Below, one piece after another: positions 1 to 64,000 of a stretch of DNA of 64,000 nt. Within the stretch, counting starts at the first letter, position 1. Each line of letters opens with the position of its first letter. The stretch covers positions 7,666 through 71,665 of the forward strand of contig CAMCAW010000004.1 of NCBI GenBank assembly GCA_945872855.1, in the 5' to 3' direction. This DNA comes from Rickettsia typhi. Its GTDB lineage: Bacteria; Pseudomonadota; Alphaproteobacteria; Rickettsiales; UBA1997. Below the pieces are notes generated by a model. It saw only the letters and a list, made by a program, of their open reading frames with translations. It was not told where the DNA came from and ran no database searches. A program made the translations under genes and the position numbers.

Positions 1-282
1 CAAGCGCGGGTAAGCGTCATCGGCAAAAAGCAAAATCTCGGCGCCAAATTTTTTGACCTGCGCGATTTCATTTTCAACATCGCGCTCAGAGCAAATTGCC
101 ACGCGTTTGCGCCCGCCCGCTTGCGCAACAAGTTCGGGGGTTTTTTCTAGCGCCGCTTTTGCCGAGCCAAAAATTTCTATGAGGCGAAAAAAAGTTACAG
201 AACCAATGTTTTCGCTACGCGCGAGCCTTATCCAATTTATTCTTTCAGCTTCGTTGGTGATTTTTTTTACTTTGATTTGCAT
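1..282 (-). CDS. dprA: DNA-processing protein DprA/Smf, N-terminal part (gene runs off the window start)
   Basis: The minus-strand frame is open to the window edge, with ATG at 282-280. The translation MQIKVKKITNEAERINWIRLARSENIGSVTFFRLIEIFGSAKAALEKTPELV... looks like the DprA N-terminal helical region. It is absent from the ORF track because it is truncated by the window. Confidence 0.6.
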   Translation of the reverse strand, partial: MQIKVKKITNEAERINWIRLARSENIGSVTFFRLIEIFGSAKAALEKTPELVAQAGGRKRVAICSERDVENEIAQVKKFGAEILLFADDAYPRL

Positions 283-472
283 GGTTTTTTATTGTGGTTT
301 TTAGAAATTTACTTTTTGGGTTTTTTTAAAATACGTTGAATATCGAAATATTTATTTGATTAAAATGGAATATTGTGATTTTTTTTTCATCAAAAACTAA
401 AATTTTATTTACATTTTTAATTTGCAGCACTTTGATTTATCCTTACTCTCCATTGGCTTTGTGGTATTAAAA

Positions 473-1240
473 CTAATTCCGAATTTTATAACTTTTGCTC
501 AGCATCAAATAAAGCGCGCCCGCCAAAACAAAATTTATCGCAAGAATATAAATAATTCCCACCATCACATCGCCATCATTCTGCCCAGTCAGCGCATAGC
601 GAAAGCCGTCAATCATATAAAAAAACGGATTAAAATGCGCAACATTGCGCCAAAATTCTGGCAGCGCATTCGTAGAATAAAACGTGCCAGACAAGAAGGT
701 GAGGGGCGTGATGATATAACTCGTGATCGCCGACATGTGATCGAATGTTTCAGAAATGATGCCGCATAAAACACCGAGCATCGCTAGAAAGGCGCAGGCG
801 AAGAAGGCATAGAAAAACATTAATCCAAAACTAAAAACCGTGATTTTTACAAAAAATGAAATCGTGATAAACGCTACCAACCCAACAGCCAAGCCGCGTA
901 AAATGCCCCCAACCGTGAAAGCAAAAAGCAATTCGAAAGCACCGAGTGGCGGAATTAAATAATCGATAAAATGCCCCATCACCTTGCCCATCACCATTGA
1001 AGACGAGCTGTTGGCGAAGGAATTTTGCATCGCCGCCATCATGATTAATCCACCCGAAACGAAAATTGGAAATGGCACTTCGCCAACCGCAGTAACGTGG
1101 CTGCCCATCGACAAACAAAATACCGCAAAAAATAACATGATATTTACGACTGGCGAAAATAAAGTTTGATGATAAACTTTGAGAAAACGCCAGACTTCTT
1201 TCTTTAAGAGGGCGAAGGCGCCGAACCAGTTGATAGACAT
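473..1240 (-). CDS. ABC-2 type transporter permease (YadH-like)
   Basis: 255-aa polytopic membrane protein with about 6 hydrophobic segments. The N-terminus LLKKEVWRFLKVYHQTLFSPVV is typical of ABC-2 permeases. No partner ATPase is adjacent. Confidence 0.7.
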   Translation of the reverse strand: MSINWFGAFALLKKEVWRFLKVYHQTLFSPVVNIMLFFAVFCLSMGSHVTAVGEVPFPIFVSGGLIMMAAMQNSFANSSSSMVMGKVMGHFIDYLIPPLGAFELLFAFTVGGILRGLAVGLVAFITISFFVKITVFSFGLMFFYAFFACAFLAMLGVLCGIISETFDHMSAITSYIITPLTFLSGTFYSTNALPEFWRNVAHFNPFFYMIDGFRYALTGQNDGDVMVGIIYILAINFVLAGALYLMLSKSYKIRN

Positions 1241-1364
1241 TTAATTTTCCAATTTTTAATTATAAAATTTGCCGAAAAAGCAGATTTCTACATATTTTGC
1301 ATATAAATTATCTGCAAAAAACTACATTTTATTTGTTAACAACGCTAAATATTTTTTAAGCAAG

Positions 1365-2438
1365 ATGAATAATTTCGATAACATTCTCAACAATTTTAAC
1401 GCGCAATTCTTAGAGCTCAATAGCGAGCAGCAACTTGATGAAATTCGTGTAAAATTTTTAGGCAAAAAAGGTTTGGTAACTGAGCTTTTTTCGCAGCTAA
1501 AAAATGTTTCTGCGGAAGAAAAAAAATCCTTTGGAGCCTCGATCAACAAGCTTCGCGATGAAGTTACAAAAAAAATCGACGCAAAAAAAGAATTATTTGC
1601 CGATGCTGAATTAAACAAAAAATTATCGCAAGAAAAAGTTGATGTTACCGAACCAGTGCGCAAGCAAGCTGTTGGCTTTGCGCATCCAATTAGCAAAGTT
1701 GTGAAAGAAATTCGTGAAATTTTTTCTGGCCTTGGTTTTGAATTTGCAGAAGGCCCTGAAATTGAAGATGATTTTCATAATTTCACCGCGCTAAATATGC
1801 CGCAAAACCACCCTGCGCGCCAGATGCAAGATACTTTTTATTTGAACGCGACGAAAAATTCTGAAAACGAAACACTGCTTCGCACCCACACTTCAACCGT
1901 GCAAATCCGCAAGATGCTTAGCGCCAAACCACCTTTGCGCACCGTTGCTTTAGGCCGCGTTTTCCGTCGCGACTCCGATCAAACTCACACGCCAATGTTC
2001 CACCAAATTGAAGGCTTCGTTGTCGATGAAACCACAAATATGGCACATTTGAAGTGGGTTCTTGAAGAATTTTTGCGCCAGTTTTTCGAAGTGAAAAATG
2101 TTGAATTGCGCTTTCGACCAAGCTTCTTCCCTTTTACCGAGCCATCTGCCGAGGTTGACATTGGCTATAAAATTGAACAAGGTCGCATCAAAATTGGCTC
2201 TGCAAGCGTTGCTGATCAAGTCTCGGCCAAGTTTATGGAAATTCTTGGCTGCGGCATGATTCACCCAAACGTGCTGCGCAACTGCGAAATAGACCCAGAA
2301 AAATTCCAAGGATTCGCCTTTGGCATAGGAATAGAGCGCCTCGCCATGCTCAAATATGGCATCACAGATTTGCGTATGTTCTTTGAGAATGACGTGCGCT
2401 TCTTACAACATTATGGGTTTAAAGGATTTGAGTTTTAG
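1365..2438 (+). CDS. pheS: Phenylalanine--tRNA ligase alpha subunit
   Basis: Class II aaRS motifs are present (HPARQMQDTFY, FRRDSDQTHTPMFHQIEG, GFAFGIGIERLAML). I chose the internal ATG at 1365 (MNNFDNILN...) over the TTG at 1269. Confidence 0.95.
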   Translation: MNNFDNILNNFNAQFLELNSEQQLDEIRVKFLGKKGLVTELFSQLKNVSAEEKKSFGASINKLRDEVTKKIDAKKELFADAELNKKLSQEKVDVTEPVRKQAVGFAHPISKVVKEIREIFSGLGFEFAEGPEIEDDFHNFTALNMPQNHPARQMQDTFYLNATKNSENETLLRTHTSTVQIRKMLSAKPPLRTVALGRVFRRDSDQTHTPMFHQIEGFVVDETTNMAHLKWVLEEFLRQFFEVKNVELRFRPSFFPFTEPSAEVDIGYKIEQGRIKIGSASVADQVSAKFMEILGCGMIHPNVLRNCEIDPEKFQGFAFGIGIERLAMLKYGITDLRMFFENDVRFLQHYGFKGFEF

Positions 2439-2447
2439 CAAATCCTC

Positions 2448-3734
2448 CTACTTTGCAAGCTGCGAAGGTTGCTGAAGCTGCGTAACACTTACGTTCATAA
2501 CCCTTCTGAATTCCACCTTGCTATTCGGCTTGGCGTTAACATCAAAACTATTAGCCTCCGTCTCAGAATTACGGCCCCAAGCGGCTTCAAGATTATTCAT
2601 CATGGCATATTCCCCCGTTTTTACCGCAACCTTCGTAACCTTTTCTTCTTGCAATAAAAGCGCCACAACATGATCAATTTTCTCTAAAATTAGATTATAT
2701 TTATTATAAGCCTCATATCCTAAATCCTTCGAAATAAACGCAGAATCCTCCAATCTCAAGCACCATTTTCCTGCCACCTTCTCTAAAATCGCAAATTCGT
2801 TGGCCTTATTTTCATCGCCATAAAGCCTCTCTGGATGATAAAACTTTTTCTGCATCAAAAGTTTTATTTCATCTTCATCGAGAAAATGCACAATTTGCGC
2901 AGCATCAACCATATAAGTAACTACAGAGCCATCAGCATTAATACCGATCAAAGCAGTTGCACTCACACGATTTTTATCAATATTAGGACGACTATGAATT
3001 GTTTGAGAATTAGTTGTGCGAAAGCAAGAAATTGCAGTTGGATAATTTGATTTAGAAATTAAATTGCACATAGCATAGGTAAGAGAAATGCTTGGAGCCT
3101 GCTGCAGCGCATTCGCATAAGGATTATCCCCCGGGGCAAATTCAGCGAAAGAAGTCTTTTGATCCTCAACCCTAACCTTAAACCTCATCACTTCTCGCAA
3201 TGCCGATTCGCCAAGCCCAGTAATGGTAAACGGCGGAATGCCGTCCGATATATAAGACTGCGTAACATTGCCCAGAGCAGCATCTTTGATTAACTGCGCC
3301 ATCGCAATAGCATTTTGGTCACCCTCCCTTGATAAACTCGCCAATTCTTTACGCAACGATTCTGCATTTTTTACTATTTCAGACTGATCAAATAAAGATG
3401 GCAAACCGCCCTTTAAAATTGCTATTGAAGTATTCTCAATAAATAATTTTTTAACCGATGGTGCAATTTCTGCAATATATCTAAATTTCGATATAGGCAT
3501 TGTTTCGACCCGCGATAGCGCCTCTCCCTGCACCTCCGCCTTCAATTGCGCCAGACCTTCTTTCGTCTGACCCAATAACCAAGGAGTGTGAGCAGCCCCT
3601 CTAACCGAACCCCTAGGTGAAAAAGGCGGCGCAGCTTGCCAAGAATGCACCGCACTCATAGGGCTTTTACCAGAACCAAAAAGCATTGTTGTAGCTTGGC
3701 GCAAAGCAGGATTTTGCAAGAACTGTCTCGACAT
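2448..3734 (-). CDS. Hypothetical protein, orphan paralog A (428 aa from MSRQFLQNP...)
   Basis: Long uninterrupted ORF with no family I recognise. It shares collinear motifs and its length with the ORF at 4504-5793. Start is set at the ATG at 3734 (MSR...), matching the paralog. Confidence 0.6.
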   Translation of the reverse strand: MSRQFLQNPALRQATTMLFGSGKSPMSAVHSWQAAPPFSPRGSVRGAAHTPWLLGQTKEGLAQLKAEVQGEALSRVETMPISKFRYIAEIAPSVKKLFIENTSIAILKGGLPSLFDQSEIVKNAESLRKELASLSREGDQNAIAMAQLIKDAALGNVTQSYISDGIPPFTITGLGESALREVMRFKVRVEDQKTSFAEFAPGDNPYANALQQAPSISLTYAMCNLISKSNYPTAISCFRTTNSQTIHSRPNIDKNRVSATALIGINADGSVVTYMVDAAQIVHFLDEDEIKLLMQKKFYHPERLYGDENKANEFAILEKVAGKWCLRLEDSAFISKDLGYEAYNKYNLILEKIDHVVALLLQEEKVTKVAVKTGEYAMMNNLEAAWGRNSETEANSFDVNAKPNSKVEFRRVMNVSVTQLQQPSQLAK

Positions 3735-3932
3735 ATTTTGAATTTTAAATTTAATAAACCGCTCGCGAGGCAAGCGCAGCAAAAGTCTGTGGGAAAGGCG
3801 AAACTAAAGATGACCCTCTATTTGTCAATCCATTAAAGTTATTTTTAAACTCATCATAAAAACCATCTTGCATTTTAAACACACCAACCTAAAATCCCGC
3901 CCCTATTTTTAATTTAGATGTAACTCACTTAT

Positions 3933-4067
3933 ATGAAAAGAACTTGGCAGCCAAGCAAATTGGTAAGAAAAAGAAGACATGGCTTCAGACACAGAATGGC
4001 AACAGTTGGCGGTAGAAAAATTCTTGCTCGTCGTCGTGCTAGAGGTCGCGCGGTTTTATCAGCTTAG
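3933..4067 (+). CDS. rpmH: 50S ribosomal protein L34
   Basis: 44-aa ORF below the ORF-track cutoff. [44 protein letters not shown] is a canonical L34 sequence, and it sits directly upstream of rnpA. Confidence 0.95.
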
Positions 4068-4135
4068 CTGCTTAAAACCCGCTTTAAAACCTTGGCGCAC
4101 TAACACTTGTTTTTCAAGCGCTTTTCTTCAAGAAA

Positions 4136-4507
4136 GTGAAAATCCTCAGAATAAAAAAATCCACTGAATTTCAAACTATCGGCAAGAAAGGTAAAAAGTT
4201 CCACGCCAAAACCCTTCTCCTAATCAGCTCTCCAACCTCAGAATTTTACCTACAAGATAAACTTAAAGGCAAAAATGCTGCCAATTTTGCACGCGTTGGC
4301 TTCACCGTAAGCAAAACCGTTGGCAATGCAGTTATAAGAAATCGCGCCAAAAGAAGATTGCGCGAGGCTGTGCAGGCCCTAATTCCGGAGCATGGTAAAA
4401 ACCATCAAGACTATGTGATAATCGCCCGCCGCGAGATTAAAACCGCAGATTATAAAAACATTTTGGCTGATTTGCGCTTTTGCTTGCGCGGAATTTTGAA
4501 GATTTAA
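4136..4507 (+). CDS. rnpA: Ribonuclease P protein component
   Basis: Small basic 123-aa protein immediately after rpmH. The motif GFTVSKTVGNAVIRNRAKRRLRE matches the RnpA RNR motif. GTG start. Confidence 0.85.
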   Translation: MKILRIKKSTEFQTIGKKGKKFHAKTLLLISSPTSEFYLQDKLKGKNAANFARVGFTVSKTVGNAVIRNRAKRRLREAVQALIPEHGKNHQDYVIIARREIKTADYKNILADLRFCLRGILKI

Positions 4508-5793
4508 CGCAGCTTATTCGCATCACTCAAACTGTTGCCCACGCCAGAAACTTCTATTGCAGACACGCTATTCATTGGCACTGATTTATCATCTTGAAAT
4601 TGCAGCTTCTGATTCGAGAACCCTATCCTAATAATTTCGCGAGGCTGCGCGCCATTAGGCAAAACAAGATCTGCAGAAGAATCGACTTTCTTTCTGAACA
4701 ATTTAGTTGGATCGCTACTATAGCTTGGCGTTCCGCCCTCTCCAAGCGCAGGCATTGCCTCGGTGCGAAAATGCATAACGTTTCCCAATTCTTCATCGTA
4801 ATTTCTCATGATGGTTTTTGTGTTATCATTTAAAACCACAATTGGCACCATGTTATTGTGAAGCAACAAAGCCGACACTTTGGTGATTCTTTCAAATAAT
4901 TCTTGCACATTAAAATTATCGGGGTTTTTGACCGCCTCAATCCTCTTCTCAAGTGAACCATCGTAATTTAGCGCCTTTTTCGCAATAATCGCAAATGGCT
5001 CAGATAATGCATCTACCCCTCTTTCAATATCTCTAGAAGTTGTTACAAAATTTACTCCTCTTAAAAATTCAATCTCTTGATCGGAAAAATATTTTAAAAT
5101 TTCAGAAGCTGGAATCGCTCCCGTAGCAACATTTGGATATGGATTATCTGCGATTCCTGCAAAAAATATAATATTTATTCTGACATCGTCGCCATCTTTT
5201 GAAGTAGCGGGACTAGGGTTAAAATCTACGTGAGGAAGCTGTGAATTCAAACTTGATATGCGATCAAATTGCGTAATGTTCTGTCTCGTTAAAGCAGTCG
5301 CAAATAAAAGATCTGGAAGGCTCCGATTAATGGCCTCTAGCACTTTTTCATCACTACTTTCTTCACCTTCTTTTTCTATATGCTGAACACTTGCACCAAC
5401 CATTCCTACATCTGCAACGGTTGGCGAAAATTTTCCTTCGAATATTATTGATTGATACTCGCCATTTTCAAAATTTTGCAAAGATTCTGCGAGGTCATCA
5501 TGTTGCTCAATTTCTTCTCTAACTTTTGCCACAGCAGAAATAAATTCTGGCGAAGGTATGATGATTTTTCTCGCTATCAAACTGTTAGAAATATCTGATA
5601 TTTTGGCACAAAATTTTGGCGGCAAATCAACAAATTGAACTTGGTTATTATATTTTTGAAGAGTGATAGCCTGTGAAGACGCCCTTCTTAGGCACATTGA
5701 GCCCGCGATAGAAGTGGCAACGGAGCCTCCTCTTTCCATTGCAAATGGCATAGAAGCAATTCTTCTGGCAGCAGAAAAAAGAGGGCGACTCAT
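4504..5793 (-). CDS. Hypothetical protein, orphan paralog B (429 aa)
   Basis: Long ORF with no TM segment or signal peptide, starting MSR... It begins 8 nt downstream of the pntAB stop. It has collinear motif matches to the 2448-3734 product (DNPY.N, F.D.EIE/K.L, FAI., V.ALLL). Confidence 0.6.
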   Translation of the reverse strand: MSRPLFSAARRIASMPFAMERGGSVATSIAGSMCLRRASSQAITLQKYNNQVQFVDLPPKFCAKISDISNSLIARKIIIPSPEFISAVAKVREEIEQHDDLAESLQNFENGEYQSIIFEGKFSPTVADVGMVGASVQHIEKEGEESSDEKVLEAINRSLPDLLFATALTRQNITQFDRISSLNSQLPHVDFNPSPATSKDGDDVRINIIFFAGIADNPYPNVATGAIPASEILKYFSDQEIEFLRGVNFVTTSRDIERGVDALSEPFAIIAKKALNYDGSLEKRIEAVKNPDNFNVQELFERITKVSALLLHNNMVPIVVLNDNTKTIMRNYDEELGNVMHFRTEAMPALGEGGTPSYSSDPTKLFRKKVDSSADLVLPNGAQPREIIRIGFSNQKLQFQDDKSVPMNSVSAIEVSGVGNSLSDANKLR

Positions 5794-5801
5794 GGTTTAA
5801 A

Positions 5802-6191
5802 TTATTTTTTGAACATTTCTAGCATTCTCCAAGTAACGAAGAAGCCACCAAAAATATTGATGCTGGCAATAGTAATTGCCAAAAAACTCACCACCGAAAT
5901 TAGCGAGAAAGCCTTGGTTGAGCCCAAAGCAATAATTGCCCCAACTATAATCACGCCAGAAATTGCGTTAGTAACCGCCATTAATGGCGTATGTAGGGCT
6001 GGCGTAACGCGCCACACCACAAAATATCCCACAAAGCAAGTGAGAATAAAAACCGTGATACCAAAAACAAAAGGATCAACACCACCACCAAAGGCAGATG
6101 TAGCGCTAATTTCAGCCACTTTATTGACCAGCGCTTCAGTGTCGCGGTTGAGTTGATCGGAAAGTTCGATAATTTCTTGAATTTTGCTCAT
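5802..6191 (-). CDS. pntAB: NAD(P) transhydrogenase subunit alpha part 2 (membrane part of split PntA)
   Basis: 129 aa with a short soluble N-terminus followed by 3-4 TM helices. The motifs [27 protein letters not shown] and [16 protein letters not shown] are characteristic of PntA domain II. Confidence 0.8.
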
Positions 6192-6317
6192 AAATTTAAA
6201 TTAAATTAACTGTATGTGAGAAGGTTTGCCGATATTTTATTTTCTGTCAAATGGTTTTATATAATTACGATTCTATCGAAGAGAATTTCATCACTAAATT
6301 TTCTTCTCGATAGAACA

Positions 6318-6346
6318 TTGACTTGAAAATTCAAAGCCTTTAGAAT
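6318..6346 (+). promoter_or_regulatory. Candidate sigma70-type promoter for tRNA-Gln (TTGACT-17 nt-TAGAAT)
   Basis: TTGACT at 6318-6323, a 17-nt spacer, and TAGAAT at 6341-6346, about 30 nt upstream of the tRNA 5' end. Confidence 0.35.
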
Positions 6347-6375
6347 CGCCCGCCTTCCTTTTAATTCCTTCATAT

Positions 6376-6450
6376 TGGGACGTAGCCAAGTGGTAAGGCA
6401 GCGGGTTTTGATCCCGCCATGCGTAGGTTCGAATCCTTCCGTCCCAACCA
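6376..6450 (+). tRNA. tRNA-Gln (anticodon UUG), CCA encoded
   Basis: Hand-folded cloverleaf. The acceptor stem TGGGACG/CGTCCCA is perfect. Anticodon stem is GCGGG/CCCGC with loop TTTTGAT. T-loop is TTCGAAT. There is one U-U mismatch in the T-stem. Confidence 0.85.
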
Positions 6451-6689
6451 AAATCAAAGAGTTAGCTAAATCATATTTTTTATCGGTACCGCTAGTGTTA
6501 AAATTTATATCCCTCAAATTATCTTAAAATTCTTGCTGCTGCCAGTTGATTGTCTTGCGCATTTTTATAAAACAATTTAAGTGATTCATCTTGAAAAGAT
6601 GAGGCATATTTTAACAACTAATTTTACTTCTAAATTTACGCCACTATTAATATAACTAAGATTCGGTTGTCCTAAATATAACAGCATCA

Positions 6690-9600
6690 ATGGTATTTGT
6701 AGAAAAAATCAAAACCAAAATCGCGCCTCACATTGCTGCCATCAAGGCAAGATTGGCGCACTCTGAGGTTTATACGATAGTTTTGCCAGTTTTTTTTACC
6801 TGCCTGTTTTTACTTACTTTTGTTCCATTTTTATTCAATAATTCTGCGCTGCAATTTCAAATTGAACAAAGAATTAGCGCCGCGCTCAAAACAAATTTTG
6901 AGATTGATGGCAAAGTTGAAGTGGTCTTCCTTCCTACTCCCTCAATAACTATCAACGATGTAATTCTTCAAAATTATAATCACGAAGGCAAAAATTATAA
7001 TTTTTATGCCAAAGAAGTTACGGTGAAATTATCGTTTTTATCATCGCTGATGGGAGAATTTGCGATAAACAAAATTATTTTTTCTAACGCGCTTTTGCAA
7101 AGCTATAGCAGCGACAACAAGCCCACAGAAATGCCCGATAAAATGACTGAAATCATTGCGAAAAAAGCCGCAACATCGGTGCCAAAAAAAGAAGTTAAGG
7201 GCGGAATTAGCGGCAAAATATTTGTCGATTTATTCAAAATTGATAATTTAAATTTAGATAATTTCAACAGCGCTAATTTGCCAAAAATATCCATCGAGAG
7301 ATCAACGTGGATATCTTACGATAAATTTTCCAACAAAAAAGAAGTTGTGGCCATCAATGCTGACGCTCAATTCTCAAAAAAGAAAATCGCTGCTGAAGGC
7401 TCGTTCTCTAATCAAGACATCGTTAATAATTTTAGCTTAATTGCAAAATTTGAACAAAAATCTGATGACGATTCTGATGCAAATAATTCGGTTTTAGAAC
7501 TCTCTTCTATTTATGGAAATTTTAAAATTAGCGGCGTTTTTCCTAGTGAAAATATAGGATTTTTAAAGAGTAAATTTAAGGGCAAAATTGAAGCAGAAAT
7601 TTTTGATTTGAAGAATTTTTACAAAAGCTATGTAACGCCAGATGGATTTATCTATAATAAAATTAACCCTGCAATCAAGCCAATCAAGCTTAAAGCTAGC
7701 ATCGTTAACAACGAAGAACAAATTGTCATAAGCAATATTTTTGTTAACTCTAACATTATCAATGGTCGCGGCGATATTGCGGTCGATTTATCCACAAAAT
7801 TACCGCTGATCGATGTCAAGCTTAGCCTTGAAAACGTTGATCTCGATGCCATTTGGTTGAGCGACAAAGAAATTGCAATCGCTGCCGATGAGGCAAAACA
7901 AAATGCCGAAACTGCTGAAGATAAATCTGCGACAGAAACCGCTGGCGAAAGCAATGGCCACAATGACGCGGCGCTTAAACTAGATACAGTCAAGAAAGAC
8001 CTCACCCTTAATCTTGCCAAAGATATTCGCGATTTTGACCTAACCGCCGAACTCACGGTTAGCCGCGTAAAATATCTCGATGAAGAAATAAAAAATGTCA
8101 ATCTTTACGCCACAATCTCTAAACAAGGCGAGATTTTAATTTTGCCTTTAACACTAGAAGTTCCGGGTGGCGGGCTGTTTCGCATGAGCGGCGTTCTCGA
8201 AAATTATACCACACCAAAATTCATCGGAAGCCTTGATGCGAGCGGCCCCAAGCTATCCGATATTTTTAAATGGTTTCACATCGAATCGCAAAATTTAATC
8301 TATGACAATCTCAAGGCTTATAATCTTTACTCTGACATTATGTTGATTCCTAGCTCAACAATTCTCAATAACGTCTATCTCAATATTAATGGCGGACAGA
8401 GTGAATTGCTGGGCGAAATGCAGATCCGCTACACCTCAAAAAGCTCTGAAATTTCAAGCAATTTTCGTGTTAATAGTTTAACGGTTGATGATTATTTTTT
8501 AACTTCTGGGCAAAATATTTATTTATCTCCCGGATCACTGCTGAAGAAGCTTCTCTGGCTTAACAATCTCACCTCGAGCAACGATCTTTCTCTATCATTT
8601 GATAAACTGGTTTATAAAAATTCAACCTTCAATAATCAATCGATAAAAATGCGTTTTGGGCAAGGTTATTTTGAAGTTAGCGAATTAAAATTAAACTCTG
8701 ACCAAATTGATTTAGCAGCCTCTATATCCGTTGATATTAGTGGCTCTGACCCTAAATTTAACATGGCGGTTGCATCAAAAAATTTCGGCTATAAATCTCT
8801 AGAAAATACTATCTCAAATAGCGAAGACAAAACCGCTCCCGCGCAAAATAAAAAAATTACCGCACTCGATCAATTCTACGCCCTGCCTTCTCTAGAAGGG
8901 TTTATTGGCGATGTTTCTTTCAATGTAGAAAAGGCAACTTTTGATGAGTTTGTCGCCGATAACATAAAAATTGCTGGCAACTTAAAAGATGGAATTATGA
9001 GTTTCACTAATTTTTCTGCCGATATTTATAACGGAAATTTAGCTTATAATGGCGTGCTTGGAATGAAATTTGACAAGGCTTGGAGCGGCAACGTTACTCT
9101 AACCAACGCCTCGCTAAAACCATTATTATCAGATTTAGTGGGCATAAAAAATATCGATGGAACGGCCAATATTTCTGCTAGCGTCGGAAATTCTTCTAGC
9201 AATAAAGAGGAATTTTTCAAAAACTTAACCAGCTCAATAAAGTTTAGCATAGCAGGCGTAACCGTTGAGGGCTATGGCCTGAACGACCTCGTTAAAAAAA
9301 TGTTCAACGTAAAAAATTATGCAGAAGATTTGCGTGATCCAGAAAAAATTCTTTTCGCTCCAAACGCTATAACAACTTTTAAACAAGCAGTGGGCACGGT
9401 TACAATCGATAGAGGTCGCGATAATATATTTCAGACAGATGTTGAAACTGTAGCCGCAAATGGCATTGTCTCGGGCAAAATTGATTTGGTCAGAAGCTCG
9501 ATCGACGCGGCGGCAAATATTGTTTTTTTAACCGGAACCGCCAAAAAACAAATCCCGCTAAATATTGCAACCAATCTTAAAGGCGGGTTTAGCAATATTA

Positions 9601-9821
9601 ATCACAGCACCAATCTTAATCAGGTGAATCAATATTTAGGATTGCCGACTGCAATTCCTGAAGCCGAGCCCGCCAAAACCAATTCTTCCGTTTCAGCGCC
9701 GCCGCAAAGACAGCAATCCGTTTTGCTTCCAAGCGCTACATCGGAAGCGCCTATAGATGCAAAGCCTCAGGGCACACCGCCGCCAAATAATTCTGCGCCA
9801 GCACCAACCAATCAACAATAA
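6690..9821 (+). CDS. AsmA-family outer-membrane biogenesis protein (large, N-terminal anchor, Pro/Gln-rich C-terminal tail)
   Basis: 1043 aa with a single N-terminal TM segment (VYTIVLPVFFTCLFLLTFVPFLF) followed by a long beta-rich periplasmic region. The N-terminal motif GKVEVVFLPTPSITINDVILQN and the C-terminal region resemble AsmA/AsmA_2. This is a family-level call only. Confidence 0.55.
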   Translation: MVFVEKIKTKIAPHIAAIKARLAHSEVYTIVLPVFFTCLFLLTFVPFLFNNSALQFQIEQRISAALKTNFEIDGKVEVVFLPTPSITINDVILQNYNHEGKNYNFYAKEVTVKLSFLSSLMGEFAINKIIFSNALLQSYSSDNKPTEMPDKMTEIIAKKAATSVPKKEVKGGISGKIFVDLFKIDNLNLDNFNSANLPKISIERSTWISYDKFSNKKEVVAINADAQFSKKKIAAEGSFSNQDIVNNFSLIAKFEQKSDDDSDANNSVLELSSIYGNFKISGVFPSENIGFLKSKFKGKIEAEIFDLKNFYKSYVTPDGFIYNKINPAIKPIKLKASIVNNEEQIVISNIFVNSNIINGRGDIAVDLSTKLPLIDVKLSLENVDLDAIWLSDKEIAIAADEAKQNAETAEDKSATETAGESNGHNDAALKLDTVKKDLTLNLAKDIRDFDLTAELTVSRVKYLDEEIKNVNLYATISKQGEILILPLTLEVPGGGLFRMSGVLENYTTPKFIGSLDASGPKLSDIFKWFHIESQNLIYDNLKAYNLYSDIMLIPSSTILNNVYLNINGGQSELLGEMQIRYTSKSSEISSNFRVNSLTVDDYFLTSGQNIYLSPGSLLKKLLWLNNLTSSNDLSLSFDKLVYKNSTFNNQSIKMRFGQGYFEVSELKLNSDQIDLAASISVDISGSDPKFNMAVASKNFGYKSLENTISNSEDKTAPAQNKKITALDQFYALPSLEGFIGDVSFNVEKATFDEFVADNIKIAGNLKDGIMSFTNFSADIYNGNLAYNGVLGMKFDKAWSGNVTLTNASLKPLLSDLVGIKNIDGTANISASVGNSSSNKEEFFKNLTSSIKFSIAGVTVEGYGLNDLVKKMFNVKNYAEDLRDPEKILFAPNAITTFKQAVGTVTIDRGRDNIFQTDVETVAANGIVSGKIDLVRSSIDAAANIVFLTGTAKKQIPLNIATNLKGGFSNINHSTNLNQVNQYLGLPTAIPEAEPAKTNSSVSAPPQRQQSVLLPSATSEAPIDAKPQGTPPPNNSAPAPTNQQ

Positions 9822-9838
9822 CTTCTGTGCCTAAATCG

Positions 9839-19597: not shown

Positions 19598-20485
19598 ATG
19601 TCCGAAGCGATTAAAGCAGAAAAAAAGAAGAGCTATTTTCTTGCCAAAACTATCATTGTTTTTTTAGTAATTCTTGCCAGCTATTTTGGCCTTAGATACT
19701 GGAAATTCAAAGCTTTGCAGCGCCTTAATGCGCAGTCAGAAATTAGCCAATTTGATAATATTGAGAGCGATATTTTCGATCTCTCCACCGATGATAAAAA
19801 TCATGATGATGTTCATTTAGACGACAGCAAACTTTCTAATATCACCTTAACTGAACTTAAGGAAGGCGGCGCTGAATTTATCTATCAATTATTACTTAAA
19901 AACCAAGTGCAAATTGGTGATTTAAAAAACGATATTCAAAATTTAAAACTTGAATTTGCCAAATATAAGGCACAAGAAAAAGCTGGGAAAATTATCTTTA
20001 TTTACGTTGATTTGCGAGAAAAAATTTATGCTGGGGAAAATTTCTCCGAAACTTTAAAAAGCTTTGAAACCGTTGTAGCTCTAGATAAAAACCTGCAAAC
20101 AAAAATTTCCGACTTCAAGCCAAATTTAGAAAAATTTCATGGCTCAAAAACTTTGCTTAAAAATTTTACAGCGTTAATTCCCGATTTAATTGCCACTAAA
20201 ACTAACAATCCAAATAATAGTTTGGTAAAAAAAATTCGTCACAATCTTTCTAAATTAGTTGTGATTCGCAAACTAGATTCTAATACAGAAACTGTTGATG
20301 GAATTGTGCGCACGGTTGAAGATTTTTTGCAGAATGAAGATTTTGTTAGCGCCCTTAACGCCTTTGCATTGCTAGATCCAAGCTATCTTAAAATTTCACC
20401 AGAGTTTTTAGAAGAATTAAAAGCGGCCGCAGAATTACACAAAATTGATCAAGAAATTTTGCTTTATTTGCGCAGTTCAGTTTAA
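19598..20485 (+). CDS. Membrane-anchored coiled-coil protein, candidate alphaproteobacterial Mic60/mitofilin homolog
   Basis: 295 aa with an N-terminal TM segment (YFLAKTIIVFLVILASYFGL) and a predicted coiled-coil middle region. Its position between hemD and the hemY-like gene is the reported genomic context of alpha-Mic60. The domain itself was not verified. Confidence 0.45.
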   Translation: MSEAIKAEKKKSYFLAKTIIVFLVILASYFGLRYWKFKALQRLNAQSEISQFDNIESDIFDLSTDDKNHDDVHLDDSKLSNITLTELKEGGAEFIYQLLLKNQVQIGDLKNDIQNLKLEFAKYKAQEKAGKIIFIYVDLREKIYAGENFSETLKSFETVVALDKNLQTKISDFKPNLEKFHGSKTLLKNFTALIPDLIATKTNNPNNSLVKKIRHNLSKLVVIRKLDSNTETVDGIVRTVEDFLQNEDFVSALNAFALLDPSYLKISPEFLEELKAAAELHKIDQEILLYLRSSV

Positions 20486-20501
20486 AAAAAATTAAACATT
20501 T

Positions 20502-21812
20502 ATGTTCACAATTTTGTGGTTTTTATTCATTGCCTTTACCGCCAGCATTTCACTGGTTTGGGTGCTAGATCATAATGGCACCGTGCTAGTCACGTGGCTG
20601 GGCTACGAGGCTAAGACCGATATTCTTACCGCCCTTTTAATTGCCATAGTTTTTGCCGCGATTGTTTTTATTTTCTCTTATATTTTGGCTAGAATTTTGG
20701 CACTAAAATTTCCGAATCTGTTTAAATTACTGTTCAAAAAAAGTTATACCAAGCGCTTGGAAGCCACTATTCATCGGCATTGGCAAGGCATCGATCTCAC
20801 TTCGCAACTTTTGCTTTCTTTAGAAAGCGACGACGTAAAAAACTCGATTTCTTTGCAGAAAAAACTTTCTTCTCTCATTAAAAATCCTCAATTAAATAAT
20901 TTCTTCTTAGGAAAGATTTATTATCAGAGCAAAGATTTCTCTAAGGCTGCCGAGTTTTTTGCTAAAATTAAAAATAGCAAATTCGCTAAAATTATGGAGC
21001 TTACTTGCAAGTTTGAAATGGCGATGGAAAAACACGATAATGCAACGGCCATCGCTTATGCCAAGCAAATTTTATCACTGAAAAAAGATAATTCGCGCAT
21101 CATAAAATCGCTTTTTATGCTTTATAAAAAAGAAGGTTTGTGGCAAGAAGCAAAATTATTAATCCAAGATAATGACGCTAAATATTTTAGCGATGAATTG
21201 CAAAAGCGAGACATGGCTACAATCAATAGTTCCTTGGCTTTAGAGGCTTATCGCAAGAAAGATTTTCGCGAGGCAATTAAGCATGCGAAGCTTGCACTAA
21301 AATCGGATGAAAACTTTTTGCCTGCCACTGAAATTTTGTTGAAATCGTGGATTAAGCGCGGCTTTGCTTTTCGCGCAAAATGGTTAATAAAAAAATTATG
21401 GAAAGAAAATCCGCGCTTAATTTTTGCGACAATTTTCGATTTAATGAATCGCAAATCTTCTGCAAAAAACAGAATTCATTCGATGAGAAAACTTGTGTCT
21501 TTAAACGCAAAAACGCATTTAAGCACATTAGCTCTAGGCCTCACCGCTCTTAGAGCCAGAAGCTATAAAGAGGCTGAAGATTTTTTATATTCCTCATTGG
21601 CGAAAGAAAAAACTTATCGCACTTATAAAGCTTTGGGAGTGGTTGAAAAACTTTTGGGAAATAATGAAAAGGCGAATCAATTTTTAGAAAATGCTGCGAT
21701 GTTAACGCGCGAAAATCATTATAAGTGTTCAACTTGCGGCCATTTGAGCGCTGTTTGGACAGCTAAATGTCAATCTTGCAAAACTAGCAACAGCCTTGAA
21801 TGGGGCAATTAA
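20502..21812 (+). CDS. HemY-N domain / TPR protein with C-terminal zinc ribbon
   Basis: Two N-terminal TM segments, TPR-like repeats, and a C-terminal CSTCGHLSAVWTAKCQSCKT. This architecture is typical of alphaproteobacterial HemY-like proteins. Confidence 0.65.
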   Translation: MFTILWFLFIAFTASISLVWVLDHNGTVLVTWLGYEAKTDILTALLIAIVFAAIVFIFSYILARILALKFPNLFKLLFKKSYTKRLEATIHRHWQGIDLTSQLLLSLESDDVKNSISLQKKLSSLIKNPQLNNFFLGKIYYQSKDFSKAAEFFAKIKNSKFAKIMELTCKFEMAMEKHDNATAIAYAKQILSLKKDNSRIIKSLFMLYKKEGLWQEAKLLIQDNDAKYFSDELQKRDMATINSSLALEAYRKKDFREAIKHAKLALKSDENFLPATEILLKSWIKRGFAFRAKWLIKKLWKENPRLIFATIFDLMNRKSSAKNRIHSMRKLVSLNAKTHLSTLALGLTALRARSYKEAEDFLYSSLAKEKTYRTYKALGVVEKLLGNNEKANQFLENAAMLTRENHYKCSTCGHLSAVWTAKCQSCKTSNSLEWGN

Positions 21813-21841
21813 AATTTCCTTAGAATTAATTAATTTTTAAC

Positions 21842-22681
21842 ATGATAAAAAACTTAGAACAAATAATCGAAAAATCTTTTGAAAATCGCGCAGAAATTAA
21901 TTTTTCTACCAAAGGCGAAACACGCGATGCGGTCAATCAAACTCTGGCTTTGCTTGATGCAGGAACTTTAAGAATTTGCGAAAAAAAAGATAGCGTTTGG
22001 CAAGTTAATCAATGGGTAAAAAAGGCAATTTTATTATCATTTCGTCTTAACGATAACTATTTGAGCAAGCATGTGGGAGTAAGCGGCGATGCCATTTCAT
22101 TTTTCGATAAAGTGCCGTTAAAATTTGCTAATTGGAGCGAAGAAAATTTCCGTCAAGCTGGCTTTCGTGCCTTGCCAGGCGCGGTTGTGCGCTATTCGGC
22201 TTTTATTGCTAAGGGCGTAGTTTTATTGCCGTCATTTGTGAATGTTGGCGCTTATGTTGATGAGGGCTCGATGATTGACACATGGGCCACCGTGGGCTCT
22301 TGCGCGCAGATCGGAAAAAATTGTCACATCTCTGGTGGAGCTGGAATTGGCGGGGTTCTAGAACCTTTGCAGGCCAACCCCGTAATCATTGAAGATAACT
22401 GCTTTATCGGTGCGCGCAGCGAAATTGCTGAAGGCGTGATCGTTGAAACTGGTTCGGTAATTTCAATGGGCGTTTATATTGGCGCTTCTACCAAAATTAT
22501 CGATCGCGAGAGTGGCGAGATTTTTTATGGACGCGTTCCAGCTTACTCTGTTGTGGTTCCGGGGAATATTGCTTCTGCTAAGGGCGATACAAATATTTCG
22601 CTTTATGCAGCGGTTATCGTTAAAAAAGTTGATGAAAAAACTCGGAGCAAGACTTCTATTAATGAGCTGTTGCGGGATTAG
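21842..22681 (+). CDS. dapD: 2,3,4,5-tetrahydropyridine-2,6-dicarboxylate N-succinyltransferase
   Basis: 279 aa with hexapeptide-repeat LbH region ([58 protein letters not shown]). Confidence 0.9.
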
Positions 22682-22691
22682 TATTTTGCTC

Positions 22692-22800
22692 GATCTCGTG
22701 GGCGGTAAGGCCCATCCCGATATCCTCTGCCCCTCAGACGGCGCGCCGAACTCGGTTCAGAGGATATCGGAATGGGCCTTACCTACTAGGGGAGGCTCTT
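22692..22800. repeat. Palindromic intergenic element, copy 2 (subfamily B, forward orientation)
   Basis: Arms 22704-22729 (ggtaaggcccatcccgatatcctctg) and 22758-22783 (cagaggatatcggaatgggccttacc) have 1 mismatch. They flank the core cccctcagacggcgcgccgaactcggtt. The element starts about 10 nt after the dapD stop. Confidence 0.85.
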
Positions 22801-22895
22801 TTGGATTGAGGTTTTTAGATTGGATAAACTTTGCGATGAGATATGTTATTTCGTAATTCTTGATGGTTTTTTTCTAACAACTAAAAAAATTTTAA

Positions 22896-23465
22896 GTGTT
22901 TTTTGACGCAAAAATTCTCGCTGCACTGCTATTCATTGCTCTTTGCATTATTGCTATTTTTGCCGTTAGAACCCGCACCACCACTGTTGCCACGCTGATT
23001 GTTGCTCATCTTACCTTGATACTTTTTTTTGGCCTCACCATCACAAATTATAATTCTTTTAAAGAGATAGTTTTGACGCTAATCTCTTATTTGATAGTGG
23101 TATTATTTTTAATCACCACCTATGACGCAGCAAAAACCAACGACGATGAGTCGTTGCAAATCAAGCCTCCAGCCTATATTAAAATTTTTGCAGGCTTCGT
23201 GTTTTTTATAATTTTTTCTTGTACGCTTTATCTTGCTAATGGCGTTTTTTATAGCATGAAAAATATTCGTAACAATCAAGAAACTCAGGCCCAAGTTGAC
23301 CCCGCGCCACCTCCGTTAGATCTTGTTGAGAGAAAAAAAATGCGATTACAAAAAAAGTTAGGTGAGAATTTTTTACTTAAAAGATCTTCCGATGTAATTT
23401 TAATAATCGTTGCCACAACCAGCATTATCCTGCTTGTGCGGCGCAAAAAAAATGCTGCTAAATAA
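22896..23465 (+). CDS. Hypothetical polytopic membrane protein
   Basis: 189 aa with a GTG start, 4-5 hydrophobic segments and a basic C-terminus. There is vague resemblance to MnhB/DUF4040-type segments, but it is not assignable. Confidence 0.4.
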   Translation: MFFDAKILAALLFIALCIIAIFAVRTRTTTVATLIVAHLTLILFFGLTITNYNSFKEIVLTLISYLIVVLFLITTYDAAKTNDDESLQIKPPAYIKIFAGFVFFIIFSCTLYLANGVFYSMKNIRNNQETQAQVDPAPPPLDLVERKKMRLQKKLGENFLLKRSSDVILIIVATTSIILLVRRKKNAAK

Positions 23466-23505
23466 ATAATTACCCAAATATCGTTAATAATTTTTTGAAA
23501 AAATC

Positions 23506-24582
23506 ATGAATTTTTACCAAATTTTTCGTCCATTAATTTTTAAGCTAGACGCCGAAACTGCGCATAATTTAGCAATTAATTTTCTTAAATATTTCCCTAA
23601 TTTAGCCACAATATTCACCCTTAATAAACGGTATAAAAATTTGCAACAAACCTTGTGGAACCTTGATTTTGCTAGCCCCATTGGCATGGCCGCAGGCTTT
23701 GATAAAAATGCCGAAACCATAAAAGCTTTGCAACAATTTGGCTTTGGTTTTGTTGAAGTTGGCACGGTTACACCGCTGCCCCAAAAGGGAAACGAGCGGC
23801 CGCGGCTTTTTCGCTTGCCTGAAGAGAAGGCGATTATCAATCGTCTAGGCTTTAACAATAAGGGCGCACAGGTGTTTGCAAAAAATGTTGTCGCGGCACC
23901 TAAAAATTTAATTCTCGGAATAAATATCGGCAAAAATAAAGATACTGAAAATTCGATTAGCGATTATATTTTGCTTCTTGAAAAGTTCTATGAAGCCGCG
24001 ACCTATATAACTGTAAACATCTCATCGCCCAACACAAAAAATCTGCGCGATTTACAAAAAGAAGATCAGCTGGATTTATTTTTATCTGCGTTAATGAGTA
24101 AAAAAAATGAGCTAGAAAAAACTCATAATAAAAAAACTCCAATATGGCTTAAAGTGGCACCAGACTTAACTTTAGACGAGCAAAAAACAATCGCCGCCAT
24201 CGCGCTAAAAAATAAAATTGATGCGCTGATAATTAGCAACACCACCATCACTCGCCCACAAAATTTAAGAGGAGAAAACGCTGCAGAGTCTGGCGGACTA
24301 AGCGGCAAGCCACTGCTTGAAAAATCAAACGAGGTGCTAAAAAATTTCTATAAATTCACCGAAGCAAAAATTCCACTAATTGGCGTTGGCGGAATTAGCG
24401 GTGCGCAAGATGTTTATACCAAAATTAAATGCGGCGCATCTTTGGTGCAAATCTATTCTGGCCTTATTTATCAAGGCTTTGGCGTGGTTGAGAAAATTAC
24501 GAAGGAGTTGAGTGAGTTGGTTGAAAAAGATGGGCTGGAGAATATTTCGCAAGCGGTTGGTAATGATGCGCCGCTTCTGTAA
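23506..24582 (+). CDS. pyrD: Dihydroorotate dehydrogenase (quinone), class 2
   Basis: N-terminal membrane-association helix (FKLDAETAHNLAINFLK) plus GFVEVGTVTPLPQKGNERPRLFRL, NRLGFNN.G, ISSPNT and GVGGIS motifs. Confidence 0.93.
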   Translation: MNFYQIFRPLIFKLDAETAHNLAINFLKYFPNLATIFTLNKRYKNLQQTLWNLDFASPIGMAAGFDKNAETIKALQQFGFGFVEVGTVTPLPQKGNERPRLFRLPEEKAIINRLGFNNKGAQVFAKNVVAAPKNLILGINIGKNKDTENSISDYILLLEKFYEAATYITVNISSPNTKNLRDLQKEDQLDLFLSALMSKKNELEKTHNKKTPIWLKVAPDLTLDEQKTIAAIALKNKIDALIISNTTITRPQNLRGENAAESGGLSGKPLLEKSNEVLKNFYKFTEAKIPLIGVGGISGAQDVYTKIKCGASLVQIYSGLIYQGFGVVEKITKELSELVEKDGLENISQAVGNDAPLL

Positions 24583-24619
24583 TTAAAGTCTTCGTATTTT
24601 GATGCGAGGCTTTGAGGTG

Positions 24620-24690
24620 ACTTGCCTTGAGATCTCGCCCTCGGCAAAGACCCTCCCCGATATCCTCTGAACCGAGTTCGGCGCACTCAT
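24620..24690. repeat. Palindromic intergenic element, copy 3 (truncated half copy, subfamily B)
   Basis: gatctcgccctcggcaaagaccctccccgatatcctctgaaccgagttcggcgc contains one terminus, one arm and part of the core. The second arm and the ctgagggg part are missing. It lies between the convergent pyrD and metK stops. Confidence 0.7.
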
Positions 24691-24721
24691 CAACAAACAA
24701 GCGCCCCGCCTCAATAAAAAC

Positions 24722-25879
24722 CTAAGCCAATTTCTTCAACTGCTCAGCCAAATCAGTTTTCTCCCAACTAAACCCACCATCATCTTCAGGCAAGCGCCCA
24801 AAGTGCCCATAAGACGCCGTGCGTTTATAAATTGGACGATTCAATCCCAAATGCGTGCGAATTCCACGCGGCGTAAGATCGACTAAATCGTGAACCATTT
24901 TCACCACATCTTCACCCGCAACGCCCGTATGATGGTTATTCACATAAACCGCCAAAGGCTTAGAAACGCCGATCGCATAAGCAATTTGAATTGTGCAACG
25001 CGTTGCCAACCCAGCAGCAACAACGTTTTTCGCCAAATAGCGCGCCATATAAGCGGCAGAACGATCGACCTTAGTTGGGTCTTTTCCCGAAAAAGCGCCG
25101 CCACCATGTGGAGCCGCACCGCCGTAAGTGTCGACGATAATTTTTCTACCAGTTAAACCAGCATCACCATCAGGCCCGCCAATCACAAATTTGCCAGTTG
25201 GATTTACCAAGAAATTTTCGTCCTTGCACATCCAGCCTTTTGGCAATGTTGCTTCAACATAAGGTCTGATTGCGTCGCGCACTTGTTTTTGCGTCATGCC
25301 TTCTGGATGCTGAATTGAAACTAGCACAGTTTCTGCGCTAATTGGCACGCCATTAACATAATTTAAAGTGACTTGGCTTTTGGCATCAGGGCCAAGCCTG
25401 TCAAGCTTTCCATCGCGAACCGCATTCATTATATTGTGCAAAATGCGATGCGAATAATAAATTGCCGCCGGCATTAAAACATCGGTTTCTTTGCAAGCAT
25501 AGCCAAACATAATTCCTTGATCGCCAGCGCCTTCATCTTTAGAGCCAGCAGCATCTACGCCAACCGCAATATCCGCAGATTGTCCGTGCAGCAAGTTGGT
25601 AATTTTAAGATTTTTCCAGTGAAAACCATCTTGCTCATAGCCAATTTCTTTGACGGTGCCGCGAATTAAATTTTCGATTTCGTCTTTAGAAATTTGTGGA
25701 GCGCGGATTTCTCCGCCAATTATAACGGTGTCGGTAGTGGCAAATGTTTCAATCGCCAAGCGCGCATAGGGATCTTTTTTCAGATAAGCATCTACCAGAG
25801 TATCGGAGATTTGATCACAAATTTTATCAGGATGACCCGCAGATACTGATTCGGACGTGAATAAATAATTTTTTGGCAT
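24722..25879 (-). CDS. metK: S-adenosylmethionine synthase
   Basis: [33 protein letters not shown] and [28 protein letters not shown] are present. Start is set at ATG 25879; the 33-aa upstream extension in the ORF track is non-homologous. Confidence 0.95.
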
Positions 25880-25990
25880 AAAAACATTAACTTTATATTT
25901 TGGAAGGCTTTCCGAAAGATAAAAATTCCTACAAGAATTAACTTGTGAAACGCTTGCCGCAGAAGGATCTGCAATCAAATTTGCTTCAAA

Positions 25991-26626
25991 CTAGAAAGCT
26001 TTAATATATCCAATTCTAATCGTAGAAAAATTTGCCCCAACTAAATCTAATTTGCCAAGATGGCGCTGAAAACTTAGCCTGAAGGCATCTTTTGAAGATT
26101 CAAACGGCGCCACTTGAAGCCCAATTCCGATGAATGGAATATTTTGATTGGCAGTTTTTTTGCTATAATTTCCATTAGTTTCAAAAATACTAATTTTGCT
26201 TTTCGTCTTAGAAACACCTAGCTCGCCGAATAATTCAACCACACTATCTTCAACTATTGGTGCGAAAAATAATGCAGAAAAATTTAGGTAATCGATGCCC
26301 AAATTAGCTTTTTCTGAAAGTGCGTAGCCGCTTAGAGCGGTCGTAGATAGGTCGGTTTGCGACCAGTTAATATTGAAGCCTAAATATTTGTGAATTCGAC
26401 CATGAAAACCAAGCGCAATATTATCAAAATTTTTCAACTGAGTAACGATGGAATCGGTGGCGAAGTGCTTGGCGCTTGAATCGCCGTAAAATCTTGGCGC
26501 GCTATATTCGACCGTAACAAATGGCTCAAGAAAAAAACTATCGCGCATAGCGGCGAAGCTTGAATAGGGCAATAAAATTAGCAATGTCGCAATGCTTGAC
26601 AGCGCAAGGGTGCGAATATTTTTCAT
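25991..26626 (-). CDS. Outer-membrane beta-barrel protein (hypothetical)
   Basis: Signal peptide MKNIRTLALSSIATLLILLPYSSFAA, beta-strand periodicity, and a C-terminal ...IGYIKAF with terminal Phe. Confidence 0.55.
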   Translation of the reverse strand: MKNIRTLALSSIATLLILLPYSSFAAMRDSFFLEPFVTVEYSAPRFYGDSSAKHFATDSIVTQLKNFDNIALGFHGRIHKYLGFNINWSQTDLSTTALSGYALSEKANLGIDYLNFSALFFAPIVEDSVVELFGELGVSKTKSKISIFETNGNYSKKTANQNIPFIGIGLQVAPFESSKDAFRLSFQRHLGKLDLVGANFSTIRIGYIKAF

Positions 26627-26644
26627 GGTAATATTTGAGTAAAT

Positions 26645-28084
26645 TTAAGCGGGGGCTCCCGAGATACGTCTTACAGTCTCTTGCTGTCCAAGAATTTCTA
26701 TCACATCAAAAATTCCACCAGCAGATGAAGCGGAGAAAGTTAATACAACTCTTAAAACTGGACCAAAATCTTTAATTTTCAAAGAATGCTTTTCGGCAAA
26801 ACTAGAAAGAGCGAGCTTTATAGCATCGTGATTCCACTCTTTTAAATCAACTAAAATTTTTTGCAAATCGCTGATGATTGATTTTTTTTCAACAACCAAA
26901 GCAAGCGCCGCTTCATCTAAATTGGCAGAAAAATCATCGCAATAAACTATCGCGGTTTTGGCCAAATCTTTTAGGGTTTCAGCGCGTTCTTTGAGAAATT
27001 TCAAGGCTCGCGAGATTCTTTCTTTTTCAATGGCAGTGATTTTTTTATCGGCGTTATTTGAGGCTTGCGAAGAGCCTCTCGCAAAGCGCAAAGAATTTAA
27101 TTCTGACTCGATTAAATCAAATAATTCTGCCTCACTTTTTTCTTTTATGTAATGTTTATTAACGTGGTTAAGCTTTACAAAATCAAAGCGCGCTGGCGAT
27201 TTTCCAACTTTATCTAGCCCAAACCATTCTGCCGCTTGCATGTCAGAAATAATTTCGGCATCGCCATGAGACCAGCCGAGGCGCAGCAAATAATTGCGCA
27301 TTGCCTCAGGCAAATAGCCCATCTGCTGATATTCGATCACCGAAGTTGCGCCGTGACGCTTCGACATTTTTGCGCCATCGGCCCCATGAATTAGCGGAAT
27401 ATGCGCGAATTGCGGAACGTTCCAGCCCAAGGCCTCGTAGATTATTTTTTGGCGGAAAGCGTTGGTAAAGTGGTCGTCGCCGCGAATAACATGCGTGATT
27501 CCCATATCGTGATCATCGACAACAACAGCAAGCATATAGGTCGGCGTGCCATCGCCGCGCAACATCACTAAATCATCGAGCTCTTTGCCGCTTACGCGCA
27601 CTTCGCCCTGCACTAAATCTGCGATCACAATTTCGCCCTCAAGTGGCGCCTTGATCCGGATCACAGGCTTCACCACGCTAGTTTGCGACTGCACTTTATC
27701 GCGCCACGAACTTTTAAAGCGAAAAACTTCGCCCTTCTTTTCTGCAGCTCCCCGCATCTCCTCAAGCTCTTCCGCGCTTGTATAACATAAATAAGCGCGA
27801 TCTTGCGCCAATAATTCTTGCGCCACACTAGCATGTCTTGCTAAATTTTTCGATTGCAAAACATATTCGCCATCATGCTTTAGGCCAAGCCAGTCAAGGC
27901 CTTGCAGAATTGCATCTATCGCCGCATCGCTCGATCTTTTTTCGTCCGTATCTTCAATTCGCAGCAAAAATTTTCCGCCATTTGCCCGCGCAAAAAGATA
28001 ATTGAACAAAGCTGTGCGAGCGCCACCAATATGCAAATAGCCCGTTGGCGATGGCGCAAAACGAGTTACAACTGAATTATTCAT
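26645..28084 (-). CDS. gltX: Glutamate--tRNA ligase
   Basis: VVTRFAPSPTGYLHIGGARTALFNY (HIGH motif) and KMSKRHG (KMSKS motif). Start at ATG 28084. Confidence 0.93.
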   Translation of the reverse strand: MNNSVVTRFAPSPTGYLHIGGARTALFNYLFARANGGKFLLRIEDTDEKRSSDAAIDAILQGLDWLGLKHDGEYVLQSKNLARHASVAQELLAQDRAYLCYTSAEELEEMRGAAEKKGEVFRFKSSWRDKVQSQTSVVKPVIRIKAPLEGEIVIADLVQGEVRVSGKELDDLVMLRGDGTPTYMLAVVVDDHDMGITHVIRGDDHFTNAFRQKIIYEALGWNVPQFAHIPLIHGADGAKMSKRHGATSVIEYQQMGYLPEAMRNYLLRLGWSHGDAEIISDMQAAEWFGLDKVGKSPARFDFVKLNHVNKHYIKEKSEAELFDLIESELNSLRFARGSSQASNNADKKITAIEKERISRALKFLKERAETLKDLAKTAIVYCDDFSANLDEAALALVVEKKSIISDLQKILVDLKEWNHDAIKLALSSFAEKHSLKIKDFGPVLRVVLTFSASSAGGIFDVIEILGQQETVRRISGAPA

Positions 28085-28170
28085 AATTTTATTTTCTTTA
28101 TCTTGACAAAATTCGATTTTTACGGAGAAATAGACACTAAACGCACTCATTTACAAAATCAAATCAACAA

Positions 28171-29877
28171 ATGGCCGCAACCTCAACTAACACCGACATT
28201 AGCGCCAGACTTTTAGAGAAAAAAGTCATTTCTGAAGATCAGCTAACCATTGCTCTAAAAGAACAAGCGCGCCTAAAAAACTCTAAAACCGTTTCGGCAA
28301 TTTTGGTTGAAATGGGCTTTATTTCAGAAAGCGTTTTGGGAGAAATTCTCAACGAATCTACAGGGATAAAAAAGTTCGATATTAGGTCATCAATCATCGA
28401 TGCGCGCTTGGTTAAGAAGGTTTCAAAAGAATTTGCGATTCACAATAAGCTCATTCCCGTTTCATATTCGAAAGACACCGTAACTATTGCGATGGCCGAT
28501 ATTTTCGACATTATCGCCATCGATCAAGTGCGCCGTTGCTTTCCCAACAATTTCCGCATCAATCCTGTTTATGTCCCCGAAGTAGATATTTTGCACGCGA
28601 TCGACCAATATTACGGCTACGAAATGTCGATCGAAGGGATTTTGAAGGAAATTGAAGGCATCGATGTCAATAAAATCAACGATGAATCGCAATTGCGCGG
28701 CGATTATAAAAGCCCGATGGTGCGCTTGGTGGATTCAATTTTCAACGACGCGGTACATAATGGCGCATCAGATATTCACTTTGAGCCCGAGAACATGTTC
28801 TTGCGCATCCGCTACCGCATTGACGGCAAGATGGTGCAAATTCGTTCGCTGCACAAAGATCATTGGTCGGCAATTTCGGTGCGCATAAAAATTATGTCGG
28901 GAATGAATATCGCTGAGAGCCGCAAACCGCAAGATGGCCACATTAATTCTGAGATTCTCGGTCGCAAGATCGACTTCCGCGTCTCTACGCAGCCAACGAT
29001 TAACGGCGAAAATATCGTGCTGCGAATTTTAGATGAAAAACAGTCAATTCTCGCACTCGATAAATTAGGATTCACCGAGCATAGCATTAATTTGGTGCAA
29101 AAAATGGTGCAGCGCCCCGAAGGCGTGATTATCCTCACGGGCCCTACGGGCAGCGGCAAAACGACCACTCTTTATACGCTGTTAAGCTATATCAATTCGG
29201 TGGATAAAAATATTATGACGTTGGAAGATCCGGTCGAATATCATATTCCGATGATCCGCCAATCGAACATCAAAAGTGATTTGGGCCTTGATTTTGCGGC
29301 AGGCGTTAAAGCCTTACTACGTCAAGATCCTGATGTAATTCTTATTGGTGAAATTCGCGATAAAGACACCGCGATCGCCGCCATTCAAGCCGCGATGACG
29401 GGTCACCAAGTCTATACCAGCTTACACACTAACGACGCGCTCGGCGCTATTCCGCGCTTGATGAATATTGGCGTGCCTAATTATCTCATGGCTGGATCGT
29501 TGATTTGCATAGTGGCGCAACGTCTCGCGCGTAAGCTTTGCAATTCGTGCAAAAAAGAACACGAGCTAGATGTTGCAGAGAAGAGGCTTCTCGGCGCTAA
29601 ATATGCTCATGTTGACAAAATTTTTAAAGCTGTGGGTTGCGAGAAGTGCAATCAAACTGGCTACAAAGGGCGCGTTGTGGTGGCCGAAGTTTTGCCTTTC
29701 GATCGCGAGTTAGACGAAATGGTTGCGGCTTCGAAAAGTCGCAAAGAATTGTTGCAATATTTGCTTACGAAAAATTTTGTACCAATGGTCGAAGATGGGC
29801 TGCAGAAGGTTGTGGCAGGCATTACAGACTTAAAAGAGTTGCTTCGCGTTGTCGATTTAACTGATCGCATGAATTAG
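28171..29877 (+). CDS. GspE/PilB-family secretion ATPase (type IV pilus / type II secretion assembly ATPase)
   Basis: N-terminal MshEN/T2SSE_N-like domain, Walker A GPTGSGKTTTLY, Walker B DPDVILIGEIRD, a His box and the tetracysteine motif CNSC...C.KC. No other pilus or T2SS genes are adjacent. Confidence 0.85.
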   Translation: MAATSTNTDISARLLEKKVISEDQLTIALKEQARLKNSKTVSAILVEMGFISESVLGEILNESTGIKKFDIRSSIIDARLVKKVSKEFAIHNKLIPVSYSKDTVTIAMADIFDIIAIDQVRRCFPNNFRINPVYVPEVDILHAIDQYYGYEMSIEGILKEIEGIDVNKINDESQLRGDYKSPMVRLVDSIFNDAVHNGASDIHFEPENMFLRIRYRIDGKMVQIRSLHKDHWSAISVRIKIMSGMNIAESRKPQDGHINSEILGRKIDFRVSTQPTINGENIVLRILDEKQSILALDKLGFTEHSINLVQKMVQRPEGVIILTGPTGSGKTTTLYTLLSYINSVDKNIMTLEDPVEYHIPMIRQSNIKSDLGLDFAAGVKALLRQDPDVILIGEIRDKDTAIAAIQAAMTGHQVYTSLHTNDALGAIPRLMNIGVPNYLMAGSLICIVAQRLARKLCNSCKKEHELDVAEKRLLGAKYAHVDKIFKAVGCEKCNQTGYKGRVVVAEVLPFDRELDEMVAASKSRKELLQYLLTKNFVPMVEDGLQKVVAGITDLKELLRVVDLTDRMN

Positions 29878-29900
29878 ACGCCGACATAATTTAAATTACT

Positions 29901-30368
29901 ATGAATCGCTTATCAAAATCAAATAAACCTCTGGAGACCAGTCCGTTAGGGCTTGGCAGTAAGGTTGTGGATAATTCTTACAATGCCATTACTGATGGAA
30001 TTGAAATTACTGTTTGGCCAGAATTTGTGGATAGCCAAGTTAATGCGCTTGGTAGTTTATTTGTTTGGACATATCGCGTTTGCATCAACAACCACAGCGA
30101 TGAAAGCGTGAAACTAATCAATCGTCACTGGCGCATTATTGATGAACAAGGCGTACTGCAAGAAGTTGATGGTGCTGGCGTCGTTGGTGAACAACCGCAA
30201 ATTGCCGCAGGAAGCGCCTTCCAATATAGCAGCGGCGTGCATTTACGCTATCCTTCAGGAATAATGTCGGGCCATTATCAATTACAAAAAGATAATGGCG
30301 AGCTTTTCGACGCCAAGATTCCCGCCTTCTCGCTCGATGTTCCAACAATAAAAAATATCGTCAACTAG
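29901..30368 (+). CDS. apaG: ApaG (DUF525) protein
   Basis: FVWTYRVCINNHSDESVKLINRHWRIIDEQG..EVDGAGVVGEQPQIAAGSAFQYSSG......G.M.GHYQ aligns well with E. coli ApaG. It has an N-terminal extension of about 25 aa. Confidence 0.85.
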   Translation: MNRLSKSNKPLETSPLGLGSKVVDNSYNAITDGIEITVWPEFVDSQVNALGSLFVWTYRVCINNHSDESVKLINRHWRIIDEQGVLQEVDGAGVVGEQPQIAAGSAFQYSSGVHLRYPSGIMSGHYQLQKDNGELFDAKIPAFSLDVPTIKNIVN

Positions 30369-30370
30369 CG

Positions 30371-30994
30371 ATGAAAATTCTTGCCTTCGACACCAGCAAC
30401 GGCGCGCTTTCTATCGCACTTCTTGAGGATAAAAAAGTTCTGCAATTTATCGATATTCAAGAAAATGGAAAACAGGCCGAATTGTTGGTGACGCTGATCG
30501 AAGAGGTTTTGCACCACAATAAAATTTGGTATCAAGATATAGATTTAATCGCCACCACCAAAGGCCCCGGAAGCTTCACAGGCGTGAGAATCGGCCTCTC
30601 CTGTGCCCGCGCCCTCAAACTAGCTACCAACTTGCCGCTAATTCTCTTAGATTCACTCTTAATAATCGCCCACAAACACCGCAATCATAACGGTCCAATC
30701 CTTGCCGCCATTGATGCCAAGATGGATGAGTTTTTTATAGCAGAATTTTTTGCAGAAGACGGAGAGCTGCGCCGACTTACAGAATCAAGGCTTGCAACCC
30801 AAGAAGAATTCGCGAAAATTTCCCTAGAGCATAATTTTATTTGCGGCAGCGCAAAAAACCCCACAGAAAATGTAAGCGCCGACTTAATCGGCCAAATAGC
30901 ACATGAAGAATTTTTAACCAAAGGAAATTCTAGCAACGCAGACCCCGCCTACCTCCGCATGCCAAGAATCAGCAAAAGAAAAGACTCAAAATAA
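30371..30994 (+). CDS. tsaB: tRNA threonylcarbamoyladenosine biosynthesis protein TsaB (YeaZ)
   Basis: MKILAFDTSNGALSIALLED... and GPGSFTGVRIGLSCARAL are typical of TsaB. Confidence 0.8.
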   Translation: MKILAFDTSNGALSIALLEDKKVLQFIDIQENGKQAELLVTLIEEVLHHNKIWYQDIDLIATTKGPGSFTGVRIGLSCARALKLATNLPLILLDSLLIIAHKHRNHNGPILAAIDAKMDEFFIAEFFAEDGELRRLTESRLATQEEFAKISLEHNFICGSAKNPTENVSADLIGQIAHEEFLTKGNSSNADPAYLRMPRISKRKDSK

Positions 30995-31184
30995 AAAGAT
31001 TTTAGGAAGAAGTAGGGCAATCTAGAGAGAAGAAAAAGAGCCCTCCGAAGAAGAGAAGCAGAGCAATCTAGAGAGGAGAGGAGAAAAGCAGCCAACTAAG
31101 AAACCAGCGTTGCGTAAGTGCAGCGAAAGCACGCCGTCCCCCTTGGGGGATTTAGGGGGTTTTAAAACCCATGGTTGCAAACCA

Positions 31185-31259
31185 TGGAGGCCGGGGTCGG
31201 AATCGAACCGACGCATAAAAGCTTTGCAGGCTCTCGCATTACCACTTTGCTACCCAGCC
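31185..31259 (-). tRNA. tRNA-Cys (anticodon GCA), CCA encoded
   Basis: The reverse complement folds as a cloverleaf. Acceptor is GGCTGGG/CCCGGCC (one G-U pair), anticodon stem AGAGC/GCTTT with loop CTGCAAA, T-arm GTCGG-TTCGATT-CCGAC, and discriminator U. Confidence 0.9.
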
Positions 31260-31421
31260 TTGTTTCAGGGAAAGGCAAATATAAACATCAAAATCAATAT
31301 TACAAGTTTTGGCTTCATTTTAAAATTTAGCGCAATAATAATGATAGGCTATTTTTAATAATTTACGCACTCATCGCTGCATTTAAGGCAGCATTCTTGT
31401 GCACCATAACATATCCTACAA

Positions 31422-32645
31422 ATGCTCTCAGGCCTTTATTCTCAAAGCTTTAAAAACATTCTTGTTAATCCAATTTCGAAAGATTTGTTACAAAAATATC
31501 AAACTTTAATCAGAAAAATTAAAGATCAAAAGTTGGCGATGATTGATATTATTTTTAACGAAAATGATTTAGAGGAATTCAAAAAACTTGCGCAAAAAAT
31601 TTCTAAATATAAAAAAGTATTAGTGCTGGGCGTTGGCGGCTCTAGTCTTGGTGGCAAAACTCTGACATCGCTAAAATTCCAGAATAAATTACAATTTTTA
31701 GAATCAATTGACCCCGCAACAATCCATAATGCTTTAGAAGAAACCGATTTAAAAAATACCTTTTTTCTAGTTATAAGTAAATCTGGCGAAACTATCGAAA
31801 CTATCTGCCAAGCCTTGATTTTGCTGGATAAACTGCAGCAAGAAAAAACCCACGATTTTGCCAAACAATTTTTATTCATCACCGAATCAAACCAAAATTC
31901 TATCGCAAAAATCGCACAAGAAATTGGCGCTGAAATCTTTCCTCATCCGCAAAATATTGGCGGACGTTATTCGTGTTTTTCTGTTGTTGGCCTTTTGCCG
32001 GCAATGCTTTGCGGCGCTGATGCCGAAAAAATTCGTAGTGGCGCCAAAAAAATTCTCGCTCATTTTTTAGACAGCGAGCATAACGAAATTTTGCAATCAT
32101 GCGAAATGCAGCTAGGCCTTTATCGCCAAGGCTTCACCAGCAATGTTGTGATGCCCTATATCGACAATCTCAAAAATTTTACCGATTGGTATCGCCAACT
32201 TTGGGCCGAATCTTTGGGCAAACATCACTTTGGCTCAACCCCGATCAACTCAATGGGCACGGTCGATCAGCATAGTCAATTGCAACTTTATCTTGATGGT
32301 CCAAAAAATAAATTTTTTACTTTTTTCACGCAAAAAAATCATCCTCAAAACTTCGATATTAAAGATCAAAAAAATTGCCTAACATTATTTGGTGGCAAAA
32401 AATTAAGCGAGATCGTTGAGGTTGAGCAGTCTACAACCATAGAGGTTCTCAACCAACAAAAATTACCAATTCGACTTTTTTCTATCGATCAATTAGATGA
32501 AGAAGTTTTGGGTGGCCTGATGATGCAGATGTTTTTGGAAGTAATTTTGATCGCCGATTTTAAAGGCATCAATCCGTTTGACCAACCAGCTGTTGAGTTG
32601 CGCAAAGATCTAGCGAAAAAAATTCTTGCTTCGAACAAAATCTAA
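31422..32645 (+). CDS. pgi: Glucose-6-phosphate isomerase (short bacterial type)
   Basis: VLGVGGSSLGGKTL, LVISKSGETIET, GGRYSCFSVVGLLPA and DQHSQLQLYLDGP motifs. Confidence 0.85.
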   Translation: MLSGLYSQSFKNILVNPISKDLLQKYQTLIRKIKDQKLAMIDIIFNENDLEEFKKLAQKISKYKKVLVLGVGGSSLGGKTLTSLKFQNKLQFLESIDPATIHNALEETDLKNTFFLVISKSGETIETICQALILLDKLQQEKTHDFAKQFLFITESNQNSIAKIAQEIGAEIFPHPQNIGGRYSCFSVVGLLPAMLCGADAEKIRSGAKKILAHFLDSEHNEILQSCEMQLGLYRQGFTSNVVMPYIDNLKNFTDWYRQLWAESLGKHHFGSTPINSMGTVDQHSQLQLYLDGPKNKFFTFFTQKNHPQNFDIKDQKNCLTLFGGKKLSEIVEVEQSTTIEVLNQQKLPIRLFSIDQLDEEVLGGLMMQMFLEVILIADFKGINPFDQPAVELRKDLAKKILASNKI

Positions 32646-32652
32646 AAAATTC

Positions 32653-33147
32653 ATGACAATAAATTTTAGACAAAATCAGATATTATTTTTTCTAATTTTT
32701 GCTTCTGCCTTCGCTTTATTGCTCGCCTATATCAGTCAATATTTTTTTGGTCTACAACCTTGCAATCTCTGCCTCTATGAACGTAAACCATTTTTTGCAG
32801 TCATTGCAATTTGTCTATTGATTTTAGTATTTTTTAGAGAGAAAAAAGCCAAGAAATTCGCAATTTTTCTCTCAATGTTTTTTCTATTAATCAACGCCGC
32901 AATTGCAATTTATCACACTGGTATAGAAAAAAAAATCTTCAAACTTTCTGAAAGCTGCAACTCAACAATCCCCGAAAATTACAATTCTATCGAAGAGCTA
33001 AAACAGCTCATAGCTCACGCTCCTCTAGCTCGCTGCGACGAACCGCAATTCTTTTTCCTTGGTCTCTCAATGGCATCGTGGAATATTTTCTATTGCCTAG
33101 GATTATTTGTCACAACGCTATTTCTCCACCGCAAAACCAAAAGCTAA
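32653..33147 (+). CDS. DsbB-family disulfide bond formation protein
   Basis: 164 aa with 4 TM segments. There is a first Cys pair CNLC followed by YER, and a second periplasmic pair (C...ARC). Start is ATG 32653, which avoids overlap with pgi. Confidence 0.65.
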   Translation: MTINFRQNQILFFLIFASAFALLLAYISQYFFGLQPCNLCLYERKPFFAVIAICLLILVFFREKKAKKFAIFLSMFFLLINAAIAIYHTGIEKKIFKLSESCNSTIPENYNSIEELKQLIAHAPLARCDEPQFFFLGLSMASWNIFYCLGLFVTTLFLHRKTKS

Positions 33148-33235
33148 ACACAGCCACAAAACTTACCGCCACGCACACAAAAAATAAAAGAAGCACCACA
33201 CCGCAGCCCCACTGAATATATAAGCCACCAAAAAA

Positions 33236-33346
33236 ATCCCAAAATAGGTGAAAGCCCTCTCCCGATATCCTCTGAACCGAGTTCGGCGCGCCGCTGTCTG
33301 AGGGGCAGAGGATATCGGGAGGGGGCTTTCACCGCCCACAAGATCT
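33236..33346. repeat. Palindromic intergenic element, copy 4 (subfamily B, inverted orientation)
   Basis: Arms 33247-33274 (ggtgaaagccctctcccgatatcctctg) and 33306-33333 (cagaggatatcgggagggggctttcacc) flank aaccgagttcggcgcgccgctgtctgagggg. That core is the reverse complement of the core in copies 1, 2 and 5. The terminus gcccacaagatc equals the reverse complement of the copy-2 terminus. Confidence 0.85.
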
Positions 33347-33421
33347 TTACATTTAAAGACAACAATAATAAAATCCCCAAGCAACCCAATCCCAGCGCGC
33401 TTTTATAAGACAAAAACAAAG

Positions 33422-35626
33422 ATGCCAACAAACCAAAAATCACATTTCGACACAATAATAATCGGCGCTGGACACGCCGGAATCGAAGCCGCCTGCGCCT
33501 CTGCAAGAATGGGCGCCAAAACTTTGCTAGTCACCAAAAGCATAGAAAATCTTGGCGAAATGTCATGCAACCCCGCAATTGGCGGCGTCGCAAAAGGCAC
33601 AATCGTAAGAGAAATTGACGCGCTAGATGGCGTAATGGGCCGCGCCATCGACAAAGCCGGAATTCACTTTCGCATTCTCAATGCCTCCAAGGGCCCCGCC
33701 GTACACTCACCGCGCGCGCAAGCCGATCGGGCACTCTACAAAAAAGCCATCAAACAAATTCTGCGCGAAGAATATTTAGAAGATGAAAGCGCAAAAAAAA
33801 TTAGCGAAGATTCTGCCGTTAAAAACCCTAAAACCCTTGATAATGCTGACTTTGCCAAGAATTATTCTAGTGCCAACTCGCTCCAAAAACTTAATTCGCT
33901 TGATGACAACAACTCTTCTTGCAACAAAAAAAATCTCACAATAATTTTTGCCTCAGTCGAAGATCTTGAAATCAAAGATAGAGCCATATCAGCAGTGCTT
34001 CTAGACAATGGACAACAAATTTCTTGTCACTCATTAGTTCTCACCACTGGCACTTTTTTGAACGGAATAATTCACATCGGCGATCAAAAAACTCCTGCTG
34101 GCAGAATTGGCGAGAAACCGTCTTGCAGCATTTCTGAAAAACTGGCGCAACATAATTTTGCACTGGGAAGGCTTAAAACAGGCACTCCGCCGCGCATTTT
34201 AAAAAGCTCGATAAATTATAGTGCACTCGAAGAACAGGCTGGGGACAAGCCTCCGCAGCCTTTTTCTTACCTCAATGAAAAAGTTGAAGCGCCACAAATT
34301 TCTTGCTTCATCACTTATAGCAACCAAAAAACTCACGAGATTATCGCGCAAAATTTGCAAAAATCCGCAATGTATGGCGGCCACATCGCCTCTAGTGGCC
34401 CGCGCTATTGCCCCTCGATCGAAGATAAAATTCATCGCTTTGCAGATAAAGAGCGCCACCAGATTTTCTTAGAGCCAGAAGGGCTTGAGAGCGATTTAGT
34501 CTATCCAAACGGCATCTCGACTTCGCTGCCCGCCGACGTGCAAATCGAATTCTTAAAAACCATCGCAGGCCTAGAGAATTGCGTGATGACGCAGTGCGGT
34601 TATGCAATTGAATATGATTTTGTTGATCCGCGCGAATTATTGCCCACGCTTGAAACTAAAAAAATCCGCAATTTGTTTTTTGCGGGACAAATTAACGGCA
34701 CCACGGGATATGAAGAAGCCGCAGGACAAGGGCTTGTAGCAGGAATTAACGCGGCACTGAAAAGCACCAAAACAAAACTTGGCGTCAATGAAAGCGCTAA
34801 CAGAAATTTATGTGGCGCTGAAAAAAATAAATTCGGCCAAGAATTTAACGACGAAATCCATGATCGAGAATTTATCCTTGATCGCGCCTCCAGCTATATC
34901 GGCGTGATGATCGACGACCTCACCACCCTCGGCGTCTCCGAGCCCTACCGCATGCTCACCTCGCGCGCCGAATATCGCCTCAACCTGCGCGCCGACAACG
35001 CCGATCTCCGCCTCACCGAGCGCGGCATCGCCATTGGCTGCATTGGCCTCAAGCGCAAAAATTTCTTCCACGATAAAAAAAGCAAACTCGATCACGCCAC
35101 AAATTTGCTAAAAAATCTATCTATTTCGCCAAAAAAACTAGTCAACTTCAACATCGCGATGAAGCAAGACGGCGTAGTGCGCTCAGCTTTTCAACTTTTG
35201 TCTTTTCCAGAAATAAATCCGATTGCAAGAAGCAATAATTCTGAAAGCAAAAATTTAATAACCATTGAAGAATCAGGTGAAGAAGTTGCTGTAAAAAAAG
35301 AATTTACCTTCGAAAAACTAGAAAAAATTTGGCCAGAAGAAATCGCCACAATCGATAGCAACACCAAAAAACAAATTGCCATTGAGGCTCTCTACCAGCC
35401 ATACATAAGGCGCCAAGACCAAGATATAGAAATCCTGCGCCAAGATGAAAATATAAAAATCCCGCTAAATTTAGACTATAACAGCATCCAAAGCCTTTCC
35501 AACGAAGTGCGCGAAAAACTCAACAGAGCCCGCCCAGCCAATGTTGGTGCAGCTTTACGCATTCAAGGAATTACCCCCGCGGCGATGATGGCAGTTATTG
35601 TCTATATTAGAAATATCGAGAAATAG
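33422..35626 (+). CDS. mnmG: tRNA uridine 5-carboxymethylaminomethyl modification enzyme MnmG (GidA), with lineage-specific insertions
   Basis: [59 protein letters not shown] and [18 protein letters not shown] are present. At 734 aa it is about 100 aa longer than the E. coli enzyme. Confidence 0.95.
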
Positions 35627-35634
35627 CGATTTTC

Positions 35635-36405
35635 TTAAGAAATTCCCAAAATCTTATGCATCTGCAACGAAACCCGTGCACCTTGCCTCGCCGCCAATTC
35701 CAACACTCGCGCCATATTCGCACGGTTTTTCTCAACATCATATTCATCCATCGGCTGCAAATAAACTGGAATATTATAAATGCTCTGCCCAACATCTGCA
35801 AACCCTTGATAGCCAAGCTTTGATGCTGAAATTATAAATTTAATCGCATCCAAGCGCGCCAATAAATCACCACGAATTTTATGATAACCAAAAGCATCGA
35901 ACTCTTCACTTTCGCGATCTTTTGCCACATGCTTCGCGCCTACATTTTTTGGCGAACAAATAATTTTTACCTCAGGCGGCAATTCGCGAAACAGCGTGCC
36001 ATTGGTTTCAATTTGCACTAAAAATCCATGCTCTATCAATTCCTTGCAAAGCCTCTCAATCGGCTGACGAAGCGGCTCGCCACCAGTTATAACCACCAAA
36101 TTTCGTAGGAGCTTTTCTTGCGAAGCCTCATTTCTATTATTATCAAAGCCCACCAGACCTTCTTGCGTCTCATTCTTCGCCAATTGTAAAATCTGCGTGA
36201 TAATTTTTGAAAGAGACATTGATGCAAATGAATCAAATTCCGTATCGCAAAAATCACAAGCCAAATTACAGCCGCCAAGCCTCACAAATACCGACGGATA
36301 GCCAACAAATGGCCCTTCTCCCTGAAAAGTTGCAAAAATTTCCTGCACCGCAAGACTAGAGCCATCGTGATTTTCAGGCTTCAAGATTTTGTTTTTTCCA
36401 AACAT
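35635..36405 (-). CDS. queE: 7-carboxy-7-deazaguanine synthase (radical SAM)
   Basis: EIFATFQGEGPFVGYPSVFVRLGGCNLACDFCDTEF carries the QueE-type CxxxCxxC cluster motif. Confidence 0.85.
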   Translation of the reverse strand: MFGKNKILKPENHDGSSLAVQEIFATFQGEGPFVGYPSVFVRLGGCNLACDFCDTEFDSFASMSLSKIITQILQLAKNETQEGLVGFDNNRNEASQEKLLRNLVVITGGEPLRQPIERLCKELIEHGFLVQIETNGTLFRELPPEVKIICSPKNVGAKHVAKDRESEEFDAFGYHKIRGDLLARLDAIKFIISASKLGYQGFADVGQSIYNIPVYLQPMDEYDVEKNRANMARVLELAARQGARVSLQMHKILGIS

Positions 36406-36467
36406 TATTTGCTAATTTTTTCGCTATTTTTAGAGCCAAATCTAGTTGTTAATTGATCAATGCAGCT

Positions 36468-36947
36468 CTAGTCACCAATACGCTCTTTCTGATAAGTCTC
36501 GCGATCTATCTCTACAATATCCACCGAAAGATCGCAGCGCTTGTTCGCCAACTCACTATTTTGCATCGGCATCGCCACATTAGGAGTTCCTGTGATTAAA
36601 TCTGCAACTTGCTCTGCAACCGCAATAATTTGATCCGCTCCAGTGGGAGAAGCAATAAAATCACCGAAAAACCTCTTCAGATGCTCCATAACAAGCTTCG
36701 CCAACCTTTGCCTAACCTCAACCGCTCTCCCCGCCAAAATCTTGATTGTAATATGCAAAAAAGCTGATTTATTTTGATTTAACGAACCAACTAAATATTC
36801 ATCAAAACTTACTGCCCTAGCCTTGCACTGTTCTAAATCAAAATTACCCTCTTTAATTGAGGCCATAATATTTTGAATCTCAGGAAAAAGCTTCGCGATT
36901 CCATTAGCAGAAAAATTCGATGAATGTTCAATAGTGATATGAGGCAT
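36468..36947 (-). CDS. 5-carboxymethyl-2-hydroxymuconate isomerase (CHMI)-family tautomerase-like protein
   Basis: The MPHITIEHSSN start (catalytic Pro1 context) and FLHITIKILAGRAVEVRQ resemble E. coli HpcD (MPHFIVECSDN..., FVHMTLKIGAGRSLESRQ). Confidence 0.55.
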   Translation of the reverse strand: MPHITIEHSSNFSANGIAKLFPEIQNIMASIKEGNFDLEQCKARAVSFDEYLVGSLNQNKSAFLHITIKILAGRAVEVRQRLAKLVMEHLKRFFGDFIASPTGADQIIAVAEQVADLITGTPNVAMPMQNSELANKRCDLSVDIVEIDRETYQKERIGD

Positions 36948-37057
36948 ATGTTAGTTTGGTTTTTAGATTCTATAAGAAAAAAGTTATGAAGAAGCTTGTC
37001 CTTAGGACGTTTTAAAACTTTCTTCTTGCAGAATCTAAACCTTCCAGAAATTTAAAC

Positions 37058-37094
37058 AACAAAAAAGGGGACTGAAAATTAATTCGATCCCCTT
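37058..37094 (-). terminator. Candidate intrinsic terminator downstream of 16S rRNA
   Basis: On the minus strand: AAGGGGA, a 16-nt loop, TCCCCTT, then TTTTGTT. The stem spans 37065-37071 and 37088-37094. It lies about 120 nt past the 16S 3' end and before the next gene. Confidence 0.4.
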
Positions 37095-37106
37095 AAAATT
37101 TTGATT

Positions 37107-37153
37107 CGTGATTTGTGTTCTTATGAAACTAGAGGCAAAAATAAAGACGATAG
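37107..37153 (-). other. 16S rRNA 3'-flank half of the precursor processing stem
   Basis: The sequence cgtgatttgtgttcttatgaaactagaggcaaaaataaagacgatag is the near-perfect inverted complement of 38790-38839 on the other side of the 16S gene. Confidence 0.6.
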
Positions 37154-37211
37154 CCGCTTCGTAAAAAGCGTATTACAATTGAAATTCAAGTCCGAAGACG
37201 ATTTCTTACTT

Positions 37212-38702
<1,491 letters not shown>

Positions 38703-38789
38703 GAGAAAATGATTCCGACTATATAAATCTTAAAACTCTGGACCCTAAAGGCCAAAGAGTTAAGGATAGTCATACTTTTAACTGACGGA

Positions 38790-38839
38790 CTATCGCCTTA
38801 ATCTTTGCCTCTTGTTTCATAAAAACACAAATATTCACG
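38790..38839 (-). other. 16S rRNA 5'-leader half of the precursor processing stem
   Basis: ctatcgccttaatctttgcctcttgtttcataaaaacacaaatattcacg. Its reverse complement matches 37107-37153 apart from a 2-nt indel and a few substitutions. Confidence 0.6.
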
Positions 38840-38965
38840 ATGTAAAAGAGCTAATTTTTAAATTCCTGTTTGGAAGTTCTCACTTAGAAATTTTCTTCTA
38901 GATATTGGGAGCGACTCGAGAGCCTCAAAACCAATAAACATACACGAAAAAAAGCGAGGGCAAAT

Positions 38966-38994
38966 ACAATAATCCGTCTAAAATTAAATGTCAA
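38966..38994 (-). promoter_or_regulatory. Candidate sigma70-type rRNA promoter (TTGACA-17 nt-TATTGT)
   Basis: The minus strand reads cctgTTGACAtttaattttagacggatTATTGTatttg. The -35 box is at 38994-38989 and the -10 box at 38971-38966. An A/T-rich stretch lies upstream, and the promoter is about 265 nt upstream of the mature 16S 5' end. Confidence 0.45.
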
Positions 38995-39084
38995 CAGGCT
39001 AGGTCAAAAATTTTTCTAACTGGTGCGGAAGCTAGGAAATACAGGAGCTGTTGGCGCTATGATAAAGCTTTATTGAAAAAAAAT

Positions 39085-40110
39085 TTAATTTTTCTTTAAG
39101 AATTCTTGCAAAAAAATTGCAAATAATAGTTTTGGAGAGGTTGTTGAGGTGGTTTTGATCTTTATTTCTAATTCTTGTATGGCTTGGAGCCATGTATTTA
39201 GGCGCTCTAGCGTTATTGATTTTAAATTTTTGCGGAATTCTGCTTCAACTTTGAAGAATAGTTTTTGGTTTTTTATAGCAGCCTCGAAGTCAATAACAGC
39301 AACATCTGTGGCGATTTTGGCGTGGTAGAGTTTTTGTAGATAATTTGATAAAAAACGAATTAGCGTGATAGCATCAAAACCATTTTTGAGCAGGTATTGC
39401 GCCTGTTCGTCGGCTATTGCGTAGTTTTTGCTAATGAAATTATTAATGAATTCGTTGGTAGAAATTATGGCTTGAGCATCGATTGCGCGGTCGATTAGAT
39501 CGGGCTCGATGTCGGCGCCGTCTAGGTAGATGGCGATTTTTCTGATTTCGTTAGCGATGATTTGGCGATTTTTTCCGAGCTTGTCGAATAGGTGCTGAAT
39601 GCAATCTGGCTGCGGCTCGATCTCGTTTTTTTGCAGCTCGGCTTCGATGAATTTTTTGATGGCGCGTTCGTCGTCTTCATAGCAGGCGATGGCTGCGAAG
39701 CTGTTATATTCTTCGGCAGCCTTACGTAGTGGCGAGCCTTTATCGAGATCTCCCGCTTGAATTAGAATGAAGTTTTCGCTTTTTACAACTCCATCTTTGT
39801 CGGCGAGTAGCGATTTTAGGGCTGCGGCGGCAGTTGCGTCAGGATCTTTTATAAGAATTAATTTGCGACCGCCAAGCATTGAGAAAGAATAAAATTCATC
39901 GGCGAGACAAGAACTGTCTTGCGCGAAACGGTCTTTACTAAGATTAACCACAAGAAATGGATCGGATAAATTTGGCGTAATTTTTTGCGCGATGGTTTTT
40001 ATGTTGTGCGAGATAACGCTCTCTTCAGGGCCGAAAATCAAGGCTCCAGCGATTTTTGTATTGGCGATATTTTGTATATATTGATCGATTTGGTAAGGAG
40101 GGATTTTCAT
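39085..40110 (-). CDS. holA: DNA polymerase III subunit delta
   Basis: 341 aa. The N-terminal pattern (YQIDQYIQN....AGALIFGPEESVI), length and all-helical C-terminus fit HolA. Start is coupled to the tilS stop (TAATG overlap). Confidence 0.55.
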   Translation of the reverse strand: MKIPPYQIDQYIQNIANTKIAGALIFGPEESVISHNIKTIAQKITPNLSDPFLVVNLSKDRFAQDSSCLADEFYSFSMLGGRKLILIKDPDATAAAALKSLLADKDGVVKSENFILIQAGDLDKGSPLRKAAEEYNSFAAIACYEDDERAIKKFIEAELQKNEIEPQPDCIQHLFDKLGKNRQIIANEIRKIAIYLDGADIEPDLIDRAIDAQAIISTNEFINNFISKNYAIADEQAQYLLKNGFDAITLIRFLSNYLQKLYHAKIATDVAVIDFEAAIKNQKLFFKVEAEFRKNLKSITLERLNTWLQAIQELEIKIKTTSTTSPKLLFAIFLQEFLKKN

Positions 40111-41219
40111 TATGCTGTAAATATTTTTCCTAAAATCGTGCGGAAATAAAATTGCGGCTTTGCCTTTTTATTTTTTATGCTAACCAAAAACCTTCCATCA
40201 ATCAACGTAGTTTTTTCATCGAAATTTTGAGCAGGATTTTGCGCCTCCGTTTCATCGCGATAGATTTCTAACGCTTGATTCCCTAGGCTTAAAGCCATAC
40301 AACCATAGAAGTTTTTCTTTTTCCCTTTGGGTAAATTTAGAATATTGTTCTCGAAATTTTTTAGGCCATCTAGGCGCGGCTTATAAGAATTTCCACTAAC
40401 TTCAATTAATGTTAGGCTAAGAATTTTTTGCGCAATATTTGTAGGAATTTTTTGGTAATTTTTTAGATTTACAACAAAACTTCCTTCCGCCTTAAAAGCT
40501 AGACAAAAAGCGGCTTCGCGCAACAAAATATCATCGATAAAATCTTTGCTTTCTTTGATAACTTCTGTCGCGCTTTTAATGCGTTTTTGAATTAAATTTT
40601 TCTCTTCAAAGCTATCAAAAAATTTGCGGATTTTATTGCGTAAGAATTTCTCGTCTTCATTTGACTCGTCTTCAAACCATTTAATTTTTTTGGCTTGCAG
40701 GAAGTTTTTTAACTCATCTTTTGAAGTATTTAATAATGGTCGGCAGAGCTTTATTTTCTTGCGTTGTGAGACTTCTTGCATTGCCGACAATCCATCTAAT
40801 TGGCTGCCGCGAAACAAGCGGATTAGAAAATTTTCTGCAACGTCTCCTAGGTGATGCCCCAAAAATAAATGTTCGATTTTATTTTTACTGCAGAAGCTGT
40901 AGAGCAGTTCGTAGCGGGCTTCTCGAAGATTGGCTTCGACGTTACTTTTTGGTAACGCCTCTGGATTTAATGCTAAAATTTGATGAGTGATTTTACTTTT
41001 TATTAAAAACTTGTGAAGGCTATCAGCCTCTACTGACGAGGCTTTGCGCATTTTGTGATCGATGGTAACGGCGAATAATTTGATGTTATTTTTTGCACAG
41101 AAATCGTGCAGCAAAAATGTTAGGGCCAAAGAATCAATTCCTCCAGAAACTGCTACAGCAAAGGATTTGGGGAGCTTGGTAAAATTATTTTGGAAAAAAT
41201 TATTGATAATATTCTGCAA
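40110..41219 (-). CDS. tilS: tRNA(Ile)-lysidine synthase
   Basis: PP-loop motif FAVAVSGGIDSLAL plus LGHHLGDVAENFLIRLFRGS. TTG start. Confidence 0.85.
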   Translation of the reverse strand: MQNIINNFFQNNFTKLPKSFAVAVSGGIDSLALTFLLHDFCAKNNIKLFAVTIDHKMRKASSVEADSLHKFLIKSKITHQILALNPEALPKSNVEANLREARYELLYSFCSKNKIEHLFLGHHLGDVAENFLIRLFRGSQLDGLSAMQEVSQRKKIKLCRPLLNTSKDELKNFLQAKKIKWFEDESNEDEKFLRNKIRKFFDSFEEKNLIQKRIKSATEVIKESKDFIDDILLREAAFCLAFKAEGSFVVNLKNYQKIPTNIAQKILSLTLIEVSGNSYKPRLDGLKNFENNILNLPKGKKKNFYGCMALSLGNQALEIYRDETEAQNPAQNFDEKTTLIDGRFLVSIKNKKAKPQFYFRTILGKIFTA

Positions 41220-41222
41220 ATT

Positions 41223-43622
41223 CTAGCCTCCTGATGTTGCTTTTAAACATTGATCATAGCCAAACAAATCTAATAACTCACGATATTTTTTGCTTTGCGG
41301 AGCGTTGAGCTGAGAGTCTTCATGTAAAATTACTTGGGCATTTTTATGGGCGATTTTTAGAAGATCGGTATCTAGCGCGAGATCGGCAATTTTAAATTCT
41401 GGAACGCCGCTTTGCTTAGTGCCGAGCAGTTCGCCGCTGCCTCGCATTTTTAAATCTTCCTCGGCGATGAAAAATCCATCATTGCTGCGCTTGAGGATTG
41501 ACAAGCGCTCGCGGCCTTTTGTGCCATATTTTTTGCCGTAGAGTAAAATGCAGTAAGATTGCTTCTCGCCACGCCCGACGCGGCCGCGCAGCTGATGCAA
41601 TTGCGAAAGTCCAAAATTTTCAGCATTTTCGATGACGATTATTGCAGCCTCTTTTACGTCAATTCCAACTTCAATAACAGTGGTTGCAACTAGGATTTGC
41701 GGGGATCGACCGCCTTCTACAATGCTATTTTCTGCATCATAAATAATTACAATATTTTTTTGATCAGAGATTTTTTTAGTAGATTTATTATCTTCTGCGA
41801 TAGCGAATGAAGATGCCGCTGATCCTTTGCCAGCAAAGCTTTCCATCACTTTCTCTTTTTCGCTTTCTTTCATTTTTCCATGAATTAGTGCCACGGTTTT
41901 TTCACCAAAAACTTCTTGTAATTCCTTATATTTTTCTTCTGCCGCAACTAGCTCCACCTCTTCATTTTCCTCGATCGCGGGGCATATCCAATAAATTTTT
42001 TCTTGCTTTACAAGGGCGCGTTTTATCGCCACAAAAACTTCGGATTTTTTATTTTCTGACATCACCAAAGTCTCGATTTCCTTACGGCCCGCAGGCTTCT
42101 CACCTAAAATTGAAATATCCATATCGCCATAAATTGCCATCATCAAGCTACGCGGAATAGGCGTGGCGCTCATTAGCAACACATCAACTTCGGGGCCTTT
42201 TTCTACCAATTTTAATCTTTGCATTACGCCAAAACGATGCTGCTCGTCGATCACCACAAGTGCGAGATTTTGGAATATTACGTCATCTTGCAGAACCGCA
42301 TGGGTACTGATTAGAATATCAATTTTTCCTTCGCGCAACTCTTGTAAAATTTTAGCTTTTTGCTTCTTGGTTTGCTTGCCAAGAAGCAATTCTATAACTG
42401 GTTTTCGTGAATTATTTTGCGCAGAAGTTAACTTAGAAGAAGAGTTTTGCTGCGTATTTTGCAAAGACGAATCCGCTTTCAAGCTAGAAAAATCAAGGTT
42501 TTGCAGCATTTTCTGAAAATAGGAAAAATGCTGTTCTGCAAGAATTGTGATTGGAACAATAATGCAAGATTGCTTACCTTGCGAAAAGGCGAGAAGGCAG
42601 GCGTAGATTGCTAGCACGGTCTTTCCCGAACCAACGTCGCCTTGCAATAATCGCAGCATTTTTTTATTAGAAAGGACATTGTTTTTTATTTCTGAAGCGG
42701 CGCGAAGCTGTGCATTTGTTGGCTTAAAAGGCATTGCTGCCAAAAATTCATCAGCAAAATTTCTGGTGATTTTTGGCATTTTTTTAGTAACAACTTCCGC
42801 CTCTTTAACCAGCAATAGAGCCAATTGCCACGCCAACATTTCATCATAAGCCAATCTTTTTTTGGCGTGATTTATATTTTGCACTTGCTCTCTCTGCTCT
42901 TGAAAATCCTCTTCGCAAGAGTCATAAACCAAGCCTTTCTGCTCTTGAAAATTTTCTGCAGGTGAAAATTTTGTTACAGAATTTGGCAAAAGATTTTTCT
43001 CTTTTTTATAATCATGCATCATTTCTAAAGCATCTGCAAAACTAGGCCAGTTCTGGCTTTGTAGCAATTTCTTATCGATCCATTCTTGCTCTGGCGAATA
43101 TTCTTTTTTCAAAATTTGCAACGCTTCTTCGATTTTTTGACGCAAGAATTTTGGCGTTAAAGCATAGGTCATTGGATAAATAATATTGGTCTTAGGCAAC
43201 GTATCTATTAGCGCGACGTCAAGAATTTCTTGCGGATGAGTAATTTGATTTTCACCAAGCGACCGCTGCAAATGCCCTAAAATAGCTAATTCGCGGCCTA
43301 TTGCGAGTTTTTCAATTTGACTGGGAAAGATTTTGAAAAATATTAAAGTTATATATCCGCTTGGTGTGCGACACAGAATTTTGTAAGGCTGGCGCGATGT
43401 TGTGGGCTTAGTGTGAATTTCAACTTTCGCCTTAATAATGACTAAAGAGTTATTTTCGATATCAGAAAGCTGTGAGGCTAAAAGAATTTTTTCGGACTTG
43501 AGTGGGAAGTGTAAAAGTAGGTTAAAAATTTTATTTTTGCCGACTAGCCTCACTAGAGTCTCTTCGATTGCGGGGCCTACTCGCTTTAGCGACGATAATG
43601 GTGAGAGTAATATTTTTAGCAT
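41223..43622 (-). CDS. recG: ATP-dependent DNA helicase RecG, with lineage-specific insertions
   Basis: OB-wedge N-terminus and helicase motifs GDVGSGKTVLA, DEQHRFGV, MSATPIPRSL and QLHQLRGRVGRG. At 799 aa it is about 100 aa longer than E. coli RecG. Confidence 0.93.
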   Translation of the reverse strand: MLKILLSPLSSLKRVGPAIEETLVRLVGKNKIFNLLLHFPLKSEKILLASQLSDIENNSLVIIKAKVEIHTKPTTSRQPYKILCRTPSGYITLIFFKIFPSQIEKLAIGRELAILGHLQRSLGENQITHPQEILDVALIDTLPKTNIIYPMTYALTPKFLRQKIEEALQILKKEYSPEQEWIDKKLLQSQNWPSFADALEMMHDYKKEKNLLPNSVTKFSPAENFQEQKGLVYDSCEEDFQEQREQVQNINHAKKRLAYDEMLAWQLALLLVKEAEVVTKKMPKITRNFADEFLAAMPFKPTNAQLRAASEIKNNVLSNKKMLRLLQGDVGSGKTVLAIYACLLAFSQGKQSCIIVPITILAEQHFSYFQKMLQNLDFSSLKADSSLQNTQQNSSSKLTSAQNNSRKPVIELLLGKQTKKQKAKILQELREGKIDILISTHAVLQDDVIFQNLALVVIDEQHRFGVMQRLKLVEKGPEVDVLLMSATPIPRSLMMAIYGDMDISILGEKPAGRKEIETLVMSENKKSEVFVAIKRALVKQEKIYWICPAIEENEEVELVAAEEKYKELQEVFGEKTVALIHGKMKESEKEKVMESFAGKGSAASSFAIAEDNKSTKKISDQKNIVIIYDAENSIVEGGRSPQILVATTVIEVGIDVKEAAIIVIENAENFGLSQLHQLRGRVGRGEKQSYCILLYGKKYGTKGRERLSILKRSNDGFFIAEEDLKMRGSGELLGTKQSGVPEFKIADLALDTDLLKIAHKNAQVILHEDSQLNAPQSKKYRELLDLFGYDQCLKATSGG

Positions 43623-43686
43623 GAAAATATGGTTTAAATGCTTGTGGTTTTTAGAATTAATTACCTGTTTGTGCGCTATTCATTCA

Positions 43687-43795
43687 GATCTTGCCCTCGG
43701 CAAAAACCCCTTCCGACATACTTAGCCCCTTAGACAGCGGCGCGCCGAACTCGGTTTGAAGCATATCGGGAAATGGTTTTTGCCCTTTTCTTAAC
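43687..43795. repeat. Palindromic intergenic element, copy 5 (subfamily A, forward orientation)
   Basis: Arms 43699-43725 (ggcaaaaaccccttccgacatacttag) and 43757-43784 (tgaagcatatcgggaaatggtttttgcc) flank ccccttagacagcggcgcgccgaactcggtt. The element lies between the smpB stop and the recG start. Confidence 0.85.
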
Positions 43796-43902
43796 TGGTT
43801 GTGTTATGCATTTTATTGCAATGACTTTTGGCGATTTTTATTAAATAAATTTACTTTCCTTGTTTGTAAAATATTGCTTTTTAGCCGGCATTTCTTACAA
43901 AA

Positions 43903-44343
43903 CTAATCTTCGCCGCGATCGTTGCGTCGCTTCTCATCGCGCTTTTTTAATGTATCGCGCTTATCGTAAAGCTTTTTGCCTTTCGCTAATCCAAGCATCA
44001 CCTTAACCATGTTGCGACGATTGAAAAAAATCTTTGTCGGAATTAGTGAATAGCCTTTAACGCGCATTTTTCCGATCAGTTTTTGCGTCTCTTTTTTGTG
44101 CATCAGAATTTTGCGCGGACGTTTTTCATCGTGAGTAAAAATTGCCGCGCCTTTGTAGGAGCCGATGATCAGGTTAACTAGAAACATTCCTTCGTCGGTT
44201 TCAGCAACATAAGCATCATTGATATTCACGCGTCCGTCGCGCAAAGCTTTTACCTCGCTGCCAAATAACACAAGACCCGCCTCGATTTCTTCTTCGATGG
44301 TGTAATTGAAATAAGCTTTGCGGTTTTGGGCGATGATTTTCAT
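43903..44343 (-). CDS. smpB: SsrA-binding protein
   Basis: MKIIAQNRKAYFNYTIEEEIEAGLVLFGSEVKALR and a basic C-terminal tail. Confidence 0.95.
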   Translation of the reverse strand: MKIIAQNRKAYFNYTIEEEIEAGLVLFGSEVKALRDGRVNINDAYVAETDEGMFLVNLIIGSYKGAAIFTHDEKRPRKILMHKKETQKLIGKMRVKGYSLIPTKIFFNRRNMVKVMLGLAKGKKLYDKRDTLKKRDEKRRNDRGED

Positions 44344-44356
44344 TTTTATTGTGGCA

Positions 44357-45451
44357 CTAAGTTGGTTTTTTCTGCTGCGTAACTATATCTTGCAATAACT
44401 CATTAAGACGCCCGCTCACTACTTCTGCAGAATATTGCTCGAAGAATTTTTTACTTGCATTTACGGCTAATTTTTTTGCAAATTCTTCGTCATTGCTCAA
44501 GCGCAAAATTGCTTGCGCCAAAAGTTGCGGCATTTTTTCTGCATCGTCTTTTGATACTTTTAAGCCATCAATTCCTTCATCGATAATTTCGTCTGGGCCC
44601 CAGCTATCACTGGTTATAATCGGGGTATTGTATAGCATGGCTTCTAGCAAAACGATGCCAAAAGTTTCGCCCCAAGATGGCAAAATAAAAATATCTAGCC
44701 CTTCAAAAAAAGTTTTTTTGTCTTCGGTCCAACCTAAAATTTTGAAGTTTTTTTCTAGTCCTAATTCACGCGCTTGCTTTTCGAGTAGCGCCTGCATTGG
44801 GCCAACGCCACCTATAACATATTCGCATTCAAAACCCTGATCGCGCAAAATAGCCATCGCACTCAAAACTTTATCGAAATATTTTTCGGGATAGAGGCGG
44901 CCCAAAGATCCTAATCTCAAGGGTTTGCGGAATTTCTGCTTAACTGGCGCGATAAAATTTTTGGGAATTTCTATCATGTTTGGTATCGCAATCGCCCTAT
45001 CTGCAGGCATTCCTGCCGCAACAAGCTCGCGCGTAAAATATGAATTTACCGCAAAAACATAATCGGCCTTCAAAAATTTACGAACTCTAATGCCGTGATT
45101 TATTGCGACTATCGGCGTTTTACAAAAAGTTAAAAATCGTGAGATGCGAGCAAAGAGTAAGGCGCGACCCGAGTGACAAATTATAATATCGGGTGCAAAG
45201 GTGAAAAGTAAAAATGCCATGTGCAACATTGTAAAAATATCACCACCCCCAAAAGCCTTCATTTCAACGGCTCGCGAGCTTGCACGCTTTACATCATCAA
45301 TATAAACCATGCCGTCTTTTAGCACCGAAACCACTTCGTTATTACGCTCAATTAAATATCTGGCATAGTCGATGAAGCAACGCTCAACGCCTAAAATCTG
45401 GTTATCGTGAGTTGCTTTTTTATAGTTGAATAAAATATTTACGATCTTCAT
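44357..45451 (-). CDS. Glycosyltransferase family 1/4 (GT-B fold)
   Basis: 364 aa. The C-terminal domain carries the E..G...LEAM signature (PSWGETFGIVLLEAMLYNTPIITSD). Confidence 0.8.
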   Translation of the reverse strand: MKIVNILFNYKKATHDNQILGVERCFIDYARYLIERNNEVVSVLKDGMVYIDDVKRASSRAVEMKAFGGGDIFTMLHMAFLLFTFAPDIIICHSGRALLFARISRFLTFCKTPIVAINHGIRVRKFLKADYVFAVNSYFTRELVAAGMPADRAIAIPNMIEIPKNFIAPVKQKFRKPLRLGSLGRLYPEKYFDKVLSAMAILRDQGFECEYVIGGVGPMQALLEKQARELGLEKNFKILGWTEDKKTFFEGLDIFILPSWGETFGIVLLEAMLYNTPIITSDSWGPDEIIDEGIDGLKVSKDDAEKMPQLLAQAILRLSNDEEFAKKLAVNASKKFFEQYSAEVVSGRLNELLQDIVTQQKKPT

Positions 45452-45540
45452 TTTTAAAAATATGGATTACTTTATTTTGGCAATACAAGGCCTGCGCGAC
45501 GAATCAGCTGATAAAAAAGTGCGATTAAATCCAACATAAA

Positions 45541-46926
45541 CTAATATGGACGCGCTATTTCATTAGGAATTTTTTTGCGATAGCCGTCAATTTCAGCTTT
45601 GGTTGCATTAAAGCGCAATAATTCTTTACCGCCAAGCCTAATTCCTGACACGGCTTTTACGCTAGCAGGATTTATTGGCTTGCCTCTATAGAGAATTTCA
45701 AAATGCAAATGCGGGCCCGTAGAGCGGCCAGTAGAGCCAACAAAAGCCACTACGTCGCCTTGCTTAACTTTCGATCCCACACGAAATTTTTTATTGAATT
45801 TGCTCGCGTGACCATATTGCGTTTCATAATCGGCATTATGCTTGATCTTCACAAAATTACCATAACCACCATGCGGGGCCATAAACAAGATGGTTCCATT
45901 GCCAGCAGCAAAAATTGGCGTGCCCATCGGGGCCGCGAAATCTATACCTTTGTGCAACTTCGAATATCCCAAAATTGGATGCTTGCGAAAGCCAAAAGCC
46001 GATGAAATTCGCGCACCGTTAACTGGCGTTCTGAGCAAAGATTTTCTCACGCTATTTCCATTGCCATCAAAATATTCTAGATGCGAATCGACCATGTGGC
46101 CGTAGATCTCGATCTTTCTACCTTTTGGCGCAAGCGACGAAAATAATACATTGCCATCTTTAACTTTGCGGCCATTTTCGGTGTAAAAACTTTCGACCAA
46201 CATTTCGAATTTATCGCCATCATGCAAATCGCGCTGAAAGTCAATTTCGTAGGCGTAGAGGCCAATCATGTTCATCATCGAAGTGGGAGAAATTCCTGAA
46301 TTTACGCCGTCAACATAGAGCCCGTCTTTGATGACGCCCGAATATCGCACCACATAACGCGATAATTTTTGTCTAATTTCGCGCGCATTATATTCGCCAT
46401 TTGCACCGCGCGTTACAATAATTTCAAGCTCTGGCGAAGGAACAACTCGAATCTCATTAATCACAACTTGCTTGCCCGCATCTTCTTTTGGCTCGGCATC
46501 AATCTTCAAGCGATATTTCACCACAACACTATCGCCAACCGATATATCTTGCGGGTTGAAGACTTTTTTCATCGCCGATAAAATTGCAAAAGTTTCAGTC
46601 TCATTCGAACCAATTCTTGTCAATAATTTCAACATTGTATCGCCGCTTTTAACGCGCTGCTCCGAAACTTGTATCTCGTTGAAATTAATGGCTTTGCCGC
46701 CCTCGGTAATTGTAATTTTAATTGGAGTTGTAGCTTTTTTTTGCAATAAATTTTCTTTACGATCCGCCACATAACTGCGCGTAACTTCAATTCCTTTGAA
46801 TAAAATGAAGCTAGTAATAATAGAAATCGCAATCGGTTTGAATATTTTATGATCGATGATTTTATCGATCGCAACCAATATTCGCTGCCTGTCGAGCCTG
46901 ATAAGATTTGTGAGAAATTTTTTCAA
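45541..46926 (-). CDS. M23-family metallopeptidase (murein endopeptidase-like), N-terminally anchored
   Basis: HKGIDFAAPMGTPIFAAGNG and GSTGRSTGPHLHFEI zinc-site motifs, with an N-terminal TM segment. TTG start. Confidence 0.85.
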   Translation of the reverse strand: MKKFLTNLIRLDRQRILVAIDKIIDHKIFKPIAISIITSFILFKGIEVTRSYVADRKENLLQKKATTPIKITITEGGKAINFNEIQVSEQRVKSGDTMLKLLTRIGSNETETFAILSAMKKVFNPQDISVGDSVVVKYRLKIDAEPKEDAGKQVVINEIRVVPSPELEIIVTRGANGEYNAREIRQKLSRYVVRYSGVIKDGLYVDGVNSGISPTSMMNMIGLYAYEIDFQRDLHDGDKFEMLVESFYTENGRKVKDGNVLFSSLAPKGRKIEIYGHMVDSHLEYFDGNGNSVRKSLLRTPVNGARISSAFGFRKHPILGYSKLHKGIDFAAPMGTPIFAAGNGTILFMAPHGGYGNFVKIKHNADYETQYGHASKFNKKFRVGSKVKQGDVVAFVGSTGRSTGPHLHFEILYRGKPINPASVKAVSGIRLGGKELLRFNATKAEIDGYRKKIPNEIARPY

Positions 46927-47096
46927 ATTATTGCCTTGATTAAATTACAGAGGAATATCTTGCAAGGTTATCTCATCATTTGAGTTTATTTTCTACAACA
47001 AATTTATGATTTTCTTTTTAAAAAACTCTTGCAAGAGGCCAAAAATTATCGTAGCATGACCCCTTCTTTAAATTTTATCATCTTTTTCTCATAAAA

Positions 47097-48164
47097 ATGT
47101 CAGCAAAAAAAGCGAAGTCACTTACGAAAAAAAATAAAGTTGCGAAGTTGGTAAAAAAGCCAGCGGCGCCCACAAAAAAAGCGAAGGCTGTAAAAAAAGT
47201 TGTAAAAAAGCCAGTTAAAAAAGCGGCGGTTAAAGCAATGAAAAAGCCAGTTAAAAAAATAGCTGCAAAAGTTGCAAAAAAGGCGGCGAAGAGTTCTATG
47301 TCTAAGGTGATAAAGAAAAAAATTGTAGCCAAAAAACCAGTAATCGCGGCAAAAAAAGCTGCAGCAAAAGCTCCGAAAGAAAAAGTTACTAAACAACCGG
47401 TTGTTAAAGTTGAAAAACCTAAGGTGGTTGAAAAAAAAATCGTTGAAATGGTTGTGCCAAAAATTGTGAATAAAAACGCCAAAGCCTCAGAATTCAAGAT
47501 TGGCGAATATGCGGTATATCCTTCGCATGGCATCGGAAAAATTATCGATATTCAAAAAACCACCGTACTTGGTTCTGATTTTAGCTGCTATTTAATGAAT
47601 TTTGAGAAAGAAAAACTCACTATTAAAGTTCCAATTATCAATTCTGAGAAAATTGGCTTGAGACCTTTGGTTTCTAAGTCACAAATGGAAGAAGTTTTTT
47701 CTATTTTACGCAGCGGTATTAAAAAATTGAAAGGAATGTGGAGCCGTCGCGCCCAAGAATATGAATCTAAAATTAACTCGGGAAATATTATTTTATTGGC
47801 CGAAGTTTTACGCGATTTAACTCGCGATATTGAAGATGGTGAAAGATCTTACTCTGAGCGAATCATCTACGAAACCGCGGTTTCACGGCTTGCGGCAGAA
47901 TATTCTGCAATCTATAAAGTTGATTTTGAAGAAGCGAAGGGCAAAGTTGTCGTTACTGCAAAAGATAAACTTGGATCTGATGATAAAGTAGAAAAACTAA
48001 AGCGTGACGACGATTTTGATGACGATGACGATGACAAAGAAGAATCTTCTGACGAAATTGAAGACGAAGAAATAGACGATGACGAAGAAGGAGATTCTTA
48101 CGATGACGAAGAAGATGATGACGACGATGATGATGACAAGCCTCGCAAGAAACGCAAAAAATAA
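47097..48164 (+). CDS. CarD/CdnL-family transcriptional regulator fused to an N-terminal Lys/Ala-rich histone-H1-like region and a C-terminal poly-acidic tail
   Basis: Residues 1-130 are K/A/V/P repeats (KKPVKKAAVKAMKKPVKKIAAKVAKKAAK...). Residues about 132-290 form a CarD_CdnL_TRCF-like domain (FKIGEYAVYPSHGIGKIIDIQ...). Residues 294-347 are D/E-rich, and the protein ends in KPRKKRKK. Confidence 0.8.
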   Translation: MSAKKAKSLTKKNKVAKLVKKPAAPTKKAKAVKKVVKKPVKKAAVKAMKKPVKKIAAKVAKKAAKSSMSKVIKKKIVAKKPVIAAKKAAAKAPKEKVTKQPVVKVEKPKVVEKKIVEMVVPKIVNKNAKASEFKIGEYAVYPSHGIGKIIDIQKTTVLGSDFSCYLMNFEKEKLTIKVPIINSEKIGLRPLVSKSQMEEVFSILRSGIKKLKGMWSRRAQEYESKINSGNIILLAEVLRDLTRDIEDGERSYSERIIYETAVSRLAAEYSAIYKVDFEEAKGKVVVTAKDKLGSDDKVEKLKRDDDFDDDDDDKEESSDEIEDEEIDDDEEGDSYDDEEDDDDDDDDKPRKKRKK

Positions 48165-48169
48165 CTCAC

Positions 48170-48844
48170 ATGAGTCAATGCGCCCTTGAACTGATTAATA
48201 TCACGAAAAAATTTACACAAGGTGGGCAAGATATTTTTGCACTAAACAATATTAATCTTTCGATAAAAAAAGGTGAAATTGCAGCGCTTGTTGGCCCTTC
48301 TGGCTCTGGCAAAACCACCTTGCTGCAAATTTCTGGATTATTAGATTCGCCAGATTCTGGTCAAATTTTCGTTAATTCTCTTGATGCCTCGAAAGCTGGC
48401 GACGCTGTGCGCACTAAGATCCGCCGCGATAATCTTGGCTTTATTTATCAATTTCATCATCTATTGCCAGAATTTTCAGCGCTAGAAAATGTGGCTTTGC
48501 CGCTTTTAATTCAAGGCGTTGCAAAAAATTCTGCGTTGCAAGAAGCGGAGAAAATTTTGGCAGAAGTTGATTTATCGAATCGCTTGCATCACAAGCCAGC
48601 AGAGCTATCTGGCGGCCAGCAACAGCGCGTTGCGATTGCTCGGGCAATTATCACAAAGCCATCGTTAATTTTAGCTGATGAACCGACAGGAAACCTTGAC
48701 TCTGTTAATTCGGAGAAGGTTTTTGAATTGTTGAAAAATTTGGTGCGCAGCTCTGGAATTGCTTGCTTGCTGGTTACGCACAATATTGAACTAGCAAAAA
48801 AACTCGATCGCACAATCATGATATGCGACGGAGAGATTGGCTAA
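48170..48844 (+). CDS. lolD: Lipoprotein-releasing system ATP-binding protein LolD (ABC ATPase)
   Basis: Walker A GPSGSGKTTLL, signature LSGGQQQRVAIARA and Walker B LILADEPTGNLD. The length and the FIYQFHHLLPEFSALENV block are LolD-like. Confidence 0.8.
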   Translation: MSQCALELINITKKFTQGGQDIFALNNINLSIKKGEIAALVGPSGSGKTTLLQISGLLDSPDSGQIFVNSLDASKAGDAVRTKIRRDNLGFIYQFHHLLPEFSALENVALPLLIQGVAKNSALQEAEKILAEVDLSNRLHHKPAELSGGQQQRVAIARAIITKPSLILADEPTGNLDSVNSEKVFELLKNLVRSSGIACLLVTHNIELAKKLDRTIMICDGEIG

Positions 48845-49350
48845 TATGCGGCTGGCGCGCTGTTATAGTTGTAAGGCTGGTAATAATTTTGATATTGACT
48901 ATTACTGTGCGGCTGCTGCAAAATATTGTTGCGCTGCGGTTGTGCAGCAGCAGATCCTAAATAAGGAATATTAACCAAATATTCCGCCTCTTTGAAATCG
49001 CGGCAATAAACCGACCAATATGAAAATATTGGCACAATCAACATCGTTCCCACTGCATCAGCAACGCATCTACTGCCTTCGCCTTCTTTTCTTCTGATTG
49101 CCTGCCAAGATTCTAGCTTCAACTGCGCCGAGCCGTAGCCTTCTTTGGTTAAAACCACTATATAATTTTTTGGCTCAAGATTGAGGGTGGCTGGAGTTCT
49201 GCCATAACTCTTTCCGTCGATTACAATATCGGCGCCTGCAGGGTTGCTGTTAATTGTTACATCAACATTTTTTCCGTTCATCAAAAAGGCGCATGAAGAT
49301 AGGACGCACAAAGTTGCGATCAAAAGAATATTTTTAAAAATCAGCCTCAT
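48841..49350 (-). CDS. PEGA-domain lipoprotein with Gln/Asn/Tyr-rich C-terminal tail
   Basis: Lipobox LCVLSSC and a PEGA-like motif (SNPAGADIVIDGKSYGRTPATLNLEPKNY). The tail reads QPQRNNILQQPHSNSQYQNYYQPYNYNSAPAAY. Confidence 0.6.
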   Translation of the reverse strand: MRLIFKNILLIATLCVLSSCAFLMNGKNVDVTINSNPAGADIVIDGKSYGRTPATLNLEPKNYIVVLTKEGYGSAQLKLESWQAIRRKEGEGSRCVADAVGTMLIVPIFSYWSVYCRDFKEAEYLVNIPYLGSAAAQPQRNNILQQPHSNSQYQNYYQPYNYNSAPAAY

Positions 49351-49365
49351 GAGTAAAATTTTAAG

Positions 49366-50244
49366 TTATTTTTTCCAGCGATTATGAACCCAAAACCATT
49401 GCGCCGGATATTGAGAAATCCATTCTTCAAGCTTGTAATTGACCAAGCGAGTAAGGTTCATCACGTCTTTATTTATGTCATTAGTTTTTTGAAAAGCAAG
49501 AGGTCTTTCGATTTCGGCCATAAATTTTACGCGATGCTCGAGGCGAATTGAGCGCACCGGAATAAGCGGCACATCGTATTTTAAAGCGATGCGCGCGATT
49601 GCGGTTGCAGTGATTGCGTCATCATGAAAAAATTTTACTGGCTCGCCTTCGCTGATTTTTTGATCGGCCATAATCAGAATATATTCGCCTTTCTTCAGAG
49701 CCTCAATAATTTGGCGATTGCCTTGCGAACCTTTAGCTATAAGCCTTGAGCCGCGAATTGGCGCCGTCATTTTTTCGACATATGGGTTATTTAGCGGACG
49801 ATAAATTGTACTTACATCAAAACCCTGATGCATAAAAATTTTTGGCCCCACTTCCCAATTGCCAATATGGCCCGAGAAAAATATTCCGCCTTTCTTATTC
49901 TGCTTCAAGAACTCAATATTGGCGAGGCTTTCCTTATTAAAAATGATATATTTTTCGATCAATTCTTGCGGCGTAGCTTTAACAATATGAACATATTCAC
50001 CAACCACGCGACCAAGATTATCCCACATATCATCGAGGATTTTTACTTTCTCTTGCGCGCTTAAATTTGGCAAAGCTTTGCTGATATTTTGCATCGCCAA
50101 TTTATGTGTTGGGTGTCTTTTGCCGATAAGGCGAGCCAAAAAAGACCCCGAGTCAGAAGCTTTTTGTGGCCCCAAAATTTCAAAAAACCACAGACTTAAT
50201 TTTACAATTGCCGCTTCGATTAAATAGCGAATTTTTTTAATCAT
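49366..50244 (-). CDS. Lipid A biosynthesis (lauroyl/Kdo-dependent) acyltransferase, LpxL/HtrB family
   Basis: 292 aa with the HIGNWE acyltransferase motif. It overlaps the lpxK stop by 8 nt. Confidence 0.75.
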   Translation of the reverse strand: MIKKIRYLIEAAIVKLSLWFFEILGPQKASDSGSFLARLIGKRHPTHKLAMQNISKALPNLSAQEKVKILDDMWDNLGRVVGEYVHIVKATPQELIEKYIIFNKESLANIEFLKQNKKGGIFFSGHIGNWEVGPKIFMHQGFDVSTIYRPLNNPYVEKMTAPIRGSRLIAKGSQGNRQIIEALKKGEYILIMADQKISEGEPVKFFHDDAITATAIARIALKYDVPLIPVRSIRLEHRVKFMAEIERPLAFQKTNDINKDVMNLTRLVNYKLEEWISQYPAQWFWVHNRWKK

Positions 50245-51217
50245 TTTTTACTAATAATTTTTTCAACTCGCCCTTTATAAGCTCTTTATTTTCAAGCTCT
50301 AAGTCGATATCGAGATATTCAATTTTTCTCTTAAAATTTGCAGGAAATTTTACCCAATCTTTTTTAGTTGTAATTAATTTTGCGTCTTGTTTTTTTGCTT
50401 CTGCAATTAGCCATTCTAACTCACTGATTTTATAAGGATGATGATCTGCAAAATCTTGCTTAGCAACCACTTCCAAGCCTTTATTTTCAAGGAATGTGAA
50501 GAATTTTTCGGGATAAGCTAAGCCACAAAAAGCCATTAATTTTTGCCCAGTAAATTTATCTAGATTTGCTGCTTTTATTTTTGCCGAAATAACTTTTTTT
50601 TCTGCTAAAATTTGCTGCAAATTTTTATCAATTTCACCAACCACAATAACAAAATCAGTTTTTGCTAAACCATCGGAAATGCTTTCTCTTAAAGGCCCTG
50701 CAGGAAATAAAAATTCATTTCCAAATTGCACTTTATCATCAATCACTAAAATTGTTAAATCTTTTTTTAGTGAATTATTTTGCATTCCATCATCAAGCAC
50801 AATCATTTGAATTTTGCGATTTTTGGCAATTTCTTTGGCGCCGAATAAACGATTTTTAGCAATAAAAGTTGGCGCCACTTCCGCCAAAATCAAGGGCTCA
50901 TCGCCAACATCGCGACTCATCGATTTCACTTTATCAACATAACCAAATTGACCTTCTTTGCCTAAATATCCGCGACTTAAATAAGAAAACTCAATATTCA
51001 TCTCTTGCAAAATTTTTCCGATAGCGAGTGCAACTGGCGTCTTTCCTGATCCGCCAAAGGTTAAGTTGCCAATGCAAACTATTGGCTTCGCAACTTTTTC
51101 TGATTCGCGCATCATGGCAATAAACAGCGCCACAGCCTGATAGACAAGACTTAGAGGCAGCAAGGAATATGAAATAAAATTTCTGCGTAGCCAAAATTTG
51201 GGGGTTTTTATCAACAT
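50237..51217 (-). CDS. lpxK: Tetraacyldisaccharide 4'-kinase
   Basis: VCIGNLTFGGSGKTPVA P-loop, SRGY, DEP and LDDG.Q motifs. Confidence 0.9.
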   Translation of the reverse strand: MLIKTPKFWLRRNFISYSLLPLSLVYQAVALFIAMMRESEKVAKPIVCIGNLTFGGSGKTPVALAIGKILQEMNIEFSYLSRGYLGKEGQFGYVDKVKSMSRDVGDEPLILAEVAPTFIAKNRLFGAKEIAKNRKIQMIVLDDGMQNNSLKKDLTILVIDDKVQFGNEFLFPAGPLRESISDGLAKTDFVIVVGEIDKNLQQILAEKKVISAKIKAANLDKFTGQKLMAFCGLAYPEKFFTFLENKGLEVVAKQDFADHHPYKISELEWLIAEAKKQDAKLITTKKDWVKFPANFKRKIEYLDIDLELENKELIKGELKKLLVKND

Positions 51218-52620
51218 TAAAATAATCTTCTTTGTATTGATTCTAAAGGCTCAACAGCTTCTTCATGCGCAGTTTTTTTGCAAGATAAAACATAAGAATG
51301 AAATTCGCCATCACTCATTTCTATAATAATTTCTTCCTTCGCCTTAAGCCGTTGCACCGACGAGACTAAAGCGCCGCGCTCGTTTTTTACCAAAGCAAAT
51401 CCGCGCTTTAAAATTTCTTGATAATGACCTGTTTTTAATAATTTTCCTGAATTTTCTAATTCAATTTCAGCATTTCTAAAAAAGCCCGCAACGCTTGATT
51501 TTAAAGAATTGGAGAAAGTTACAATTTTTTGTTCAGCAAAATTTATTTTGTGCAAAATTGGCAAAAGTGAAACCGCTCTTGAATTTAACTTTTGCTGCTT
51601 TTTATCAAAAATATTTTTGATAAGCGAATCTAGTTTTTGCTTAGTAAAATCAAATTTTTCAGCGATATGCTGCAGTGCCTTTGCTGGATTAATGATGTGT
51701 TTTTGCAAATTTTCTAGCTGTAGTTTTTTATCAAAAAAAACTCGCTCAGTGGCGCTAAAAAATCTCTGCTCAAAATATTCTAGTTGGTTTCGCAACTCGC
51801 TTAAAACTGGCGTCGCAAGCTCTGCGGCGGCTGTGGGCGTGGGTGCGCGCAAATCGGCGACAAAATCGGCCAAAGTGGTATCGGTCTCATGCCCTACAGC
51901 CGAGATGATTGGGATCTCTGATTTAAAAATTTCGCGCACTAAATCTTCGTCATTAAATGGCAATAAATCTTCGAACGAACCGCCGCCGCGCGCTATTATC
52001 AGCAGTTCGGGGCGAAAAGAATTTTGCCCCGAATCTCGGTGCTGCGGCAATTTATTAAAAAATCGAATCGCCTGAATAATATTTTGCACCGCTTCTTTGC
52101 CTTGCGTAGCGCTTGGATAAAGCAGCAAATGCGTAGGGCAGCGCGCCTCAACACGATGAATAATATCTTGAATTACCGCGCCAGTTTCAGAAGTAATTAC
52201 GCCAATTATGCGCGGAAAAAATGGCAGCGGTTTTTTATGCTCAACATCGAACAAGCCTTCAGCTGCAAGCTTTTGTCGCCTTTTTTCAATCATCGCCAAA
52301 ATCGCGCCAACGCCGGCAATTTCAACTTTTTCAACAATAATCTGATAATTAGATCGACCCGCAAAAGTTGAAACCCTTCCCGAGGCAATGATTTGTAAGC
52401 CATTTGCCACTTCAAAATTTATAAGATCGGCCATGTTTTTGAAACAAACGGCGCTCAACAAAGCCTCGTCATCCTTTAAATTAAAATAAAGATGGCCACT
52501 GCTGGCGCGCTTAAAACCACTAATTTCGCCTTTAATTCGCACATAGCCAAAAGCGTCTTCCACCAAGTGCTTGATGGAGCGAGAAAACTCGGCAACGGTT
52601 AATTCTGGAACATTTAACAT
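51217..52620 (-). CDS. xseA: Exodeoxyribonuclease VII large subunit
   Basis: N-terminal OB fold (VRIKGEISGFKRASSGHLYFNLKD), then IGVITSETGAVIQDI, ARGGGS.EDL..FN and SAVGHETD. Confidence 0.93.
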   Translation of the reverse strand: MLNVPELTVAEFSRSIKHLVEDAFGYVRIKGEISGFKRASSGHLYFNLKDDEALLSAVCFKNMADLINFEVANGLQIIASGRVSTFAGRSNYQIIVEKVEIAGVGAILAMIEKRRQKLAAEGLFDVEHKKPLPFFPRIIGVITSETGAVIQDIIHRVEARCPTHLLLYPSATQGKEAVQNIIQAIRFFNKLPQHRDSGQNSFRPELLIIARGGGSFEDLLPFNDEDLVREIFKSEIPIISAVGHETDTTLADFVADLRAPTPTAAAELATPVLSELRNQLEYFEQRFFSATERVFFDKKLQLENLQKHIINPAKALQHIAEKFDFTKQKLDSLIKNIFDKKQQKLNSRAVSLLPILHKINFAEQKIVTFSNSLKSSVAGFFRNAEIELENSGKLLKTGHYQEILKRGFALVKNERGALVSSVQRLKAKEEIIIEMSDGEFHSYVLSCKKTAHEEAVEPLESIQRRLF

Positions 52621-52729
52621 CTTTGAATAATTTTATTGTCTTTTGTCAAAATCATCTTTAATTTATGACTGATGACAGTTCGTCATACACAAGTTACACC
52701 CAATTATTTTTAAACCTAAATAAATTTTT

Positions 52730-53179
52730 ATGTCAGTTAATAAAGTTATTCTTGTTGGCAATGTTGGCCAAGATCCAGAAATTAAAAACACCCAAGACGG
52801 TAGAGAATTGGCCACTTTTTCACTTGCTACATCTGAAAATTGGAAAGATAAAAACTCGGGCGAAAAGCGCGAAAAAACTGAGTGGCATCGCATTGTGGTT
52901 TACTCGCAAGGCCTTGTTGGGGTTCTAAAAAATTACGTTAAAAAAGGCACTAAACTTTATCTTGAAGGGCAATTGCAAACGCGCAAATGGTCTGATAGCA
53001 ACGGTGTAGAGAAATATACAACTGAAATTGTTTTGCAAAATTTTAACAGCACTCTGCAAATTCTTGATAATAAAAATAGTGGCGGCGGATCAAGCGAGTC
53101 TTACGATCGCGGCACTTCTGATTCAAGAAAAGGCAGCAATGTTTCAGTTGAAGAAACTGATGACGAAATTCCATTTTAG
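52730..53179 (+). CDS. ssb: Single-stranded DNA-binding protein
   Basis: MSVNKVILVGNVGQDPEIK..., TEWHRIVV, a Gly-rich linker and the acidic tip DDEIPF. Confidence 0.95.
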   Translation: MSVNKVILVGNVGQDPEIKNTQDGRELATFSLATSENWKDKNSGEKREKTEWHRIVVYSQGLVGVLKNYVKKGTKLYLEGQLQTRKWSDSNGVEKYTTEIVLQNFNSTLQILDNKNSGGGSSESYDRGTSDSRKGSNVSVEETDDEIPF

Positions 53180-53358
53180 TTAAATGAATTATGTGGCTTG
53201 AGCTTGCCAGGGCTTGTATTTGGTGCCTCGAGCCATATTCACACCTCACTGTTGCAAGCTTTATAGTGCGACTTTGGGCTTAATATACAAACTATAAACC
53301 TGCTTAACACCGCTTCAATAGCGACTTGGCAGGCCATAAATATATCTCGAATTTTTCC

Positions 53359-55368
53359 ATGGCGACAATCTCAATCAACAATAAAGACTACGACGTTCCA
53401 GAAGGAATAACCATCATTCAGGCCTGCGAGATCGCTGAAATAGAGGTTCCGCGCTTCTGCTACCATGAAAGATTGGAGATTGCTGGCAATTGTCGCATGT
53501 GTTTGGTTGAGGTTGTTGGTGGGCCGCCAAAGCCCGTGGCATCTTGTGCCATGCCAATTTCTAACGGCATGAAAGTTTTTACCGATACGCCAATGGTGAA
53601 AAAAGCCCGCGAAGGCGTGATGGAATTTTTGCTCGCCAATCACCCGCTAGATTGCCCAATTTGCGATCAAGGCGGCGAATGCGATTTACAAGATCAGGCC
53701 TATCAATATGGTCGTGATCACTCTAATTACCACGAACATAAGCGTGCCGTGCGCGACAAAGACATGGGCCCACTAATTAAAACCACGATGACGCGCTGCA
53801 TTCATTGCACTCGTTGCGTGCGTTTTATCACCGATGTTGCTGGCGTACCAGAGCTTGGTGCTGTAGGTCGCGGTGAAAAAATGGAGATCACTCCTTATGT
53901 TGAAAAAGCCCTCACCTCAGAATTATCAGGAAACATTATCGACCTCTGCCCCGTTGGCGCTCTAACCTCGAAGCCATACGCCTTTAATGCGCGCAGTTGG
54001 GAATTGAAAAAAACTGAATCGATTGATGTGATGGACGCGCTTGGCAGCAACATTCGCATCGATTCTCGCGGATTGGAAATTATGCGAATTTTGCCTCGTT
54101 TAAACGAAGAAATTAACGAAGAATGGATTTCTGACAAAACACGCTATTGCTATGATGGCCTTAGATATCAAAGACTCGACAATGTTTACGTTCGCAAAAA
54201 TGGCAAGCTAGAAAAATCAAGCTTTGATGAGGCTTACGCAATAATTGCCAAAAAAACTAAAACTCTACAAGGTCAAGAAATCAGTGGCTTCGCTGGACCT
54301 TTATCTGCGGCAGAAGAAATTTTTGCACTCAAAGTTTTGCTTGAAAAACTAGACAGCCCTAACTTCGAATGCCGCTTGCATGATGAAAAACTTGATGCAA
54401 AAGATCGAGCCTCATACCTTTTTAACACAAGTGTTGCAGGCATTGAAGAGGCAGACGTCTGCTTAATTATTGGCACAAACCCCAGAAAAGATTCACCCGT
54501 TTTAAATGCAAGAATCAAAAAAAGAAGCATCAACAAACATGCCTCTTTTAGTGTTGGCGCCATTGGCGTTGAAGCTGATTTAACTTATAAATATTCTAAG
54601 CTTGGCAACGATGTTAGTTCATTACAAAAAATTCTTGATGGTTCATCTGATTTTAGTAAAATTTTAGCAGCAGCAAAAAAACCAATGCTGGTACTGGGTC
54701 TTGATGCTGTAAGTGGCAAAGATGGTGTTGAAATTTTAAATCTTGCGAAAAAAATCGCTGAGAAATTTAATTTTATCCAAGAAAATTGGAATGGTTTTAA
54801 TTTATTGCAAAAAAATAGCGGCTTAATTAATGGCTTAGAGCTTCATTTCACAAACGCTGCAGGATTTTGTGGCATTGCAAAAAATACCAAACTTGCTTTC
54901 TTACTTGGCGTTGACGATATTGATTTTGACGCCCTAAATCACGCCTTCAAAATTTATATCGGCTCCCATGGCGACAAAGGAGCGCACCATGCTGATATAA
55001 TCCTTCCCGCCTCTGCTTTTAGCGAAAAAGAAGCGATTTATGTCAATCTTGAGGGTCGCGCACAAAAAACAACTCGTGCAATTTTCGCTCCCAATGATGC
55101 GAAAGAAGATTGGCAAATTGTTAATGAAATTGCCCATGTACTGAGTCTCGATCTTGGTTTTCGCAACATTGATGAATTGCGTGAATTAATGAAAAACAAA
55201 AGTTCTGTATTTGCAAATGTGGGAGGAATTACAAAAGCAAAATGGCACTCTAGTCAAACAAATAAGGCTTTAGAAGCTTCGCAGAAAATACAAGCTCAAG
55301 ATTTTGATTTTTACTCAACCAATGTTATTGCAAGAGCTTCAAGGGTTTTAGCGAAATGCAACAACTAA
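53359..55368 (+). CDS. nuoG: NADH-quinone oxidoreductase subunit G
   Basis: A 2Fe-2S N-terminus (CYHERLEIAGNCRMCLVEV) and 4Fe-4S motifs (HPLDCPICDQGGECDLQD, CIHCTRCVRF). Start at ATG 53359. No other nuo genes are adjacent. Confidence 0.93.
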   Translation: MATISINNKDYDVPEGITIIQACEIAEIEVPRFCYHERLEIAGNCRMCLVEVVGGPPKPVASCAMPISNGMKVFTDTPMVKKAREGVMEFLLANHPLDCPICDQGGECDLQDQAYQYGRDHSNYHEHKRAVRDKDMGPLIKTTMTRCIHCTRCVRFITDVAGVPELGAVGRGEKMEITPYVEKALTSELSGNIIDLCPVGALTSKPYAFNARSWELKKTESIDVMDALGSNIRIDSRGLEIMRILPRLNEEINEEWISDKTRYCYDGLRYQRLDNVYVRKNGKLEKSSFDEAYAIIAKKTKTLQGQEISGFAGPLSAAEEIFALKVLLEKLDSPNFECRLHDEKLDAKDRASYLFNTSVAGIEEADVCLIIGTNPRKDSPVLNARIKKRSINKHASFSVGAIGVEADLTYKYSKLGNDVSSLQKILDGSSDFSKILAAAKKPMLVLGLDAVSGKDGVEILNLAKKIAEKFNFIQENWNGFNLLQKNSGLINGLELHFTNAAGFCGIAKNTKLAFLLGVDDIDFDALNHAFKIYIGSHGDKGAHHADIILPASAFSEKEAIYVNLEGRAQKTTRAIFAPNDAKEDWQIVNEIAHVLSLDLGFRNIDELRELMKNKSSVFANVGGITKAKWHSSQTNKALEASQKIQAQDFDFYSTNVIARASRVLAKCNN

Positions 55369-55380
55369 GCAATTAAGATT

Positions 55381-56385
55381 ATGGACAAAAAACCAACAGA
55401 ATTAACCTCTTCGCCGCTCAATGCATCAATCACTACACAAGATAGTGCTGCGTGGCGAGAAACAAATCCCATAAATGATGATGAAGCAATTCTTCCACCT
55501 AATCTTTTAGATATCACTCAAGAATCTTCTTTTGCCGAATCTTCTTACGCAAACGATAGTGAACTATTAGACGGCGATAAATTAAGCTACATATTGCAAA
55601 ATTATTATTTAGCACGCGACAATAACAATCTTGAGCTGGAAGAAAATTTATTTGATGAATTAGGAAGCCTAGTAAATAAAATTATAAAAGAAAAAAATAA
55701 CAATTTAATATGTGAAATATTTTATACTCAACCAAATTTATTAAACTTTGTTAATCGCGATAATCTTGATCAAGATTTAAAAATAACAATTGCCGACGCG
55801 ATGGAAAATGAGGGACGCTTTGATAAAGATCATATGTATTGGATTGCGGAAAACTGCATAAAATATGGCATTTTCGATATAGGTGACATACGTGAGATTT
55901 TAATGGAATGGGCTCATGATGGAGATGACGCGAGAAGAGCGATGGCAGATCTAAAAGGAATAAAAAAATTAGAAAAGTGCAATAAGCCATACATTGTAAA
56001 CTCAGGACTCAGAAGCGAAGCCTCTTCATATTGCGTAGAAAACTCGCTAAATGCCAGTACGACAAGTGATTATGACAGATCTAGTCTTTTAAATCAAAGT
56101 ATAGCCTCAAGCATTGATGACCCAGGATACTTTTTAGAGCGCAATATCAATCCAAATTACAACGCTAGCGAAAATCAAATTGTAGCAGAAGAGGGCCATC
56201 TTGAAGAGGAATTAGAAGCGATACTTCCCGATTACATTTCTGGGCCAAGAGCGTCAACCCCAATTCCTAAAAATCAACATCACGAACCAAAAACATCAAG
56301 ACCAAGCAGCATAACATCTCCGACTAGAAATTCTGAGTCTTTTGTAAGTCGCTATAAAAGCGATACTTCTCAATATCTAGACTAA
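55381..56385 (+). CDS. Hypothetical acidic protein (orphan)
   Basis: 334-aa uninterrupted ORF that is visibly more AT-rich than its neighbours. It has no TM segment, signal peptide or recognisable motif. Confidence 0.5.
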   Translation: MDKKPTELTSSPLNASITTQDSAAWRETNPINDDEAILPPNLLDITQESSFAESSYANDSELLDGDKLSYILQNYYLARDNNNLELEENLFDELGSLVNKIIKEKNNNLICEIFYTQPNLLNFVNRDNLDQDLKITIADAMENEGRFDKDHMYWIAENCIKYGIFDIGDIREILMEWAHDGDDARRAMADLKGIKKLEKCNKPYIVNSGLRSEASSYCVENSLNASTTSDYDRSSLLNQSIASSIDDPGYFLERNINPNYNASENQIVAEEGHLEEELEAILPDYISGPRASTPIPKNQHHEPKTSRPSSITSPTRNSESFVSRYKSDTSQYLD

Positions 56386-56565
56386 AATTAGGTGACAATT
56401 TTTAGCTGAATTAATTTGACGCAATTTTCACGAGACGATAATTTATCTCTTTCAGTATTCGACAAAATATGTTGCATTTTGTTTTAATATACCCATAATT
56501 CCCCGCTCCTCAAGTCATTGTAATTGCTTTTAGCGGCTGATTTATTTACAAAACTAAACATAAAT

Positions 56566-56985
56566 ATGATTAAAATTCGTCTTGCCCGTGGTGGCAGAAA
56601 AAATGTGCCTTTTTACCGCATCGTTGCTACAAACAGCACGTCTCCTAGAGATTCAAAATTTTTAGAAAAGCTGGGAACTTACAACCCACTTGCTAATGAC
56701 ACTGATGAGAAAAAGATCGTCATTAATAAAGACCGCATTGAGCATTGGCTCTCTGTTGGCGCGATTCCATCTGAACGCGTTGCTAAATTTTTAATTGCTC
56801 TTGGCGTTAAAGGTGCTGCAAAACACAAGCCAGATTTCACTCCTAAAAAAACAGGCGAAGGCTTGAAAAAGAAAGCTTTAGGAAAAGTTAAAGCTGCTGC
56901 TGAAGCCGCTGCAAAGGCCGCAGAAACTGAAGCCGCTGCAGTTGCTGCTGCCTCTATCGAAGCCGCACCAGAAGCTGCTGCTTAA
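56566..56985 (+). CDS. rpsP: 30S ribosomal protein S16 with Ala/Glu/Lys-rich C-terminal extension
   Basis: MIKIRLARGGRKNVPFYRIVATNSTSPRDSKFLEKLGTYNPL. Start at ATG 56566. Confidence 0.93.
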   Translation: MIKIRLARGGRKNVPFYRIVATNSTSPRDSKFLEKLGTYNPLANDTDEKKIVINKDRIEHWLSVGAIPSERVAKFLIALGVKGAAKHKPDFTPKKTGEGLKKKALGKVKAAAEAAAKAAETEAAAVAAASIEAAPEAAA

Positions 56986-57000
56986 CGCAATTCTTTACAC

Positions 57001-57615
57001 ATGCAACTTCCCAGAAAAATTTTGGTCGCCACCAATAATTCTGGGAAGTTCGTTGAAATCTCCGATCTTCTCAAGCGAATAAATATCGAAGCCATAAAAG
57101 CCCCCGCAGACCTTGCGGAGCCTGATGAAACTGGCGCTGACTTTGCTGCAAACTCATTACTTAAAGCTAAATATTACGCTGCAAAAACCAGTCTTGTTGC
57201 GCTAGCTGACGATTCTGGATTATGTATTGAGGCCTTGAATGGCGCACCTGGAATACATTCGGCGCGCTTTGCTTTAGATTCTTTGGGGCAAAAAAACTTT
57301 CCGCTCGCTTTCGAAAAAATTTCTAATTCTTTGCAAAAAAATGGGGTGGAGCCTTGCGGTTCTAAGGCATATTTTGTTTGCAATTTAACAATTTTTGATC
57401 CTCAAACAAATTTCTCTGAGTCTTTTGAAGGTCGCATCGATGGCACCTTAACCTTTCCGGCCCGCGGCGATCAAGGCTTTGGCTATGATCCTATTTTTAT
57501 AAAAGACAAAATGACAAAAACTTTTGGCGAAATTTCAACCGCAGAAAAAGATGCGATAAGTCATCGGGCTGTAGCTTTTGCGAAGTTGTTATCAAAATTT
57601 AGTGCAGAAAAATGA
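57001..57615 (+). CDS. rdgB: dITP/XTP pyrophosphatase (RdgB/Ham1 family)
   Basis: ILVATNNSGKFVEI, DDSGLCIEALNGAPGIHSARF, GFGYDPIF and SHRA motifs. Confidence 0.9.
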   Translation: MQLPRKILVATNNSGKFVEISDLLKRINIEAIKAPADLAEPDETGADFAANSLLKAKYYAAKTSLVALADDSGLCIEALNGAPGIHSARFALDSLGQKNFPLAFEKISNSLQKNGVEPCGSKAYFVCNLTIFDPQTNFSESFEGRIDGTLTFPARGDQGFGYDPIFIKDKMTKTFGEISTAEKDAISHRAVAFAKLLSKFSAEK

Positions 57616-58145
57616 GTGTAGAAAAACGCATCTATATTGACATTGTCAGCAAATCTAAAAAATGGTTGGCGGTAAAAAATATTGAAAAATTTATTAGCAA
57701 AACTTGCCAAGAATTAATTTTGCTCAGCGAGATAAAAACATTTTTGCAAAAAAAATCAAACTGCCTTGAGCTCTCTGTCTCTCTGGTTTCAAACGCGCAG
57801 ATTAAAAAAATAAATCGAGAATTTCGTGAGAAAAATAAAGCGACCGATGTTTTGTCTTTTCCATTTTTAGATGAAAAATTAATTCGTAAAAATGGATTTA
57901 AAAACACTGTAAAGCCAATGCAGCAAATATTTCTTGGTGATATTATTTTGGCTTTTGAGGTGATAAATAAAGAGGCGCTTGCGGCAAAAAAAGATTTTCA
58001 TCAGCATCTAACACACTTACTACTTCATAGTCTATTGCATCTTATCGGCTATGATCACAAGAAGAAAAAAGATGCTGAAATTATGGAAAAAATTGAGATT
58101 AAAATTCTCAAAAAACTCGGGATAAAAAATCCTTATTTAACTTAA
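57612..58145 (+). CDS. ybeY: Endoribonuclease YbeY (rRNA maturation factor)
   Basis: Zinc-site motif HLLLHSLLHLIGYDH. There is a 4-nt ATGA overlap with rdgB. Confidence 0.9.
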   Translation: MSVEKRIYIDIVSKSKKWLAVKNIEKFISKTCQELILLSEIKTFLQKKSNCLELSVSLVSNAQIKKINREFREKNKATDVLSFPFLDEKLIRKNGFKNTVKPMQQIFLGDIILAFEVINKEALAAKKDFHQHLTHLLLHSLLHLIGYDHKKKKDAEIMEKIEIKILKKLGIKNPYLT

Positions 58146-58163
58146 TTTTAGTTGCGATGGGCG

Positions 58164-59939
58164 CTAAAAGTCTCCCACTGCAAGCCCTTGTCGCCGTGGG
58201 TCTGCGCCACCTTCAAGCATCTTATCTTTTTCAATTGCAATGCCGTGCAGCCCGCTGGTAATATCGACCACCGCAACTTTATGCCCCATCTTCTCTAGCG
58301 GTTTTTGCAACTTCACCAGCATCGTGCGATCCTCTAACTCAACGCGCCCGTTTAGGGCTATGTGGTTGGGTAGCGCGATTGCCTCTTGCACATTCATTCC
58401 CCAATCGAGATGTGCGATAATCGCCTTCAGAACATATTGGATAATCCGCGGCCCGCCCGGAGAGCCAATCACCATGATTAAATTATTTTTATCATCAAAA
58501 ACAAAAGTTGGCGTCATCGAACTGCGCGGCTGCTTTAAAGGCTCGAGACGATTAGCAACTTTCTTGCCGTCAATTTCTGGCGCGAGAGAAAAATCGGTGA
58601 GTTGGTTATTTAGCATGAAGCCATCAACCATTAACACCGAGCCAAAAAGATATTCGATTGTGCTGGTCATCGCAACCGCATTGCCATATTTATCGACGAC
58701 GGAGATGTGCGTGGTTGAGGGCTTCTCACTATCTTGGCTTGACGTGGTTGCAGATTTTTTATCACCAAAAATTCCCGGTTTTACATCGCTCATAACGCTA
58801 TCCAAACTAATTAAACTGGCGCGCTGCTTAAGATATTCTCTGTTTAGCATTTGCTTCACTGGAACGTTTGGCACATCGGCCGCATATTCGTTGCGATCAG
58901 CATAGGCAAGCCTCGAAGCCTCTGTAATTAAATGCACCGCTTCAGTAGAAGATGGCTTAATTTTTGACAAATCAAAATTTTCGAGAATGCCCAAAGTGGC
59001 CAGCAGCGTTACTCCGCCAGAGCTTGGCATTGGCATCGAACAAATTTTATATTTTGCTCGATAAGTGCGACATAATAAATTGCCCGCCTTAATTTTGTAA
59101 TTTGTAAGATCGGGCAAAGAAAGATGGCCCGGATTTATTTTAGAATTTTGCACCACATCAACAATATCGCGCGCGATTTTACCTTTGTAAAATGGCTCAA
59201 TCCCTTGATTAGCAAGGATGTTGAAGGTTTTAGCTAATTGCGGATTTTTAATTAACGTGCCAATTTTTTTTGGCGAACCATCTTCGTTAAAATAAATTCT
59301 CATGCCATCGAAGTGATTTAAATATGGCAAAGTTTCTAGAATTACATGAATTTTTTTATCGAGTATAAATCCTTCATTAGCAACCGCGATTGCAGGCGCG
59401 AATAAATCTTTCCACGGCAATTTTCCATATTTTGCATGAGCTATTTTCCAAGCCTTCAGAGCGCCCGGCGCACCTACAGACAAACCGCCTCCCACTAGAT
59501 CATAAAAATCTCGTGGCCTGCCATTTTTGTCCAAAAACATTTTCTCATTCGCACGCAATGGCGCTCTTTCTCGACCATTAAAATAAGCAGAACCTTTGCT
59601 TGCAGCGTCATAGTAAAGCAAAAATGTTCCGCCGCCAATGCCCGAAGATTGCGGCTCTATAACGTTCAACACCAATTCAGCAGCGATTGCGGCATCGATT
59701 GCATTTCCACCTTTGGCGAGAATTTCTGCACCAGCATTGCTCGCTTTTTCATTTGCGGTAGAAATCATGAATTTTTTTGACTGCGCAATTTTGCGATCTG
59801 TAAAGCCAGAATATGCCTCGCCAACCCAAGCGTCTCCTGATGCTATGCTGTATGACGCAGAAGAATTATTCGCTGAATCTTCATTAGATTTGCACGAGAT
59901 CGAAATTAGCGCTAACAATACAACAATTTTTCTTATCAT
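58164..59939 (-). CDS. ggt: Gamma-glutamyltranspeptidase (lipoprotein-type signal)
   Basis: Autoprocessing and nucleophile region PSTTHISVVDKYGNAVAMTSTIE and a GGP-type C-terminal motif. Start is set at ATG 59939 (MIRKIVVLLALISISC lipobox). Confidence 0.9.
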   Translation of the reverse strand: MIRKIVVLLALISISCKSNEDSANNSSASYSIASGDAWVGEAYSGFTDRKIAQSKKFMISTANEKASNAGAEILAKGGNAIDAAIAAELVLNVIEPQSSGIGGGTFLLYYDAASKGSAYFNGRERAPLRANEKMFLDKNGRPRDFYDLVGGGLSVGAPGALKAWKIAHAKYGKLPWKDLFAPAIAVANEGFILDKKIHVILETLPYLNHFDGMRIYFNEDGSPKKIGTLIKNPQLAKTFNILANQGIEPFYKGKIARDIVDVVQNSKINPGHLSLPDLTNYKIKAGNLLCRTYRAKYKICSMPMPSSGGVTLLATLGILENFDLSKIKPSSTEAVHLITEASRLAYADRNEYAADVPNVPVKQMLNREYLKQRASLISLDSVMSDVKPGIFGDKKSATTSSQDSEKPSTTHISVVDKYGNAVAMTSTIEYLFGSVLMVDGFMLNNQLTDFSLAPEIDGKKVANRLEPLKQPRSSMTPTFVFDDKNNLIMVIGSPGGPRIIQYVLKAIIAHLDWGMNVQEAIALPNHIALNGRVELEDRTMLVKLQKPLEKMGHKVAVVDITSGLHGIAIEKDKMLEGGADPRRQGLAVGDF

Positions 59940-60087
59940 AAATTTTTCTTGAAAAAAATAACGAAGCGTAGAATGCTCTGTGTTCAGAAATATCGCTGGA
60001 TCATACCTAGTTATTATCTTTTTTATCAAGTGCATTATTCTCTTTGTTTTTAAGTCTAGCAAAATCACTATCAACTCACCTTGCATT

Positions 60088-60774
60088 ATGCAAAACTTAC
60101 GAAAATTTGCCGCTTCTATCTTTATTTTTGGCTTCTACATCTTTGATGCGCAAGCCAAAGATGTCTGCGCAAAATATGGGGCCGAAATAGCAAGCGATCA
60201 AGAATATCGTGTCGTTTTTGGCGATTCTAGCATAGATGGATTGGTTTTTACATTAGACACGGCGCAAGATCTAGAATCAAGGCTTAAGGCCCTTGAAATT
60301 GAATATAAAGCGAGCTTCACCTTCAATCATTTTATCGATAATAAAAACGCCCCTTACGATAGCAAAAAACCAAAAGAAGTCGCGCTCACTAAAAATTTCT
60401 TAGAATATTTGATAAATTTGCCAAACACTCACACCGCCATATTTGCCCCTGATGTTTATGGCGATAAAATGAAAAAATATTTTGATGAGAGATATCGCGA
60501 TATAAAAATCATCACGACACATATTGATGCCAGCGCGATAAGCGCAACACAAGACCACACTCTTTCAGATAAAATCTATGAAAATATCTTGTATAATTTA
60601 CCAATATTTCTTTATCAAAAAAGATCGAAAGCGCTGCCTCTTAGTTGCGCCAAAAATATCGCTATAAATTCTGAGTTAAGCAGTGACAACATTGCGCAAA
60701 TCAAGGAAATAATTTCGCGCACGCGCCCACAATATCTCGAAAAAATATCGTTCAAAAAAATTACGATAAATTAG
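60088..60774 (+). CDS. Hypothetical secreted protein (orphan)
   Basis: 228 aa from ATG 60088 with a signal peptide MQNLRKFAASIFIFGFYIFDAQA. No family is recognised. Confidence 0.5.
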   Translation: MQNLRKFAASIFIFGFYIFDAQAKDVCAKYGAEIASDQEYRVVFGDSSIDGLVFTLDTAQDLESRLKALEIEYKASFTFNHFIDNKNAPYDSKKPKEVALTKNFLEYLINLPNTHTAIFAPDVYGDKMKKYFDERYRDIKIITTHIDASAISATQDHTLSDKIYENILYNLPIFLYQKRSKALPLSCAKNIAINSELSSDNIAQIKEIISRTRPQYLEKISFKKITIN

Positions 60775-60803
60775 AACCTATAGAAAAAAATAAATATATT
60801 TTG

Positions 60804-64000: not shown

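Follow-up and report, generated by a model that had tools for sequence, protein, structure and literature searches.

A CarD/CdnL protein with a polycationic N-terminal arm and a polyanionic, basic-tipped C-terminal tail in aquatic Rickettsiales-related alphaproteobacteria

The 64-kb stretch of DNA analyzed here (the window) encodes a CarD/CdnL protein in which a genuine CarD/CdnL module (residues 133 to 290) is preceded by a long disordered basic arm and followed by a disordered acidic tail that ends in the basic cluster KPRKKRKK (Table 1). A preliminary description of this DNA had proposed this same layout of folded core, basic N-terminal region, acidic tail, and terminal basic cluster, and Pfam searches, amino acid composition, and AlphaFold2 modeling agree with it. 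The same 355-aa protein is present on two independent public assemblies. We refer to proteins of this type as long-form CdnL. Gene callers and assemblers often truncate long-form cdnL genes or call antisense shadow open reading frames (ORFs) within them.

The CarD_TRCF_RID domain scores 46.4 bits against a Pfam cutoff of 23 and is modeled by AlphaFold2 as β strands with a pLDDT of 93 to 96. CarD_C scores 70 bits against a cutoff of 23.1, and the folded core, with confidently modeled helices, continues to residue 290 (position 47966). When the core was compared by Foldseek with M. tuberculosis CarD in an open promoter complex (6edt_M), the TM score was 0.87 and the rmsd was 2.1 Å; across solved CarD structures the TM scores range from 0.82 to 0.89. 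The best sequence match in the PDB is M. xanthus CdnL (2LWJ; 1.7e-22), and dN/dS across the core is 0.03 to 0.09. Residue P179 is invariant in the family and aligns with P54 of Caulobacter crescentus CdnL (CdnL_Cc), mutation of which lowers binding to RNA polymerase (RNAP) β (PMC5324124). Based on the conservation of P179 and on the fold, we infer that the core binds the RNAP β lobe and stabilizes open complexes. Residues W215, R217, and R218 align with W90, R92, and R93 of CdnL_Cc, and Y252 and R255, which are invariant or nearly so in the family, align with Y127 and R130.

Table 1. Positions of the long-form cdnL gene, its predicted promoter, and the segments of its product within the window
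Feature	Residues	Coordinates	Strand	Basis
-35 hexamer TTGCAA of the predicted sigma-70-type cdnL promoter		47029..47034	+	Invariant in the window and four orthologous loci
-10 hexamer TAGCAT of the predicted cdnL promoter		47052..47057	+	Alignment of orthologous loci; 16-17 nt past -35
Long-form CdnL, complete coding sequence (355 aa + stop)		47097..48164	+	ATG start
Polycationic disordered N-terminal arm	1-132	47097..47492	+	Composition; predicted structure; orthologue comparison
36-nt (12-codon) tandem repeat, 2.4 copies, KKVVKKPVKKAA-type unit, within the N-terminal arm		47195..47282	+	Tandem Repeats Finder
CarD_TRCF_RID (PF02559), RNAP-interacting, Tudor-like β sheet	133-191	47493..47669	+	Pfam 4e-12
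CarD_C helical domain (PF21095)	199-282	47691..47942	+	Pfam 2e-19
GMWSRR, with Trp215 and Arg217/Arg218 of the basic-hydrophobic DNA-facing patch		47733..47750	+	Invariant in 121 family members
Polyanionic disordered tail	291-347	47967..48137	+	Composition; predicted structure; conservation
Aromatic anchors of the acidic tail: DDDF; SYDD		48006-48017; 48096-48107	+	Family conservation
Terminal basic cluster KPRKKRKK	348-355	48138..48161	+	Ending conserved in family

The charge of the two extensions sets this gene apart from the rest of the window. Among 82 ORFs of at least 100 aa, cdnL ranks first both for K+R density (0.43 per 60 aa; runner-up, 0.35) and for D+E density (0.80 per 40 aa; runner-up, 0.35), and, given the composition of the window itself, these densities have binomial tail probabilities of 1e-12 and 5e-22, respectively. 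An ABC ATPase gene starts at position 48170, only 5 nt past the cdnL stop codon, which suggests that the two genes form an operon.

The acidic tail is 47% D and 19% E and has a net charge of −32. It had been described as nearly pure D/E, which captures its strongly acidic character but slightly overstates it, since D/E residues make up 67% of the tail and 80% of its densest 40-residue stretch. AlphaFold2 assigns it a pLDDT of 49 to 57. Its dN/dS is 0.06 to 0.17, the family consensus has KDEFDEFD at the start and DDDY/F towards the end, and the motif [DE][FY][DE] is found in 184 of 185 family tails. The basic tip is likewise maintained. An ending of the form [DE]n-x-P-[KR]5-9 is present in 111 of 136 long forms, the tip occurs in 112 of 136 forms with a long N terminus versus 1 of 31 forms with a short one, and 27 of the 29 species representatives with the full layout have the tip. 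In the four closest orthologous loci it reads KPRKKRKK (L007 to L009, identical) or RPKKRKK (L010). The suggestion that this terminus might be coincidental is not upheld: with the ending shared by 111 of the 136 long forms, it is not accidental.

Most alphaproteobacterial CdnL proteins end in an AA/VA degron, and the AA motif is the ClpXP signal of Caulobacter CdnL (PMC5324124). We found an AA/VA C terminus in 190 of 269 forms with a short C terminus versus 4 of 199 forms with an acidic tail. The acidic tail thus takes the place of the usual AA/VA ending, so the control of turnover must differ from that of Caulobacter CdnL. One explanation for the tail and tip is that they mainly set protein stability or recruit a partner, either as a new protease or adaptor signal in place of the degron or as a docking motif. 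The near disappearance of AA/VA from tail-bearing forms speaks for this explanation, the conserved short aromatic-acidic motifs resemble linear docking motifs, and in actinobacteria CarD is under the control of Clp and of CrsL, a disordered partner. However, a tail of ~55 residues with this much negative charge far exceeds what a degron needs, and our sequence analysis identified no partner or protease signal. We consider it unlikely that stability or docking is the main role of the tail and tip, although such a role is compatible with the explanation that we favor below.

The N-terminal arm is 36% K, 18% A, 17% V, and 7% P, with a net charge of +42 and a pI of 10.8. It contains KKPVKK twice and AAKKAAAKAPK once, in accord with the ~130-residue K/A/V/P-rich region first reported. 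AlphaFold2 predicts no secondary structure in it (pLDDT of 44 to 53). The arm alone has no match in Pfam at E values up to 10, and neither Pfam nor NCBIfam gave a match when the extensions were scanned by themselves. The arm is fast evolving, with a length of 74 to 223 aa across the family, and the repeat periods found by Tandem Repeats Finder across the cdnL gene are all multiples of 3.

This architecture is not singular but a family trait. The full layout is present in at least 29 species-representative MAGs, which belong to uncultured aquatic Rickettsiales-related alphaproteobacteria. A genome scan with a hand-made, clade-specific degenerate pattern was effective in finding relatives. A scan with a generic motif gave mostly canonical Sphingomonadales CdnLs among the matches listed, and in a scan with the full protein poly-D patterns drowned out other matches. 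K-rich N-terminal arms are more widespread: 57 of the 147 best CdnL cluster representatives have one, mostly without a tail. This proportion rests on an exhaustive search; a word-indexed search with the core returned only proteins of ≤280 aa. The acidic tail is largely confined to one clade. Since the arm occurs without the tail and the tail without the arm, the two are not an obligate pair. For placement of the organism, 16S comparison was not diagnostic; an exact-word search with the V4 region led to unrelated classes, and full-length comparison reached no more than 82% identity. Although the extensions are common in the clade, we found no description of the long-form layout in the searchable literature.

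On a tree of the cores, gain and loss of the arm is patchy and repeated, and the extensions arose inside the alphaproteobacterial CdnL radiation. They are therefore convergent with those of myxobacterial CarD; the preliminary description had proposed a convergent or rearranged architecture. Among long forms, the net charge of the arm does not covary with that of the tail (r = 0.07), which argues against a simple one-to-one neutralization of arm by tail, and we dropped stoichiometric neutralization as the sole role of the tail.

Some of these observations could also be explained if both extensions were neutral low-complexity growth, generated by replication slippage (AAA for Lys, GAT/GAC for Asp) in an AT-rich reduced genome and simply tolerated. 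Tandem codon repeats are present in both extensions, the arm turns over rapidly in length and sequence with many indels, and its history on the core tree is patchy. We also looked in the arm for avoidance of slippery poly-A and for preference for AAG codons and found neither; its Lys codon usage is that of the genome background. On the other side, dN/dS is below 1 in both extensions and lowest in the tail, and specific sequences are conserved: the MxAKK start, KDEFDEFD, DDDY/F, and the [KRA]P[KR]n end. The layout has been kept in 27 to 29 species representatives while their cores have diverged to ~73% identity, no other ORF in the window has comparable charge blocks, and A/P-rich, K-rich arms also occur in other alphaproteobacterial lineages. 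Taken together, the retention of composition, charge, and motifs in 29 or more species representatives and in 136 long-form clusters suggests that selection acts on the extensions, and we judge neutral slippage to be quite improbable as their explanation.

Several lines of evidence argue that the arm is made as protein. The reading frame of the arm has 0 stop codons in the window, while the other two forward frames have 10 and 12; in all four orthologous loci, too, this frame is the only open one. Of the gaps in the arm alignment, 50 of 58 are multiples of 3, dN/dS across the arm is 0.2 to 0.58, and the MSAKKAK start is conserved among the orthologous loci. Upstream, the −35 hexamer is unchanged although flanking synonymous sites are saturated, and the −10 hexamer reads TATTAT, TACAAT, or TATAAT in orthologues. 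A generic promoter scan missed this promoter because only 8 of 12 consensus positions match. There is no ATG between the −10 hexamer and position 47097, so 47097 would be the first start codon on the predicted transcript, whose leader would be ~33 nt long. The block upstream of cdnL was tested both for a known RNA family and for conserved structure, with negative results.

The arm could nevertheless be left untranslated, or the main product could start at about residue 118, giving a near-canonical CdnL with a tail. An ATG at Met118 lies just ahead of the core, no SD motif precedes 47097, and a search for RNA runs covering the locus found none. However, Met118 is not conserved, and in L007, L009, and L010 no internal Met occurs ahead of the core. 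The genome hardly uses SD motifs (they precede 2 of 44 long ORFs), so the absence of one is unremarkable, and a relative that seemed to encode a short protein is an assembly-gap artifact. Based on the open, frame-specific reading, the in-frame indels, the purifying selection across the arm, the lack of a conserved internal Met, and the conserved promoter upstream of 47097, we conclude that the arm is translated, and a short product is very improbable. A separate upstream ORF and an internal start are rejected on the same grounds; either a separate or an untranslated ORF would have spoken against the preliminary description.

Housekeeping synteny around the cdnL locus is conserved, and the called neighbors belong to housekeeping Pfam families only. 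Pfam information is available for 32 proteins of the window (20 that were scanned and the called genes on either side of cdnL), and none of them is a type IV secretion or host-interaction protein. It is very improbable that KPRKKRKK is a true nuclear localization signal (NLS) and/or a positively charged type IV secretion signal of a moonlighting nucleomodulin in a protist host, because, although KKRK within the tip fits the monopartite NLS pattern K-K/R-x-K/R and one MAG with the full layout is assigned to Ca. Gamibacteraceae, possibly ectosymbiotic on ciliates, that pattern is nonspecific and is matched by any K/R cluster, the core is that of a constrained housekeeping RNAP factor in a housekeeping neighborhood, and the tip tracks the bacterial arm, which indicates a shared intracellular polyanion-binding role.

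Starting from the observed architecture, translation, disorder, conservation, and distribution, we infer every binding activity in the model that we favor, which we hold to be somewhat better than an even prospect: in this freshwater Rickettsiales-related alphaproteobacterium, long-form CdnL would be a housekeeping open-complex stabilizer with an arm that tethers it nonspecifically to DNA and a tail that competes with nucleic acid. By homology, the core would bind the RNAP β lobe through its RID. The patch formed by Trp215, Arg217, and Arg218 would then sit where the transcription bubble begins upstream, and open complexes at sigma-70 promoters would be stabilized, as by other CarD and CdnL proteins. 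The arm would bind DNA nonspecifically by electrostatics and tether CdnL and its bound polymerase to the nucleoid or to upstream promoter DNA, a role parallel to that of the HMGA-like or H1-like domain of Myxococcus CarD. The acidic tail, with its aromatic anchors, would hang from the DNA-facing C-terminal domain as a tethered polyanion and may compete with nucleic acid for basic surfaces on the arm, on the CdnL patch, or on RNAP. Such competition would keep binding dynamic and salt sensitive, like that of the Bacillus RNAP δ tail. The 8-residue basic tip may fold back on the tail, like the δ K-tract, or make a second DNA contact.

A more far-reaching version, which we offer tentatively and consider rather unlikely in its entirety, is that long-form CdnL is a single-chain charge-block factor that unites three activities usually found on different proteins, namely, open-complex stabilization by the core, H1- or HMGA-like DNA tethering by the arm, and δ-like nucleic acid eviction by the tail, and whose oppositely charged arms also allow head-to-tail association, so that RNAP is concentrated on the nucleoid of these small, AT-rich aquatic Rickettsiales.

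CarD/CdnL proteins are global and often essential regulators of transcription initiation, and the prevailing view is that an appendage for DNA binding is peculiar to myxobacterial CarD and missing from CdnL-type proteins. Long polycationic arms are nevertheless found on a large proportion of the alphaproteobacterial CdnL clusters, and in one aquatic Rickettsiales-related clade they are joined by a conserved polyanionic tail in place of an ending of the ClpXP degron type. Should the arms bind DNA and the tail compete with it, a CarD-like or δ-like solution would have been rebuilt independently, which would bear on how transcription is organized in reduced, AT-rich genomes. If the more far-reaching, single-chain charge-block version were true, the textbook split between DNA-binding CarD, confined to myxobacteria, and CdnL devoid of a DNA-binding domain would break down. 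Long-form CdnL also provides a natural system in which to study charge-block disordered regions on an RNAP factor.

The core of the window protein, with its RID and helical C-terminal domain, is that of CdnL from M. xanthus (2LWJ) and C. crescentus and of CarD from Mycobacterium and Thermus, and the RNAP-contacting Pro and the Trp/Arg DNA-facing patch are conserved. CdnL-type proteins are standalone, about 160 to 200 aa long, and without a DNA-binding appendage (PMC2919716). Compared with canonical CdnL, the window protein has gained a basic arm of 132 aa and an acidic/basic tail of 65 aa, and it lacks the AA/VA end. Its 355 aa exceed the size given for CdnL, but that feature is descriptive rather than structural, so we class the protein as a variant of CdnL.

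Chlamydial Hc1 and Hc2, Pseudomonas AlgP, and the C-terminal tails of eukaryotic H1 are K/A/P-rich, repetitive, disordered polycations. The arm was originally called H1-like, and this holds for composition and disorder only; homology cannot be claimed, and searches for the H1, Hc1, and Hc2 families (e.g., PF07382) gave no match with the whole protein at E values up to 1 or with the arm at E values up to 10. Precomputed matches to PF07382 (HC2) exist for a few family members (P0018, P0511, P0512, and P0515). CdnLs that have only the arm (e.g., those of Parvularculaceae and Amphiplicatus MAGs) consist of a CdnL core with a K/A/P/T-rich arm of 60 to 340 aa in front; they have neither acidic tail nor basic tip, keep the AA/VA end, and branch elsewhere on the core tree. 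Beyond the length range of 143 to 456 aa in Table 1 of PMC2919716, these arm-only proteins are undescribed.

Myxobacterial CarD (HMGA-like in M. xanthus, H1-like in Anaeromyxobacter) likewise joins a CdnL-like module to disordered charged regions, and in both it and the window protein the order after the core is acidic and then basic, so the comparison drawn at the outset is apt as an analogy. It owes its DNA binding to its basic disordered domain, for which other domains of this kind can be substituted (PMC4374960, PMC2919716). The differences are also clear. The bulk of the basic sequence is N terminal in the window protein, at the opposite end from CarD as had been pointed out, and at the C terminus the basic part amounts to just 8 residues. 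M. xanthus CarD has four RGRP AT-hooks, whereas the window protein has no RGRP motif, and the core of the window protein is nearer to CdnL than to CarDNt. Myxobacterial CarD is restricted to Cystobacterineae and has the partner CarG, whereas the relatives of the window protein are alphaproteobacterial MAGs.

For the acidic tail and basic tip, the closest working analogue is RNAP δ (RpoE) of Bacillus subtilis, a resemblance in composition and presumed function only. Like the window protein, δ has a long disordered polyanionic tail and a basic tract, here on a folded domain that binds RNAP, as the core of the window protein is predicted to do. The disordered tail tethered by the N-terminal domain of δ has a net charge of −47 and acts as a competitor of nucleic acids (PMC7749165), and electrostatic contacts between the K-tract and the acidic part matter for δ function (PMC9674986). 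The folded domain of δ is unrelated to the CarD/CdnL core, which is the sole folded region of the window protein. Furthermore, δ is a Firmicutes protein that has its K-tract at the start of the tail and no basic arm, whereas the window protein has its basic tip at the end.

The long-form CdnL consists of a lysine-rich N-arm, a CarD/CdnL core, an acidic tail, and a short basic tip at the C terminus (see the table). Both Pfam matches are far over their curated cut-offs, and an NCBIfam scan of the 355-aa protein found no additional family. Among the 82 window ORFs of at least 100 aa, this protein ranks first by a large margin in both K+R density and D+E density, and an identical protein is present on two independent public assemblies. 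The ORF, Pfam domains, composition, and charge-density rank confirm the architecture proposed in the preliminary description, and the motifs quoted there are found in the protein. Its statement that the tail is nearly pure D/E is correct as to acidity but slightly overstated as to purity (67% D/E overall and 80% in the densest 40 residues).

Features of the long-form CdnL (residue numbers) and of the window (nucleotide positions)
Feature	Position	Strand	Details
CdnL ORF	47097-48164	+	355 aa, ATG start
N-arm	residues 1-132		K 36%, A 18%, V 17%, P 7%; net +42
Core	residues 133-290		mixed composition; net +2
CarD_TRCF_RID (Pfam)	residues 133-191
CarD_C (Pfam)	residues 199-282
Acidic tail	residues 291-347		D 47%, E 19%; net -32
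Basic tip	residues 348-355		KPRKKRKK; net +7
Conserved sigma-70-type promoter	47029-47057		TTGCAA, 16-17 nt spacer, TAGCAT / TATTAT / TACAAT / TATAAT (alignment of orthologous loci)
Block directly upstream of -35 hexamer	46966-47028		~65 nt
F-rich antisense shadow ORF overlying the N-arm (open, 151 aa)	47078-47533	-
Full-length 16S rRNA gene	37213-38701	-
MnmG/GidA homologue	33422-35626	+	734 aa
PilB/GspE-type secretion ATPase	28171-29877	+	MshEN domain
ORF, no Pfam match	2448-3782	-
ORF, no Pfam match	4504-5793	-
ORF, no Pfam match	12837-14360	+	overlapped by 303-aa ORF on opposite strand
ORF, no Pfam match	39085-40110	-
ORF, no Pfam match	55381-56385	+

In an AlphaFold2 model built from a 121-sequence family alignment, residues ~131 to 290 have pLDDT values mostly >90 and form a beta-sheet RID followed by a helical domain, and the N-arm and tail have pLDDT values of 44 to 57 and are without secondary structure. 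Structural superposition matches the core to CarD of Thermus and Mycobacterium, including structures of CarD in RNA polymerase (RNAP) open complexes (TM 0.82 to 0.89; rmsd about 2 A), and by sequence M. xanthus CdnL is the closest solved structure (1.7e-22). In Caulobacter CdnL, P54 was tested for RNAP beta binding and W90, R92, R93, Y127, and R130 as residues of the basic-hydrophobic patch (PMC5324124); with a constant offset of 125, they map to P179, W215, R217, R218, Y252, and R255, all of which are invariant or almost so across the family. By every structural criterion, the protein is a CdnL family member.

A full-length protein search, which is biased toward low-complexity matches, returned 120 clusters of 297 to 440 aa, all of them with a basic N-extension (74 to 223 aa) and an acidic tail (43 to 72 aa), and about 110 with a [KRA]P[KR]n ending. 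A core-only word search returned a graded series of lengths: canonical forms of 167 to 185 aa, commonly with an AA ending; acidic-tail-only forms of 200 to 230 aa; and intermediate forms of 240 to 280 aa, with some matches labelled as Rickettsiales, Rickettsiaceae, or Pelagibacterales MAGs. When the core alone was compared exhaustively with 1.84 billion cluster representatives and no word index was used, 87 of the best 147 had an N-extension of at least 60 aa (K-rich in 57 of these), 71 had an AA/VA ending, and only about 10 had an acidic tail. N-arm-only forms are found in Parvularculaceae and Amphiplicatus MAGs and several more alphaproteobacterial MAGs. Many other alphaproteobacterial CdnLs carry K/A/P/T-rich N-arms of 60 to 340 aa but lack an acidic tail and retain the AA/VA ending (loci L013, L015, L035, L063, and L082; proteins P0248-P0388 and P0402-P0518); they look like a separate, larger, and equally undescribed class.

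Species-representative genomes were scanned with a clade-specific degenerate pattern, ORFs being read straight from the DNA. The 45 CdnL loci found are all from uncultured MAGs, mostly from lakes; 29 encode an arm of 90 aa or more together with a tail of 40 aa or more, the basic tip being present in 27 of the 29. Core-to-core identity with the window protein is 96% for MAG Baikal-deep-G64 and 81% for UBA2645, which belongs to Ca. Gamibacteraceae, an aquatic Rickettsiales family that lacks the ATP/ADP translocase and is possibly ectosymbiotic on ciliates (Schön et al.). The sequencing runs that contain the CdnL locus are freshwater metagenomes, and a search for RNA runs containing it found none. 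Several of the clade's public MAG records have implausible names, "Rickettsia typhi" and "uncultured Rhizobium sp." (L099, L116, L121, L132, L138, L147, L153; L102, L105, L109, L115, L117, L136, L140, L151), which fit neither the lake-metagenome origin nor the CdnL sequences and look like automated mislabels. The 16S rRNA gene has no 23S, 5S, or adjacent spacer tRNA gene with it in the 64-kb window, so that the rRNA genes are unlinked; separation of 16S from 23S is common in Rickettsiales. Its best full-length identity among the 16S genes retrieved is only 82%, and the lineage is therefore poorly represented among those matches.

In a neighbour-joining tree built from core domains, the acidic-tail forms fall into a single contiguous block within which the arm, tail, and tip forms are nested, and the N-arm-only forms lie elsewhere, interleaved with canonical forms. 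The tail therefore had one or a few origins, and the K-rich arm at least two. An AA/VA ending is found in 190 of 269 short-C forms versus 4 of 199 tail-bearing forms; the acidic tail takes the place of the canonical CdnL ending, whose AA motif in Caulobacter CdnL directs ClpXP-dependent turnover (PMC5324124). As many as 112 of 136 long-arm forms carry the tip, compared with 1 of 31 acidic-tail forms with a short N-terminus, although these counts are phylogenetically non-independent.

Anatomy, translation, disorder, conservation, and distribution are observed here, and from this point we infer every binding activity. The core would place its RID on the RNAP beta lobe and its Trp/Arg patch at the upstream fork, stabilising open complexes like other CarD/CdnL proteins. 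The N-arm is the obvious candidate for non-specific electrostatic DNA binding; the disordered basic domain of CarD binds DNA and can be swapped for other basic disordered domains with function kept (PMC4374960). The tail may act as a tethered polyanion, tuning the binding of DNA by the arm, the CdnL patch, or RNAP or competing with it, and the tip could fold back onto the tail or make a second DNA contact. Arm charge is uncorrelated with tail charge among the long forms (r = 0.07), which, together with the independence of the modules, argues against a purely arm-neutralising tail. A tail that serves stability or partner docking is an unlikely alternative. Slightly less probable again is neutral low-complexity growth of the extensions: the aromatic anchor [DE][FY][DE] occurs in 184 of 185 tails, and the motifs KDEFDEFD, where the tail begins, and DDDY/F, ahead of the tip, are conserved.

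The preliminary description had allowed that the K-rich region might be a separate ORF or not translated. We compared the window with four orthologous loci (L007-L010) that are 55 to 69% identical to it in nucleotide sequence in the N-terminal region. In all five, the annotated frame of the N-arm has 0 stops over 132 to 156 codons, and the other two forward frames have 7 to 14 and 12 to 21. In plain nucleotide alignments of this region, 50 of 58 internal gaps are divisible by three, as is every tandem-repeat period within the gene. Values of dN/dS, which are rough because synonymous sites are near saturation, are 0.2 to 0.58 for the arm, 0.03 to 0.09 for the core, and 0.06 to 0.17 for the tail. 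The N-terminus MSAKKAK / MPAKKSK is kept across the compared loci. Apart from the start Met, three of the four orthologues lack methionine ahead of the core, and Met118 of the window protein is therefore not a conserved alternative start. No ATG lies between the promoter and the start codon. The Shine-Dalgarno motif is absent ahead of 47097, which is normal here, since a Shine-Dalgarno-like 4-mer at -20 to -4 precedes only 2 of the 44 window ORFs with 200 aa or more; initiation in this genome appears to be Shine-Dalgarno independent almost everywhere. The seemingly short close relative P0121 (called at 225 aa) is an artefact: a run of Ns breaks its K-rich repeat, and the upstream part, which starts MPAKKNKK, was annotated as an antisense shadow ORF of 74 aa instead. 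Based on the open frame, in-frame gaps, dN/dS, conserved N-terminus, upstream promoter, and this artefact, we conclude from sequence comparison that the N-arm belongs to the protein; an untranslated arm is very improbable.

K-rich coding repeats give rise to such annotation artefacts: in a public MAG (L006, 2348-2726), an assembly gap split the gene and left only the 225-aa "short" CdnL to be called. F-rich antisense shadow ORFs overlie the N-arm, one of 74 aa being annotated in L006 and one of 151 aa being open in the window. The window has a G+C content of 40.5%. The block upstream of the -35 hexamer, with T- and A-tracts adjoining it, is almost identical in four of the five orthologous loci, unlike the synonymous sites of the flanking genes, which are saturated. 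No Rfam family matches it, nor does it show a conserved RNA structure, and it may be an UP-element, a regulator site, or part of the promoter region of the divergent M23 peptidase gene. The GIDA profile matches the MnmG/GidA homologue as two segments, suggesting that the protein has an insertion compared with the family model. For five long ORFs (334 to 507 aa), Pfam gives no match at E up to 1e-5. Pfam information covers 32 window proteins (20 that were scanned and the called genes flanking cdnL); the PilB/GspE-type ATPase, of a type IV pilus or type II secretion system, is the sole secretion-related one among them.

That the protein is a secreted effector bearing a nuclear-localisation signal (NLS) is hardly credible: the conserved tip matches the NLS pattern, but the protein that carries it is a housekeeping factor under strong constraint and with housekeeping synteny, and no type IV secretion or host-interaction genes are among those 32 proteins.

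The long-form architecture is thus real, translated, conserved, and common within its clade, and N-arms are frequent far outside the clade too. García-Moreno et al. (2010) listed alpha-proteobacterial CarDNter-like proteins of 143 to 456 residues (PMC2919716), and the word "extension" is absent from the main text of a 2017 survey of alphaproteobacterial CdnLs. Full-text searches on CdnL and CarD, in a collection that leaves out most subscription journals, found no description of the architecture, which is apparently undescribed. The best documented analogue of the tail is Bacillus RNAP delta, in which a disordered tail (net -47), tethered by a folded domain, competes with nucleic acids in the main channel (PMC7749165) and contains a lysine tract whose contacts with the acidic part matter for function (PMC9674986); the likeness is limited to the possible mode of action. 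The long-form CdnL lies outside the myxobacterial CarD, H1/Hc, and delta families and resembles them only in how it may act.
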